From Podarcis erhardii (lineage: Eukaryota): a stretch of DNA of 64,000 bases. Numbering within the stretch: position 1 is the stretch's first letter; every line of letters starts with the position of its first letter. Under the pieces are notes generated by a model. It saw only the letters and a program-made list of their open reading frames with translations. It searched no databases and was not told the DNA's origin. A program made the translations under genes and the position numbers. Below, piece after piece: positions 1-64,000 of the stretch. Location: NCBI GenBank assembly GCA_964252035.1, contig OZ176204.1; one strand, given 5' to 3'.

Positions 1-47
1 CTGGGAGCCAATGTAGATCTTTTAGGAATATATGTATATATGTATAA

Positions 48-48
<1 letters not shown>

Positions 49-95
<47 letters not shown>

Positions 96-98
96 CGC
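49..98. repeat. Compound (CA)n(GA)n(GC)n microsatellite
   Basis: Directly visible. Confidence 0.95.
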
Positions 99-399
99 AG
101 TATTCTTCAATCTTGCATCCCTAAACTTTTTAGAACTTATCCTCTGCCAGCTTACCCAATGGTGAGGAATGATGGGAGTTGTTGTTCAATAACATCTGGG
201 GACCCAAGAGTGAAAAACACTGATCTACAGTGTTAATAAGAAAGCACAGGAAGTCTAAAACATAAAATGTTGTTCACCTCAATCAACTGGATAAAATGGC
301 CATCATATTTTAAAGCAGGATACAGTTTGTGGAACACTTTGATATACATGGGCTCTGGTGGTGGTCTATAGTATAACAGGGTTAGGAAAAGGATTAGAT

Positions 400-563
400 C
401 AGAGCTTTCAAAACTTTTAAAGTTGGTGACCCACTTTTTAGACACGAGTCATTTGCAACACAGTATTTCAGTTTTACTAGCAAACCGGAGGTTAAACTAA
501 CCCCTTATAAGAGCATTCACACAACACACTAACGTGTCATGACACACAGTTTGGAAATCTCTA
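400..563. mobile_element. Non-autonomous hAT element
   Basis: Imperfect TIRs cagagctttcaaaac / gtttggaaatctcta and 8-bp TSD GATTAGAT (392-399 / 564-571). Confidence 0.75.
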
Positions 564-1149
564 GATTAGATTAAAGACTGGAATACCAGTGGCTATCAAA
601 TAAAATGTCCAGGTATCGTACCTAAAGCTTGGTTGAATTGTGGGACCTACTGTCAGAAGGAAGCAATATCATAGTACCATCCTGTGGTAATTGTTGGAAA
701 CAGAACGTTGGGCTCATTGCTCCATTTGCCAAACACTCAACATGGCTGTCATGTCTTCTGCTTCTTTTTGTCAATAATAACAAAGTAATAATACACAACT
801 CTCTTTTCTAAATAAGCAGTCTAAACTGAGACATGCTTGCGCCATCTAGTCCTTACCAAAGGGTATGGCTGTTCTCTCTCTTTCTCTCCCCCCCCACCTC
901 CTCAGCTACTTAAGCCACAACATTTTGGCATTCAGAGGCTCTTAGCCTCTTAAATTGTCTAGGGACCTGCTGCTATTCTCAAATGGCTCATCACCTGCTG
1001 GCTGTTTGCTTGCCTGGCCTTGCTGCAGCTTTCATTCCACATTCTTCCCTTGGCATAAAAGAGAGAAAGGAAGGGTGGGGGGGAACACAGCCCAGACCAT
1101 CATTTTTGCTTTGTGCTTAAGCCAAACTCCTGTCTCCTTCTCCCTCTGT

Positions 1150-1330
1150 TCGTAAGGACTAACAACAGGAGCAAGCGGAAGCAGGTCACAGAATGTTTGG
1201 CTGTTTCTGTTTGGAACAACTGCTGTGCAGAGGGCCACACGTGAACATTTTGACTGCCACAGAATGCAGCGTGCCAAGGCTGCGCTGGAGTTATAAATGC
1301 AAAAGCTGTCCTTTGATGACACTACCCAAA
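1150..1330. promoter_or_regulatory. Putative enhancer
   Basis: TE-free block with CGGAAG, AGGTCA, CACGTG (1238-1243) and an optimal TCF/LEF site CCTTTGAT (1310-1317). Confidence 0.25.
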
Positions 1331-3117
1331 AAGCATGAGGGAGAGAGAGAGAAGAGAGAAATTTGGGGGACGTAATTAATGCCCACTTCCTCTTCCATAC
1401 ATTTACAATGGAATTCTAAACATGTCAACTCAGAAGTAAGCCCTATTGCATTAAATGGGACTTTCACCTGGGTAAGTAGGGTTAAAACTGCAGCCTTGGT
1501 TTTAGAGTTTAAAGGCACCAAAAGTGAGACTCATACAAACATCTACTACTAATTATTAAGATCATTCTTTCCCATCCATCCCCGCAAAGTCACATTATAC
1601 TCAATAACTTTCCCAAGGCTTAAACTCAGCAGGGAATCCTGCTCAGGAAGCTGTTTTCATGGCCGGGGCTATCCTGGAAAAGGAGATAATAAGAGATTGC
1701 TTCTGAGCGTATACTGAGTGCTTTTCCTCAGTGGGTAAACGATGCACACTGAGTCATCCCTATGGAAACATGGTGTGTGGTCATGGCCTCTGTGTTCCTA
1801 CAATGAATTCTTCATGATGTGAGGTGGCCCAGCGTTTTGCTAAATGCATCATTAGTTCTAAGGAACTCCTTGCACTCTTGACATTGTCAATTTACCAGTC
1901 TCTAATGTGATAATATTGAAAGGAAGTTATTAGCTATAACATTTCACACATCGGTGTTCTCAAACTTTTGGATGTTGCTTGCACCTGATGTGATTCCACC
2001 TCTCTTTTGTTATTACTAGCATGAATATCACAACAAACAGCACTGGAATATGCACAGGAGAAAGCGGCCAAATGATCCCACCTGTGGTTAAAACACATTT
2101 GTTCAGAGGTTCTTTTGCACAGGAAGATGAATGTGAAAAAAAGATCAGCTCAGACCAGAAGGTACTATAGCTGCAATGGTAGCAGCCAGGACCATTTGCA
2201 ATCATCAGCTGCCTGGGCACACAGTACTGCTTTTGGAATTCAGTAACTTGAAAATCTGCCTCCACTTCCCCTTTGCAAGATCTCTGGGTCCAAACAACAT
2301 TCTGGCCACTGCATTTTCAACCCAATATCTTTGACTTTGCTTGCATACATGTTATTGCTAAGCCCCTAAAAATAAAGGCAAGTGTTTATTGACCCGCTGT
2401 CATAGATATTAAAACAGAAATGAAATTTGACCAAGGTGAAGGAAAAATGGAATCTTAATTCATATGTCAGTGCCTCCAACTTGTTCAGTTTCTTAGAAGG
2501 ACGAGTTATCAACTCATTAAAAGACAATATTTAGATCACACAACACTCACATGCAATTAATATTTTGAGCAAAGCTTGCGCCTGCTGAAATCTGCAATGG
2601 CCATTCAAACGCTGCAAGTCTGTGTCACTGGCCACAGTCCCCTAAAGGTGGTCTACTTTCAAGATATGGATGCTAACAGTATTCCTACAAGGCTAACATT
2701 ACTTCGGTTTTTTTTAAAAAAAAATCTGTGGGAGATACTATTTATGCATCATAAGGACCCAAACTTTCCATGATGCAGACTTAGGTGGGGAAAAACTAAT
2801 GAAATGTCAGTTTAACATGGCATGGGAACAAGACCACTGGCAGTGGCTCTCCAGCATTTTCACCAGGAGTCTCTTCCCATTTCATCAAGAAATACCAGGG
2901 ACTGAACCTAGGAGAAAAGTTATAAATAACATAAACATAAGGCTAACACTACTACTAATAATAATATTAAACAGCAGCAGTACCAGCAGTACCACCACCA
3001 CCAAACCTTCCTTCCTTTCACAGTGAATAGTGACATGTTCTTCAAGTAGTATTTATTTTTCCCTGGCAGTTTCCAAACTACACTTTTTCTGTGTGCTGTT
3101 AAAAGCAGGCTTCTTAC

Positions 3118-3337
3118 CTGTCACTTTAGTTTGTTGTAAATGTAACCCTGATCTGAAAACTGCTGGTACTGATGACACACTAAAACAAATGCCTACTGAT
3201 TGAAGGCCTTTGTGATCACCCTTGACCCCAATTCTGTAGATCATGTTAAACCTAACATTATCTCCCTGCCAATGTTGTTTTCTTAAGAGGCAAAGGCTTG
3301 GTGCAGAGCCTTGGGCCAGAGGCAGTGCAGTGAAAAG
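3118..3337 (-). other. Candidate alternative exon, 220 nt
   Basis: Acceptor ttttccctgtcAG and donor CAG|GTAAGA. Open for 73 codons in phase 0, but the length is 3n+1. Confidence 0.4.
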
Positions 3338-4069
3338 CTGACAGGGAAAACTATTGAAAGGTGGAGCTCTAAAGCAGCTATTTCCCACTCATGGCTACTC
3401 CTTATTCAGGTCTCCTTTTCCTCATTACCTAAATGCAAGGTGAAAGGGAGTTTCTACTGTATGTAGTAGGAAAGCCAAACCAAGGAAAGGGTTCAGTAGG
3501 GTGTATTTGCAGAAACACTGAGTGAACCCCATGAGAAATGTAAGACTGCTCTCCCCAACCTCCATTAAATTCCCAATTAAGCAACTTTTCCTTAGTTTAT
3601 GAGGAAAGAAGAAAGTGGAACTTAAAACTATGTACCTCTCTTTAGATTATCAAGTAATTTTGAACTATCAGAAACAGGAGCCCTACGGAGTATTATTTTA
3701 ATCACAAATTTCTACCTAGTTAGGGGACAAAGACAGTGTTTAATGGTTATTTCAGTAGTTTGAACCATAGGATTAGCACATGTTGCTTTGGGGTTGGCCT
3801 ATAAAATTTAACCAGGATATATCACTATACATTGAATAAAAAACAGACAAACAAGAAACTGTATTAAAACTAAATCAAATATTGACATTTCGTTTATCAG
3901 TCAAATTCTGCCAAAAACAGTTTTGGATGCACAATAATCTCTGATTTTTGCCTTTCAAGCTAAATTCCCAAACCAATTTATTAACTAACCAAACTAATTT
4001 ACCAAAATTAGCAAACAAAAGCAAACAAAGACAAAATGCAATAATTTCACATGGGAATTATGTCCCTAC

Positions 4070-4115
4070 CTATCATAAATAGTAATATAGATGATATCAG
4101 TGGTATCTATTTCCA
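4070..4115 (-). other. Weak candidate alternative exon, 46 nt
   Basis: Acceptor tatatttttacAG and donor TAG|GTAGGG. AT-rich, with stops at the 3' end. Confidence 0.2.
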
Positions 4116-5871
4116 CTGTAAAAATATATATATAAAAAATCCCTCCAGTGTAATGAAAGCTTTTCATGCGTACCAGGACAACTGGTTGAAATGTTCACAT
4201 TCAAGTGAGTCCAGACCTCAGCTTAATCCGTGCCATCAATAAATATGTCAGAAAGTCCTTTTCCAAACACAGACACACAAACAAATGAATACATTTTAAT
4301 AATTATAGGGATGGACACCCACATGCATACAATTACAAATAAGTTAACACTGGGAACAAATAACTGATAAGTTTTCCTACTAACACACTTGTTAAAATGA
4401 TCAGGAATGTGCAAGACCGCAATGACAGATTGCGTCCATATTAAGTCCACAACACTTGATCTTCCAAACATACATTTCTTTCAGAATGCTACTTTCTCAG
4501 AGAGGGTAGAAGAGTACAAAGGATTAGGACTGGACCCACTAATTCATTTACAATTTCTGATCTATCCTGAATCATGGATTATAAAGAAGCTATACCACTT
4601 ACATAATTAATCAGTAGCAAAATTAGCTATGATAAAATGGGCAAAGTTGTTATTCACCTATGATGACTGAGCAGTCAAAGGCTCCCTTTAATGAGTGCTT
4701 GATAACCTCACAGGTAAGTAAAAAATGTATTTAAAGATCAGTCAACTTTTAGATAAAGGTACGCAAACATCAAACTGTGTAGTTGCCCCATTAGGTTACA
4801 GTAGAGTTTGATTCAGCAGAGGAGTGCACAGCATAAAGCAGGGCCAGGAATCTGTGACCCCATCACCACTGATCATTGGCCGTGCTGGTTGGGACTAATG
4901 GGATTTGGCATCCAACAACACCTGGAGGTTCATAGGTTCCCCACCACTGCACTAAAGAAAGGTGAACATTGGGTATTGCTTTAAGGGACTTTGATGTCCA
5001 CCAGGATTTCGTCCATTATTTTATATAGGACTCTTACAGCAATAGTGGAGGAATAGTAGAGCAGGAATCAATACTATGGCTGCATACATTTAAAGCACTT
5101 GATGTACCCCAAAGAATGCTGGTAACTGTAATTGACCCCTCACAGAGCTACAATTCCCAGTACCCTTCACAAAGAACAGCTCCCACAACTCTTTTGAGTA
5201 AGTGATGTGCTGTAACTGTATGGTGTGTACACAACATTACAGATTTAAAAGCTTGTTAAAATGTTGCTAAAATGGCAATTTAAAAAATGGTACCCAAAAG
5301 GCAACAGAGTAGTATCGGGGTGGGGTGGGTCAGATCACATTTTTTTCTAACGAATTATTACTCTTTTAAGTGTGGAGAAAACCTGATTTTACTGAAACAG
5401 ATGCCCTTGTAGTTTGAGTCCCCACAAAAACTGCACACATAAAGGCAATTACATGAGATTAAGCAAAGGCCCCAAGAAGTTAGATTTTTATCCAGTATGA
5501 TACAAAGGGATGAAACCCACAGCAAATACAGGTATGAATGGTTCACTTGTAATCTCAAGAGCTGCCAAGAGTCAAATGGGGAACTGAAGCATTTGGTTGA
5601 AACATGTGAAGAAGTTGTCCATTAATCTGCCCTCCCTCCACTAATCCCAATGAGACAGGACAAGCTGTTTTGTTATCAGTAATAACCTTGCTCTTAGAGC
5701 AATTATAGGTGCATGGCTTTGCCTTTTCCCTGAGTACACACCCTATTATTGTCATTATTAAACCATGTTTAATGACCCAAATACAATTACTTAGGGTGGT
5801 TTGCTTTCAAATATCTATCGATAACTAAACAAAAGGAAGTGAATGATGCATTTTCTACTGTGTTTACTTAC

Positions 5872-5982
5872 TTAGCAATGTTTACACTACTGATCTACCA
5901 CCCTTAATGCAAGGTGGTGAGAGAGACTTATTTACTGTGTACGTGCAGGACAGGGCGGGAGAGCAGAGAATGAAACTGCTCT
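5872..5982 (-). other. Candidate alternative exon, 111 nt
   Basis: Acceptor ggttttcttccacccAG and donor TAA|GTAAGT. Contains phase-0 stops. Confidence 0.4.
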
Positions 5983-6448
5983 CTGGGTGGAAGAAAACCA
6001 CACCCATAACCACACAAATCCTAGATTACTACTTGAGAAATCTATATCTGATCATGTGGGTAGCTGTGGCTAGTCTGCCTCCCTCCACTTTTTAAAAGGT
6101 TTTTTAAAAAAATAAAAACAAAACTGTTCTATAGTTTGGTTGATAACTTTTCAAACTTTCACTTATGGGTTCCATCCCAAAATAATGATGAAAATAGAAG
6201 GCTAATTCAGAATTTAAATTGTAAGGTATTGGGGATTTAAAAAATGGCTATAAATCATATTCCAGTACTTTATTTAGGCACTAGATTTTGATTGTAAGAA
6301 TGGAGGTTCAGCTATGGGGAGGGGGGAAACGTAACAGTAAATCAAGGAACGCTTATCCCAGGGACAGGATAGGTTCTTTTTGCAGGCTTAAAATGTATAT
6401 ACGAGTAAAAATTTAGTCACACACACAGGGCATGAATAGTTCACTCAC

Positions 6449-6502
6449 CTAGCTGCTTTGTTTCTCCAATATGAACTTGCAAGACAAAGTAATTTTGTGT
6501 AG
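6449..6502 (-). other. Candidate non-coding or alternative exon of TCF7L2 (internal first exon or poison exon)
   Basis: Consensus donor TAG|GTGAGT at 6449/6448, with UG repeats downstream. Possible acceptors at 6503 (54 nt) and 6476 (27 nt). Ends in a phase-0 TAG. Confidence 0.45.
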
Positions 6503-6780
6503 CTAAATAATGATTTTGCAACGAAAAGGCCAGGAAAAAACAAATTTTAAAAGGAAATTGGTCTCTGGTGTTATTTCATAATTGTTGAAACGTAATTTCA
6601 GAATTAAAACATAAACTTTGTTTTCCATAACTCATTATGTACGAGTTGGTGGTGTTTTGTTCTCCGCCCCCCATGTTGGTACTGAACCCCAAAAGATTAT
6701 CATTTGGTTGTGGCAGTGACACCACATATGGTAGCCTGAAACACAGCAGTAAATGATTAAGCACTGTCCAATTACTGAAG
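6503..6780 (-). promoter_or_regulatory. Putative internal promoter upstream of the candidate exon cluster
   Basis: GC-box (ctccgcccccc, 6662-6672), several TAAT/ATTA cores, retained CpGs, no recognisable TE. Position resembles the mammalian dnTCF7L2 promoter (inference). Confidence 0.35.
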
Positions 6781-6784
6781 CAAA

Positions 6785-7145
6785 CTGTGGCCCAGTTTGC
6801 ATATAATATTAAACCACAGTTTAAAGAAATTATAGTTTAATCTGAATTCTTATGCAAAAATTAAAATTAAAGGCCAGAGTTTGGATTGTTGTGTCATCCA
6901 AACCAGGGCTCACAGTGTTTCTCTCCAAATAATCTATAAGCGGTAAGCAAAGAAAAAAACATTGGTTACCCCCTCATGGTTTGTTTGGAGAGAAGCAAAA
7001 CAATGAGCCTGGGTTCAGATAATAGAACCAGGCTCTTTGTTTCATCTGCTACATAGCAGAAAGGGGGAACCGCCTCTACCATCTCACTGTTCGTTCACAT
7101 TAAGCAATAGTTTTCTTTAAACTATTTTACTATGACATGCAACCA
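6785..7145. mobile_element. Degenerate palindromic MITE-like element (aaaccatggttt type)
   Basis: Internal inverted match ccagggctca..gtttctctccaaa / tttggagagaag..tgagcctggg. Confidence 0.45.
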
Positions 7146-7259
7146 AAGCATGTGAGTATCTGTAAGAATGGTAGAAATCTGCAAAACCACTTCCAATTTT
7201 ACAAAAAATAAAATAAAACCCAGTTTTTTTTACAATTTTACAAATAAAACTCAGACTCC

Positions 7260-7620
7260 AGTAAAATGTACTGGAATCTTAATAGAAGTTTAGCGGTTAT
7301 TTCTTTGTTAATTGTTGCCTCAGGAAAACCACAAGAAAATAACTTGGAAAAGCATGAGTTTTGTGTCGCAATTTCACGTGGCAAAATGTGAGGTGGTATC
7401 CTGGCATACAGTTCTTTCCCGCTGTTTCAAATTTAGCGTGACAGGTCAGCAAACTGATGAAAGAGTCACAGTTTCATTAAGCAACAGGTAACACAGAGTA
7501 GAAGGAGCGTGACAAATCAGGACAAGAAGTGCTAGAATTATAAGCAGCAAAATTAATGCAATAAGCCTGTCGGAATGTAGACAAAATCAGAGCATAAAAA
7601 CAGCCACAGATCTCAACATC
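7260..7620. promoter_or_regulatory. Putative conserved non-coding element
   Basis: TE-free with several CpGs. CACGTG at 7375-7380, overlapping TGACAG/AGGTCA at 7439-7448, and TAAT cores. Confidence 0.4.
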
Positions 7621-8084
7621 CTGAGCTGAGGCAATATCAGCAAAGTAAGATAAGAAGAAAAGATTCTAAGGGTGCAGAAACAACATGCAATGGATTTTTA
7701 AGTGCTGAGGCTGGACATGGGAAGGCATGAGAGAAATACCAGGAGTATTGTCTTTCTAAGGAGAAGAAACCAAGGACCTAGGTGTCAACGAGGAAGTCAG
7801 CCTCTTATCAGGGCTGTACCACTTCAGACTACAGGTGTGGAAAAATCCCAGCATACAAATAGTGCAGGGATTCCCTGCCCCATGAAGAAGCATGATGAAC
7901 TCTCACCTATAGGGGGGTCCACCACCACTGTGAGAAGGAGCCTTCCAGAGTGTGGTTTCTCCTTCTCTATGGCAAGTTTTCTCTCAGACTATAAGAGTCA
8001 CTCAAAGAAGCTTTGCACTATAGCTGTAACAGCACAAAAGACAAGGGTGACAATTTTCAATTGCCACCCAATGAAGCCACTCAT

Positions 8085-8432
8085 ATCCTGAAGGAGCGTC
8101 TCCACCTCCATCGTTCGGCCTGGACACTGAGGTCCAGCGCCGAGGACCTTCTGGCGGTTCCCTCACTGTGAGAAGCGAAGTTATAGGGAACCAGGCAGAG
8201 GGCCTTCTCGGTAGTGGCACCTGCCCTGTGGAATGCCCTCCCATCAGATGTCAAAGGAATAAACAACTATCTGAAGTTTAGAAGGCATCTGAAGGCAGCC
8301 CTGTTTAGGGAAGTTTTTAATGACTGATGTTTTAATGTATTTTTAGTCTCGTGTTGGAAGCTGCCCAGAGTGGCTGGGGAAACCCAGCCAGATGGGCAGG
8401 GTATAAGTAATGAAGTATTATTATCATCATCA
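8085..8432 (+). mobile_element. L2 LINE 3' fragment
   Basis: Encodes ...GTRQRAFSVVAPALWNALPSDVK...FRRHLKAALFREVF, then a 3'UTR and a (TTA/TCA)n tail. Confidence 0.85.
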
Positions 8433-9667
8433 TCAAAAAATCTGATTCAGAGGCAGAAGAGACGTGGAATAGAGGGCTGACACAGATGGAGGGTATTGGT
8501 GGAAACTGGAAGTCCCACCTAGCATGAGCAGAAACACATCCCATTATCCAAAGTCACAATCAGATACAACCTATGATTTTACTTTAAGAGCTAATGCCCT
8601 GGATTGTAACAGGCTGCCCACATCCAGTCAGCTGGAGAGAAAAATACTGTTACTGTTAATATTTTAAAAAATGTCCGTGGCCCCCTTGGAATCTTAAGAT
8701 TCCATAAGACTGAAAACATACCAGATCTAGGGCTTATGTACATTTTAATGCTTTAAACCAATGTTTGGTTGGTTTGGTGTGTGGTTTTTTTTTTTTTTTT
8801 AAAAAAAATATTTTCAATGCCCCAGATGTATATGTACTAGAAAAATACAGTATAAAATGAATGTTAAGGAATTTAAATTTATAACCTGAGCAAGCAGATT
8901 ATACTTCTTTGCCAAGTTTCAAGAGCTATATTTGGCTTGGCCTGCTGTATGCAAAACTTTATTTGTGTTTTCTTAACTGCAATTATAAGTGCATTTCAAA
9001 TCTGGATACGTTCCTGTGATTTTGTAAGAAGAAAAATTCAACAGCTTGATTGCAGAAGAAGGTGTTAGTAGATTATAGGGAGAATTCAAGCAGATTTGTT
9101 CTGTCATGCTCTCACATCATAAGAAAAAACCTCGGAGAAATAATAGTAAATTTCCAACCTTCTTGTGAATGCAGACTTTGAAAAGAGGGAATCATAACTC
9201 TGAAATGTTTACAGACATATTTCTTACACTTTATACTCTTCTACTACATGTGTACTTCCCAGGAATAAGATTCATCTATGTTTACAAAACTTGCCCATCA
9301 ATTCCTCATATGCCGGACCTAAATCACTTGGTCTTTGGGTACCCCATCCCAACCTCCTTTCTCCCACTCCCAAAGGATTAATGTCTACCTCCCCTTCATG
9401 GCCTTACTCATGTGAAGATCTTACATGGTGGTTACATCCTGAGCCCCTGTGACCGTAAGTGAAATCATGTAAATAGGGAGCACACGACTTTAATGGGGAG
9501 GGTGTACAGGGAGGAGAGAGAGGAGGAGACTCATATGCATCACTGGGGCTGCTGCCTGGAAGTTGCTTGGGACGGCTGCCCAGCCTGTCCTAAGCCTTCC
9601 CTTGATAGGGGCTGCTGCCCAGTGACCTTTCCTTGCTCACTTCCGGGCAGTAGCCCAAAGCAACTTC

Positions 9668-9682
9668 TATCTATCATCTATC

Positions 9683-9721
<39 letters not shown>

Positions 9722-9755
9722 ATCTATCTGTCTGTCTGTCTGTCTGTCTGTCTGT
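9668..9755. repeat. Compound (TCTA)n(TCTG)n tetranucleotide microsatellite
   Basis: Directly visible. Confidence 0.95.
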
Positions 9756-9847
9756 CAATCTCATGATGACCCGCATAAACATCGTCACATGTGAGTGGAT
9801 GGCACATAAAGTGTGTGAGCCTGTACTGTAAGTTAACAAGGCTTATA

Positions 9848-10034
9848 CAGTGATACCTTGGATACCTAAACAGAACATAAGAAGCAACTGTGTGTCTGCG
9901 CGTGTGCAGGTCATGTATCGCCGCTTCCGCGAGCGGCGAAACCCGGAAGTAATGCACTCCGTTACTTCCGGGTCGCCACGGGTCGCAACCCGAAAATACT
10001 TATCCTGAAGCATATTTATCCTGAGGTACGACTG
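9848..10034. mobile_element. Tc1/Mariner (Tigger-like) MITE, CpG-rich
   Basis: TA|cagtgatacctt ... gaggtacgactg|TA. Confidence 0.75.
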
Positions 10035-10350
10035 TAATGGAATAATGGAATTGAGTAAGCATGTGAGTCATTAAGTAGGAGTCTGTCTAAATGTCTTGGT
10101 GTAATTGGACAAACCCAGCATGAGGGAAGGAAGCTCCCAGCATTCACGAGGAGAGTACATAAGACAAAAGTTTATTTGAGCATTAATCCTCCCATGTTCA
10201 CTGATATGGGGAAAGGGACACACTAAGTAGCCTCTCCCCTTTGCCTTTGTGTGAAACGCACAGCCAGTCATCTGTAGCAATGGAGCTTCCAGACATACAG
10301 GTTTCCATGTGACTCAGAAACTATACAAGTAAGCTTACGGTTTGCAAGTA

Positions 10351-10574
10351 CAGTGGTACCTCGGTTTACGAACTTAATCCATTCCGGAAGTCCGTTCTTA
10401 AACCAAGGCATGCTTTCCCTAACAAAGCCTCCTGCCACCAGTGCCCTTCCACCATTCAAATTCCATTCTTAGACTGAGGCAAAGTTCTCAAACCAAGATA
10501 CTATTTCCGGTTTTGCGGAGTTTGTAAACCAAATTGTTCTTAAACCGGACTGTTCTTAAACCGAGGTACCACTG
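10351..10574. mobile_element. Tc1/Mariner (Tigger-like) MITE
   Basis: TIR cagtggtacctcggttta / taaaccgaggtaccactg with TA TSD. Confidence 0.9.
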
Positions 10575-13500
10575 TAATGCTTTGTGCATGCAGCAGTCCA
10601 TGAAAATGTGCTGTAGCTGTTATGCTCTTTAGACAAAGGCATGCCATGTAGTCTCTCCCCCCACCCACTCCCCTGCTGAGGAGCATGGGAGCATTAACAC
10701 CCAAATATGGCTAGAGGCTTTAATCTACAGAGGTGTGAGAACTGCTTTGCTGCTGTGCAGTTCTAGGATCCTGCATACAAACAACCTCATGAATGTGATA
10801 ATTGTGTGGGAATTTACACAGTTGTTCAGTTCAAAAATACTCCCTGCACCCATACTCACACCCATACAGCTGCAGATTTGTGCAAAGAGAACAACAGAAT
10901 TAAATTCATCACAGAAATGATCAATGGTCCAACCATATCACATAAGAGCACACCAAAATATGATACACAATTCCACTCATCTAGGCAATTTAGGTTACAA
11001 TCCTAACCCAACTTAATTCGGAGTAAGCCCAGTGGAATTCAATAGGATTTACATCTGAGTAGTAGTGGTTAAACTTGCACAGTTAGCTAGCTTTTTGGAG
11101 TTATCCTGCTAGATTAAAAGGGTTCACTTTGAAAGTAATCCTATGACAATTTAAACCACAGATCTCAACATTTTACATTATATATATTCAACATAGTTGT
11201 CATAAGAAAATTAAATAATACTTTTCTGAAAGTGCTTTATCATCATCACATATTTGTAAAACTATGAACAAAATTAAAGAAACATACTGTGATTTTATTA
11301 ACTGGGCAAAAAGTGAATGAAATATATTGGTGCTGGTTAAACAGTAATGGCATTTGCATTGAATAACTTGTCACATCCAGGTTTAAGCCTGGTCTTCAGA
11401 CTCTTCCTTGCAAAAATTATGCATCCGCATTGAGCTCTGTCTTTCCTGAGATAAAAGCATGTCCTGAATATTCTCTAGTCTTCAGGGCTACTAATTTGAA
11501 CAGGCTTGTCACTCTAAGTCTAGGGAGTTGTGGGATATTGACATTATATTGAATTATTTAAGGGGAAATAACAGTGCTTCTCATCCTATGAGATTGCTAT
11601 TTCCAAGCAACGCATAGCATTCTTCTTATGTTCATGTTAGCCCCAGTTTTTCAGAATTATATACAATGAAAAATAAAAAGGCAAGAAATAAAGTTGCCTA
11701 GTTATGCATGACTTCACAGAGAAACTGCATGCAAAGCCCCAAATTTCTGCAATTCACAGCCCAAGTCTACTCTGAAATCCATTCCATTCCATTGGGCTTT
11801 TTCCTAAGTTAAGTGGTTATAGGATGACAAACTCAGCTTCCTTTTGTCTTGTGATAAGAAACAAAATATTACAGATGAACTTCTGCCTCAGTTTATATAT
11901 TGTGTACTATATATCACATAATATTACATACTAAAGAATACCTACAGTTCTGTTTAATTAAGGATATATACCAAGAGACTTGTCAGTCAGACCCCTATGA
12001 CATAGAAGTTCACAATCAGACCTTCTTTAAAAACCACCCAAATTACCAATAGCTTGGAGACGCTACTCACAGGGATCTTGCCCATTCTGAAGCAGTGGTA
12101 ACCTCAGTCTTCTCACAAATATCAGGGGGAAAGTCCACGGAAAGGACAGGGAGCAAAATACTCTGTTTCAGAACTTTACTTTATACTTTAAGCAGAGAGA
12201 AGGTAACAGAACCTCACAGCAGAAAACCCATTTATTTGAAAACAGCCATTGACTTGGTCTTCAGGGTAGAAGGGAGAAAAGACAGGGAAGAGAAACCAGA
12301 GAAAATTCACACTGTATTCCAGCCACTATCACCCAAAGAAATAGACTAGATGTGGTGGGAAATAATCTCACGATAGGGCTAAATCAAACTATGGTAAAAT
12401 ATTGTGTATTCCAAAAACAGCAGTCCGCAATTGTCAGCACCGTCGTTTATATCAGGTTTTTAAACTTTTCCCAGTAACAATTCCACAGGGAGGTCAGCTA
12501 ATCAAACTAAATTTGTGGTCTCTTATTGTCTGTAACAGCGGCTGGGCAGCTTTCCTGGGGCACTTGGAAGGTGCACAAAAAGAGTGCACTCAATTACTGG
12601 GCTAGAAGCAAAGGAAGTCCCACCATGACCCCCCTCACAGACCTATTACAAGGATAGAACTAGAATTCCTTGGAGCTATCTGGTATTAATAATGGTGTAA
12701 GCAGCCAACCCTTTCACCAGTATCACCCTGGAAACAATTGAACGGATGCTTAAGTTTGGCAAGTTGTGACACTCGCAATCTAAGAAGGAAGATGCCAAGA
12801 AATCTGCTGACTGCTGTAAGTGAGAAATTCCAATGTAGGGGTGGAATTCAATGTAGTGCTGACTAGCTCATTCCACCAATGCAAGAGTTTCTGCTTGTCA
12901 GATGGTATGCTCCCTTAGTCTCTCCCTGCGCACTGTTCTGGGGGTTCTCCTGACCTGACCTTCCAGAGCAGTTTTGGGAAAGGCACTGGGGAGGAGAGGG
13001 GGATCCTTGTGCTGGCTTCCGCTAGCATAATGGGATAGCTAAATCCAGCCCTTGTATTTGAAAGAGCAGAGGGAAGAAATGGTCATAGACTTTTAAAGCA
13101 TGCAGCTGGAATACATCCTTGAGGTTGTCAGGTGGCTGAAAGTTTCTCCTGGAGACTTTAGAATCCTAACTGGCATCATTTGTCCATTCAAGTCCAATGG
13201 GCACATAGCTGTGTTAGAACGTTCCTTTTGTAAGCACTACCCATGTGATGCAGATTGAGAATTAAGAGATTGCCAGTTATCTGTGTAATAAGTTCCTTAG
13301 CCTTTGTTACTCACAGAAAGGATTCATCTACAACATTTACTGGGTGGGTGTGTACTCCCATTGTTCACACCATATGATTGCTAAAAATGGAATTCATTTT
13401 TTGTTTGCTTGTTTTTTTTCTTTTCAAAGATGAAACAAAGAAACAATAAAGGATTTCCTACAAACAAAAAAGGAGAAGACAGAAAGATCTTGGGAAGATA

Positions 13501-16370
13501 ACTGGAGACCCATTGGGGAAAACTCTGAAAAGATAAAAATATTAGCATTTGCTAGCACACTTAACTAGCGCATACCATTGTCTTTTGTTTCTGAGTAAAG
13601 TAACCACCAGGGAGGCCCCTGCCCTTTTTAGACCTGGGCACATGTGGAATTCTGAGAAAGTGCTATGGGCATCAGTCACAAAATGGCTGCCATAGAAAAG
13701 GACGAACATAGAAGTCAGATAAAAACTGGATCCTCTTTCTTTATTTTTACATGGAATTTACCCAATTTGTCACTTCACAATACTGAAAAGCAGGTATTGT
13801 GAACAGTATCACACATCTCCATTTTCCACTCATTGAATTAATCCAATTGGTTGTTTCCTCTTTAGTGTGAGATACAGTTCTCTGTTACATCCAAATGAAC
13901 AAACTATGATTCATACTTGGCTTCCTAACTGGAATTGCAGACTATTGTTTGATGCTTGATTGCAGTCCAAGAGAAGATGCAGTCCAAGAGAAGGTATGAA
14001 CTCACAAAAACAAAAACTGGGCACTTCCCTCCTCATGCTCTTTGCATCCTTCTCTGGCCTATATGCAAAGTTCAGACATGCACTCTATCCTTCTAATCAG
14101 AAATCCTCTCTTCACTGTTCTACCCAGACGACAGGGGATATTGAGCAGTGATGGATGTAGTTGTGAGGAATAGAAAGAGGGTGTGTGGGGTGTGTAAGAG
14201 AAGGAGGCAACATGCAAGCTCAGTTTTTATTCTTGTAGCACCATACCACAGTTTGACAACATCTGACCCAGTTCGCTGAATTGAGGCAAGAAGCAATTGC
14301 AAAAGAAACACAAGTCGCCTATGAGTTTGATACTGATATAATGCTGCAGGGAATACCTGGTAGATATTTGCACCTTGATCTAGCATTTTAAAAATATGCA
14401 GAACTTGCATAGTTCCCCCTCATAATGTAGAAAGCAGTCCTCAGATTCAAGGCAAAATATGAAGGTGTTGTTGGCATAACAAAAACATGGATAGCTCAGT
14501 CATCTGGAAAGGTCTCCAGGGTGCAATCTAGGAAGTGTGTGGGTTCCCTCCCTCCAAAAAATGATCAAAGTAGAAGCACTCTTTCAACAGGTGTAATTAT
14601 AAAACAAACAAAGCATGTCAGTTAATGTTTCACAATCATGATGAAAATTGTATCTGTTTGGGGTGCACTGCACAGCTGTCTTGAAAGTTTAAGAAGACAA
14701 CATAGAACAACATAGAGAACATAATATAAAGTCAGAAATTCCAACAAATATTAAAGACAACTTCTAGTCTGAAAGAGCAGATTTACTTTTTTTAATGTAA
14801 CAACACTAAAACCTTGAAACCCAAGGCCTCCATTCATGCTGATCTAAGTCTCTTTAGTTCTCATCAATTTTACCCGTCACTGAAGATGGTGTACCTTTGA
14901 TGTGAACTAATTACATTCGAAACATTTTGTCAAACAGCTTAATGCGGATGCCAAATAAGCTCTGTCTGTCTAAACAGGGCTTTAGACAACTTATCACTTT
15001 CACTGTTAACTAAGAGCTATGTTCCACTTCAAATAGACCATTATGCTGAACCCAAAAGCAATCTACATATAAAAATATCTTGCAACATACAAGGGTTAAA
15101 TACGAATCTGCTTCCAACTTATCTACTTTTTTTTCCTTTGTATTTGCACTGAACTGAACTGAGCAGAGCAGGCACTCTTCTTTATCATACACATTTATAT
15201 AATGTATAGAGTAAAACATACAGTGCCCAAAGCCCGGCTTCTTTTATCTGCTAAAACTACCAACATGACAAGAGAAAGTGTTTTAGGACAAGGCATTCTG
15301 TCTGCTGTCTGTAGCATCATTTCAAGATTCTCTCCAAAGAATCTTGTTTATTAAAAATGCATTAAAAAGAATGATTATTGCAAAACAAAGAACAACAATA
15401 GGGGGAAACCACATAGAGTGTGTTAGAACCTTACTGCTGGAGGTGAGAAAACACTGGCATTTAGCCCTGTGAGCAGAAATTTGATAACAAATAGTTTTCT
15501 TTCTTTCACTTAATAGAAGGTTGGAATGGACAGAGCTGGTAGTTACAAAATAGTGAAATTGTTCTTATTCTAGAATATTTGTGTTTTTCTGGAATGTGAG
15601 AGGAATCAATAAAACAGCATTGCACTCACCAAAGTAGAGTAAGGAAGTGGCAAGGTAGCAAACAAATGAGATGAAAAGTACTAGTTGCCATCTGATGTCT
15701 CCCTCACACTTTCTTCTTCAGTCCAGTCATTTAGCACATCATTATTTGGTGCCATTGGGCATATTTTTCTTCCCTCCTTTGACTTTCCCCTATTCACTTG
15801 CACTTGCACTTGCACTTCCATTTCAATCTGCAGAAACGATGCCTGTAGCGGAATGACTTCCAGATATCCAGAAAGTTTGAATGACATGAACAGTCCCATA
15901 TGTAAGTGATATGGAAAGACTGTTGCAAAAAACCAGGCAAACTTTTTTTGTTTTTTAAGAAAGAATCAAAATCACAGAAAAACACTTTCAGTTTGGGCTT
16001 ATAAAACTGACAGCAAGAGGACAGCAGGCATGAATTAAATTCTGTACCAGATGCAGATGCTGCACTGATAACCTTCAGTATGCCACCTAACACGGTATCT
16101 GTAATGCTGAAACACACACTCAGCTGGGGGATTTATGGTCCTAGGAGCGACATCCTATTTTTGCTGATAGCATAGGGCTTTAAATGATAGAAAGCTCATT
16201 TTGGATTTGCATCTCTATCCATCATTTTTCCTTGGAAAACTTAAAAATTAGGGATAAGGTTTTTTTAAAAAAAAAAATCTCAAAGATTTGCAGTACAGGA
16301 ACTCCCACCCACTGGATCTTCACCAAATCACTGGGTTCTGTCGCATTCTATTAACTTGGTTCAGTAAGAG

Positions 16371-16506
16371 CAGGCATAGGCAAACTCGGCCTTCCAGATG
16401 TTTTGGGACTACAACTCCCATCATCCCTGTCCACTGGTCCTGATAGCTAGAGATGATGGGAGTTGTAGTCTCAAAACATCTGGAGGGCCGAGTTTGCCTA
16501 TGCCTG
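16371..16506. mobile_element. hAT-type palindromic MITE
   Basis: 58-bp arms with 3 mismatches and 8-bp TSD AGTAAGAG (16363-16370 / 16507-16514). Confidence 0.9.
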
Positions 16507-17488
16507 AGTAAGAGCCTAGGTATGAAGCTCCTCAGCCATGAAGCTCACTGACCAACAAATGCTTTGTCTTAAAGAAATGAAGAACAATTCAAGACCTTTG
16601 CTGTGCCATCATATTCAGTCAACTTTTGGAAACATGGGAAGACACATCACCAGGAACTGGATAAATTTCAAAGTCTTTCATGGGTCAATGACTTAAAGTT
16701 GTCAATCTTGCAAACAAAGTGCAATCTTCAGCGTTAACATGATATGACTAATACATGTCCCTTTTCTTATTGTTTTAATTGCCTTAAAACAGAATGTGTT
16801 TATAGCAAGTTGAAAAGGTCAAATATCGTGGGTGGATGCCATATAAAAGATGGGTGATTTATGGCTATTTACCTGTACCTTTGCTTATGTATGATAAGAT
16901 AATATAGGACAATTAAGTGCTCTGTGGCTCCATCCTGTTTGCCAATAGATATAGGAAAGTACACTTCAGATGAGACTCTTTCATACACCAGCACATTGCT
17001 GCTGTCAGGAAAAGCCAAGGTCTGCTGTCTAAAGATACCTAAAGGAAATTATCTCTGTGGTGTGCATAATAAGCAGTGCCTTTAGGTCTGGTTTACAGTA
17101 CGGTCACATACATTTCCACCCAAAGGTAAGCCCCATTCAGTTCACTTAAACTTACTTTAGGTATTTGTGTATAGGATTGCTGCCTAAATCTAACAGGTCC
17201 ATAGTGTAATCCTCAGCATATGATTCAAAAGCATATGATTCAATGGGACTCATTGTGCTTAGGATTTCATTTGTTATTCATAACCTTGTCACCCCCAAGT
17301 GCCATATATGATGGGATCCATTAAGATTAGTAGGGATGTCCAGCTTTTGCAGCAAACAAGAATTGATAACTATAGTGTGAGCATAGGACATGGAAGTTAG
17401 GATGGTGGAAAGAAGCATTTGAGTTCTGCCACCAGTGGACATATGAGTCACATGGTTATAGATAAGCATTATCTATAATCCCCTACAT

Positions 17489-17920
17489 TAGGGGTGAGGA
17501 ACCTGTGGCTCCCCAGATGCTGTTGGACTGCAATTCCCATTAGGCAACACCGAGAATGGAGTGGTAGTCCAAAAACATCTGGATGGCCATAGGTTCCTTA
17601 TCCCTGTTCAGGAAGGGAAAACACATTGCAGGTATTTTATAAAAGTATTTGTTTATGCAGACCTAAGCAAGCTAAAACAGCCAACCTCATATCCCCCAAT
17701 GTTTTTCAATCCCAGCTCTCATCAGTTCCAGCCAGCATGGCCAATAGTCAAGAGTTGTTGGGCGCTGTAGCCCAATAACATTTGGGGGGGGGGTGTCCCA
17801 CACTGAAGATGCCTGGTCTAGACTGTAAAACTGGATGGGGAATCTGTGGTTCTCTAAATGTTGTTGGATTGCAACTCCTATCACCCCTGGCTACTGGCCA
17901 TGGGAGTTGCCACAGGTTCC
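17489..17920. mobile_element. Cluster of three degenerate hAT-type MITEs (~17489-17606, ~17690-17825, ~17835-17915)
   Basis: Each carries the ccagatgttgttggact.caa.tccca / tgggagttg motifs. Other degenerate copies lie near 130-222, 4839-4948, 23935-24010, 30885-31025, 37095-37225 and 41120-41245. Confidence 0.7.
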
Positions 17921-19006
17921 TCATCTTTGCTCTACGTGGGTTAGGTTCTGGTTTATCTGGTTTTCAAGGGCCTTCTTCCAGTTCTTGATACCACTGAGTC
18001 AGGAAGAGGCCTGAGAAGATAGGTTATCTTGGAAGACATGTGCCTCATGTCCTAAGTTCAAACATACCCTGTTTGACTCCGTAGAGTCTAATACCTAGAC
18101 TCTACTACCTTGATTTTAATACCTAATGCCTAGATTCTATGTTGCACATTATTCACATGCCTAACTTTGGTGAGGATAGAAATAGAGAGCATGCCCAAGA
18201 GTGAGTGAAGAGTGTCTTATAGAGAGTGAAGAAAGGCAATTATATCTTACAGCAATGAGAGAAAAGAAAGATTTTGGGAAATGCTGGCCCATTGTGACTT
18301 TGGGTAGTTTTGACTTTGGGTAGAGATATATCCCTATATAAATATAAACTATATATGTGTTTTAATTACATGTGCAGTCTCCCCATCACCCCATCTAGTC
18401 ACTTAATTCTCCACTGTCTGATCACTTCATTATTTGCTCTTAAAACAGCACTTGGTCTCCCTCCTGGACAGAGCTTTATAACTGCTTCCATATTAGCAGC
18501 AGGACTATTCATTAGCATTATATAATAATGTGTATTTTCTGCTAATAGCATCAAACTGCCAATGCCTTTGTGATGCAACAACTGTCTAATATAATACTGA
18601 AAACATTTTGCTTTTAAATTCTTTTATGCTGCTTGAAAGTGCTCAAGACAGTGATAATGGAATCAAAATGTAACCATTTTGTATTTGCAAGTGACACAGA
18701 AAGAAAATGCATTTATTTATGGTGCTGCATATTTTTTTGCCCACATAAAGACCTCCACTTTATGAATCAGTTCTGCTGGCCAAGTTATTACATGTTCCTG
18801 AAGCCAGTTTATCTTTCTGCAAAACATTATCTATCACTAATAGACATAAAGCTATTGCACAAGATAGTCTAATAATTACTAATGCCAATTATTGGGTGAT
18901 ATTTGGCTTTTTGCAGGAAAGAACAATACTAAAGGCAATCTGGGCACTATAATTAAATAATGTGCCCTAAAAATCACAAATAAGGTTTCCTATCTATCAT
19001 CTAGCA

Positions 19007-19142
19007 CAGTGTTTCCCAACCTTGGGCCTCCAGCTGTTTTTGAACTACAATTCCCATCATCCCTGACCACTGGTCTTGCTAGCTAGGGATGATGGGAGTT
19101 GTAGTCCAAAAACAGCTGGAGGCCCAAGGTTGGAAAACACTG
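19007..19142. mobile_element. hAT-type palindromic MITE
   Basis: 58-bp arms with 3 mismatches and 8-bp TSD ATCTAGCA (18999-19006 / 19143-19150). Confidence 0.9.
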
Positions 19143-20229
19143 ATCTAGCACATGCCTGGGGCTGTTCCTCTGTTGTTATTTTTACATATACACATGCCTG
19201 CAACAATGTTGTGTGTATTGATCTCCCAGTGCATCCTTTCACAGAGATATGTATCAGGAGACGAAATGGGGAAATCAGCATTCTTACATCCATGTCAGAA
19301 CAAATGAAACTGGTATGACCATTCTCGTATTACAAAACTCTTATACATGAACATGCGCATGCCTGCGAAAGGTACTGTGGAAACCTGATATCCCCATCTC
19401 CTCGCTAGAATAATCACTAAATCTTCACTTGTTTTGAACCAGACACTTAAGAACACAAAAGATGCTGAATGCAAAACAGAAGCTGACATTTTTGTTTTCT
19501 ATTGTTTAGAAAGGAGGAGAGTAAAGTGTCTTCATAAACTATCACACATACAAAATGAAAATGGGCGATGAAATTTGAAGCAATCAGTAAGGTCATCCAC
19601 AGATATACATCTGAATATTGAGGAAAGCTTCACCTATCAGTTTGTTATGCACCTGTTGAAGGAACAGAAGGCCTGCCAGCAAAACATTGGCAATACGGTA
19701 ATTTAGCTGTGGCTCAACATTGCAAGTTGCACAATCTCAAAAATTATGCACGTTATACGTGCATAATTTATTCTGCTTGCAAAGTTGAGAGCGATGAACA
19801 AGGATGGAGTGAGTGAAATAGAAAGAAAAGAGAAGAACATGGGCATGTATGGGGGAAATATTTGCTCTGGGCCAGGTCCAAAGCTCTGCTGGGGGTGGGG
19901 AGTGAGGATAAGGAAGAAAAGGGGAACATGTGCTGGAAGCACCCTCCATTTTTTTCCAGCAAGTTTCAAAATTGTCCCTATAACCAAGAGAGCTTGGCAA
20001 CATTTATTTTAAAAAAAAACTTGTTTAAAAGCAAAGTTTTTATGAAGGTAAAATCTGCACCAGATTTTTTAAAGTAAACCTATTATCCTATAGAAAACGG
20101 TGGGCATACCTTAATTTTGAATGTCACAGCCCCAAATATCCCACCATGTTTTCTACCCTAAAGCAGAAATGCAATCAAGTAAGAAAATAGGGCAGAAAAA
20201 GAAGAAGAAATGGGGAGATGGTTAAAAAT

Positions 20230-20420
20230 AATTAATGTCAGTTACCGAGTCAGCTGGCTACCTGTGCGGTAGAAATAAACCCAATTACATGTTTCCATAT
20301 AATTTTCACATCAAACATATATTAACTCTGTTTCCACTTACTAAAGCAACTAGCAGTCAAGATTACTAAATATTTTTTAGTTCTCTTTAGCAAAGCCATT
20401 TTTCTGAACACAAGATTAAA
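20230..20420. promoter_or_regulatory. Putative conserved non-coding element
   Basis: TE-free and complex AT-rich, with TAATTAAT, CAATTA and retained CpGs. Confidence 0.3.
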
Positions 20421-21627
20421 GTAGCACATGTGCAAACTCACTTATATTTCAATAGAAAAACCAGGAAAAGTTTAAAATGTCACACAGGAGTACTAAAAGT
20501 GTAAGCATCTTTTTAAGATGCTGGGTTTTTTTATATAAGAAAGGGGAGGATTAGGAGAATCTAATCAAGATCTATACAAAACTTTTAAGACAAATAGTAG
20601 CATGTTGTGATCTTGATCATTCTTCTTTCAAATAATGAAATGCCCTCAACTTACAAATTTATCCACTGCAGATAAAACAGGTGGTGGGAAAATTTGTGCC
20701 CCGGTGACTTTGGATGATCTTTACTAATGATCAGGTAGTAGCTGATTTTAGCACAAAGATGAGGCTAGCCGAATACAGCCCATAAGGGACTGCTCAGTGT
20801 ACACACACACACACACAACCTCAGTTCTCTGCATGGAAGGGTATAAGCTTATACGTCATTATGTTTGTGCAGTTTTAATCAGGCTTTTTAGGTTTAAGAA
20901 ATGCCCTTGACAAACTGCTCGGCTATGCAAGATGTATTGGTGAGAGCATATTTTCAAAGCCTGGATTTACCGTATTTCATTTTAATTTTAAAAGGTTTTT
21001 AAGAAGGTGAACATTTAGACTCTGATACAGAGGCACTTATGTCACAGTCCTCAAGTTTAACATGCATTTCAATTCCAATTCAACACAATGTTTTTCTTTC
21101 AAGGTAGAGGATACTCTAAACAACATAATTTGTTTAAATGCTTTCTCCCAGGGAATAGTCAACAACTATTTTAATGTGTAGCTATGACTGATAGTATAGA
21201 AATGCAAGATTACATAACCTATACACATTACAAGCTTGCTGCATTAAAAAAACACCTTCGGTTTAAGGTGTATAGCAGAATAATATCTGAAGAAGAGAGA
21301 GAGAAATCACAAAGATTACAATCTCCACACACAATTATTATTATTATTGAACTAACGCAGGTAGAAGGCAGATGCAATGTAAGCTATTCAAATGTGCTGG
21401 AACATCTCTGTTTCCCAAGAGAACAAAGAAGCATATCAGGGAATTGAATGCTGGTTCCAGCTATCACTCTTGCAACTTTCCATCTACTCCCTCCTGGCTA
21501 CAGAAGATGGCACTCTGGCTTTAGAAGACGGTACTCTGTGGGCAACAGGCCCTCCCTTCCCTGTTCTACATATCATTATGGGAAAGACTGAGTGCAGAGA
21601 ACTAACCAGCTAGATTCTAGATAGTAC

Positions 21628-22090
21628 AATCATAGTTTCTACAACAGAATCAGAGGATTTATAGAGTTCGAAGGGACTCCACCCCCAAGGGGCATCCAGT
21701 CCAAATCCCTGCAATGCAGAATCTCTCCAAAAATTTTTATTGATTTTCAAAATTTATAGCAAACATAATAACAAACAAAGAAAACACAGAAAAACAAGCA
21801 AACAAACAAACATTTACCCTAACTGTTATAGTCCCACTTTTCTTATCATTGTCGTGTGACTTCCTCAAATCCCCCTAGCTGAGTTTCCATGTAACTCATT
21901 GTAGCAGTTTTCCACTTGCAATGCAGGAAACTCAACTAAAGCATCCATGGCAGGTGGCAATTCAACCCTGCTTAAGGACATCCAGTAAGGGAAAGTCCTC
22001 GTCTGTGGAGCAGGAAAAAACATGTTTGCTCCACCTTCCATGTGACAGCCCTTTAGATATTTGAAGATTGCTATCATTACCTCCCAGTTC
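21628..22090 (-). mobile_element. CR1 LINE 3' fragment, interrupted by an A-rich insertion (~21730-21870)
   Basis: Minus ORF MIAIFKYLKGCHMEGGANMFFPAP is the CR1 ORF2 C-terminus. The squamate CR1 3'UTR (ctgcattgcaggg...cccttcgaactcta...gattct) lies at 21628-21725. Confidence 0.8.
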
Positions 22091-22338
22091 TATGTTCTTG
22101 GTCCTATGTACACTGTGAAACAGCACTTGCAAACACCCAGTTCACAAATCCTGATTATAAGCCCCCAGAAGCTGCAAGGTAGTTCTAAAACTATAAACCG
22201 AAGAAATTAGCCACTTCTCTAAGCATTACCCTCTGATTCTCAGATATAACTGTGGTTTTCTTCTTTGTCAGAAGTGCCATTTTATTTTTTAGAGAGGGGT
22301 TGAAAAAGCTATAGTACTGACAAAGGACTGTCTTAGAG

Positions 22339-22485
22339 CAAGAATGGGGAACCTGTGCCCTCCTCCTCAAGTGTTGTTGTGGAACAACAACTCCCATCAT
22401 CCCTGACCATTGGGCCATGCTGGCTGGCACTGATAGGAGTTGAGAGTCCAACAACATCCAACAGGCCACACATTCTCTATCCCTG
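22339..22485. mobile_element. Older hAT-type MITE
   Basis: caactcccatcatccctgacca core and degenerate TSD TCTTAGAG/TCTTAAGG. Confidence 0.7.
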
Positions 22486-22704
22486 TCTTAAGGACTGGCC
22501 TTAAAGCACAGAGCACAACAACTATTGCTCCAGTGGAGAAACACCATCCTTAATGTTGCCTTTTCAAAAGCAATTCAGTGATGTTATACAAGCACAATAG
22601 TGTGGGTCAGCAATGATCCTCCAGAAACAGCTACCGTTGCGTGCTGAGGTCCCCAAAACACCCCTACCCCAATAACTCGCACATCACACATAATTTTTGT
22701 TTAA

Positions 22705-23279
22705 GGTTTTTGGCATAATTTTGGCCACAACTTTATTAAAATACAAATTGTGAGTGGTTGCTTAGGCATTGGTTATGACTTGCTGTCCCCTCCGCCTTGG
22801 GAGACAGCACTGACTCCCGGATTCCAGCGAGAGCCAGTGTGGAGGAACAAGATCAGGGATAACTGGAGCTGCGACACAGACCCTCAGCTTCTCCCCGCAT
22901 GCTCCCAGGAACTTATGCGGCCCGCACCCGATTCCAGGGGTTTGGACAAGAGGATGGTAAGCCCCTGAATTCCTTTAATGGAATTCCCGTGCAGCAGCAG
23001 CATTGGAGGGGCAGGCACAGCCAATCCATACCCCTCCACCAACCAATTTAACCAATGCCTAACCACCAACCTTACAAGTTGTGACGATTTGCTACACAGT
23101 AGGCAAAAACCAATTGGCACACACTAATCAGCCAAAAGGAAAAATTCCTACCAGGCCCCCGCACCAATGCGGACGACCCCATGACAGGCATAGCAAGGTC
23201 AAAGCACAAGCCCAATCAAGGGAGGGAGGGCGGGTGATCCGGTGCCCACAGCGAAAGAGAAAGGAACATTCTGTGAGCC
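22705..23279 (-). mobile_element. GC/CpG-rich unclassified insertion, possibly a terminal-repeat region of a tyrosine-recombinase (DIRS/Ngaro) or LTR element
   Basis: Abrupt GC and CpG rise, flanked by direct TTGTTTAA (22697-22704 / 23280-23287). Minus-strand AATAAAGTTGTGGCC near one end and an internal inverted repeat. Confidence 0.45.
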
Positions 23280-23672
23280 TTGTTTAAATAACCTCTGTTC
23301 CCACCCCTAAATTGGCAACATCAAATTTACCCCAGTAACACCAACCACCAATCTGATCCAAGCCCCTTCAATCTATCCTGCCTGGCAACCATGGGGTGCT
23401 TTGCTCGGCCCCATCCGCAACACGTGCTCTCCTTTAATGAGAACATGCCTTACCAGAAGGACCAGTGTATTGGGGTGAGTGATATACAGTGGATGGTGTG
23501 AGACTGAATTATGCACACTAACTAAAGGATTCTGTCCCACCCAGAGCATATTATGTTAGGTATATTTGATTTTATTTTTTTTAAATGGACTCATACCAAT
23601 TAGGCAGAACACAACACATTATTTATGTAGCCACAGTTATGTTTCTTTATCTATAAGATCAGGATACCAGTA

Positions 23673-23884
23673 CAGTGGTACCTCGGGTTACAGACGCTTC
23701 AGGTTACAGACTCTGCTAACCTAGAAATAGTACCTCGGGTTAAGAACTTTGCTTCAGGATGAGAACAGAAATAGTGCAGTGGAGGGAGGCCCCATTAGCT
23801 AAAGTGGTGCTTCAGGTTAAGAACAGTTTCAGGTTAAGAATGGACCTCCAGAACGAATTAAGTTCTTAACCCGAGGTCCTACTG
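23673..23884. mobile_element. Tc1/Mariner (Tigger-like) MITE
   Basis: TIR cagtggtacctcgggtta with TA TSD. Same family as the 52605 copy. Confidence 0.9.
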
Positions 23885-24329
23885 TATACAAAATGTTTCA
23901 TTACCATCTCCTAACAATGTCCCCTCAGTATGACCAGCCACCCTTCTAGGTTTCAGACGTCAGCTGATTCACAAAGTTGGCAGAACTGGGATGGTAAGAG
24001 TTGTAGTTCATCCATCTCAATTATTACTGGCACCTCAATCGAAGCACTGCATAAGCAGTGACACTACAAACACTGACACTACAGTTTGGCAGATATTCTA
24101 TCATAAATTGCCCACCAACCTTATACTTTCGTTTGGAAAACTCTCTCTCTCTTTTTTTTAATGAAAAAATGTTAGATGTTTGCAGAGCACTGAGAGATGC
24201 AAATATGCTCCTTTATGATTTACAAGATATGAAGTTTATCATTTCACTCAACGTTCTTCAAGCAGCTTTCTGTAAGGCAAGGGTAGTACTAGGTGCATCA
24301 CAAGCTAACTTATTTATGGTTAAGTAGCA

Positions 24330-24720
24330 AAGTGAAATGGAGCTGCCAAAGTCTGTATCAAAAACAAGAAGAAATCTGACAAACTCTTTGCAAAATCCAA
24401 ATGAGAAACGTTGGGCCTACTGCTTTCCGTGTCAAGCAACAACAACAACACTGGCGAAATCTGCCACTGGATGCCATTCAGCAAAATTACAGGTGTCTGC
24501 TATTTCCTTATTTATAGATGTTTTACTCCCATCGCTAAATGACAGATTTGGAGCTTACATTGAAGTTTTATTGCTTTGCTGTCTTTTAGCAAATATAACT
24601 AGTAAGTTGAACCATCATTTTCTTACTACCTGCATTTCATTAACATAAAAGGATAAACTTTGATTTCAGTCGCATTTAACTATCATTGGGAGATTTATGC
24701 CAATACAAGATGGTTGAGCT
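24330..24720. promoter_or_regulatory. Putative conserved non-coding element
   Basis: TE-free block with CpGs, CAGGTG, CTTTGAT near 24658 and homeodomain-like cores. Confidence 0.3.
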
Positions 24721-27655
24721 TTTGAAGATCTGCCCTCTCATATCCTGTGTGATACACAACTCTCCCTCTACAAGAATCTATCAAAATATGCCAGCTGGTT
24801 AACTGGCGAGAGACTATTGCAAGCAGCTGAAATGGGGAAGAATTTCCTGTTTCTTCACTGGAATATCATGACACACTCATCAGTAGGTCTCAGTTGTCCC
24901 ACCTTCCATTTCTTAGATTGTAGCTTTGCTACCACAATTGCTACCTCAAGGTGGGAGATAATACACTCTCATTATTTGTACAGGAGTGATTCAGCATGTG
25001 TTTGAGAAGCACCTTGACCCAATTGTTGTATTATTAAAAATTTTTAATTAAACAACCACTGGCTGCTATCACTGATTGGCATTCCCATTTGAGTTGCTGC
25101 CCATTCATCAAGCTATGCCTTTTAGAACCACGGCACTGGACTTCCTCCATGAGCAGTATCAGGACATCTTGCATCTCCACAAATGCAATGAATTGCTCTG
25201 TGCTGAGGAAATAGCTAAATTCCACACCACATATTCATGTGAACCTATAAAACCCTCATTATCTAGCGTTAAAAGCCAGATAATATATACTGAGCAATTA
25301 ATTTACAAGTAAAATATGGATTGCTAAGCAGGTAATAGGTGTCAGTTTTTCATATGCACAAAGAAAATAATCCACTAAACTATTTACAACTTCTTAGAGG
25401 ACCTTAATGATTAAAATACACAAATTAAAATACACCAATACAATGATGAATTTTTGTCCTATAATGCTAAATCCTGACTTGATGTATGCAAACACTGCAA
25501 CAAGCAGAACACAGCAGTTTATGCACTTGTTTCCTGTCACTCCTTTACTCACTGGATGGTTACAATCAGGGAAATGTCAGGATAACACCAAAATGTTATC
25601 TTGCCCGAAGTATGAAGTAGAAACCTCCTTAAATTCCTATAATTCCGTATATAACATTCAATGGTGAGTTATTTACACTAGGAAAGTTAAATACTAGTGA
25701 TTGGAGAGGAGATAGCTGATGGTATTATTTAGTTCAAAGAACAGGCAACTTGAAAACTGGGGCCCAGATCCACACTTCCATTATTATTGACCATCGAGCC
25801 ACCCATGATGTAAAGTAGAGTGCATACCTGAATCAAGCTCCAAACTGCTCTGCTAACTTGATGAAATGGATAAAGACATTTATCCATCAACACAACATTC
25901 AGCCACAACATTAACTACTATTTTGTAAGATTTATGAGCACTGAAAAAAACAACAGGACTGCAGCCAGTGCCTTTTTCTGGGGGGACGCAAGGGTATCCC
26001 TAAACATTTTGTGAATCTTTGTACTTTTGTCCATTTACTGTATTTATTTTCCCCAATTTGAACAATAAAATGGTGGAAATTTTAAACATTTTAAAACATT
26101 TTTGTTAGGAAAAAAAAGCACTCACTGCATCATTAAACATAAGGCAGGTGAGGGGCATTCCTTGAGCCGTTAGAGGAAACCTGCACCACAGCTGGTTGGT
26201 TTGGTGAGAGGTGGGCCTGGCTTGGTGTGGATGAAGGAGGAAATGGGAAACCTGATCATACCACTCTCCATGGCTTTATAGTCCTGATGACTTTTCTTAA
26301 CCTCAGAATAGCATGTTCATTTTAGACACCCCTTACTATAAGGACCTCAGGATGACACATATAGGGTGGTATTCAACCCACTGAAATCAACTTACATGAC
26401 TTAGGGCTGTTAATTTCAATGGGACTACTCTTAAGTAAAACTTACGTTTCATATTATCCATAATATTTTCTGTTTTATAACTTCACAATTATCTTCAGGT
26501 AAGTAGGATTGAATAATAAAGACTGGAGATGGTCAAAAAGTGAACATCATGGATGATAGGTCATAGCCACACAAATTGCCTTAATCAAAGTTCAACATTC
26601 ACTGCATGTGAGACTGTGCTTCTTGAAAAGTCTAGCTGTGGCGGTGATCCTTCTGTTCCAAAATTACTTTTCTGCAGGCCCCAAAATAGTATCTTTGAAA
26701 TTCATATACACCCTGAGCCTGTTAGCATTTTCTTTTCTTGACTTAGCAAAGTATTAAATGAAAGCAAGAATTGTTGCAATATGACAGAAGTGTTTTTAAT
26801 ATTAAGTTGAACAGCTTTTGAATCTAAGGTGACAATCACAAAAATTGCTTCTGACTACCCGTATGGGCATCCAGCTCTAGAAGCAGAAAGACCCTTATCT
26901 GTCCCACTACACAAAGCTAGCTATGCAAGATCCCACTGTGAATGCAATGGAGTTATGTAATCAAAATAGCCTCGAGTGGCAGCTGCTTCATTCCAATGCT
27001 TTCAGAACATAGGCTAGCCATATGTGGAGACAGCGACCCAGACTTGAACCGAAGGATGAACCCTACTGGAGTACGATGGCCTCATGGCCTACACACAAGT
27101 GTAGGAACACACAGGGACTGTAGAGAATACAGTGGACTGAACATGTAGGTCCAACTCAAAGTCAAATGTTTTCTTCCCAGGTAGTATTGAGCCCCATCAC
27201 CGTCTACTCTTCTAAGTTCCAAAACTATAAAAGAAGATTGTGATGAAGTTTTCTGAACAGTTAGAAGGATGAAAAAAAGATAGATTGGAATGCAGCTTGC
27301 AAATAAAATACACAGACTTTATCACTGATAATATTTTATTTATATATATATATATTGTGTCTTTGCAACAGCCGCCTTGTTCCCATACTCTGCTGTAACT
27401 TAATCCTGAGTACACGCAACTGAAATAGATAATAATATCCCCTCTTTGCCCCGTCTCCGTCTCTCAACTCCTGCTCCGTTGTCTGCCCTGAACAGATGTA
27501 AATTCCTCAGGCAGGACCCTGTCCTCTTATAATTTGCATGGGAACGTGCATATTGATGGCATTTCCACTCAGATACATATATGAATCATTCTTGCCTTGC
27601 CTGGTGGCTCTTTCTTGACATCAAACATTAGCTAGCTGAAGAGCTTTCAACTGCA

Positions 27656-27682
27656 GTGTGTGTGTGTGTGTGCGCGCGCACA
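27656..27682. repeat. (GT)8(GC)4 alternating purine-pyrimidine tract
   Basis: Directly visible. Confidence 0.95.
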
Positions 27683-28844
27683 TTCATGCAAACTGTGACT
27701 CTCACACAACCCAAGCAATAACCAAAAGCTACTACATGGGAATCTCATACCTTTCTAATGTATAACACTTTAACTTAGATAACCCAAACGCATATAAAAG
27801 CCTGCAGTCCTGAAAGGTTTGTCTAGTATCATTCAGCTACATTAGCAACGCCTAGCTACTGCTCTAAGAAAAACTTGTATCTTAAGCATAAAACTAAGGA
27901 AGGAACTATTAGAAGATGAACAGGACAGAGTTATTTATGCAATATGTCAGTGATATCAGACACTGGGGAAGTGACATTGGTTTCCTTGACACACCGTTAT
28001 AGAAATACAGTAGATGACATTTTTAGTGGCTGGTTCTGAAGACCTGGGTTATTATAGACCATGAGTTGCCAACATTTATGAACCAGTGGGTACATTTTGA
28101 ATTTTGAGAGCACGCTGGGGGCACCAGACACAGAACAGCTTGTTCATGTAAATGCAGCTATACTTCATTACAAGAGCCTTATTGTAAGAAGATAAATCTC
28201 AATTTCTGAATTTCTCTATGCTACATTAATAATTCCAAATGAAGCGGAATGCCTCCTCTCCCTCTCATATGCCTTACCTTTACGCCTTTTCCCATCTCTC
28301 CCTCCTAGTCTTCTCATCCTAATCCCTTTCTTTTACTTCTTTACTAGCTTTAAATGCTGATTAATTCAATATTTATCAGATTCAAAGTAGTGATCAGCAA
28401 ACTCTGTGTGCCTATTTGGGGTTGGGGTAGATTGCTTTGAACACACCCATAAAATTATTTAGGATCCCGCTGCTATATGTAAGAATGTTGGTGGATGTTT
28501 AGAGACAAAATAGCACATGCACAGTTGAAGGCTGTGATGAATGGGGAAAGTGTCCCATACAGGACCTACTGAAATAAGGAGAACTGCACAAGAAGCACGC
28601 TGTGGGACTGAAGTAGTTGCTTACAGATTGTGCCTCAAGGAAAAGACACCTAGAATAACAGAATTGGAAGGGAACTCATCTAGTTTGTGTACATTCATTC
28701 CTTATGGAAACTGGATGGCTACAACTTCAAGCCAACCTCACTTCCGTTTCCAGGTGTAGAAATGGTAGAGAATATAGTTGAGTCTGAATGTTAAGAGACA
28801 AAACCTGTTTCCCAGTATACTCTGAATTCTTCAGTTTATAAGGT

Positions 28845-29060
28845 TCCCATTTCACTAGATTAATTAATCTGAATTTGAGCGGATGCAGACTGCAGCTCTT
28901 AACTGACAAAAAACAGTTCAAGGTCTTCAAATTATACTGTTCTTCTGACCCGAGTTACACCTCCTATTAATAATCAGCAGGCAATTGAATTGAAGGTATT
29001 CAACAAACCATTAGCTGTTGAAAATACTTATTTTGTGGTTCTTCTTCAAATGTACATTAT
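28845..29060. promoter_or_regulatory. Putative conserved non-coding element with a perfect 14-bp palindrome
   Basis: AGATTAATTAATCT at 28857-28870, further ATTAAT/TAAT cores, TE-free. Confidence 0.35.
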
Positions 29061-30172
29061 ATTACACTTATATTAGGGTTAATGCATAAATGCCAGTTCT
29101 TTCATAATGGATCATACAAGAGCAGCAATGTACTCAATTCAATCTCTCTCCCTCTTTCCAAGGTGGCTGGGCTTCTATGCTCATTGTTTCTCCTTAGTGA
29201 GCCCCACTCACACCACTCTCACTGACAGGAAGGTTGGGTTGAAGAAATGGTAGGAAAACATGAAAGCAAAGACATGAGCGTATTAAAGGAAGTATTAAGA
29301 GGCATTGGCTGTACATTCTGCCTCCATTGCAAAGGACTTTCATCTGTTCTGTGAGATATAAGGTTCTGTAACATTTTAAACACCACTTTATAAAATATCC
29401 TTCTGCAAAACTATCACTGCATCTTTACAGAGCTGCCTGCCACTGCAAAATGATGCTAGTGTTAGGGAGGAGTTATAGGAACCAGGCCAGAAAGAGTGGT
29501 AACCCCACAAAAAAGGGAGGAAGGGGGGATGTTTCAAACAAGGGAACCTTAGTAAAAAGCTAGTGCATTGTGGGTGCTTTTATAGAGAAATTATACACAC
29601 ACCCTCTGTTTATGTTATTAAAACATTGCAGGTAGGCAAGGATGGTGTAATTTATCTAATGCTCTTTTATATTTATGCTTCCTTAGGTTTCATGCCATTT
29701 ATTAAGTTTTCAGCCTTGCCTGCAGCAAAAGGATAAACAAAAGCAGATGTGAGACTCTCCTGTTTAAAGGGCCTGCCAACCTCCTGCAATGCATATAACC
29801 AGCTGGGAAAGGCTGATTACCATCATTTCAGCATTTGCTGTTCAATTCGCTCTCTCCTCCTCTAATAAGCCCTGGGTCCCTAACCATACTCTAAAGTGCT
29901 GTATCCCGTTAACCGCTATGGTTAACTGAATTACCATCCAAATTGAATGGCTAGAAAATCATCCTGGAGGGGAAAACCATTTACACCAAAGCAAACTGTG
30001 CCACAGCCAAACCATATTCAAATTCTTAGTCAAGCAAAGTCTTGCTTATTGCAGTTCACTCTATGTGGGGCTATCCTTAGGCCTGGTAAGAAGTTCAAGC
30101 TTGGACACTGTGGAGCAGCTAGACTTCTGGTGGGGACAGACTACCACCAGCACATAAGACCACTTCGTAAAA

Positions 30173-30303
30173 CATGCTTCCTCAAACTCAGCCCTCTAGA
30201 TGTTTTTGGCCTACAACTCCCATGATCCCTAGCTAGCAGGGCCAGTAGTCAGGGATTATGGGAATTGTAGTCTCAAAACATCTGGAGGGCAGAGTTTGAA
30301 CTG
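30173..30303. mobile_element. hAT-type palindromic MITE
   Basis: Same actacaactccca core, with 8-bp TSD TCGTAAAA (30165-30172 / 30304-30311). Confidence 0.85.
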
Positions 30304-30399
30304 TCGTAAAAGCTTGAACTGAATGCCCATATCCTACTGAGCTGGGTTCAAGGTCTTTGTATTAATTTAGAAGGCGCTTAACAGCTTGGTCCCGGATAT

Positions 30400-30632
30400 A
30401 TTGATGAATTATGTGGAACTCCTTCCTGGCTGAGATTTGACAGACCCCCTCACTGTTGAACTTCAGGCTCTTGACAAAAGACCCTTCTATTTCAGCAAGC
30501 CTTTAAAGGATGTTTTCTGCTTTTTTATGACTTAGTTTAATCAATATTTCCCATTGCATCCTTTTTAATTTTGATGTACAGTTTAGAAATGTTTGTAATT
30601 AAGTGGTATATAAATATTTTAAATAAATAAAT
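30400..30632 (+). mobile_element. L2 3' remnant
   Basis: acccttctatttcagcaagccttt followed by a 3'UTR and an (AAAT)n tail. Confidence 0.5.
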
Positions 30633-31504
30633 CTCAGGTTGGACCCAAACATCTGAGAGAAAACTTCCCACTCATGCACTCTGGCCTTTCAGTTGTTGAA
30701 AATCTGCTCCTGGAGAGAGGACTGTCCAGAACAACACAGGGATCTGTTGTTGAGGCTGCAGGAGGTAGAGGGAATCAGTACAAATGGGGGTGGGCCCCCC
30801 TTTGTGCAAATGGAGGTGCATTTCTGCTTGCAGATGGTGCCACATACAAATTTGTAGTGCTTGCTTACTAAGGCTGTTTCCTTCATCTAGCTGTAGCCAA
30901 TTTGGTACCTTCCAAATATTGTGGACCTCAACTTCCATCAGGTCCAGCTGGTATGGTCAACACTCACGAAATTCTGGGAGTTGTAGTCCACAACATTCAG
31001 AGGGCAACATGTTGGCTTCCCCCGTCTTATTTCATACATGATTGCAGTGATAAAACAGGTTTTCTCTCTCTAATAAAACTAGCAGAAAACAATATCACAC
31101 TACAATCCTATACATATTTATGCAAAAGCACGGCTTACTCCTTGGTGTGTTTAGGACTGAGATCTTCATGGAATTGTGTGTATAAACACTGCAAAAGAGA
31201 AAAAGTGAACACACTGGAGTTACTATAAAAGTGCAACCAGGGTAGAATTTGAAGTGAAAATCTTTTCCATAGTGCTGAGACAGCTACTGAAACCTAAGAG
31301 AAGCATGACTACAACAATACCATTCCTCTTTCTGGAATAACCAGACAGTCTGCTTTATCAATTTAGTTAACACACTAACACAGTAGATTCACAATCGTTG
31401 CCTTGCTTTATACCATATCCCCACATACTTCCACTATCATCACAGGCCTTTCAAACCACAACTTTTATTTATCCTCAGGGTCAGTCATTAGAATATCAAG
31501 TGAA

Positions 31505-31508
<4 letters not shown>

Positions 31509-31582
<74 letters not shown>
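31509..31582. repeat. Compound (TC)n(AC)n microsatellite
   Basis: Directly visible. Confidence 0.95.
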
Positions 31583-31586
<4 letters not shown>

Positions 31587-32974
31587 TTATTTCCTATGGG
31601 AGGGTAAACTTTGGGTAAGATGGGGAGAAGGCACTTGATCAGATAAAGGATGGTTAGAGATAGCACTGGAACTTTGAGCCCCACCTCGTCCGGGTGTACC
31701 AGTCACTGCACTTACAAATTACAATATCAAAACAAAGCTCTCGGTTTATTTTAAAAAATAGTTTTTTCAATTAGAATTTCTTAAAGCAAGGAAGTCAAGC
31801 CTAGTTTATTAAGATGTACCACTGGAAAATGTTAACTTCTGCATTTGAAACACAGCCAGGCAACACTTTCTTAACCATAGCAGCAGCAGCAGAAAGCTCA
31901 GTTACAACAAATTGGGAATTCCCTGTGTCATGACAGGATCAGACTGTGAATTGTAAAGTTCCAGAGAGGATCAATAACTGTCAGAGTGAGAAGAAAGTGA
32001 GCACTAAATTCATTCGCCTTTCATCTGCAACAAATGGAACAGAAAAATCTGATGGATAACAGAACCTTCCATTTCTATAGCATACTTGTTGAACTAGACT
32101 AGCAACGCAGAGATGATTCTTGACACGTGTCTCCAGAGATCCAAAAGCAATTATTAAACTCTTTTACAAAAGAGAGAGAGAGAGAGAGAGGGTAACACAA
32201 TACATACGCACGCACACACAGTTACAGAAGGTAAAGCATGTGAACCCAATAGGAACTCATGCACTGGGCACAAGAAAAAAATAAGTTACAAAATGCATAA
32301 AACAATGTAAGGGAATGGGATGGATGTTAAGTTTGGCATAATATTGATATTTCTTGTAAAGCGTTGTTTCTGTTTTAATCCAAATACAAAATAACAACAG
32401 AACTTTTTTTTAAATCCACATTTAAAGTCAAGAAAGGAAGGCACAGGTGGAAACGATCAAAAATACTTTACTGCATCCATTTGCAGCAAATATCCAAATA
32501 ATTTTAGGTTTTTGGTACTATTCAGATAGCTTTAGCACTTTGGCTCTTGTATCCAATATTTATCTTACCACAGGAAAGGAAAAAGAGGGTGAGGACAAGC
32601 TTTCATTTACATGCTTTGCCCTCTGACATGTTCAGTCATGCTGCAATGGTTCAAGGCTGATACACTTCCCTTCAACTCTTGACCCAGAATACGAAAGCGT
32701 GCAATACGATAATCTGCAGGGTTTTACCTTGCTGTGTTTTCATGGTGTATCCTGTAAACAATCACATGGCGTGGAAAGGAAACCCTGAAAGCCTTCTCTC
32801 CTTCTTGAGGGGGGAGCAAACGGATACCATTCCACTTCCTTGTATCCTAATTAGCCTAAGAGCTGCCGCACTGCTCATATTGTTATGCATGCTAAATGAC
32901 AGGTACTTCCATAGCATCATCATAAAGTAGAAAAAAATAATAATAGCAAAATAGTATAATTATTTAGAGTGTAC

Positions 32975-33050
32975 TTCTCGTGATGCTTACAACAACTCTT
33001 AAAACTAGGTCAGTATTTTTATCGCCATATTACAGGCTGGGGTAGGTGTG
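32975..33050 (+). mobile_element. MIR/CORE-SINE-like remnant
   Basis: cttacaacaactctt...aggtcagtatttttatcgccatattacag resembles the MIR core. Confidence 0.45.
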
Positions 33051-33645
33051 CCCATGTCTGCATGCATTCTGCTGTTGCACAGAAGGTGTGGCGAGATTTG
33101 AACTCGCCAACCCAGACTGCATGTATTCAAGTATGGTGTGGTACTAATTCAATTCCAAAAATGTGTCAATACCAATTATAGGAGATATTTCCAGCAGAAT
33201 CCTCTACCACCAACCCAGAAAGAGCAATATTATAAAATATCCTTACCTCCCTTTCTTCCAGATTTCTCCTGCAGATACCCAAGCTCAATTTGTTTAATAC
33301 AGTTAATAGCAGTGTAATTTAACAACAAGCTCTCTTATTTGAAGATTACCTGCCCAGAGTAATCCAGTACTTCACTTAAACCATATGCCCTGAGATCTAA
33401 ACACATTTACTTGGATACCGCCGATATTTCTACAAAACAAGTGTTGGTTCTTAGGATACTATCCTGTGCATACTTATCTATAGGGTGCCCTACCTTTATT
33501 TGACCTTTAAACAAAACATAAAAAGAGAGAATAGGAGGGACCTTGTAGCTGCTAATTGACAGCACCTGGATTTACCCATTGTGGTGATATGGATTGTAAC
33601 TCTATTTAATTTACAGAATTTTTTCTTCTAAATTTTCATCTATAC

Positions 33646-33646
<1 letters not shown>

Positions 33647-33688
<42 letters not shown>
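33647..33688. repeat. (TTA)n microsatellite
   Basis: Directly visible. Confidence 0.95.
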
Positions 33689-34178
33689 GACTGCTGTTCG
33701 TTTAAAAAATGGGGCCTACATAAATTAGCTTGTGCAAATTTTATGCTAATCTTCATCTTCCTGTGTACTTTTTGAAAGAGGCCATCCTACTTAGGAGTGA
33801 GGCACTGTGAATCTACTGGGACTTATCTCCAAAGTAAAGATGGCAGTGTTTGTCCAGCTTTTCATTTACATGTATACATCAGCTTGAAATGGCACACTCA
33901 TGGCCAGCCATTCACTTGATTTCCTCAAAGATTGTTCTCCTCACCACCACCCCATTTAAATAATCATCTAACATTTGCTTCAGAGTGCAGTGCTAACCCA
34001 TGTGACAAAGCAATGCAAGCCACTGGATTGTTGAGTGTTTGTTTGTTTTGCAAAATCTCAAAACAAAATAAACAAGCCCTTTTTGAGCTATTTTTTATAG
34101 AAAAGCAGCAAAAGCAGCACTGCCAGAATCTAAATGGTACTTTGAAAGAAAAAAATAGTGTTATATATAGATAAATAA

Positions 34179-34549
34179 CGCAGGGACGCAGGTGGCGCTG
34201 TGGGTAAAACCTCAGCGCCTAGGACTTGCTGATCGTATGGTCGGCGGTTCAAATCCCCGCGGCGGGGTGAGCTCCCATCTTTCGGTCCCAGCTCCTCCCC
34301 ACCTAGCAGTTCGAAAGCACCCCTAAGTGCAAGTAGATAAATAGGTACCACTTTATAGCGGGAAGACAAACGGCGTTTCCGTGTGCTGCGCTGGTGCTGG
34401 CTTGCCAGAGCAGCTTTGTCACGCTGGCCACGTGACCCGGAAGTGTCTGCGGACAGCGCTGGCTCCCGGCCTCTTAAGTGAGATGAGCGCACAACCCTAA
34501 GAGTCGGACACGACTGGCCCGTACGGGCAGGGGTACCTTTACCTTTACC
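34179..34549 (+). mobile_element. Full-length Sauria SINE (Squam1-type)
   Basis: tRNA-like head (gggacgcaggtggcgctgtgg...ggttcaaatcc), Bov-B-like 3' region gagtcggacacgact, (ACCTTT)n tail, 13-bp TSD TATAGATAAATAA (34166-34178 / 34550-34562). Confidence 0.95.
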
Positions 34550-35856
34550 TATAGATAAATAAACTATGTCCCTAAGATGATTTGTACCACACTTCAAGTC
34601 ATATTTACTTAGGAAGTGATTTCCTTTCTGACCAGAAAGAGGGGGTACTATAGAATTTAGCAGCCTACAAAATGCAAATAACACTTTCAGTGCAGTTGAC
34701 AAGGCAGATGAAATCAAGAGAGACACCGAGAATGAACAGACACGAGATGTTTCAAAAAGGAAGGGAAACTGAAAAAAATACAGTAAATTAAGTTTTCTGC
34801 TCCCACTAACAGCATCACATCACCTCATGACTTTTGTATGAAAAACTGTCTTCTAGCCCTAAAGTGCATTAACTATGAGACAAAAAGAAGAAATTATTAA
34901 AAACAGACTTTATCTCTTTGCAGTGAAGCTCCACATCATTGTACCCCAAAGAAAAAAGCTTCTCCTGCTCCCCCCCCCCATTCCTTCCTCCCTTGGAACA
35001 AAACATACATTTAAAAGATGCTGACAGAAGGGTTTCGAAGTTCCATTGTTTCAGACACATATTCAGAAACAGCTGGAATGCTGTAGACTCTTGTTGCTTG
35101 CTTTTGTAATGAAGAAAGTGCAAGTATGAGGAGAAGACTAAGTGGCTAGTCTCTCCCTGTCCTTTAGATACTGTATATTTTTAAAATAAAACAAATAAGT
35201 GGCTAAAATACTGACGCAACTTGCTGCTTCTCAGATTTCGCCCGATTTCAAAACTGTCTTGTCAACACTGCCTCCTAAATTAAAGAACAAACTCCTTGCA
35301 GGCTTGATTCTATCTTTCCAATGAACATTTACAAAAATCTGGCTCACCCCACCTCCAAAGAAACATCGCACCCTTCTTTCTTTCTCTCTCTCTCTCTCTC
35401 TAACAACCTGCTTTGCAGAATGCAAAAAAGGCAGTTTGCAAAAAAGAGAGGAAAACTTTTTAAACACATGGGGCTTTCAACTTGAATGCTAGACAAATAT
35501 GTGGAGAGCAGGGTGACCTTTTCCTTATCTCCCCACTGACATGTTTAATTGCTTCCAAACAGAAAACACTATTTTCTGCCACCTCTTCCTGCAAACACCT
35601 CTAAAGCCTGTATGGATGGTAAACAGTTAATCTCCCAATATCCCCTGCTGCCTGCGAAAAATCAAGGAAACAATTGAGACATTGTCCAGCGAACAAGACT
35701 CCCAGGGACTGACATTTTTGTTTATGTCCCAGTTCTCAGCCTGTCAATTTTCACTACCACTAGTAAAGCCTGACTTGCACCAACATAGTCCACCCAGAGC
35801 TCAAAAGGCTTCACTTCATTTATTTTATTAAAGCCATGGTGTCTGTTTATGATTCA

Positions 35857-35859
<3 letters not shown>

Positions 35860-35903
<44 letters not shown>
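35860..35903. repeat. (TC)n microsatellite
   Basis: Directly visible. Confidence 0.95.
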
Positions 35904-35905
<2 letters not shown>

Positions 35906-38900
35906 CGCCCAACTGCTCCATCTCCTTTACTTTTTTGGAATATTGCCTATTAGGCTGGTGTTGCAACTCCTTCTTTCCAGAAGGCTGCCAAGGAAAGTAA
36001 CAAAATATTTTTTAATACCAATGTTTGCAGGGCTTGCCAAGATGAGGGGAGGAAAAAAGTTCATGCTTTATTTATTTATTTTTAAATAGCACACAAACAT
36101 TTAAAAATAAGCCTTGTGCAATTTTTTTTGGAACCCAAATCAAAGGAGCGTGTGAGGAAAACACTGTGGGGGGGGGGGAATGAAAGCCACCCACATGGGC
36201 CTACTCCATGAGGGCAAAGAAGAACCACACTGAAAAGTAGTTACAGAGAAGCCCTCAAGAGTAAAGCAGTACTTTCACCTGTTGCTCAGTGCTGAGTCGC
36301 TTCATTTTCAACCTGAGTTTCTACATATATTAGTAGTTCGAGGTCTGAAATTTCTCTGTCTCAAATCATACCTTCCCCCTTCCTTCCCTTTGCCAAGACT
36401 GAAGTATATATTTTTTAACTCTCTCCCATTACTTTATCTCCATGAAAAGCACACACAGTGGTTACCAGCATTTCCTGTTTGCAGAATGTGCTTTAACTAT
36501 ATCACACCCTACACTGCTGTGATGGAATGCACAGCATATGGTATTGTGAAAGGGTTTACTGTTGAATAATGGCAGAAATGCAGTCCTGCTGGTTTATATC
36601 AAACCCTGTCATTCTCTTCACGGAGGTCTCTCCCTCTCTCTCTCTTAGCAATGAGGTACAACATGCACACAGCAACATTATACAGGCTTTATGGAGGGTG
36701 TTTTCAATGCAGGCATTCAGACTTCCATCGTCTGTAAGCAGCTTTTCACATATTAGATACAATAAAATAGAGGGATACTTTGCACGTTGTGCATTAATTA
36801 ACACACTGCTACTTCCTACACTGTCCCTCCTATTTTTATTTTTATTTTACTGTCCCTCCTATTTAATGCATGCACACACATGCGCACACACCATGTGCTT
36901 GAAACATAAACATCTTAACAGCTATATACCCCACTAATGGCCACAACAAACGGTGCCATAACCAAGCTGGGCCCAGGACTTGGTTCATCCCACACAAGAC
37001 TGTTGTCAGCATTAATATCTAAAACAATAGCTGTGAACTGCTAGTATTTGTGTCTTACAGCTAACCATGCATGCAGTCCTGGACATCTTCTTTTCACATG
37101 TGCAGGGCAGCTTTTCCCAACCTGGTGTATCCCAACTATTTTGGATTACAGCTCTGACCATGCCTAGGCAGAATGGCTGTGCTGGCTGCAGTTTATGGCA
37201 GCTGGGAACTAGGCTGGCAAGTGTCAGTATAGAGCTAGCTGAAAATTTTCAATGGTTAGAGGAAACAAAATGAATATATCCTATAAACATTTCTACTGTA
37301 TTACTGTATCATGCATTTTGGATTTAGGACTAGAGCCTTGTGAATCTTGGCTCAATTGAACCTTGAATGATCATGCCAAGTCCATGACTTGGGTAGTGCA
37401 TCGAGAGATAATAACTTTACAGAAACATGTTACACATCAACCATTTGCCACTTCTGGACATTTTGTCTCATGTTGCGTGAAGTTTGTGATTGTGAAATAT
37501 CGGGAAAGCTTGAAATGCCTACTTGTGCCTAGATTCCCTAAGTATGGGGCAAAAATGTCAACTCAAAATACACCAACCTTTTATTGTAAACCATAACCTT
37601 GCTTAATAGACCTTAATACTGATCAAGTTGGGTTGAAAGTTCAATACCCTTAAAAGCAAAAAAATAAATAAATCAAGATTTCTGAGTTGCTGAAAATATC
37701 CAAGTGCTAATAAGCCATTGCAACCAGGATGCTGCTACAAGTTCTTCCAGGATGGAAGTCTGACAACTTGCTTGTGGGTGGCCCATTTAATAATCCCAAG
37801 TAGTGTGCCATAATTCGCTAAAACTGTGATAGCAAGGTACAACCGTGTAATGTTTGCCTTGTGCAAGTAGCAACATGCAGTAACAGCAGGGCAGTTTGAA
37901 TATGTAAGTACCTAGGAACAGGAATGTGACCTAATAACATAGAAGTGTCTAACAATACTTGTTAGTATTATGACAATAATGAAGGATAAACATATTACTA
38001 CTATTGAGAGAGCTTAATAAGTCAAGAGGCCTCTCACTATTCAAATACCATGGAATATATAACCTCTGTAAACATGCAATATTGAGACCCAATTTACACA
38101 TATTCACCGGTGCTTATAGCCGCTAACTCACTGAAGTATGAAAACTACATTGAATATGCACCAGAAAGTCCTAACTGGCAGTGGTTCTACAGTGCTTGCC
38201 TACTACCTGTATACAAATATGCATTCCATACACTATTGGATATGCACCATTTCTACAGAAAGGCATATGTGGATGGATATTCAAAGGAATTTGCAGTGGG
38301 TTCTTGGGATTCTATCTAGAACTTTTCTTGTCCAGGCTCCAATACTCTGGTGACTGGAGGATTTTTCATCATAGTATTTTCCCAGATCATATGACCATGA
38401 ACCCTGATGTTAGCAAGCCTGAAATACAATCCATTCTGGAGCCACCCTGGAGCGGCTAATCTACTTACTACTGTTATTTGCAACTGAAGACGACCACACA
38501 GTCAAAATGCATTTAAGAACTTTATAATGCTGTTGGTTATGTTCTTCTTGTGTCTTCACATTTTATTTCATTATATGTGATAATATATATGATTTTAAAT
38601 TCTTTATGTAAAATAATATCAAGGGGGGAATTGCCATTTTAATGGTCTTGATACTGTGCTTCAGTGGACAGGAACTATTCTTTCTTTCTTTCTTTTTTAT
38701 TCCTCTAGAATTTTTTTACCTAAAGTCCAGAATTAGAACATTTTTTGACACTTCTGTCAAAATATGGCTTTGAGACAAGAAAAGCCTTTCCTGGACAACC
38801 TTATTATTTCCAATCTAATGGATTAGTGCTCAACAGTCTTTAGACATAGCCCATAAGCAAGTTGTTCACATCTAATTTAAATTTTACACTGAATCTTCTG

Positions 38901-39599
38901 AGCAGTGCTTTTATTCTCTCCTACAAATATGAAGGGACAGTAGAAACGTGAGATAAATACAGAGGGCAAAATGTCTGAAGAGCAACACAAAATGCCCACC
39001 CAAAGCTCCTGAACTGTATTCACCAAAGTAACATTATGAATTTATAGCAGCTTCAGCAAATAGTGATTCTAACTTCCTTGATAATATCAAAGATCTGTTG
39101 TTTTCTTTAGGTTGCACCTGGACAGCTGTGGTAATTCTTTTTTTAAATTCTTTTTAGGAACAGTACCCAAATCTTACTGCATCCTTACTTTACAAAGACA
39201 CTGATTCAGCTTTTCCAGTTTACATTGGGAATCGTATTAAACACCTATTTCTTGAATTGGATTCAGCCAATGGGCAGTCCATGGCTCAAATGTCAAATCT
39301 ATAATTACTTAATTCCAATCTCTTTCACTATGTCAGATTACATTCAGTTTTAGCTTTAATTACAACTTGCCTGAAGTAGTCTTGTATCAGGCAGCCCAGC
39401 CAACTCTCCCACACTGATTAGGCAACACTTGGGATGGAACAGCCTCACACATCAACAACCACAGCACCACAGATCTTCACTATGAGCCAAGCAACAGTCC
39501 TTTACTAATGAGCCTAAATATTGCAGAATATCATTCCCAAGAGCTTCTAATAGTTGAAAATTATTCCCCACATCTTATTATTCCACAGAACCCTCTCCC

Positions 39600-39900
39600 C
39601 CCAAAAAAATCTGTGAATAATTTCTGCTAACCACTTAGCAACCAAGAGAGAATACCACGGTGGGAATTGCAGAGTATTGCACAGTATTATGTCAGTTCCA
39701 TTATCCTCCAAACATTTTGCAAATTCCCTTCCATTTGACAAAAAAAGTGCAATAAACACAGTTTTCAAGGCGAGATTGTTCCACCGGGCAAACAGAAAGG
39801 CTTGCACAGACGGAACTATCTTCATACTACATTGAATTCCACCCTGTATGTTTACATTATACCATTGCTCAAACATCCATTGCTCATAGCTTAATCAAGA
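39600..39900. promoter_or_regulatory. Putative conserved non-coding element
   Basis: TE-free with retained CpGs. RFX half-site CTTAGCAAC and CATTG motifs. Confidence 0.3.
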
Positions 39901-40849
39901 AGTCTTACATTTCACACTGACTGAAACCCAGGAACTAGGACATCAAAACAAACACATTGTTTTAGGAATCACTCCTTTACATATTGCTTGGAATGTACAG
40001 TTGGTTTTAAATGAAGTTTAGCTGAATAAACTCTAACACAGTAGCTAAGTACTCCTGCAACATTTATGTATACACTGATTCATTCAGGCTTTTTCCATCA
40101 GTGACTTTCAATCTTAGGGTATGAATGAAGATTACCAAAATGCCAAGGTTCTGGAATGCCCAAGGCCATGCCTTCTAAGGCAATGCAATTACACTGAACA
40201 ACAGTGTAATCTGATAGAAGACGTGAACTCTTAACAGATGGTAGGAAGCATACATTCAACAGCTGTACTTGGTTTGTCTTTTCAAGACTTTACATGGCAG
40301 TGTCTATTCTTTGCAAAACACTCTGATATCCTAGACTTATCATTCAGCAGAAGATTACAGAGAGATGCAGCGACTTGGTGTTCTTTTCTTCTGCTTCTAC
40401 TTTTTTTTTAAAGAAGGCAGATGCCTTATTATGTGTTAACAATCCATATCCTAAGTGTTTTGGATTTCTGTTTGTCAGCTTAATTCATTGATCCAAGTTC
40501 CATATTATAATATGTGAAATAACACCTGAGCTACATGGAATGAAATCTGCTCCTACCTGTTGCTTCCCAAGGATTCAGCAAGCTAATGAATGCTGTAAAT
40601 AAGAGTGTGAATAAATAGTGAAATATTACCAGTCACATTTAGCCATGTAACGGTTATTCCCAAGTTACTACAAATAATGCCATGTTGGCAGACAATGTAA
40701 GCACTGAAAGAAGAAGAGATTGGTTTCAGTTGCAGTGCACCAGTTATAAGCATGCTAAAGTAACTAGCGATTATGAAAAGTTGTAATTTCAGTTCTCTCT
40801 TAAGATTAACTCTATATGGTGATGTCTGAAGCTCATCGTAAGGAATATT

Positions 40850-41042
40850 AAGGTGGGTTGTGGCCCAGTGTTAGGGTATCTGTTTTGCATGCAGAAGGGG
40901 CCAGGATCAATTCCTGGCATAGCCAGAGAGGGCTGGAAATGCCCCTGTCTGAAACCATGAAAAGCCATTGCCAGTCATAGTGGACAATACCGAGAAGGAT
41001 AAACTAATAGTCAGATTCTATATAATGCTTATGTGTTCCTAT
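40850..41042 (+). mobile_element. Old tRNA-derived squamate SINE (Squam-like)
   Basis: gcccagtgttagggtatctgttttgcatgcagaaggggccaggatcaattcctggcat (degenerate A/B boxes) and a tatgtgttcctatg tail. Confidence 0.65.
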
Positions 41043-44000
41043 GAGGGCAACTGTCATTAGGTTGTAGCCACTGGGGATGAACAGCAGAACAAGAGGGGTA
41101 GACAGTCATATTTTTAAGGCTAGGACAGCCAGAGTGGTGCCCTTCAAACGTTGTTAGACTCCAACTCCCGTCAAGTATGACCAATGTCATGGGTAATGGG
41201 TGTTACAGTCCAACATCTGAAGGGCACTGTGCTGGCTACCTCTGCTCTAGATGAGCCACAGTTTAGCAGCCAGGAATGAGTGTCAATATTGTGTTCTTGC
41301 TCATCACCCTTCCTTCAGTCAGTGCTTGCATCCTTTTAATTCATATTCTTCTTTATTGCACTTTCAATGTCCTAGGCTTTCATTTTGCCTTGCTAGGTAT
41401 CTGGATTTTCATACAAGTATTCCTAATAACCGCTAAATATTTTTTGTGGAAATACTCCAAAGCCTTCCTAGTCAGAGTATGATGAAAACCTGGCTATTCC
41501 AGCATATGTCCAAGGCACACCATCACCACTGATAGTGCAACTTTGTGATGCTTGTGCACCTCCACACTAGCTTGTCTGCACTGCCAGTGGACAAAATGGG
41601 AGGAGTAATTATTATTTATTACAAATTTTATACTCCCTAAGGATCGAGTCCTACCTTCAATTCTAACATAAGACTGCACCGACTTTGACAGTGGTACAAG
41701 TGAAAAATAAAGCAAAACACCAAACCACTCACAGAACTCAAGGGAGACCAAAAAACCTCTGTCCCCTCCTCCTCCCATCACATTCCTCTGATCACAGTGC
41801 AGCGGTAAGCTATAAACATGAAGCAGGGAGACCATAACTTGGATGTTAAGCAATGTCACCTTGAGGCCTCATCTTGTGCATGCTTAGAGCATACAGAGGT
41901 GAACACTGGTGACAGGAACTATGGAGAAGGGTGAATTGAACAAAAACAAAGTACTTGGCATGAATAGGTGCAAAATAAGGATGTAGAATAAATACTTAAA
42001 GACTTACACTTGTCTACCTAAAACCCTGTACTTCAGGATGCCTGACACAAACATCCAGCACCCGCCTGCACTCCACTTGTACAACTAAAGATGCAAGGAC
42101 AGACCCTGTTTCACAGATAAGAAAGGATGCTACAAAGTATTAGTGCTTCAAGGGTTCAACCTAATCACTGAGAATGTTGTTTCCCATCCTGGAGACACAC
42201 AGATGAGTATGTGTTACCATGCAGGTATGCTCTCCGTTGGTGAAAGCAGACTGTTTACCCTAATCATTGCTACTATTGCCCAAACACATTTGAATACTTC
42301 TGGCTTGCTGGATACATGGGAAAGAAGAAACAGTCACTGTGAATGTATGTTGACTATGCCAAAATATTCTGAAGCAGGATGAGGCATTATTTCAACTCAA
42401 TCCTCATATAAACTATCACCTTGAGAATATATCCTTGAGTCACTAGATGGTTCCTTCCACTGCCAAAAAGGTAGCACAATAAGTTGCAGGAATTGCTGCA
42501 AATGCTTATCTCTGAAGATACGCACTTCTGAAATAACTACACAGATAAAATTCAACAATGAAGACCAGTCATGAATGGGATGATGCTTGCCATTTATCTT
42601 GCTTAGAAAACAGACCCTTCACTTTTCAGCAGTTATTTGTTATTTTGGGTACTGATTCTGGAACAAAGTCCAACCTCCCTTACTCCCATCAGCCTAGAAA
42701 CGTTTAACCTTAAAGTGTGTATGTCCGGGCAGAAGCATGGTCCCATTGTGAGACACCCAACACACACAGGGATGTAGTGAAGTACCATATGAAAGCAGTC
42801 ATTTACTCCCCCAAGAATGGTGGCTATGAAGCAAAATGCCAAACAGGCAACATGGGCCTTCCCTTTCTGTTCATGCAGATGCATACTGAAAGATAAGACC
42901 CACATGTACCATTTTCCACATTTACCCTGGCCTTGCTCTCATCTGTGTCCTGATGTCATTTGCATATTCAGGGGGCATAAACATGCATTTCATTAACATC
43001 CACTTAAATAATATCATGTGCAGTTTATAATTCACAAGGGTTAACTTGGGCCAAACGCCTTAGTAGAACAGTTCCATTGTGACTCATGTTGAAGCAATAA
43101 TAGTTATCACATCCAGTATTCATAAAGGGCTACAAAGCTATTCCAAATGTCTATATGCCAAAATCTGCCCTTTTGCAACGCATGCTAATACCCAGCCCTC
43201 CTTGACCTCATATTATGCAGCATTCTTCGTTGTAAGGAATGAAATGAAACATGCACAAACCCTTCCCTTTGTAGTACCACAGGATTCTGGTAGGATTTCA
43301 ACATGCAGCCTGTGTGCAAAGATGGTAGCTTTGAAGACCCTGGGAAGAAGAAAGGACTGAAACAGGTACACATGCTGCATGAAATTCAAGAATAGCTGGG
43401 GGGGTAGTTGGGTGGCATGTCTCTCCATAGTAAACTTTTGAGGACAGGAGCCTGAAAAGGAGGGGGGGAGGCAGAAATATCTATTTTTCTGCTTTACATT
43501 TTACAGAAGCTGACAGTGCTGCAAACCAGTAAACGGATATAAGACCCAAAATAATAGTGTCTGGCTATAAAATGCACAGGGGGGTGGGGATGCAGACGCA
43601 TGTGATGCTACATTTCTTACTTCCTTCAAATCCCTCCTCAAAACTCACATTTCCATGAAGGCTTTGTGCCACCGTACCTTACACCACCATCACCTGCACA
43701 CCTGCTCAGAGTCTTTCTCAGGTAAGTAGATAAAGGACTCCAGCCACAGCATAGAACTAAGCTAAGGCACATGTAATTGAAACAATTGCACACTGATTTT
43801 CTATTTACCACTGCTGCCACTGCTCTCCTTTCCCTCTATTGTTTATTCTATGTTTATATTTAGATTGCAGGGCCCTTAGGGCAGGGAACTGTCCTCTCAT
43901 AAACTGTTAAGTGCCATGCACACTGATGGTGCTGAATAAATGCATAACAAAAGAACGGATATGCACAAATAACTTAGTCAGGCAGCAGGATATCTGCGAT

Positions 44001-44052
44001 GGTCTGTATATCCATATTAGTAGTATAAATTTGGGTACATCTCCTATACTAG

Positions 44053-44432
44053 CCAAAGAATTGATGCTTTTGAATTATGGTGCTGGAGGAGACTCTTGAG
44101 AGTCCCATGGACTGCAAGAAGATCAAATGTATCCATTCTTAAGGAAATCAGCCCTGAGTGCTCACTGGAAGGACAGATTCTGAAGCTGAGACTCCAATGC
44201 TTTGGCCACCTCATGAGAAGAGAAGACTCCCTGGAAAAGACCCTGATGTTGGGAAAGATGGAGGGCACAAGGAGAAGGGGACGACAGAGGATGAGATAGT
44301 TGGACAGTGTTCTCGAAGCTACAAACATGAGTATGACCAAACTGCGGGAGGCAGTGGAAGACAGGAGTGCTTGGCGTGCTCTGGTCCATGGGGTCACAAA
44401 GCGTCGGACACGACTAAACAACTAAACAACAA
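44053..44432 (+). mobile_element. 5'-truncated Bov-B (RTE) LINE 3' end
   Basis: Translates as ...RRLLRVPWTARRSN.SILKEISPECSLEGQILKLRLQ.FGHLMRREDSLEKTLMLGK.EG.RRRGRQRMR.... Ends gtcggacacgact plus a (CAA)-rich tail. TSD CCTATACTAG (44043-44052 / 44433-44442). Confidence 0.95.
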
Positions 44433-45089
44433 CCTATACTAGTCCCAATCAAAAGAAGCAGAAGTGCAGCAGTTAGTTATCTATCTACATTTCTATGGGC
44501 TCTTAAGTCACCCAACACATGATGAGCGCTGTCAGATTTGACAGTGGTGTTAAACTCTTGGGAGGGGTAAGTGACCCCTTGGCCAGGGTAGAAAGTCAGA
44601 GGGAAGTTTTGGGGGGATCCTTTCAGCCCCCACCCCATCCACAAGATAACGGCTGCTGACAAGATCAGCAGCAATGCTGAATCTCTTTTTCTTTTGTAGG
44701 TGCCGTTCTAATTCAGTGTTGGCACACTTTGGCACCAGCAGAAGACACATGGCAATTACGGTTACACATCTAAACCTAGTCCCCACACCTCTCTCCTATG
44801 GCAAAATAACCTGCTAGTAGCACCAACCCCGCTTGGGGTCTATTTCCCCAAAATTCAGCTGCAGTGGAAGTGCTGGATCAGTGTTGGAAAACAGTAATGA
44901 GGCTCTATGTTTATAAGCAAAGATACAGTTGCTCAACTGTTCTTCCAATCCAGAAAATCAGCCTGGTGTGGACAGGATTGTATTGGGTAAGTCTAGGGCT
45001 TTGTACCTGCTGGTGCACCAGCCAAAACCACTCCTACCCCAAGGTAACCTATCCAGTGTTATTCCCCTCAGGGCTGACTAGTTCAGTGC

Positions 45090-45560
45090 TTTGCATGGGA
45101 GCTGCCTTTGAAGACTTATCCAGTTTTTTTTAGCCTGGATGCTACGCCCATCTCTAGAGGCCCTCAACTTTCTGAGGTTAGGCTGGTGACAATTGGACTG
45201 TGGGCTTTTGCAGCTATTGTGCTCCAACATGTGGAACGCTCTCCACAAGGAAGCTCACTTAAACTTGAACCTATCTCCCATTTTGGCTGTGAGTCCTGGA
45301 AGACCTGCTCTCTGCCTCACAGGCCCTTTTCCGTGGGGCACTGACTGACTACAGTTACAAAAGCTGGGGCTGCTGAAAAGGAGGAGGGGGCGGAGGGTGA
45401 AGAAAAATCTGTGAGTGACGTGAAGCCCTTGTCCCATTCTCTGGACCCACTTGGAAGCTCCTTAAATTTGCTGGAGCTGGGTGTGGAGAGTGAAGCTGAA
45501 CAAGACACAGCTATGGGCAGCCTGAGGAAGTACCATCTGCTTCGGCCTGCCCATAAAAAA
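45090..45560 (+). mobile_element. Old L2 3' remnants
   Basis: gggagctgcctttgaagac and gggcttttgcagc...tgtggaacgctctcc (RAF...WNALP-like). Confidence 0.5.
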
Positions 45561-45676
45561 CAAGTCTAGAGTGAGAGACTGGGAACTCTTCTCACTGTGG
45601 AACTTTGCAGGGGGGGCGCGTTGTTTGGACCCTGGGTGAGAGGGAGGGTATTTCAGAAGGAAAATGAATTGAGGTA

Positions 45677-45700
45677 GGGTGGGTGGGTGGGTGGGTGGGT
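45677..45700 (+). repeat. (GGGT)6 tract
   Basis: Directly visible. Confidence 0.95.
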
Positions 45701-47199
45701 GTAACTTTGCATTAATGTAACATTTTTAATGTAACTGTACTTTTGTAATATTTAAAGTTTTCTGTTGTTGCTTCGGTTTTCTATATACCACTAAGAGATA
45801 TTTTTTAATATAGTAAGTGTTGTAGAAATTAAATAATCAATCAATGCTTTTGACAGCTGGCAAATATCCTTTTACTCGCCTATGTCTTCCACCGTACCAT
45901 CTTTTATTTTATTTATTCCTAGTCCTCCAAACAGTTCTTACTGTTCCTTCTGTGTTTTATTTTTATGCAAGTTTCCTACTGTATATTAAATATTGTTTAA
46001 AACTGTTGAGAACCACATAAAGAGTGATGCACAAAAGGTTTTAAAATAAATACGCTGCAAAAATAAATATGCTGTCAAAATGTCGTGTGATTTTTCTCAG
46101 AGTCACCTTTCCCCCAAAGAGCAAAAGTTTATTTAATCCATCCCTTCCATCAAATTTGAGAATGACTCTACACATCTTCATCTTCACTGCTTATATCATT
46201 CAATTTTTAGGACTTGGAAGAGCTGTGCTTCTATAGTCAGGGGAGACGAACTGTCTCAAAATGTGCTATATGTGTACCTTGCTGCATAATCAACATCTTA
46301 CCAGGAGCTGATAAATTGTTGTACTTATAACTAAAAAGGTTTGGCCAATATGGAACACACACAGTTGGTTCATCCAGGAACTGAATGCAAAACCCAAGGG
46401 AAATAAAACATTTCAACGTAGTAACTCCATCCTCTTGCAACTATTGCAGCTGTGGCCAAACTTTCTATCACTATCCTGGTCAAAACAGTGAACATTCAGA
46501 TAAAATTGCCTTGTGGTCCAAATTCAGCTCATGACTTTGAATACTGTGCAAAGATTCCTATGGTGAAAATCGATAGGTTAATATATTGAGAACAGAGAGA
46601 TTTCAGAAACTTTTGTCCTAAGTTATTCCTGCCCTCTTGCATTTTCAAAGCAAGATTTCCCTCTCCTTGAGCAAAAACATACACGTAATTATAGATCTTC
46701 TATAGCACCATAGTACTTTTTTCCCGAGGTTCCAACCTAGTTTATGAATGTGCTCATTACACAATGAAAAGTCAGGACAGTTGCTCACTATAAACTCACC
46801 TCAAGGTAAAATTTACATTGACTTCAAAAGTCTTGCCTCCGGGAGGGAGGGAGGGAATCAGATGAATTTCTGAAGAGTTTCCGTTTTATAAGCTGTGTGT
46901 GTTACCAAAATACCACTATTTTTGGCATGGCATGATTTTTTGCCAGGTACAAAGGAACTTAAATGTAAGTCTTTGTATAGCAAAAATACAGAAGTATGTC
47001 TTGGGAATGGTCTTAGCACTCTAATCCTGTGATCTTGCCCAAGCACTTTGAGCAAGAATATATTCTCATAAGGAAAACTAGAGCACTTTAAAAAGGGAGG
47101 GGGAGAAAAAACACTACAAATGGTCTAATATGCCTCTTGCTCACACAAGAGTAGAATCGAACTAAATTCAGCTGGATATACTGCACAATCCTGCCCATA

Positions 47200-47272
47200 T
47201 CTACTCAGAATTCAGATTTATTGAACTCAATGGGGCTTAGTCTCTGGTGAATAGAATTAGGATTGAAGCCTT
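47200..47272. repeat. Ancient short palindromic reptile repeat (caatccta...tcaatgggactta...taggattg family)
   Basis: Representative copy. Related degenerate copies near 1430-1495, 10995-11075, 11750-11830, 17095-17185 and 63525-63610. Confidence 0.55.
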
Positions 47273-47399
47273 ACTTCCTAAAAAAAAGAGGCTGAGGGTT
47301 GCAGCTTAATCTTACTAGGTTGAATTCAGACTGAGCTGAACTACTGAAACCAATGCGAAAGCCAGCCATGTTCAATGAAGTTCAAAACTTGCTGCTTCT

Positions 47400-48330
47400 G
47401 AACAAACATGACTCGTTACAGAGAATAAAAATTTTAATTTAAGAGGTACGGTATATAAAGTCAGAGTGTTTTGTCCCCCCCCCTTTTTTTTTCATTATTT
47501 CAGCACGGGCAAGCAGTAATTTAAATTTTTCTTAAGCAGTAGATATTTCAGATAATGTTTGCAGTCCCTCGGTTCTCAAACCATCTAGCAGATGTAGCTC
47601 CAGTTCTGATTTAATTGATACAAGTGTGAAGTAAATTGCTACTGTTAGAGGTTCTCCCCCCACCCCACAAAGTCCATTTAACAAATGCGTTTAAGGGAAT
47701 GGCAGAAGAATACCAGCTCACTGAAAGGTTATAGGTATTCTAGAAATGGGGGAGGTTACTTATTTGAATATGCCACATTCAGTGCGCTCAATAGGGAACA
47801 AAAATGGTAATGACATTTTCATTGAACAGAATATAGAGTCTTACAAGGTAAAATAGCAAGTATTCCTGATGCCACCCAATATTATCAATAAGCAACAACT
47901 GCTGGTACCAAAACAAAAAACAAAACCTACACACACTATTATATACCATTATAGATGTTATAATAAATCATAATTTAGCTGTAAGTGTTTAACTCCCATT
48001 TATACCTTACATTTTTATCATGGGAATCATTATAAATATACGAATTGTAATTAAAAAGTGGAAAATTAGCTGTGTGAGGTGAAATTAAGGACTCTGTAAA
48101 CGAACAAGCCGCTTTAAAAGGTTAACAGGTGTCCAATATTATATATATAAATTTATGGTCTACTTTGATTCACCTAAACCTTTGTTTCCTTGAAGCGGGT
48201 TTCTCTTCTATTTTTATTTTATGAATAGTGTGACAATAATGTGGGAGTTATAGTTGCAGTGTGAACAAGAGGTTTCATGAAGCTTTTTGAAGTATTTAAA
48301 GAAACTATTCCCACAAGTAGGCTTCATGTT
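47400..48330. promoter_or_regulatory. Large putative conserved enhancer block just downstream of the exon
   Basis: About 900 bp without recognisable TE. PBX-HOX site ATAAATCA (47963-47970), TTTATGG (48152-48158), CTTTGAT (48163-48169), CAGGTG. Confidence 0.45.
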
Positions 48331-48866
48331 GTAACTTTGGTAGCTATCTTAAGTACACTTTGGTCAAGGAAGAACTTCCCTTAAATACTGCCGCAATAGG
48401 TTTATAAAACTGATCCAGAATTTTTAAAATGTCATTCTGTCACGCACATACATACACACACCTCTGCCTACAAAAATAGAAACCATCCTTAATTATTTTC
48501 AGACTGAAATTAATTTTCCATTCAGATACAGTGTGGCTGCATATCAATTTCTCATGCTAGGAAAAGTGGAGCTCATTAAAAAATAATAATAACATTCTTT
48601 CCAGCCCAAATTCCTTGTGTTCTGAATCTGAATTAATAAAAAAGAAACACACAAATAAGAAGCTTGCTTATGAAATGTCCCTTTTGTTCAGTAAAACTGT
48701 GTTTCAAACAATCATCATAAGCCCAGTTTGAAGATCAACAGTTATGACCAGTGGGTTTTTTTGTGACAGCACTCACCAGTACTGAGTATCATCATCTCTC
48801 TTTTTTGCTGCCCATGGTGGCCATTTTGTGCTGGCACCCATGGCTCTTTGATCAAAAATAAGAGTA

Positions 48867-49094
48867 AAGTGGTACCTTGGTTTGCATACGTATTGGTTTG
48901 CATATGTTTTGGATTACAAACACGTCAAACCCAGAAGTGCATGTCCAAGTTTGCAACCTTTTTTTGGATTGCAACCCTTCCCCCCATTTTTGGGGGATTA
49001 CAAACAAAAAATTTTTGAAAGCCCCATTACAACCTGTTTTGGTTTACAAATGGACCTCTGGAACGGATTATGGTTGTAAACCAAGGTACCACTG
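48867..49094. mobile_element. Tc1/Mariner (Tigger-like) MITE, 275 bp from the exon
   Basis: TA|aagtggtaccttggtt ... aaccaaggtaccactg|TA. Confidence 0.85.
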
Positions 49095-49229
49095 TACTGG
49101 CCCTCTCACTTTATACCAAAAAAAAGCACTCGTTCCTTAATAAGATAACTTAATACACTTTTATAAATGATACAAAGGGGGGAAAATGTATTTAACTTGA
49201 TGGATATTTCAAAGAGCAAGAACTGAGAA

Positions 49230-49235
49230 TTTATT
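49230..49235 (-). terminator. Candidate intronic polyadenylation signal AATAAA
   Basis: Minus strand reads TAG tggg AATAAA ttctcagttcttgctctttgaaatatcCA, followed by U/GU-rich sequence (tttgtatcattt...gtgtattagtt). Confidence 0.5.
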
Positions 49236-49239
49236 CCCA

Positions 49240-49368
49240 CTATTTCATAATGTGTTTAACTGGAGAAGGCAAAAAGTGACAAGCAATACTCATTAAACCC
49301 GTTCCTCTTTCCCTCCACCAAAGAAACAGAGACACAGAAACAAAAGTAGTGCATCTTCGTTTACTTAC
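49240..49368 (-). CDS. TCF7L2: Putative intronic read-through extension of the exon (composite terminal exon): +VSKRRCTTFVSVSLFLWWRERGTGLMSIACHFLPSPVKHIMK*
   Basis: The frame stays open 42 codons past the donor to TAG at 49242-49240 and is followed by AATAAA. Usage is inferred, not shown. Confidence 0.45.
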   Translation of the reverse strand, partial: VSKRRCTTFVSVSLFLWWRERGTGLMSIACHFLPSPVKHIMK

Positions 49369-49470
49369 AACAATGTGTGCTGGAGATGGAGACCTAGCAT
49401 CCTTGAGGGCTTGCCTGCTCTGTAGGCTCCCTGCCTGAACATCAAGCAGTGGCCATTTCATCTGCAGGTA
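49369..49470 (-). CDS. TCF7L2: TCF7L2 internal coding exon, 102 nt, phase 0/0, encoding YLQMKWPLLDVQAGSLQSRQALKDARSPSPAHIV (between the beta-catenin-binding region and the HMG box)
   Basis: Reverse strand reads long pyrimidine tract ...ccccatttttgtttcctccatccAG | TACCTGCAGATGAAATGG...GCACACATTGTT | GTAAGT. The translation matches the human TCF7L2 peptide as I recall it, and the exon is 34 whole codons. Confidence 0.97.
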
Positions 49471-50388
49471 CTGGATGGAGGAAACAAAAATGGGGAAAAA
49501 GAAAAATGAGTTCAGAAAACAAAGGCAACTTTAAAAATAAAATAAAAGCAAACACATATTAGGCAACGTGGGGAAGTAAGTGAAACTAAAATGCATGCGA
49601 CAAAAATAAAGTAAAAGCCCCACAGAAATACTTTATTGGGGTTATGTTGAACAAAAATGGAGTGTACAGACATTTCCAAGGTGTTTACTAAAAGGGGAAT
49701 AAAAGGGCAAACACAATGTTCTGTTTCATATGTCAATCGCTATGGTAAATCTGGAAAGGAAAATTATTCAGAGGACGGAAGGAATAAACAGGGCAACTCA
49801 TCGTTACCACAATTGCAGGAATAGAAATATCTGTGAATCCCGGAACAGAAAAAAGTAACTTTAAAACTGCACATTAACGTTGAAAAATCTGGCATTAAAG
49901 CTGATAAACCAAGTAGGGAATGGCTGAAAAGCTACTGCCGGAAAATATGCCTTCTAAAAGTTAAACAATTTTTTTTTGCGGGGGCAGGGGGCGGGCAAAT
50001 ACATAACATGGGTTCCCTCCCATACTCTTATTACAATCCCATTCCAGACATACAATCTCATGAGTTATGAAACAAAGCTTTTTATGTTAATTCTGAAATT
50101 ACATTTTCTACATTTCTGAAATTACACCACTGAGAGTAGGGTGGAGAAGGAGGCAGGGTGCAAACCAACCAACAGTAGCACCAGATTGACTCCACGAGTG
50201 TGTCTGCACCATGCTGCCCGCCCCACTGCCTTTCCACTCTCCCTCACAGTAAGCCGCCCGCCCGCCGGGGACCTAGCATAGTGGGCTCTGCCCAACCCAA
50301 CAAGTTGCTTTGGCCTAATGGACTACCATAGCTACTAACAGTTTATAAATAGACTAATTCACTTTAAACCACTATATTTATATAGCCT

Positions 50389-50433
50389 TTTCATATCAAA
50401 GTAATGAATGATTTCATATCAAAGAATGAATGA
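50389..50433. repeat. ~23-bp tandem duplication containing two ATCAAAG (TCF/LEF) motifs
   Basis: tttcatatcaaagtaatgaatga / tttcatatcaaag-aatgaatga. Confidence 0.9.
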
Positions 50434-50719
50434 CATAGTCATATTTGGCAGGTGGGTGTACTAGATATTTACTTACATAAATTTTGGCTTCCCACTCTTT
50501 CTGGTATCAATTATTGTGGTTTTTATGTTCCTCACATCACTCCCTCCTACCTGAAAAAACTTGGGGCTGGTACTTCCTTGAGCATGCCACACAAGCAAGT
50601 ACAACTATTTCTCAAACTACAAGTCATGGTTTAACTTTCTAAGCACACTTCCTCTGTTCCAAAGAAGGGCACACATCAGTAACTCACTGTTCAGAACATT
50701 GCTTTTTCTGATCCTGTTT

Positions 50720-50875
50720 CTGACTGGGACCAGCAAATCTCACAAGATCTGTACAATAGGGGGGCTTTCCTGGTGCCCTCATTACATATCTTTAGGTGCC
50801 AGACAAAAACATTCCTCTTCAACCAGGCCTTTAGGTATTAAACATTCTTTATCCTTTTAGATGTGGGGGTATTGC

Positions 50876-50911
<36 letters not shown>

Positions 50912-50998
50912 TATACATAATATGTTTCTGTGTTGTATATGCCTGGGGATCTTTGGATGAAGGGCAGTAAATAAATTTATTAAATAATAATAAATTCA
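50720..50998 (+). mobile_element. L2 3' end with embedded (GTT)n
   Basis: aaaacattcctcttcaaccaggccttt (KTFLF.QAF), 3'UTR and (ATA)n tail. Confidence 0.65.
50877..50911. repeat. (TTG)n microsatellite
   Basis: Directly visible. Confidence 0.95.
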
Positions 50999-52604
50999 TC
51001 ATTGTGCTCTTCCAGTCATTACATCTGTGCAAGCATCTCAGCTAGCCAGGAACCATTATCGCCCTATCATTTATGTGGGACTCTCCCTCCAGGAGCCAGT
51101 TTCGGGGAGGGTTATACAGGGAGGAAAGCCCCATTGGGCAAGCGGAAGTTCTTGTGCAGGTCTTCTGCTGATGGGGTTATGTTAGGTGAATCCTGCCCAA
51201 TGTATCCAAATACAGGAAACAGGTTTCCATAAACATCCTCAAGCAAGATCTGCAACTTTGACTCATTCCCTCCGGCTGCCCTGTCATGGTAATAAAATTG
51301 CAATCTGGGCCAGGAACCCAGGCCCTGGTAAAGTGTGTCCTTCTCTACTCCTTCATGCAAGACAACATCTATGATGGGCAGTACAGTGCTATTTTCAAAG
51401 TGTATGTTTCAATTTTTGAACCCCATTTTAAAATCCCTCCTCTGAACCATTCCATGCATTATGCACATGCCAACACCCATCCATCACAGAGCTGCAGCGT
51501 GCCAGAATCAGCTAAAGTTCTGCATCAAGAATATGAATGGTGGTAACAGTCCTACATCTGACACACATACATTCAAAGCTGATATTTTTCATTTGAAACA
51601 TCACCAATACATCCCTAAAATTGTAATGGGAAAAGGGGCTCTCATCTGCAAAGCACAACAGATAGTCTTGAAGAAGCCCCCAACCCCAACCAACCCCCCT
51701 GTGTTGGTGTTAGGCTAAAAAAACTGCCCACGAAAGAAGGGGTGGGTGGGTGGGCATGGCAAGGTGGCAAAATAAAATGAAAACAGATTAGAACAGAGAA
51801 AAGAGACAAGTGGATTCTCCAGATATTTGTATTGTCAATAGGTCAGCATCACTTATAACAATGATCATACCCACAGTGTTGTATCTGCATGCTGCTCTCT
51901 TCAAAAGACAGCCATGTCTTGAGTTCTGTTAGTCTAGCAGAGCAATTTCCTCTTTGTCCATCAGCACAAGTTATAAAAGATAGTCGGTTGGAATACATGT
52001 GTCCCCATGACGTACAAGCAACCTCTTTGCATAAGTCACTAGATTGCCCGTGAAACTGAGACTCCGTAAACAATCCTGTTCATGATGCACAAGCAGGAAT
52101 AGGGTACAGCTCACTCCCTCCAACAATAGCAGCCAAGGCTTATTCTCGTTACTGAGGTCACTAGATAGGATTCGGGATACACAGGAAGCAGGTCCTGCTG
52201 AGAAAGAATGTGCTGAATTTACCTAGTCACTTTTCAGCACAAGCTCCAGTGAGGCTTTACAACTGACCTTTACTGGGAGAACGGGGGTGGGGGGGGAGAG
52301 AGAGAACCACCTCACACACAAATACTTAGCACTAGCAGGATAATGATAGTCTGGACTCTGTTCTCCAGTTGCTAGATTTTCATATGTAGGCCTTCCTTCC
52401 TATTGGCAGCAGTCACTGCAGAAGTGGTATAGCCCAGCAACTATTACATAATGAATAACTGCTGATCATGTGTTTAAGCTCTGACAAGAATGGCTGTTAA
52501 AATCCTTGCTTAGGTTACCACAAGCATCAGGTTTAATGCTGGTTTAAGGAGTGCAAAACATTTTGTTACTACACAGAGGCTAACCTTTTGTTTAAGAACA
52601 AGTA

Positions 52605-52849
52605 CAGTGGTACCTCGGGTTACAACATACGTTTCAGGTTACAGATGCTTCAGGTTACAGACTCTGCTAACTCAGAAATAGTACCTCAGGTTAAGAACTT
52701 TGCTTCAGGATGAGAACAGAAATCGTGCGGTGGTGGTGCGGCAGCAGCGGGAGGCCCCATTAGCTAAAGTGATGCTTCGGGTTAAGGACAGTTTCAGGTT
52801 AAGAACGGATCTCCAGAACGAATTAAGTACGTAACCGGAGGTACCACTG
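52605..52849. mobile_element. Tc1/Mariner (Tigger-like) MITE
   Basis: TIR cagtggtacctc / gaggtaccactg with TA TSD. Interior homologous to the 23673 copy. Confidence 0.9.
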
Positions 52850-55800
52850 TAATTTAACAATGCTGCTCAATGCAATATATATTTATTGGGAGTCGTAGCC
52901 AAAAACTATTATCAAAAATAGAGGCCCAGTTCCCTCACTTGCAGTTTGGAGACTATCTAATCATATCAGATTCTAAACATAATTGCAGCAACCAAAAGGG
53001 ATCTCACACTCTTCCTTATACATTTTAACTGCAGTCTTTTTTTGCTAGGATTCCCCCACTCCCTCCCAAATATTAAATACCAATTAAAAAAAAACCTTTC
53101 TAAAAGGTGCCATTTTTCTTCTTTTGTAGTCAGTCTTTGGAAATAAGTAGAGAGAGTGTGCTGGTAGGGAGATGTCAGTAGGGGGACTGTGCTGGGGTGG
53201 GAATCAAATCACTGTACCAAAAGATAATTCAGATTCTGCTACAAGACTCAAACCAGATTAAATATTTAAAAATTTGATCAAATTTGGAAAAGATTTTAGC
53301 TTCTTCTGCTAAATTTATTTTGAGTTTGCTCATTGGAGGGATTATCTATGTAGCAAACTGAAGCCCACATCTCAAATCACTGGAAAACTTGCTACTGAGA
53401 TTTCACTAAGCTTTGGTTACACGCTTCCAAACTTATCTTTAAAAGCTTAAGGACCTGAAGAATGTTTCTGTTTAAGAGGAAATCCTGAAAGTCTCAAAGT
53501 GTGAAAATCTCTACCAATACTATTCTGACATTAAAAGGTGTGATCTCAAAATATGTAGAACTATGCCTTAAAAAATCAATGCGTGTTATTAGCAATAAGG
53601 ATGGTATTACTAGCAACAGATATTATGCTGATACATAAACCATGGGGTAAACGAACTCAATCAAAGACTAGAGTACTGTACAGCAATCAATGAAGTAACC
53701 TCCAAGTGAAGGTTACTATGGAACGCAAACACAAAGAAGACCTGAAAAAGCTGTCTTCATCAAAATTTAAAAAAACTATGCTGCTTGCTAAAATGATTCT
53801 CCAGCAATATTCTCCAGAAAGCCTTTTTTTTTTGTAAAGACACTATCACAGGCCCAAAAGACCCACTGAAGCTCACCTTTTTACATACCACTTCACTGCT
53901 GCTTGTATTCCCATCACGAGAAACTGTTGTACCTGCTTTGCAACCTATGTTCTTCCAAATAACACCAACACCGTATAGTCAATAGGTTTCAGCTAACAAC
54001 AAACCCAGTTCAGAGGAAAGGCTCTGTTCTCTTTCTGTGTTAGCTCTGCCCTCAGTGGAGTAATCACACAGCTAAATCTGATTGGTTATGTGAAAATATC
54101 TACTGCTTGTAAGAAGGGGACTATACTGAACATACACAAAAATGGTGTCAAAGCTGCAGCCAACAGGGACTTCAAACACACTTTCAATGGAATTGTATCA
54201 CCACCACTGCCTGAATGACAGGCACAGGGGCCACTAGTCACCTGAATGTGTGTGAGGGACCACCTTTTCTTTGCAGTATACCTACCACCTGCAGAGAGAG
54301 AGAGAGAGAGAGACCCAAAAACTTGATGAAAGGGGGTGCATTTTATGAGCGAATAAATTTGTGAATCCCTCAATCCCTACCCCCTGGTTTTAGCTCATCC
54401 CTAATAAAAAGATCCAGCTCTATTGATAAAAGAATACGTTTGTTTCGTTCAACAGCTTCAAGCTTGCCTCAAAGTCTCTCAGCCCAGGAATTGTCATGGC
54501 CATAATACAATATTAATGTGGTGGCTTATAATTCTTATTTTACATAAAAGCTTCATTGTGTGCCAAATCCAATCTCCACAGGCTACCTGAGCCCCAGATT
54601 TTTACGAGTCTACATTTCAGCGCTGCGAGTCTACAATACACATAATTTTCAATTATGTTAGGGCAGGGCAGGATCACTGCCTATATAACATTACTGGTTG
54701 GAGGAAATGAGACTCAGTCCTACTGCCGAGTGAGCTAACTCAATCCAGATGGTGAGAGAGTGAGAAAGAGAAAGCACTGCTATGGAATTATGTAGCAGCA
54801 ATCCAGCCCACAGCAACTCTTGCACAATGGAATGAACTGCCAAGTAATTGCCCCACCATCCACACACAATGCTTTAAGGTATTAGTTTGGAAACTAAAGA
54901 AGGGATGGTTCTTTTGGCAGAGGAAGGGTTACATCACAGCACTTACACAGCATATATTAGAAGGAGAATGCGTAATTGCCTTCTCGGGTTTACTATTGCA
55001 GAATTATGCAACTAATCAGAGGGGTCTCTCTCTCTCTCTTTCTCTCTTTAATAGTGTTTTGTTTGTTTTTTAGAGTTTTTTTGGGGGGGGGGGTTGTCCC
55101 ATTACTAGAGAGTGGTAAATCCTTTCCTTCCTCCTACATGAAACAGCAGGAAATGCTATTCTTTCAGACTCAAATACAAATGTGAGCCAGGAGTCCCTTC
55201 AACTTGCAAGCGTCTGCAAAAGGAGAAGGTGAAGGGAGGAGGGAGTGAGATATTTCCTTCACAGGATCCCAACTTTGTGTCTATATCATACAGTAAAGAG
55301 AGAATCCAAATACTCTGTTCTATAAAAATTGTGTAATTTCTTGTCTTTTCCAGCCTTACTTCTATTTGACAGGAAATATTATGTTCCAACAAACTGGTGT
55401 AATATTAAAAACAGGGGGGGAATGTATATAGGTTCTGATGTCCCATTTTAAAGCTGAAATATTAATATAGATATACTGGCCAGAAGTTCAATATTGATTT
55501 AAAAGGATGATCTAGCAATAGATCATTATTGCTTCTTCTGTTTTTGAGAGAGAGGAAGAGAGAACTCCAAATCTTTTAAGGCTCCTACTGTCTGTGCAAA
55601 ATATTATAATGTGTGGCTGGCTAGAATCTGTGCACAGGGGGTGGGTGAGGAGAAACACAACACACTCCTGAAAGGCTGTTAAATTGTCATCACAAGGGGG
55701 AAAGCAAACACCTCAAATGGCAAAGGATAGGGCTTTTTAAAAAGTGGAGAGGGAGGAGGAAATGTATCTTGGGTCCTGCAAGAAAGCAGATGTTATCAAC

Positions 55801-55989
55801 CATCTTATTGCTACACTGACATTTGAAATGAGGCACAGCCCAAGGCAGAAAGCTAAAGCACTTCTAGAGAAAATATCTGGTAATGGCAATACAGCTAAGT
55901 GGAGCAAAATCCTTTTCAGGGAGACTAGGAACAGCAGACTTGGGGAAAAGGGGAGGGCAAACACAAGTCCTGTTCGAAGTTGCAAACTC

Positions 55990-56280
55990 AAGCGTTTAGT
56001 CAACTAAATACTTGGAATTATCAGAAATTTGGATAATTAAGGATATAATAATGGGTTAAGCGTAGATATGGAAATGCAGAAGAATTTGGTATATATAAGG
56101 AACCAGAAGTGGAAATGAAGGGAAGACGCAAGATTTTAAGAATCTCACAAGATATAGTGTTGAAAGGATAAATGTACATATGGGGAAAGGGGGGGACTTG
56201 TTTTTGATGTTATTTGTGGAATTATTACTTATTGTTGAAAGAAGAAAATAAAATAAAATAAATTTACAAAAAAACAAAAT
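55990..56280 (+). mobile_element. Probable L1/Tx1-like 3' remnant
   Basis: Purine-rich 3'UTR-like tract ending in an aaaataaaataaaataaatttacaaaaaaac tail. Family assignment is tentative. Confidence 0.35.
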
Positions 56281-57214
56281 TGCATACTGAAAATCCTGCC
56301 ACTATGCTCTACCTCGTGACTGTCAGGAAAATTATGATACAGTATCAGAAAAACCAAGACCTAAGATATTTATAGCACCACTTTCCTTACGTCCTTACTC
56401 CTTTTGTTTTTGATGTTAAGAGGTATTTTCTTGACATAATATACTAAAAACTCACTTAGTTCAATAGATGGAAGAATCTAGTTCTAGAAGATAATATTTG
56501 CCATTGGAAAGTTTTCCCACAGCTAGGCCCAGTCTTGGGGGAACAAGACATTACCAAGGAAAAACACAAACACACTGAACACAGATTAATGAAATGTCTA
56601 TTCCACCCAATAATCTGCAGTCATCACTATATTAATCCTATGGAACAGAGATGAGAATGGAAATATAGAGCAGTTGCTAAGCTTATTCAGAGGCTCCCAA
56701 CACTATATTATAGAGATCCACCAACAAAGAATTTGTTCATTGCCACTAATCTATCTCACCACCTAACCCCGAAATCAATCGCCTTTCAATGATTTGCACT
56801 ACATTCTCCACAATGTGTACTGAATGTACAGCTAAATCATCCACTTGGAAAGCTACTGTAAACCACTGGTAGATTACCAATCCACTACCGACAGATCTAA
56901 ACATGTTTTTCTGTCATAATCCTTAAATACAACCAAGATTTTCCAAGTGAATGCAATGCATTTATTTTTTAAAGTTTAGAATGTCCGCTTCATTCACAAA
57001 AATGTGGTCAACAGATAGGTTCATAACTGGAAGAGGAACCAAAAAAATCATACAGTAGCAGATAGCGCATTCTGAAACAACAATTTAGATGCCAGATTGA
57101 ACAGCCCACTTGTTCCTGCTCTAATACTATAAATATTCTATGAAGAGTGTCTTTTATTGTGCTTAGCAGGTTCACTTGCTATGACTTTTTCTGGACTATG
57201 TCACTCTATCAACC

Positions 57215-57365
57215 ATCATTAACACTTCTGGTAAACTCATGGATCAGCTACTGTAGTTCTTTATACAGGGTGCTGCCCTTGAAGAATGATTTGAAGTTAC
57301 ATCTGACGAAGCAAGCAGCTGATCATCTACTAAGAGACAGCTTTCATGAAGAACATCTTTCAGAA
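57215..57365 (+). mobile_element. Degraded L2 RT C-terminal fragment
   Basis: ISYCSSLYRVLPLK...KL.L...AA.HLL resembles the L2 motif LDYCNALYxGLPLK..KLQLVQNAAARLL. Confidence 0.6.
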
Positions 57366-57704
57366 TCAACCATTCAGTCAGAAAGGGAACACCCCCCAAT
57401 TCCCAACAACCTATCCACAAGGATATTATGGTCAATGGTATTTATCAAAAGCTGCTGAAAGATGCAGAAGAAATAGCAGGCTCAGAATCCCCTGGCACAT
57501 TATCCAGACCAAGTCATCCATTAGGACAGCCAAGGCAATTTCTGTGCCAAACCATGCCCACACTTAGACTGAAACAGATCCAGGCAATCAGTTTCATTCA
57601 AGAGCACTAGGAGTCACACAGCGGCCGTTCATACAAACAAGCACCTTACTTGCAATCATCCAGTAGAATCACAGAGTTATGAGTTTGAGACCCACACTGA
57701 GCAA

Positions 57705-57775
57705 AAAAATGTCCTGCATTGCAGCAGGTTGGAGTAGGTGACCTTTTTGATCCATTCCAACTCTGCAGTACTGCA
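57705..57775 (+). mobile_element. CR1 3'UTR remnant
   Basis: cctgcattgcagcaggttggagtaggtgacc...ttccaactct matches the CR1 end seen in reverse at 21.7 kb. Confidence 0.6.
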
Positions 57776-57779
57776 GTCC

Positions 57780-58450
57780 TTGGACCAAAGAGGGCTTATT
57801 TAATAGTGGCCTCACAACAACTTCTTTCAAGACAGATGGGCCCACTCCTCTTGTAAGATTAATCACATCTGCTAGATGCAATAAGCACATAATGGTGAGG
57901 GTTGAATAACCACCACCAGGTCCGGGTCTTTGGGCTGAAATAACGTAAATTCATTTCATAGCCCCAATATTAGACAGTGCTCTGGGCACAACCGCGGACT
58001 AAAATGCTGAACTAGCACAGCTAAAGTCAAGGTGGATAAAAACAGCTTTCTCCCCAAACAGCTTAGCAAGCATGCTACAGCTGCCCTCTGAGAGTGGAAG
58101 TCCAGTACCAGCTGGAAAAACTCTGCTGGTGCAATGTAGTATTGTGTCTTCACTGCCATGGAGGAGGCTTCAATGAGAGCCACCTGAAGACTTCTGCTTA
58201 CTTGTATTATCGTCATCTCAAAGTCTACTTCATTGAACCTAGTTCCCCAGAAAATAAAGCAGTAGGCTGAGCTCTGCTGTGTGGGAAAGGGACCATGCCA
58301 TTGTATCCTGACTGTCCCAGCTTCACACACTACTTCATCTGCCCCTGACCTATTTCTGCTACCTCCCATTTCAATAGTAGCCTCCTACTTCACTCCAAAG
58401 GCTTCCTGGCCCTCCAGAACACCTTTTCAGGAGTTCAGGGAAGTATTATC
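57780..58450 (-). mobile_element. Degraded L2 ORF2 fragment (linker and start of RT domain)
   Basis: Minus-strand peptide INLTRGVGPSVLKEVVVRPLLNKPSL resembles the L2 RT N-terminus; upstream KTQYYIA...PAEFFQLV also fits. Confidence 0.7.
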
Positions 58451-61437
58451 AGGAGGGAAAGGGCAACAGCTTTGGCTCCAACCGAATGAGATCCAGCTTC
58501 AAATAGTAATGTGCCTGTAACACTAAAACTCCTTGAGACTGAGGTCCCTTTGCCCCTGCCCCCAATAAAATAATTGAGGGGGCTCCCCCCTCCAGTAGAC
58601 AGGCATTGCCATTCAAATGGTGTTCATGCGCCATGTTTTGTGATTGATTATGCAAGCGGGACTTACCTGTGCCCCAATATTTTATTCAAGGTGGCCTGCC
58701 TGACAACGACAACAACAAAATAACAATTTCTGAGAGAGCTCAACACTCAGATTTCACAGTCAGCAAATAACCCAATATGTAAGGAGAGTGGTCCCAACGA
58801 AGCCATATTTTCTAAGCCACTTTTAAATATGAAATGACTATGTGGTGCCACTCTCAAGGAACAGCTACACATTAGGATTATTCATTGGCATCTCTGCATG
58901 CATGTGGTATTCATCACTGGGTGCACATCTTCCCCTTATAGCAGCATGTCTACTGACCTCACAATCTCCAAGTCCTTACTAAAGCACTGGGAAACAAAGC
59001 CTACATACATTAAGTTATATGCACACATGCCCTCTAGCTGATCAGGAATCTAGAACATGGAAGGTTCCTGACTACAGGGGTACGCTTATGGGTGTACATA
59101 CATGAAATTTCCTTTCTGATGGTCTGCAGCACCCATGAAAATGTCAGGAAGGGGCTGGAGCGTGCAGTTCTGCTCCTCCCTCCCTGTGTAAACCACAAAT
59201 ATGGAAGCTAACAATAATGCTGTTAACTTGACATACTCATGTTCCAACACACTTTTATGGAGATAACATGACTATGATGGTGGTGGAGTAGTGACTGTGG
59301 TGGTGAATTGGTGGAGAGAAAAATGGTTTATTATTAACTTTCCCATCCTCCCTGTTTCTCCTTGCATTAATCCCACTACTTGTGGACCTGGGCACCTCAA
59401 ATTTCAGCAGCATCCTGTGCAATGCAAAAATCTGGCATGTGCGCCCTGCCTCTTGCCTTCCACTAGAGGTCATTGTTGTGGCGCCCCCTGCAGCACCCCA
59501 GAAGCTCTGCACTGGGTGCAAGCTCACCAGCTGCACTCCCCCAGATTTGCCTTTGATTCCTCACATAATTTTTTTTCCTGTAGCTATGCTTAATGACAGT
59601 TTTGGAGCCCAGCTAGAGTAAAACTGGTTTGGGGACATCTTTAGGTGTTTTAAAAGACTTAAAGCAACTCCTCTCATCCACTTAGTCGCCCTTGAAAATG
59701 CCCACTACAGCATCAGCCTCCATGTTTTTAATTACAATTCCTTGGACTATTATTTTCCCCATATCAATTTTGCTATCAGTAACACTAGTCTGCTTAATGA
59801 TACAGATGTACTTTTATGCTTACTTCATTTTCTTTTCTTAACTTCCAGGTACTACTACCTCTAGCATACTACTATGACAACTATAGGGGTCATTTTAAAC
59901 ATGAGTAATCCAGTTTTCTCCTAATGTTGAACATGACAAAAAAAGGAATGAATTGCTAAATATGCTCTTAAGTAAACCCATAAAATTTCAAACTGAATTT
60001 TCTGTCACGTCCTTTGTGGCTTTTCCTGTGAATGGGCCTTCACTGTAACAAGGGGTTACTTCAAAACATTTGGCTCCAAAGATTACTGCCTCTCTCTCAC
60101 CAAAAAACCCCCCAAAACCAAAAACCCAGAGACTTGCAAAATTCTCTCTTCCCTAGGGTCAGTGGGGAAATAGAAAAACAAGCAGGATGCTTTAATACAG
60201 AAAATGTCATCTCAGTAAAACAGAAAAAAAATTGAAAGTTGCTGAGCTAATATTAAAAACAGAAACATTCTGGTCTCACAGGAGAAGGTGGGAATGCTTT
60301 TAAAGTCCCAGCAGAAAACTTAAACTTTTCACTGTGCTCTCATTCTTCTGCACATTCTTTTCGTCGAAACCATTTTTGGGGGGAAGGGAGGGAAGAGGGA
60401 GGATGTGTGTGCACAGATGCCCTAGGATGATGCAAAAAGGTCAACTGTCCTCTTGGTTAATTTTGTCAGTTGTGAAACAAAATTTTCAGGGTGGGGGATT
60501 TATGTCAGGCTGACCTTCGGAAGAGACCAGCTACTCCCCTGAACAATAATAATAATAAAAAAATCTTGCTGCCTCAGCCAGAAACCTTCTGCCACTCAAG
60601 TATCATCTTGCTGTAACAAATTACTCCTAACCCAGGATTACAGCTCTCTCCAAATCCCTCCTAGAGAGCAGAGAAATAAACATTCCCTCCCAGGATTCAA
60701 GACCAGTTGTTTCCCCTATCAATAATCCTTTTCTCTATTTGCTTCTTCTACAGCATTAGCCTGGGAGGCCAGCAAAACCACTTGCACCCATTTTCCTTTC
60801 AACCCATAAGCTTGAATGTCTCAATTGTCCATTAGAAAAGTAAAAGATGCAAGGCCGAAATCCTCACACAATGGTTAACTATCTCCACACACTTGTGATT
60901 TGATAGGACACTACAAATGTCTAATCCAAGTCACTCAGCGCAGGCCCACAGCCTCCCTACCAGCCCAAATTATTTCACGAAATGTTCAGATGTGAAGGAA
61001 CAAACCATTCAAAGTGAACCCCGGGGTGGGGGGGATTAAAAGAATTGTGGAAATGATGTTTGGGAAAACAAACCCTTTGGGTTTGCTGGAGAAATATAGG
61101 CTATCCCCTCAAAAGGTCAGCATTTCAATCAACACACTTTTTAATATAGTTTGAGCAATAGGCAGGAAAGGAGGAACCTCTTTTTGTATAGGAAACGGTG
61201 AAAGTTGTTGCTTTTCTTCCTCTACCTAAGTGAATTTCTATAGAAATTCTAAAAACCAGAAAGAATTTTTATATTGGCACACTGCTTGTTCTTGACAGAG
61301 GATTGACTCCAACTAAGTTAGAGCAAACTCACTGAAATTATTGGATGTAATAAATTAAGAGTGCAAGAGTGAGGCCACATCTTCCAGGCTGAGTGATATA
61401 GGATGTAGCAGATCTTGGGCTTTATTTGGCTGAGGTA

Positions 61438-61751
61438 AAGTAAAGGTAAAAGGACCCCTGACCATTAGGTCCAGTCGTGACCGACTCTGGGGTTGCGGCG
61501 CTCATCTCGCTTTATTGGCCAAAGGAGCTGACATACAGCTTCTGGGTCACATGGCCAGCATGACTAAGCCGCTTCTGGTGAACCAGAGCAGTGCACGGAA
61601 ACGCTGTTTGCGAACGTGTTTTCGAACTGCTAGGTTGGCAGGAGCAGGGACTGAGCAACGGGAGCTCACCCCGTCGGGGATTCGAACCGCCGACCTTTTG
61701 ATCGGCAAGGCCTAGGCTCTGTGGTTTAACCCACAGCGCCACCCGTGTCCC
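61438..61751 (-). mobile_element. Sauria SINE with an internal deletion
   Basis: Reverse complement homologous to the 34.2-kb copy. (ACCTTT)-type tail at 61438 and TSD TTGGCTGAGGTA (61426-61437 / 61752-61763). Lacks the central gtagataaataggtacc segment. Confidence 0.95.
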
Positions 61752-61779
61752 TTGGCTGAGGTACTTTGGTTTAAATCCC

Positions 61780-62240
61780 TAATGCCAGTTTAGCCGATAG
61801 AACTGTTGTTTTGTTGAAAAGGTGGCCAACAGTTTTTTAAAATACATAAAAAAGATTAGTGGAAACCGTTACTGGCGTTTGGTGCAAAAAAAAAAAAAAA
61901 AAAAATCACACCAGCAATAACAGTCTTTTTGAACTTCCGGGAACGGAACATGCAGGAATGAGTTTAATGCATACAGTTATCTAAACCGGCAAAGCAGCTT
62001 CACCATGTAAAACATTAATGATTAATGAGGCTTGTATTGATTTGTTTTCATTTTATCGAAATCAAAATATTACGCAAGACAAGAGGCCAGTAAATAAGCA
62101 GTAAACACGAACATTTTAATATTAATGAGTGGCGCTTTCCAGGCTTAAAACTCACATAAGCCTCCTCCCAAGAAGATGTAATAAGCAAAACACAGAAGGT
62201 GGAGCTTTAAAGGACATAATTTGGCCTCCTTCGTGTTTCA
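61780..62240. promoter_or_regulatory. Putative endoderm-type enhancer
   Basis: TTCCGGGAA (61935-61943), ATTAATGATTAAT (62014-62026), TATTGATT (62035-62042), GTAAATA near 62090 and GTAAACA (62101-62107). CpG-retaining and TE-free. Confidence 0.5.
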
Positions 62241-62589
62241 CTTCCTGCTGACATTTCTTCCCTGTGCCAAATATTTGTGGTAGTGGATGAGAGGGATTCT
62301 TGCAGGGTGTGGGGGGGACAAGGAGAGGTAGGAAGCAATGTGAATGCCTCCTCTCTCATTTCCAGGCTGAAGAATGCCTAGCACACTGACTGAGAACCTC
62401 TGACCACATTTCCCCCCAGTAGACAAAACAGCACCACAGGCATCTCAACCACTAAGCCACTCCCACCCACTCCACTAACCCACAATAGTCAACTATGGGC
62501 CAAACACCACTCTCAGCCCTTAGGCTACAGCAAAGAGGGAATATAAGGGGCCCGTGGACTTTGAAAACCTTTAAATAACCTGAAAGGAT

Positions 62590-63100
62590 ACACTTGTTCC
62601 TAAGCATAGATCAGCTGTAAATAACAGGCGTCACCCACAAGGTTACTTTTGATATTGATTTTTATTTAAAGGATTGCGGTTTTCAGGAGTAGGAAATATG
62701 ACAGGCCAGTGTTCACATTTTGTCGTTATGCAAGTGCACGAGTGCAAACAGGCACGCACGCACACAAATAAAATAGGAATATACCTGTTTATTTTTAAAG
62801 CAGCTTTACTTAAAATAACTCCACCACATAAAGGTGAAAACAAGAAGGATTCAGCTATATTTGCAGTACAGTCAACTATGCAGTCGGCAGCAACAAGCCA
62901 GTAAAGAACATACATGTGAAACAAAATAAACAGCACTCCAAAGTGAGATATTAAATTTTGTAGATACTTGCACATTGTCAATCATTTGGTTAAAGAGCAT
63001 TAACAGTGGCCAAAATACTTCTCAGCAGAACCGCTAAAAAGAATGCACAATGCCAATAAATGCATTACTGTTCAAAAGCTGCTCATATCCCAAATAGACA
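62590..63100. promoter_or_regulatory. Putative conserved non-coding element, second module
   Basis: TATTGATT (62653-62660), GTAAATA near 62618, CpGs, TE-free. Confidence 0.35.
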
Positions 63101-63215
63101 CCTCATCTCATCAACACAAGTAGAGAGCCACAGCACATCTAGAGTCTGTCTCAATCATCATGACACTCATATCAAAACATAGGGCCATGGGAGGAACCCA
63201 CGATGATAGATAGTC

Positions 63216-63430
63216 CAGTCGTCCCTTGGTTCTTGAACTTAATCCGTTCAACTCCCGAAACGGTTCGTAAACCAAGACATGGCTTCTGATCGGCTGCAGG
63301 AGCTTCCTGCAGCCAATTGGAAGCCGCTTTGCAAAAACGTTTGCAAACCGGAACACTTACTTCCATGTTTGCGGCATTCGGGAGCCAAAACATGCGAGTA
63401 CCAAGGCGTTCGAGAACCAAGGTATGACTG
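63216..63430. mobile_element. Tc1/Mariner-like MITE
   Basis: cagtcgtcccttggttct ... agaaccaaggtatgactg. The flanks lack an intact TA. Confidence 0.75.
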
Positions 63431-64000
63431 TGCTTCTATTTGTGATGTTAGAAAACACAAAATATAGATAAAGCTTAAATAATTAGTAAAATATTAGCAA
63501 AAATAAATGCATGATAGTGCTTTTACAGTGTAATCCCACTGTAAGTCCTATTAAGACCTACATCTATTGGGTAACAGAAATAGTACTGAGCCTTAAGAGT
63601 ATCCTATACATTTCTCAGACATTAACTCATTGTAATTCTTGCAGAGTAAAGTCAATCAGGATTACCACCTCCATGTTGCAATGGCAAACTGAGGCTGAGA
63701 TGAAAACAGAAGCGGGCCTAAGTCAAGCTAGTGAGTTGGTAGCATGGTAGTGATTCAAAGTGAGGTGCCTTCGATACAGAGGTCATTCTTTAGCCAGCAT
63801 TGTATAACATTCTAAGTAGCTACGATTCAGCAAAACCATACAAAACTATAATCCTCATGTACCTACAGCCCACATTTCTCTGCTATGGTTGGGCTTATAC
63901 CATCTCCCTACATATCTGAGCCACACATTTATGAACACTTTTCTTCTTCCTTTCCCCTCCCACCCAAGCCATACCAGTTTCTTTCTGTCCAACAACTCCA

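What the first reader, a model, noticed from the sequence alone, without database searches (positions are those of the whole stretch)
49200..49470. Stop codon plus AATAAA just past the exon donor: predicted TCF7L2 isoform with beta-catenin-binding domain but no HMG box
Seen: ignoring the GTAAGT donor extends the TCF7L2 frame by 42 codons to TAG (49242-49240). AATAAA follows 4 nt later, with a CA about 28 nt downstream and then U/GU-rich sequence. Established: this exon lies after the beta-catenin-binding domain and before the HMG box. From memory, a human intronic poly(A) isoform at this position that inhibits TCF/LEF targets has been reported (Locke et al., Diabetologia 2011). Inference: the lizard may make the equivalent beta-catenin decoy, which would suggest amniote-wide conservation.
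Basis: partly seen in the sequence, partly recalled or inferred. Interest (0 to 1): 0.75.

Follow-up and report, generated by a model that had tools for sequence, protein, structure and literature searches.

The report
Untested poly(A) signal after TCF7L2 exon
A lizard TCF7L2 exon is followed 127 bases into its intron by an in-frame stop and then an AATAAA that could cut the message short, as happens in the same human intron, but the motif is missing in the nearest relative I could obtain and no RNA could be examined, so it remains an unproven and probably minor or silent site.

Summary
The minus-strand TCF7L2 exon is 49470-49369 and its GTAAGT donor is 49368-49363. Reading through gives 42 codons, TAG at 49242-49240, AATAAA at 49235-49230, CA 28-32 nt later and a U-rich stretch.

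The cited paper (Locke 2011, PMC3210366) holds. Its 3'RACE primer spans the same exon-intron junction, so the human intronic poly(A) isoform uses the orthologous intron. But the human cleavage site is at intron +1100 and the lizard candidate at about +165, so they are not positional equivalents.

Chance explains much of it:
- AATAAA falls within 200 nt of 16% of random points on this strand.
- A 42-codon open stretch has P of about 0.07-0.10.

The downstream context is better than average: only 4 of 90 sense-strand hexamers in 49 kb of this intron match it.

In the closest relative found (L001/L002), the upstream exon flank aligns strongly (z 15.5). The intron aligns only for about its first 31 nt, and there is no AATAAA or ATTAAA in 654 nt.

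Verdict: a plausible, lineage-specific, unverified site. Amniote-wide conservation is not supported. The scan had not noted this before on other DNA.

The parts
49369..49470 (-). TCF7L2 coding exon (34 codons, YLQMKWPLL...AHIV). It is exon 5 in the 17-exon numbering and 'exon 4' in Locke 2011.
   Evidence: Homologous ORFs and a spliced PF08347-bearing fragment. The junction matches the human primer.
49363..49368 (-). 5' splice site GTAAGT, extended to GTAAGTA: seven consecutive intron-side matches to the U1 snRNA 5' end. The exon side is GTT, which is non-consensus.
   Evidence: Conserved in L001/L002. The U1 pairing rule is from established knowledge.
49243..49368 (-). 42-codon in-frame read-through tail, not conserved
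   Evidence: No Pfam match. Does not align to L001/L002 after about +31.
49240..49242 (-). First in-frame stop codon (TAG) after the ignored donor
49230..49235 (-). Canonical AATAAA hexamer at intron +134 to +139. It is the first AATAAA/ATTAAA in the intron; the next is at +1151.
49198..49202 (-). Candidate cleavage positions (CA at 49202-49201 and 49199-49198), 28-32 nt after the hexamer. Inferred, not observed.
   Evidence: No 3'-end data.
49150..49197 (-). U-rich and partly GU-rich candidate downstream element (..ACATTTTCCCCCCTTTGTATCATTTATAAAAGTGTATT..)
   Evidence: T fraction 0.42, top 9% of hexamer contexts in the window.

Best explanation
This is a lineage-specific, canonical-looking but unverified poly(A) signal at the very start of a very long TCF7L2 intron. 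It most likely arose by chance in AT-rich intron sequence. It is most likely silent or used only at a low, stochastic level.

Shown:
- The exon, the donor, the stop, the hexamer, the CA and the U-rich stretch.
- That the human gene polyadenylates in the orthologous intron, but about 1 kb further in.
- That the lizard motif region has no alignable counterpart in the nearest relative available.

Inferred:
- The site lies only 134 nt from a donor with seven consecutive intron-side matches to U1. U1 snRNP bound there would normally suppress cleavage (telescripting).
- So full-length splicing should dominate.
- If any message does end here, it would encode the N-terminal part of the protein, which includes the beta-catenin-binding domain, plus 42 unconserved residues, and would have a 3' UTR of only about 35-45 nt.
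For: - Chance rates: AATAAA 0.95 per kb on this strand, P = 0.16 of one within 200 nt. P = 0.07-0.10 for 42 or more open codons.
- No conservation: against L001/L002 the upstream 150-nt flank gives z = 15.5, while intron +13..+162 gives z = 1.4 and +100..+200 gives z = -0.5.
- blastn aligns only +1..+31 of the intron.
- L001/L002 have no AATAAA or ATTAAA in 654 nt, and their first stop is at +262.
- The human site is at IVS+1100, not at this position.
- There is no UGUA in the 100 nt upstream.
- No RNA-like run in the index holds more than 0.20 of the sampled words. That is about what the exon alone would give: 72 of 351 possible words.
- U1 protection of pre-mRNAs from proximal intronic poly(A) signals is stated in the abstract of PMC5499120. 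The abstract of PMC10227441 describes widespread intronic polyadenylation that is currently attributed to stochastic variation in pre-mRNA processing.
Against: - The hexamer is the optimal AATAAA, with a CA at the ideal distance.
- Its U-rich downstream stretch is matched by only 4 of 90 sense-strand hexamers in 49 kb of this intron.
- It is the first hexamer a polymerase meets.
- The human orthologous intron does support widely used intronic polyadenylation behind a nearly identical donor. So this donor evidently does not fully protect a very long intron.
- The RNA runs carry different organism codes from the best DNA holders and were never laid, so their low word share says little about this species.
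- The relatives are unnamed, and one of them is distant.
Confidence: 0.55

Rival explanations
1. It is a working composite-terminal-exon poly(A) site. In a share of transcripts the donor is not used before cleavage at about 49200. The result is a stable message with its stop in the last exon, and so outside the reach of nonsense-mediated decay. Its product keeps the beta-catenin-binding domain, lacks the HMG box, and sequesters beta-catenin like the human isoform.
For: - Canonical AATAAA, CA at +28 to +32, and a U-rich downstream stretch in the top 9% of the window's hexamer contexts.
- Best context on the sense strand for 34 kb.
- The stop lies upstream of the hexamer.
- The human gene makes such an isoform from the same intron, and that isoform inhibits a TCF reporter in a way that depends on beta-catenin binding.
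- The intron is at least 49 kb long: no other TCF7L2 exon motif was found in the window. A long intron leaves a long time for cleavage before the acceptor is made.
Against: - No RNA evidence at all.
- The site is absent and the region unalignable in the nearest relative.
- Its position differs from the human site.
- It lies 134 nt from a donor with seven consecutive intron-side matches to U1.
- There is no upstream UGUA.
- The tail is unconserved and partly hydrophobic (FVSVSLFLWW), and has no family match.
Confidence: 0.3
2. Lizards do polyadenylate within this intron as mammals do, but at another signal further in, as with the human +1100 site. The +134 hexamer would then be a bystander. The protein made would be the same, because the first in-frame stop at +127 precedes every candidate site.
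For: - The human site is about 1.1 kb into the intron.
- Locke et al. report mouse transcripts extending into the same intron.
- 90 sense-strand AATAAA/ATTAAA hexamers lie in the part of the intron inside the window.
Against: - The only other hexamer in the first 1.4 kb (48218, +1151) has a purine-rich, U-poor downstream context: T 0.24.
- The next well-set hexamers are 34-38 kb away.
- There are no RNA data.
Confidence: 0.15

Closest known systems
Human TCF7L2 intronic poly(A) isoform (Locke et al., Diabetologia 2011, PMC3210366)
   Same: - Same gene and the orthologous intron. The published 3'RACE primer spans the same exon-intron junction.
- Same logic: donor ignored, a short unconserved tail, a stop, a poly(A) signal, and a product with the beta-catenin-binding domain and without the HMG box.
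   Different: - The human cleavage is at IVS+1100, leaving a 3' UTR of roughly 1 kb. The lizard candidate is at about +165, leaving a 3' UTR of about 35-45 nt.
- The human site has 3'RACE, qPCR, western and reporter support. The lizard site has none.
- I made no sequence comparison with human DNA, by rule.
Mouse TCF4N (Kennell et al. 2003, as described in Weise et al. 2010, PMC2847248)
   Same: An N-terminal TCF7L2 fragment with the beta-catenin-binding domain and no HMG box. It is made by ignoring a splice donor, and it diverts beta-catenin.
   Different: It arises at the donor of exon 8, three exons further on, so it is a longer protein made from a different intron.
Cryptic intronic poly(A) signals held silent by U1 snRNP (telescripting)
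   Same: A consensus hexamer close behind a U1-binding donor, in a long intron of a long gene, with no conservation.
   Different: Whether this one is silent is inferred from its position, not measured.

Membership tests
Locke-type TCF7L2 intronic poly(A) isoform | Lies in the intron that follows the ...SPSPAHIV exon | tested here: met
   The lizard junction ..GCACACATTGTT|GTAAGTAAA matches the human primer ..GCACACATTGTC|GTAAGTAAC.
Locke-type TCF7L2 intronic poly(A) isoform | In-frame stop ahead of the poly(A) signal, so the product ends before the HMG box | tested here: met
   TAG at 49242-49240, 4 nt before AATAAA. That the HMG box lies in later exons is established knowledge. No later exon is in the window.
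Locke-type TCF7L2 intronic poly(A) isoform | Same position as the human cleavage site (IVS+1100) | tested here: not met
   The candidate cleavage is at about +165. The only hexamer near +1100 (48218, +1151) has a poor downstream context.
Locke-type TCF7L2 intronic poly(A) isoform | Messenger RNA 3' ends with poly(A) at the site | not testable with these tools
No RNA run in the index holds the intron words.
Locke-type TCF7L2 intronic poly(A) isoform | Product binds beta-catenin and lowers TCF reporter activity | not testable with these tools
   Needs expression and a TOPflash-type assay.
Functional vertebrate poly(A) site (sequence definition) | AAUAAA or AUUAAA hexamer, with cleavage after CA 10-30 nt downstream | tested here: met
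   AATAAA at 49235-49230. CA at +28/29 and +31/32.
Functional vertebrate poly(A) site (sequence definition) | U-rich or GU-rich downstream element | tested here: met
   T fraction 0.42 over 50 nt, top 9% of 224 hexamer contexts. UGU and GUGU are present.
Functional vertebrate poly(A) site (sequence definition) | Upstream UGUA (CFIm) motifs | tested here: not met
   None in the 100 nt upstream. This feature is an enhancer, not obligatory.
Conserved regulatory element of amniote TCF7L2 | Motif alignable and kept in related squamates and other amniotes | tested here: not met
   - L001/L002: no hexamer in 654 nt, and the flank aligns at chance level (z 1.4 and -0.5) against z 15.5 for the upstream flank.
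- L003: first hexamers at +525 and +670.
- The species of these contigs are not known to me.

The most novel reading that the evidence does not exclude
Amniotes keep the function but not the sequence. Each lineage would maintain some poly(A) signal in this one very long TCF7L2 intron, so that a beta-catenin-binding, HMG-less decoy is always made. The signal's position would turn over: +1100 in human, about +165 in this lizard, elsewhere in others. The lizard version would have an unusually short 3' UTR of about 40 nt, sitting just behind a donor with seven consecutive matches to U1.
Probability: 0.12. Interest if true: 0.55.

Novelty: new member of a known kind. Interest (0 to 1): 0.22.

Why it matters
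If the site were used, a reptile would make the same kind of Wnt-pathway damper that has been tied to the human type 2 diabetes locus. That would argue that the truncated isoform is an old, selected part of TCF7L2 regulation and not processing noise. As it stands, the data argue against sequence conservation and say nothing on use. So the finding is a reasonable target for a cheap RNA check, not a result.

Tried and rejected

2. Run index. The RNA-like runs hold at most 0.20 of the words, which is about the exon's share. They carry other organism codes, so this is uninformative for this species.

3. Exact look-ups of two intron-only ORFs, one of them also tried with M in place of the GTG-coded first residue, found nothing on record.

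4. A pattern scan of metagenome contigs with a 23-mer from the conserved upstream flank gave two low-GC chance hits.

5. Pfam on the exon peptide and on the tail alone gave nothing meaningful.

6. Rfam on 46500-49423 gave only sub-threshold chance hits.

7. Kennell 2003 (PMC165725) is not held. I used Weise 2010 instead.

8. I considered whether the site is repeat-derived and rejected it. 49099-49356 is single-copy in the window.

9. I considered whether the mouse TCF4N isoform is the same event and rejected it. It comes from a different intron.

10. P0002, has a tail that translates the human primer. I take it for human or a close primate, and I did not fetch, align or search it further.

Full report
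**What is there**

On the minus strand the window holds one TCF7L2 coding exon, 49470-49369. It has 34 codons (YLQMKWPLLDVQAGSLQSRQALKDARSPSPAHIV). A long pyrimidine tract and CAG precede it, and GTAAGTAAA follows it.

Reading on in frame gives 42 codons and then TAG at 49242-49240. The mechanical ORF list shows this as a 73-aa ORF from the internal ATG, and a translation confirms it. Four bases later comes AATAAA (49235-49230, intron +134 to +139). CA dinucleotides lie 28-29 and 31-32 nt past the hexamer, and the next 50 nt are U-rich with UGU and GUGU.

So this exon stands alone, and the intron behind it runs for at least 49 kb.

**Gene and exon identity**

A word search with the 77-aa read-through ORF returned 24 short ORFs called on contigs of many vertebrates. 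All share the exon peptide and then diverge.

One of them, P0017, is a spliced fragment that continues ...AHIVSNKVPVVQHPHH... and carries PF08347, the beta-catenin-binding N-terminal family. This fits the exon lying after that domain. That the HMG box is encoded by later exons is established knowledge.

The tails after the donor range from 5 to 87 codons and stop at different places. Ignoring this donor therefore gives a truncated product in every species. The predicted protein is not evidence by itself.

P0002 has a tail that translates the human primer given below. I take it for human or a close primate and did nothing more with it.

**The literature claim**

Locke et al. 2011 (PMC3210366) reported the following for what they call intron 4 of human TCF7L2:
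- an alternative poly(A) site found by 3'RACE;
- wide use across tissues;
- a band of about 20 kDa;
- inhibition of a TCF reporter that depends on the beta-catenin-binding residue D16.

Their gene-specific primer reads GCACACATTGTC|GTAAGTAACC. The lizard junction reads GCACACATTGTT|GTAAGTAAAC.

But the human cleavage is at IVS+1100, about 1 kb further in than the lizard candidate. The mouse TCF4N isoform, which the paper calls similar, comes from ignoring the donor of exon 8, in another intron (PMC2847248). I found no report of such an isoform outside human and mouse.

**Chance**

- The window is 60% A+T. AATAAA occurs 61 times on each strand.
- 16% of random points on the minus strand have one within 200 nt downstream.
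- 42 or more open codons has P = 0.066 from composition and 0.10 empirically.

The context is better than average:
- T fraction is 0.42 in the 50 nt from 15 nt past the hexamer, which is the top 9% of 224 AATAAA/ATTAAA hexamers.
- 11 of 224 hexamers are as good on U content, GU-type triplets and a CA.
- On the sense strand within the intron, 4 of 90 are as good, and the next is 34 kb away.

The thresholds were the candidate's own values, so these ranks are generous. There is no UGUA in the 100 nt upstream. The second hexamer, at +1151 (48218), has a purine-rich downstream context.

**Conservation**

One hit, P0005, begins its tail VSKRR like the lizard. Its two Logan contigs are L001 and L002.
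- Their exon is 96% identical to the window's.
- The 150 nt upstream of the exon align at z = 15.5 against shuffles.
- The intron aligns only for about the first 31 nt.
- Intron +13..+162 gives z = 1.4, and the stop and poly(A) signal region (+100..+200) gives z = -0.5.
- Their first in-frame stop is at +262, and there is no AATAAA or ATTAAA in 654 nt.

L003 is a more distant vertebrate contig whose upstream flank barely aligns. It has ATTAAA at +525 and AATAAA at +670.

The species of these contigs are not known to me, which limits this test.

**RNA**

The run index listed 24 runs.
- Three runs of one organism hold 0.94-1.00 of the sampled words. Three runs of another hold 0.74. Each of the six has 1.3-1.6 thousand million letters kept, so they are most likely genomic DNA.
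- Every RNA or RNA-like run holds 0.11-0.20. The exon alone would account for 72 of 351 possible words (0.21).
- Those runs carry different organism codes and were never laid. This is at most a hint that spliced message is what those samples hold.

The decisive test was therefore not run.

**Mechanism**

The donor matches U1 at seven consecutive intron positions (GTAAGTA). Its exon side, GTT, is non-consensus (the pairing rule is established knowledge).

U1 snRNP protects pre-mRNAs from cleavage at nearby intronic poly(A) signals (abstract of PMC5499120). Widespread low-level intronic polyadenylation is described, and is currently attributed to stochastic variation in pre-mRNA processing (abstract of PMC10227441). 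A hexamer 134 nt behind such a donor should therefore be mostly silent.

Against that, the human gene shows that a nearly identical donor does not fully protect this very long intron.

My estimates:
- chance or cryptic site, silent or minor: 0.55;
- working composite terminal exon: 0.30;
- intronic polyadenylation in this intron but at another signal: 0.15.

**Other checks**

- The read-through region is single-copy in the window, so it is not repeat-derived.
- Just downstream, 48863-49098, lies an inverted-repeat element that has other copies in the window.
- Rfam found nothing above threshold in 46500-49423.

**Verdict**

It is not supported for positional equivalence or amniote-wide conservation, and use of the site is untested. 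If real, it would be a new member of a known kind. Interest is low to moderate.

Noticed in passing
window 48863-49098, with copies near 10347-10579, 23667-23886, 52601-52851 and 63333-63424: A MITE-like element of about 235 bp with inverted ends (CAGTGGTACCTYGGTTTAC...). It starts about 100 nt past the candidate cleavage site. In pre-mRNA it could fold into a hairpin.
   Followed up: partly
window 49474-49623 against L001 (upstream flank), and window 49207-49356 against L001 (downstream flank): Conservation around the exon is strongly one-sided. The 150 nt before the acceptor align at z 15.5. The intron after the donor loses all alignment after about 31 nt. The upstream flank may hold branch-point or splicing-control sequence.
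   Followed up: partly
window 49338-49368; L001 778-812; protein tails: The first 30 nt or so of the intron share an AAGATG-type block. Translated, it reads KRR/RRKMFF in the two squamate-like sequences and KKMFF, KKMIF or KKTFF in several mammal-type ORF tails. It may be a short intronic element kept across amniotes. The resemblance is by eye only.
   Followed up: no
L002 1044-1065: This public Logan contig ends in Illumina adapter sequence (AGATCGGAAGAGCACACGTCTG). That is an assembly artefact, not biology.
   Followed up: no
window 47199-47255 (+): Sub-threshold RNase MRP match (19 bits against a gathering score of 50, E 0.0076). I take it for chance.
   Followed up: no
window 48218-48213 (-), intron +1151: The second AATAAA of the intron lies close to the distance of the human cleavage site (+1100). 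Its downstream context is purine-rich and U-poor (T 0.24), so it is an unlikely counterpart.
   Followed up: partly
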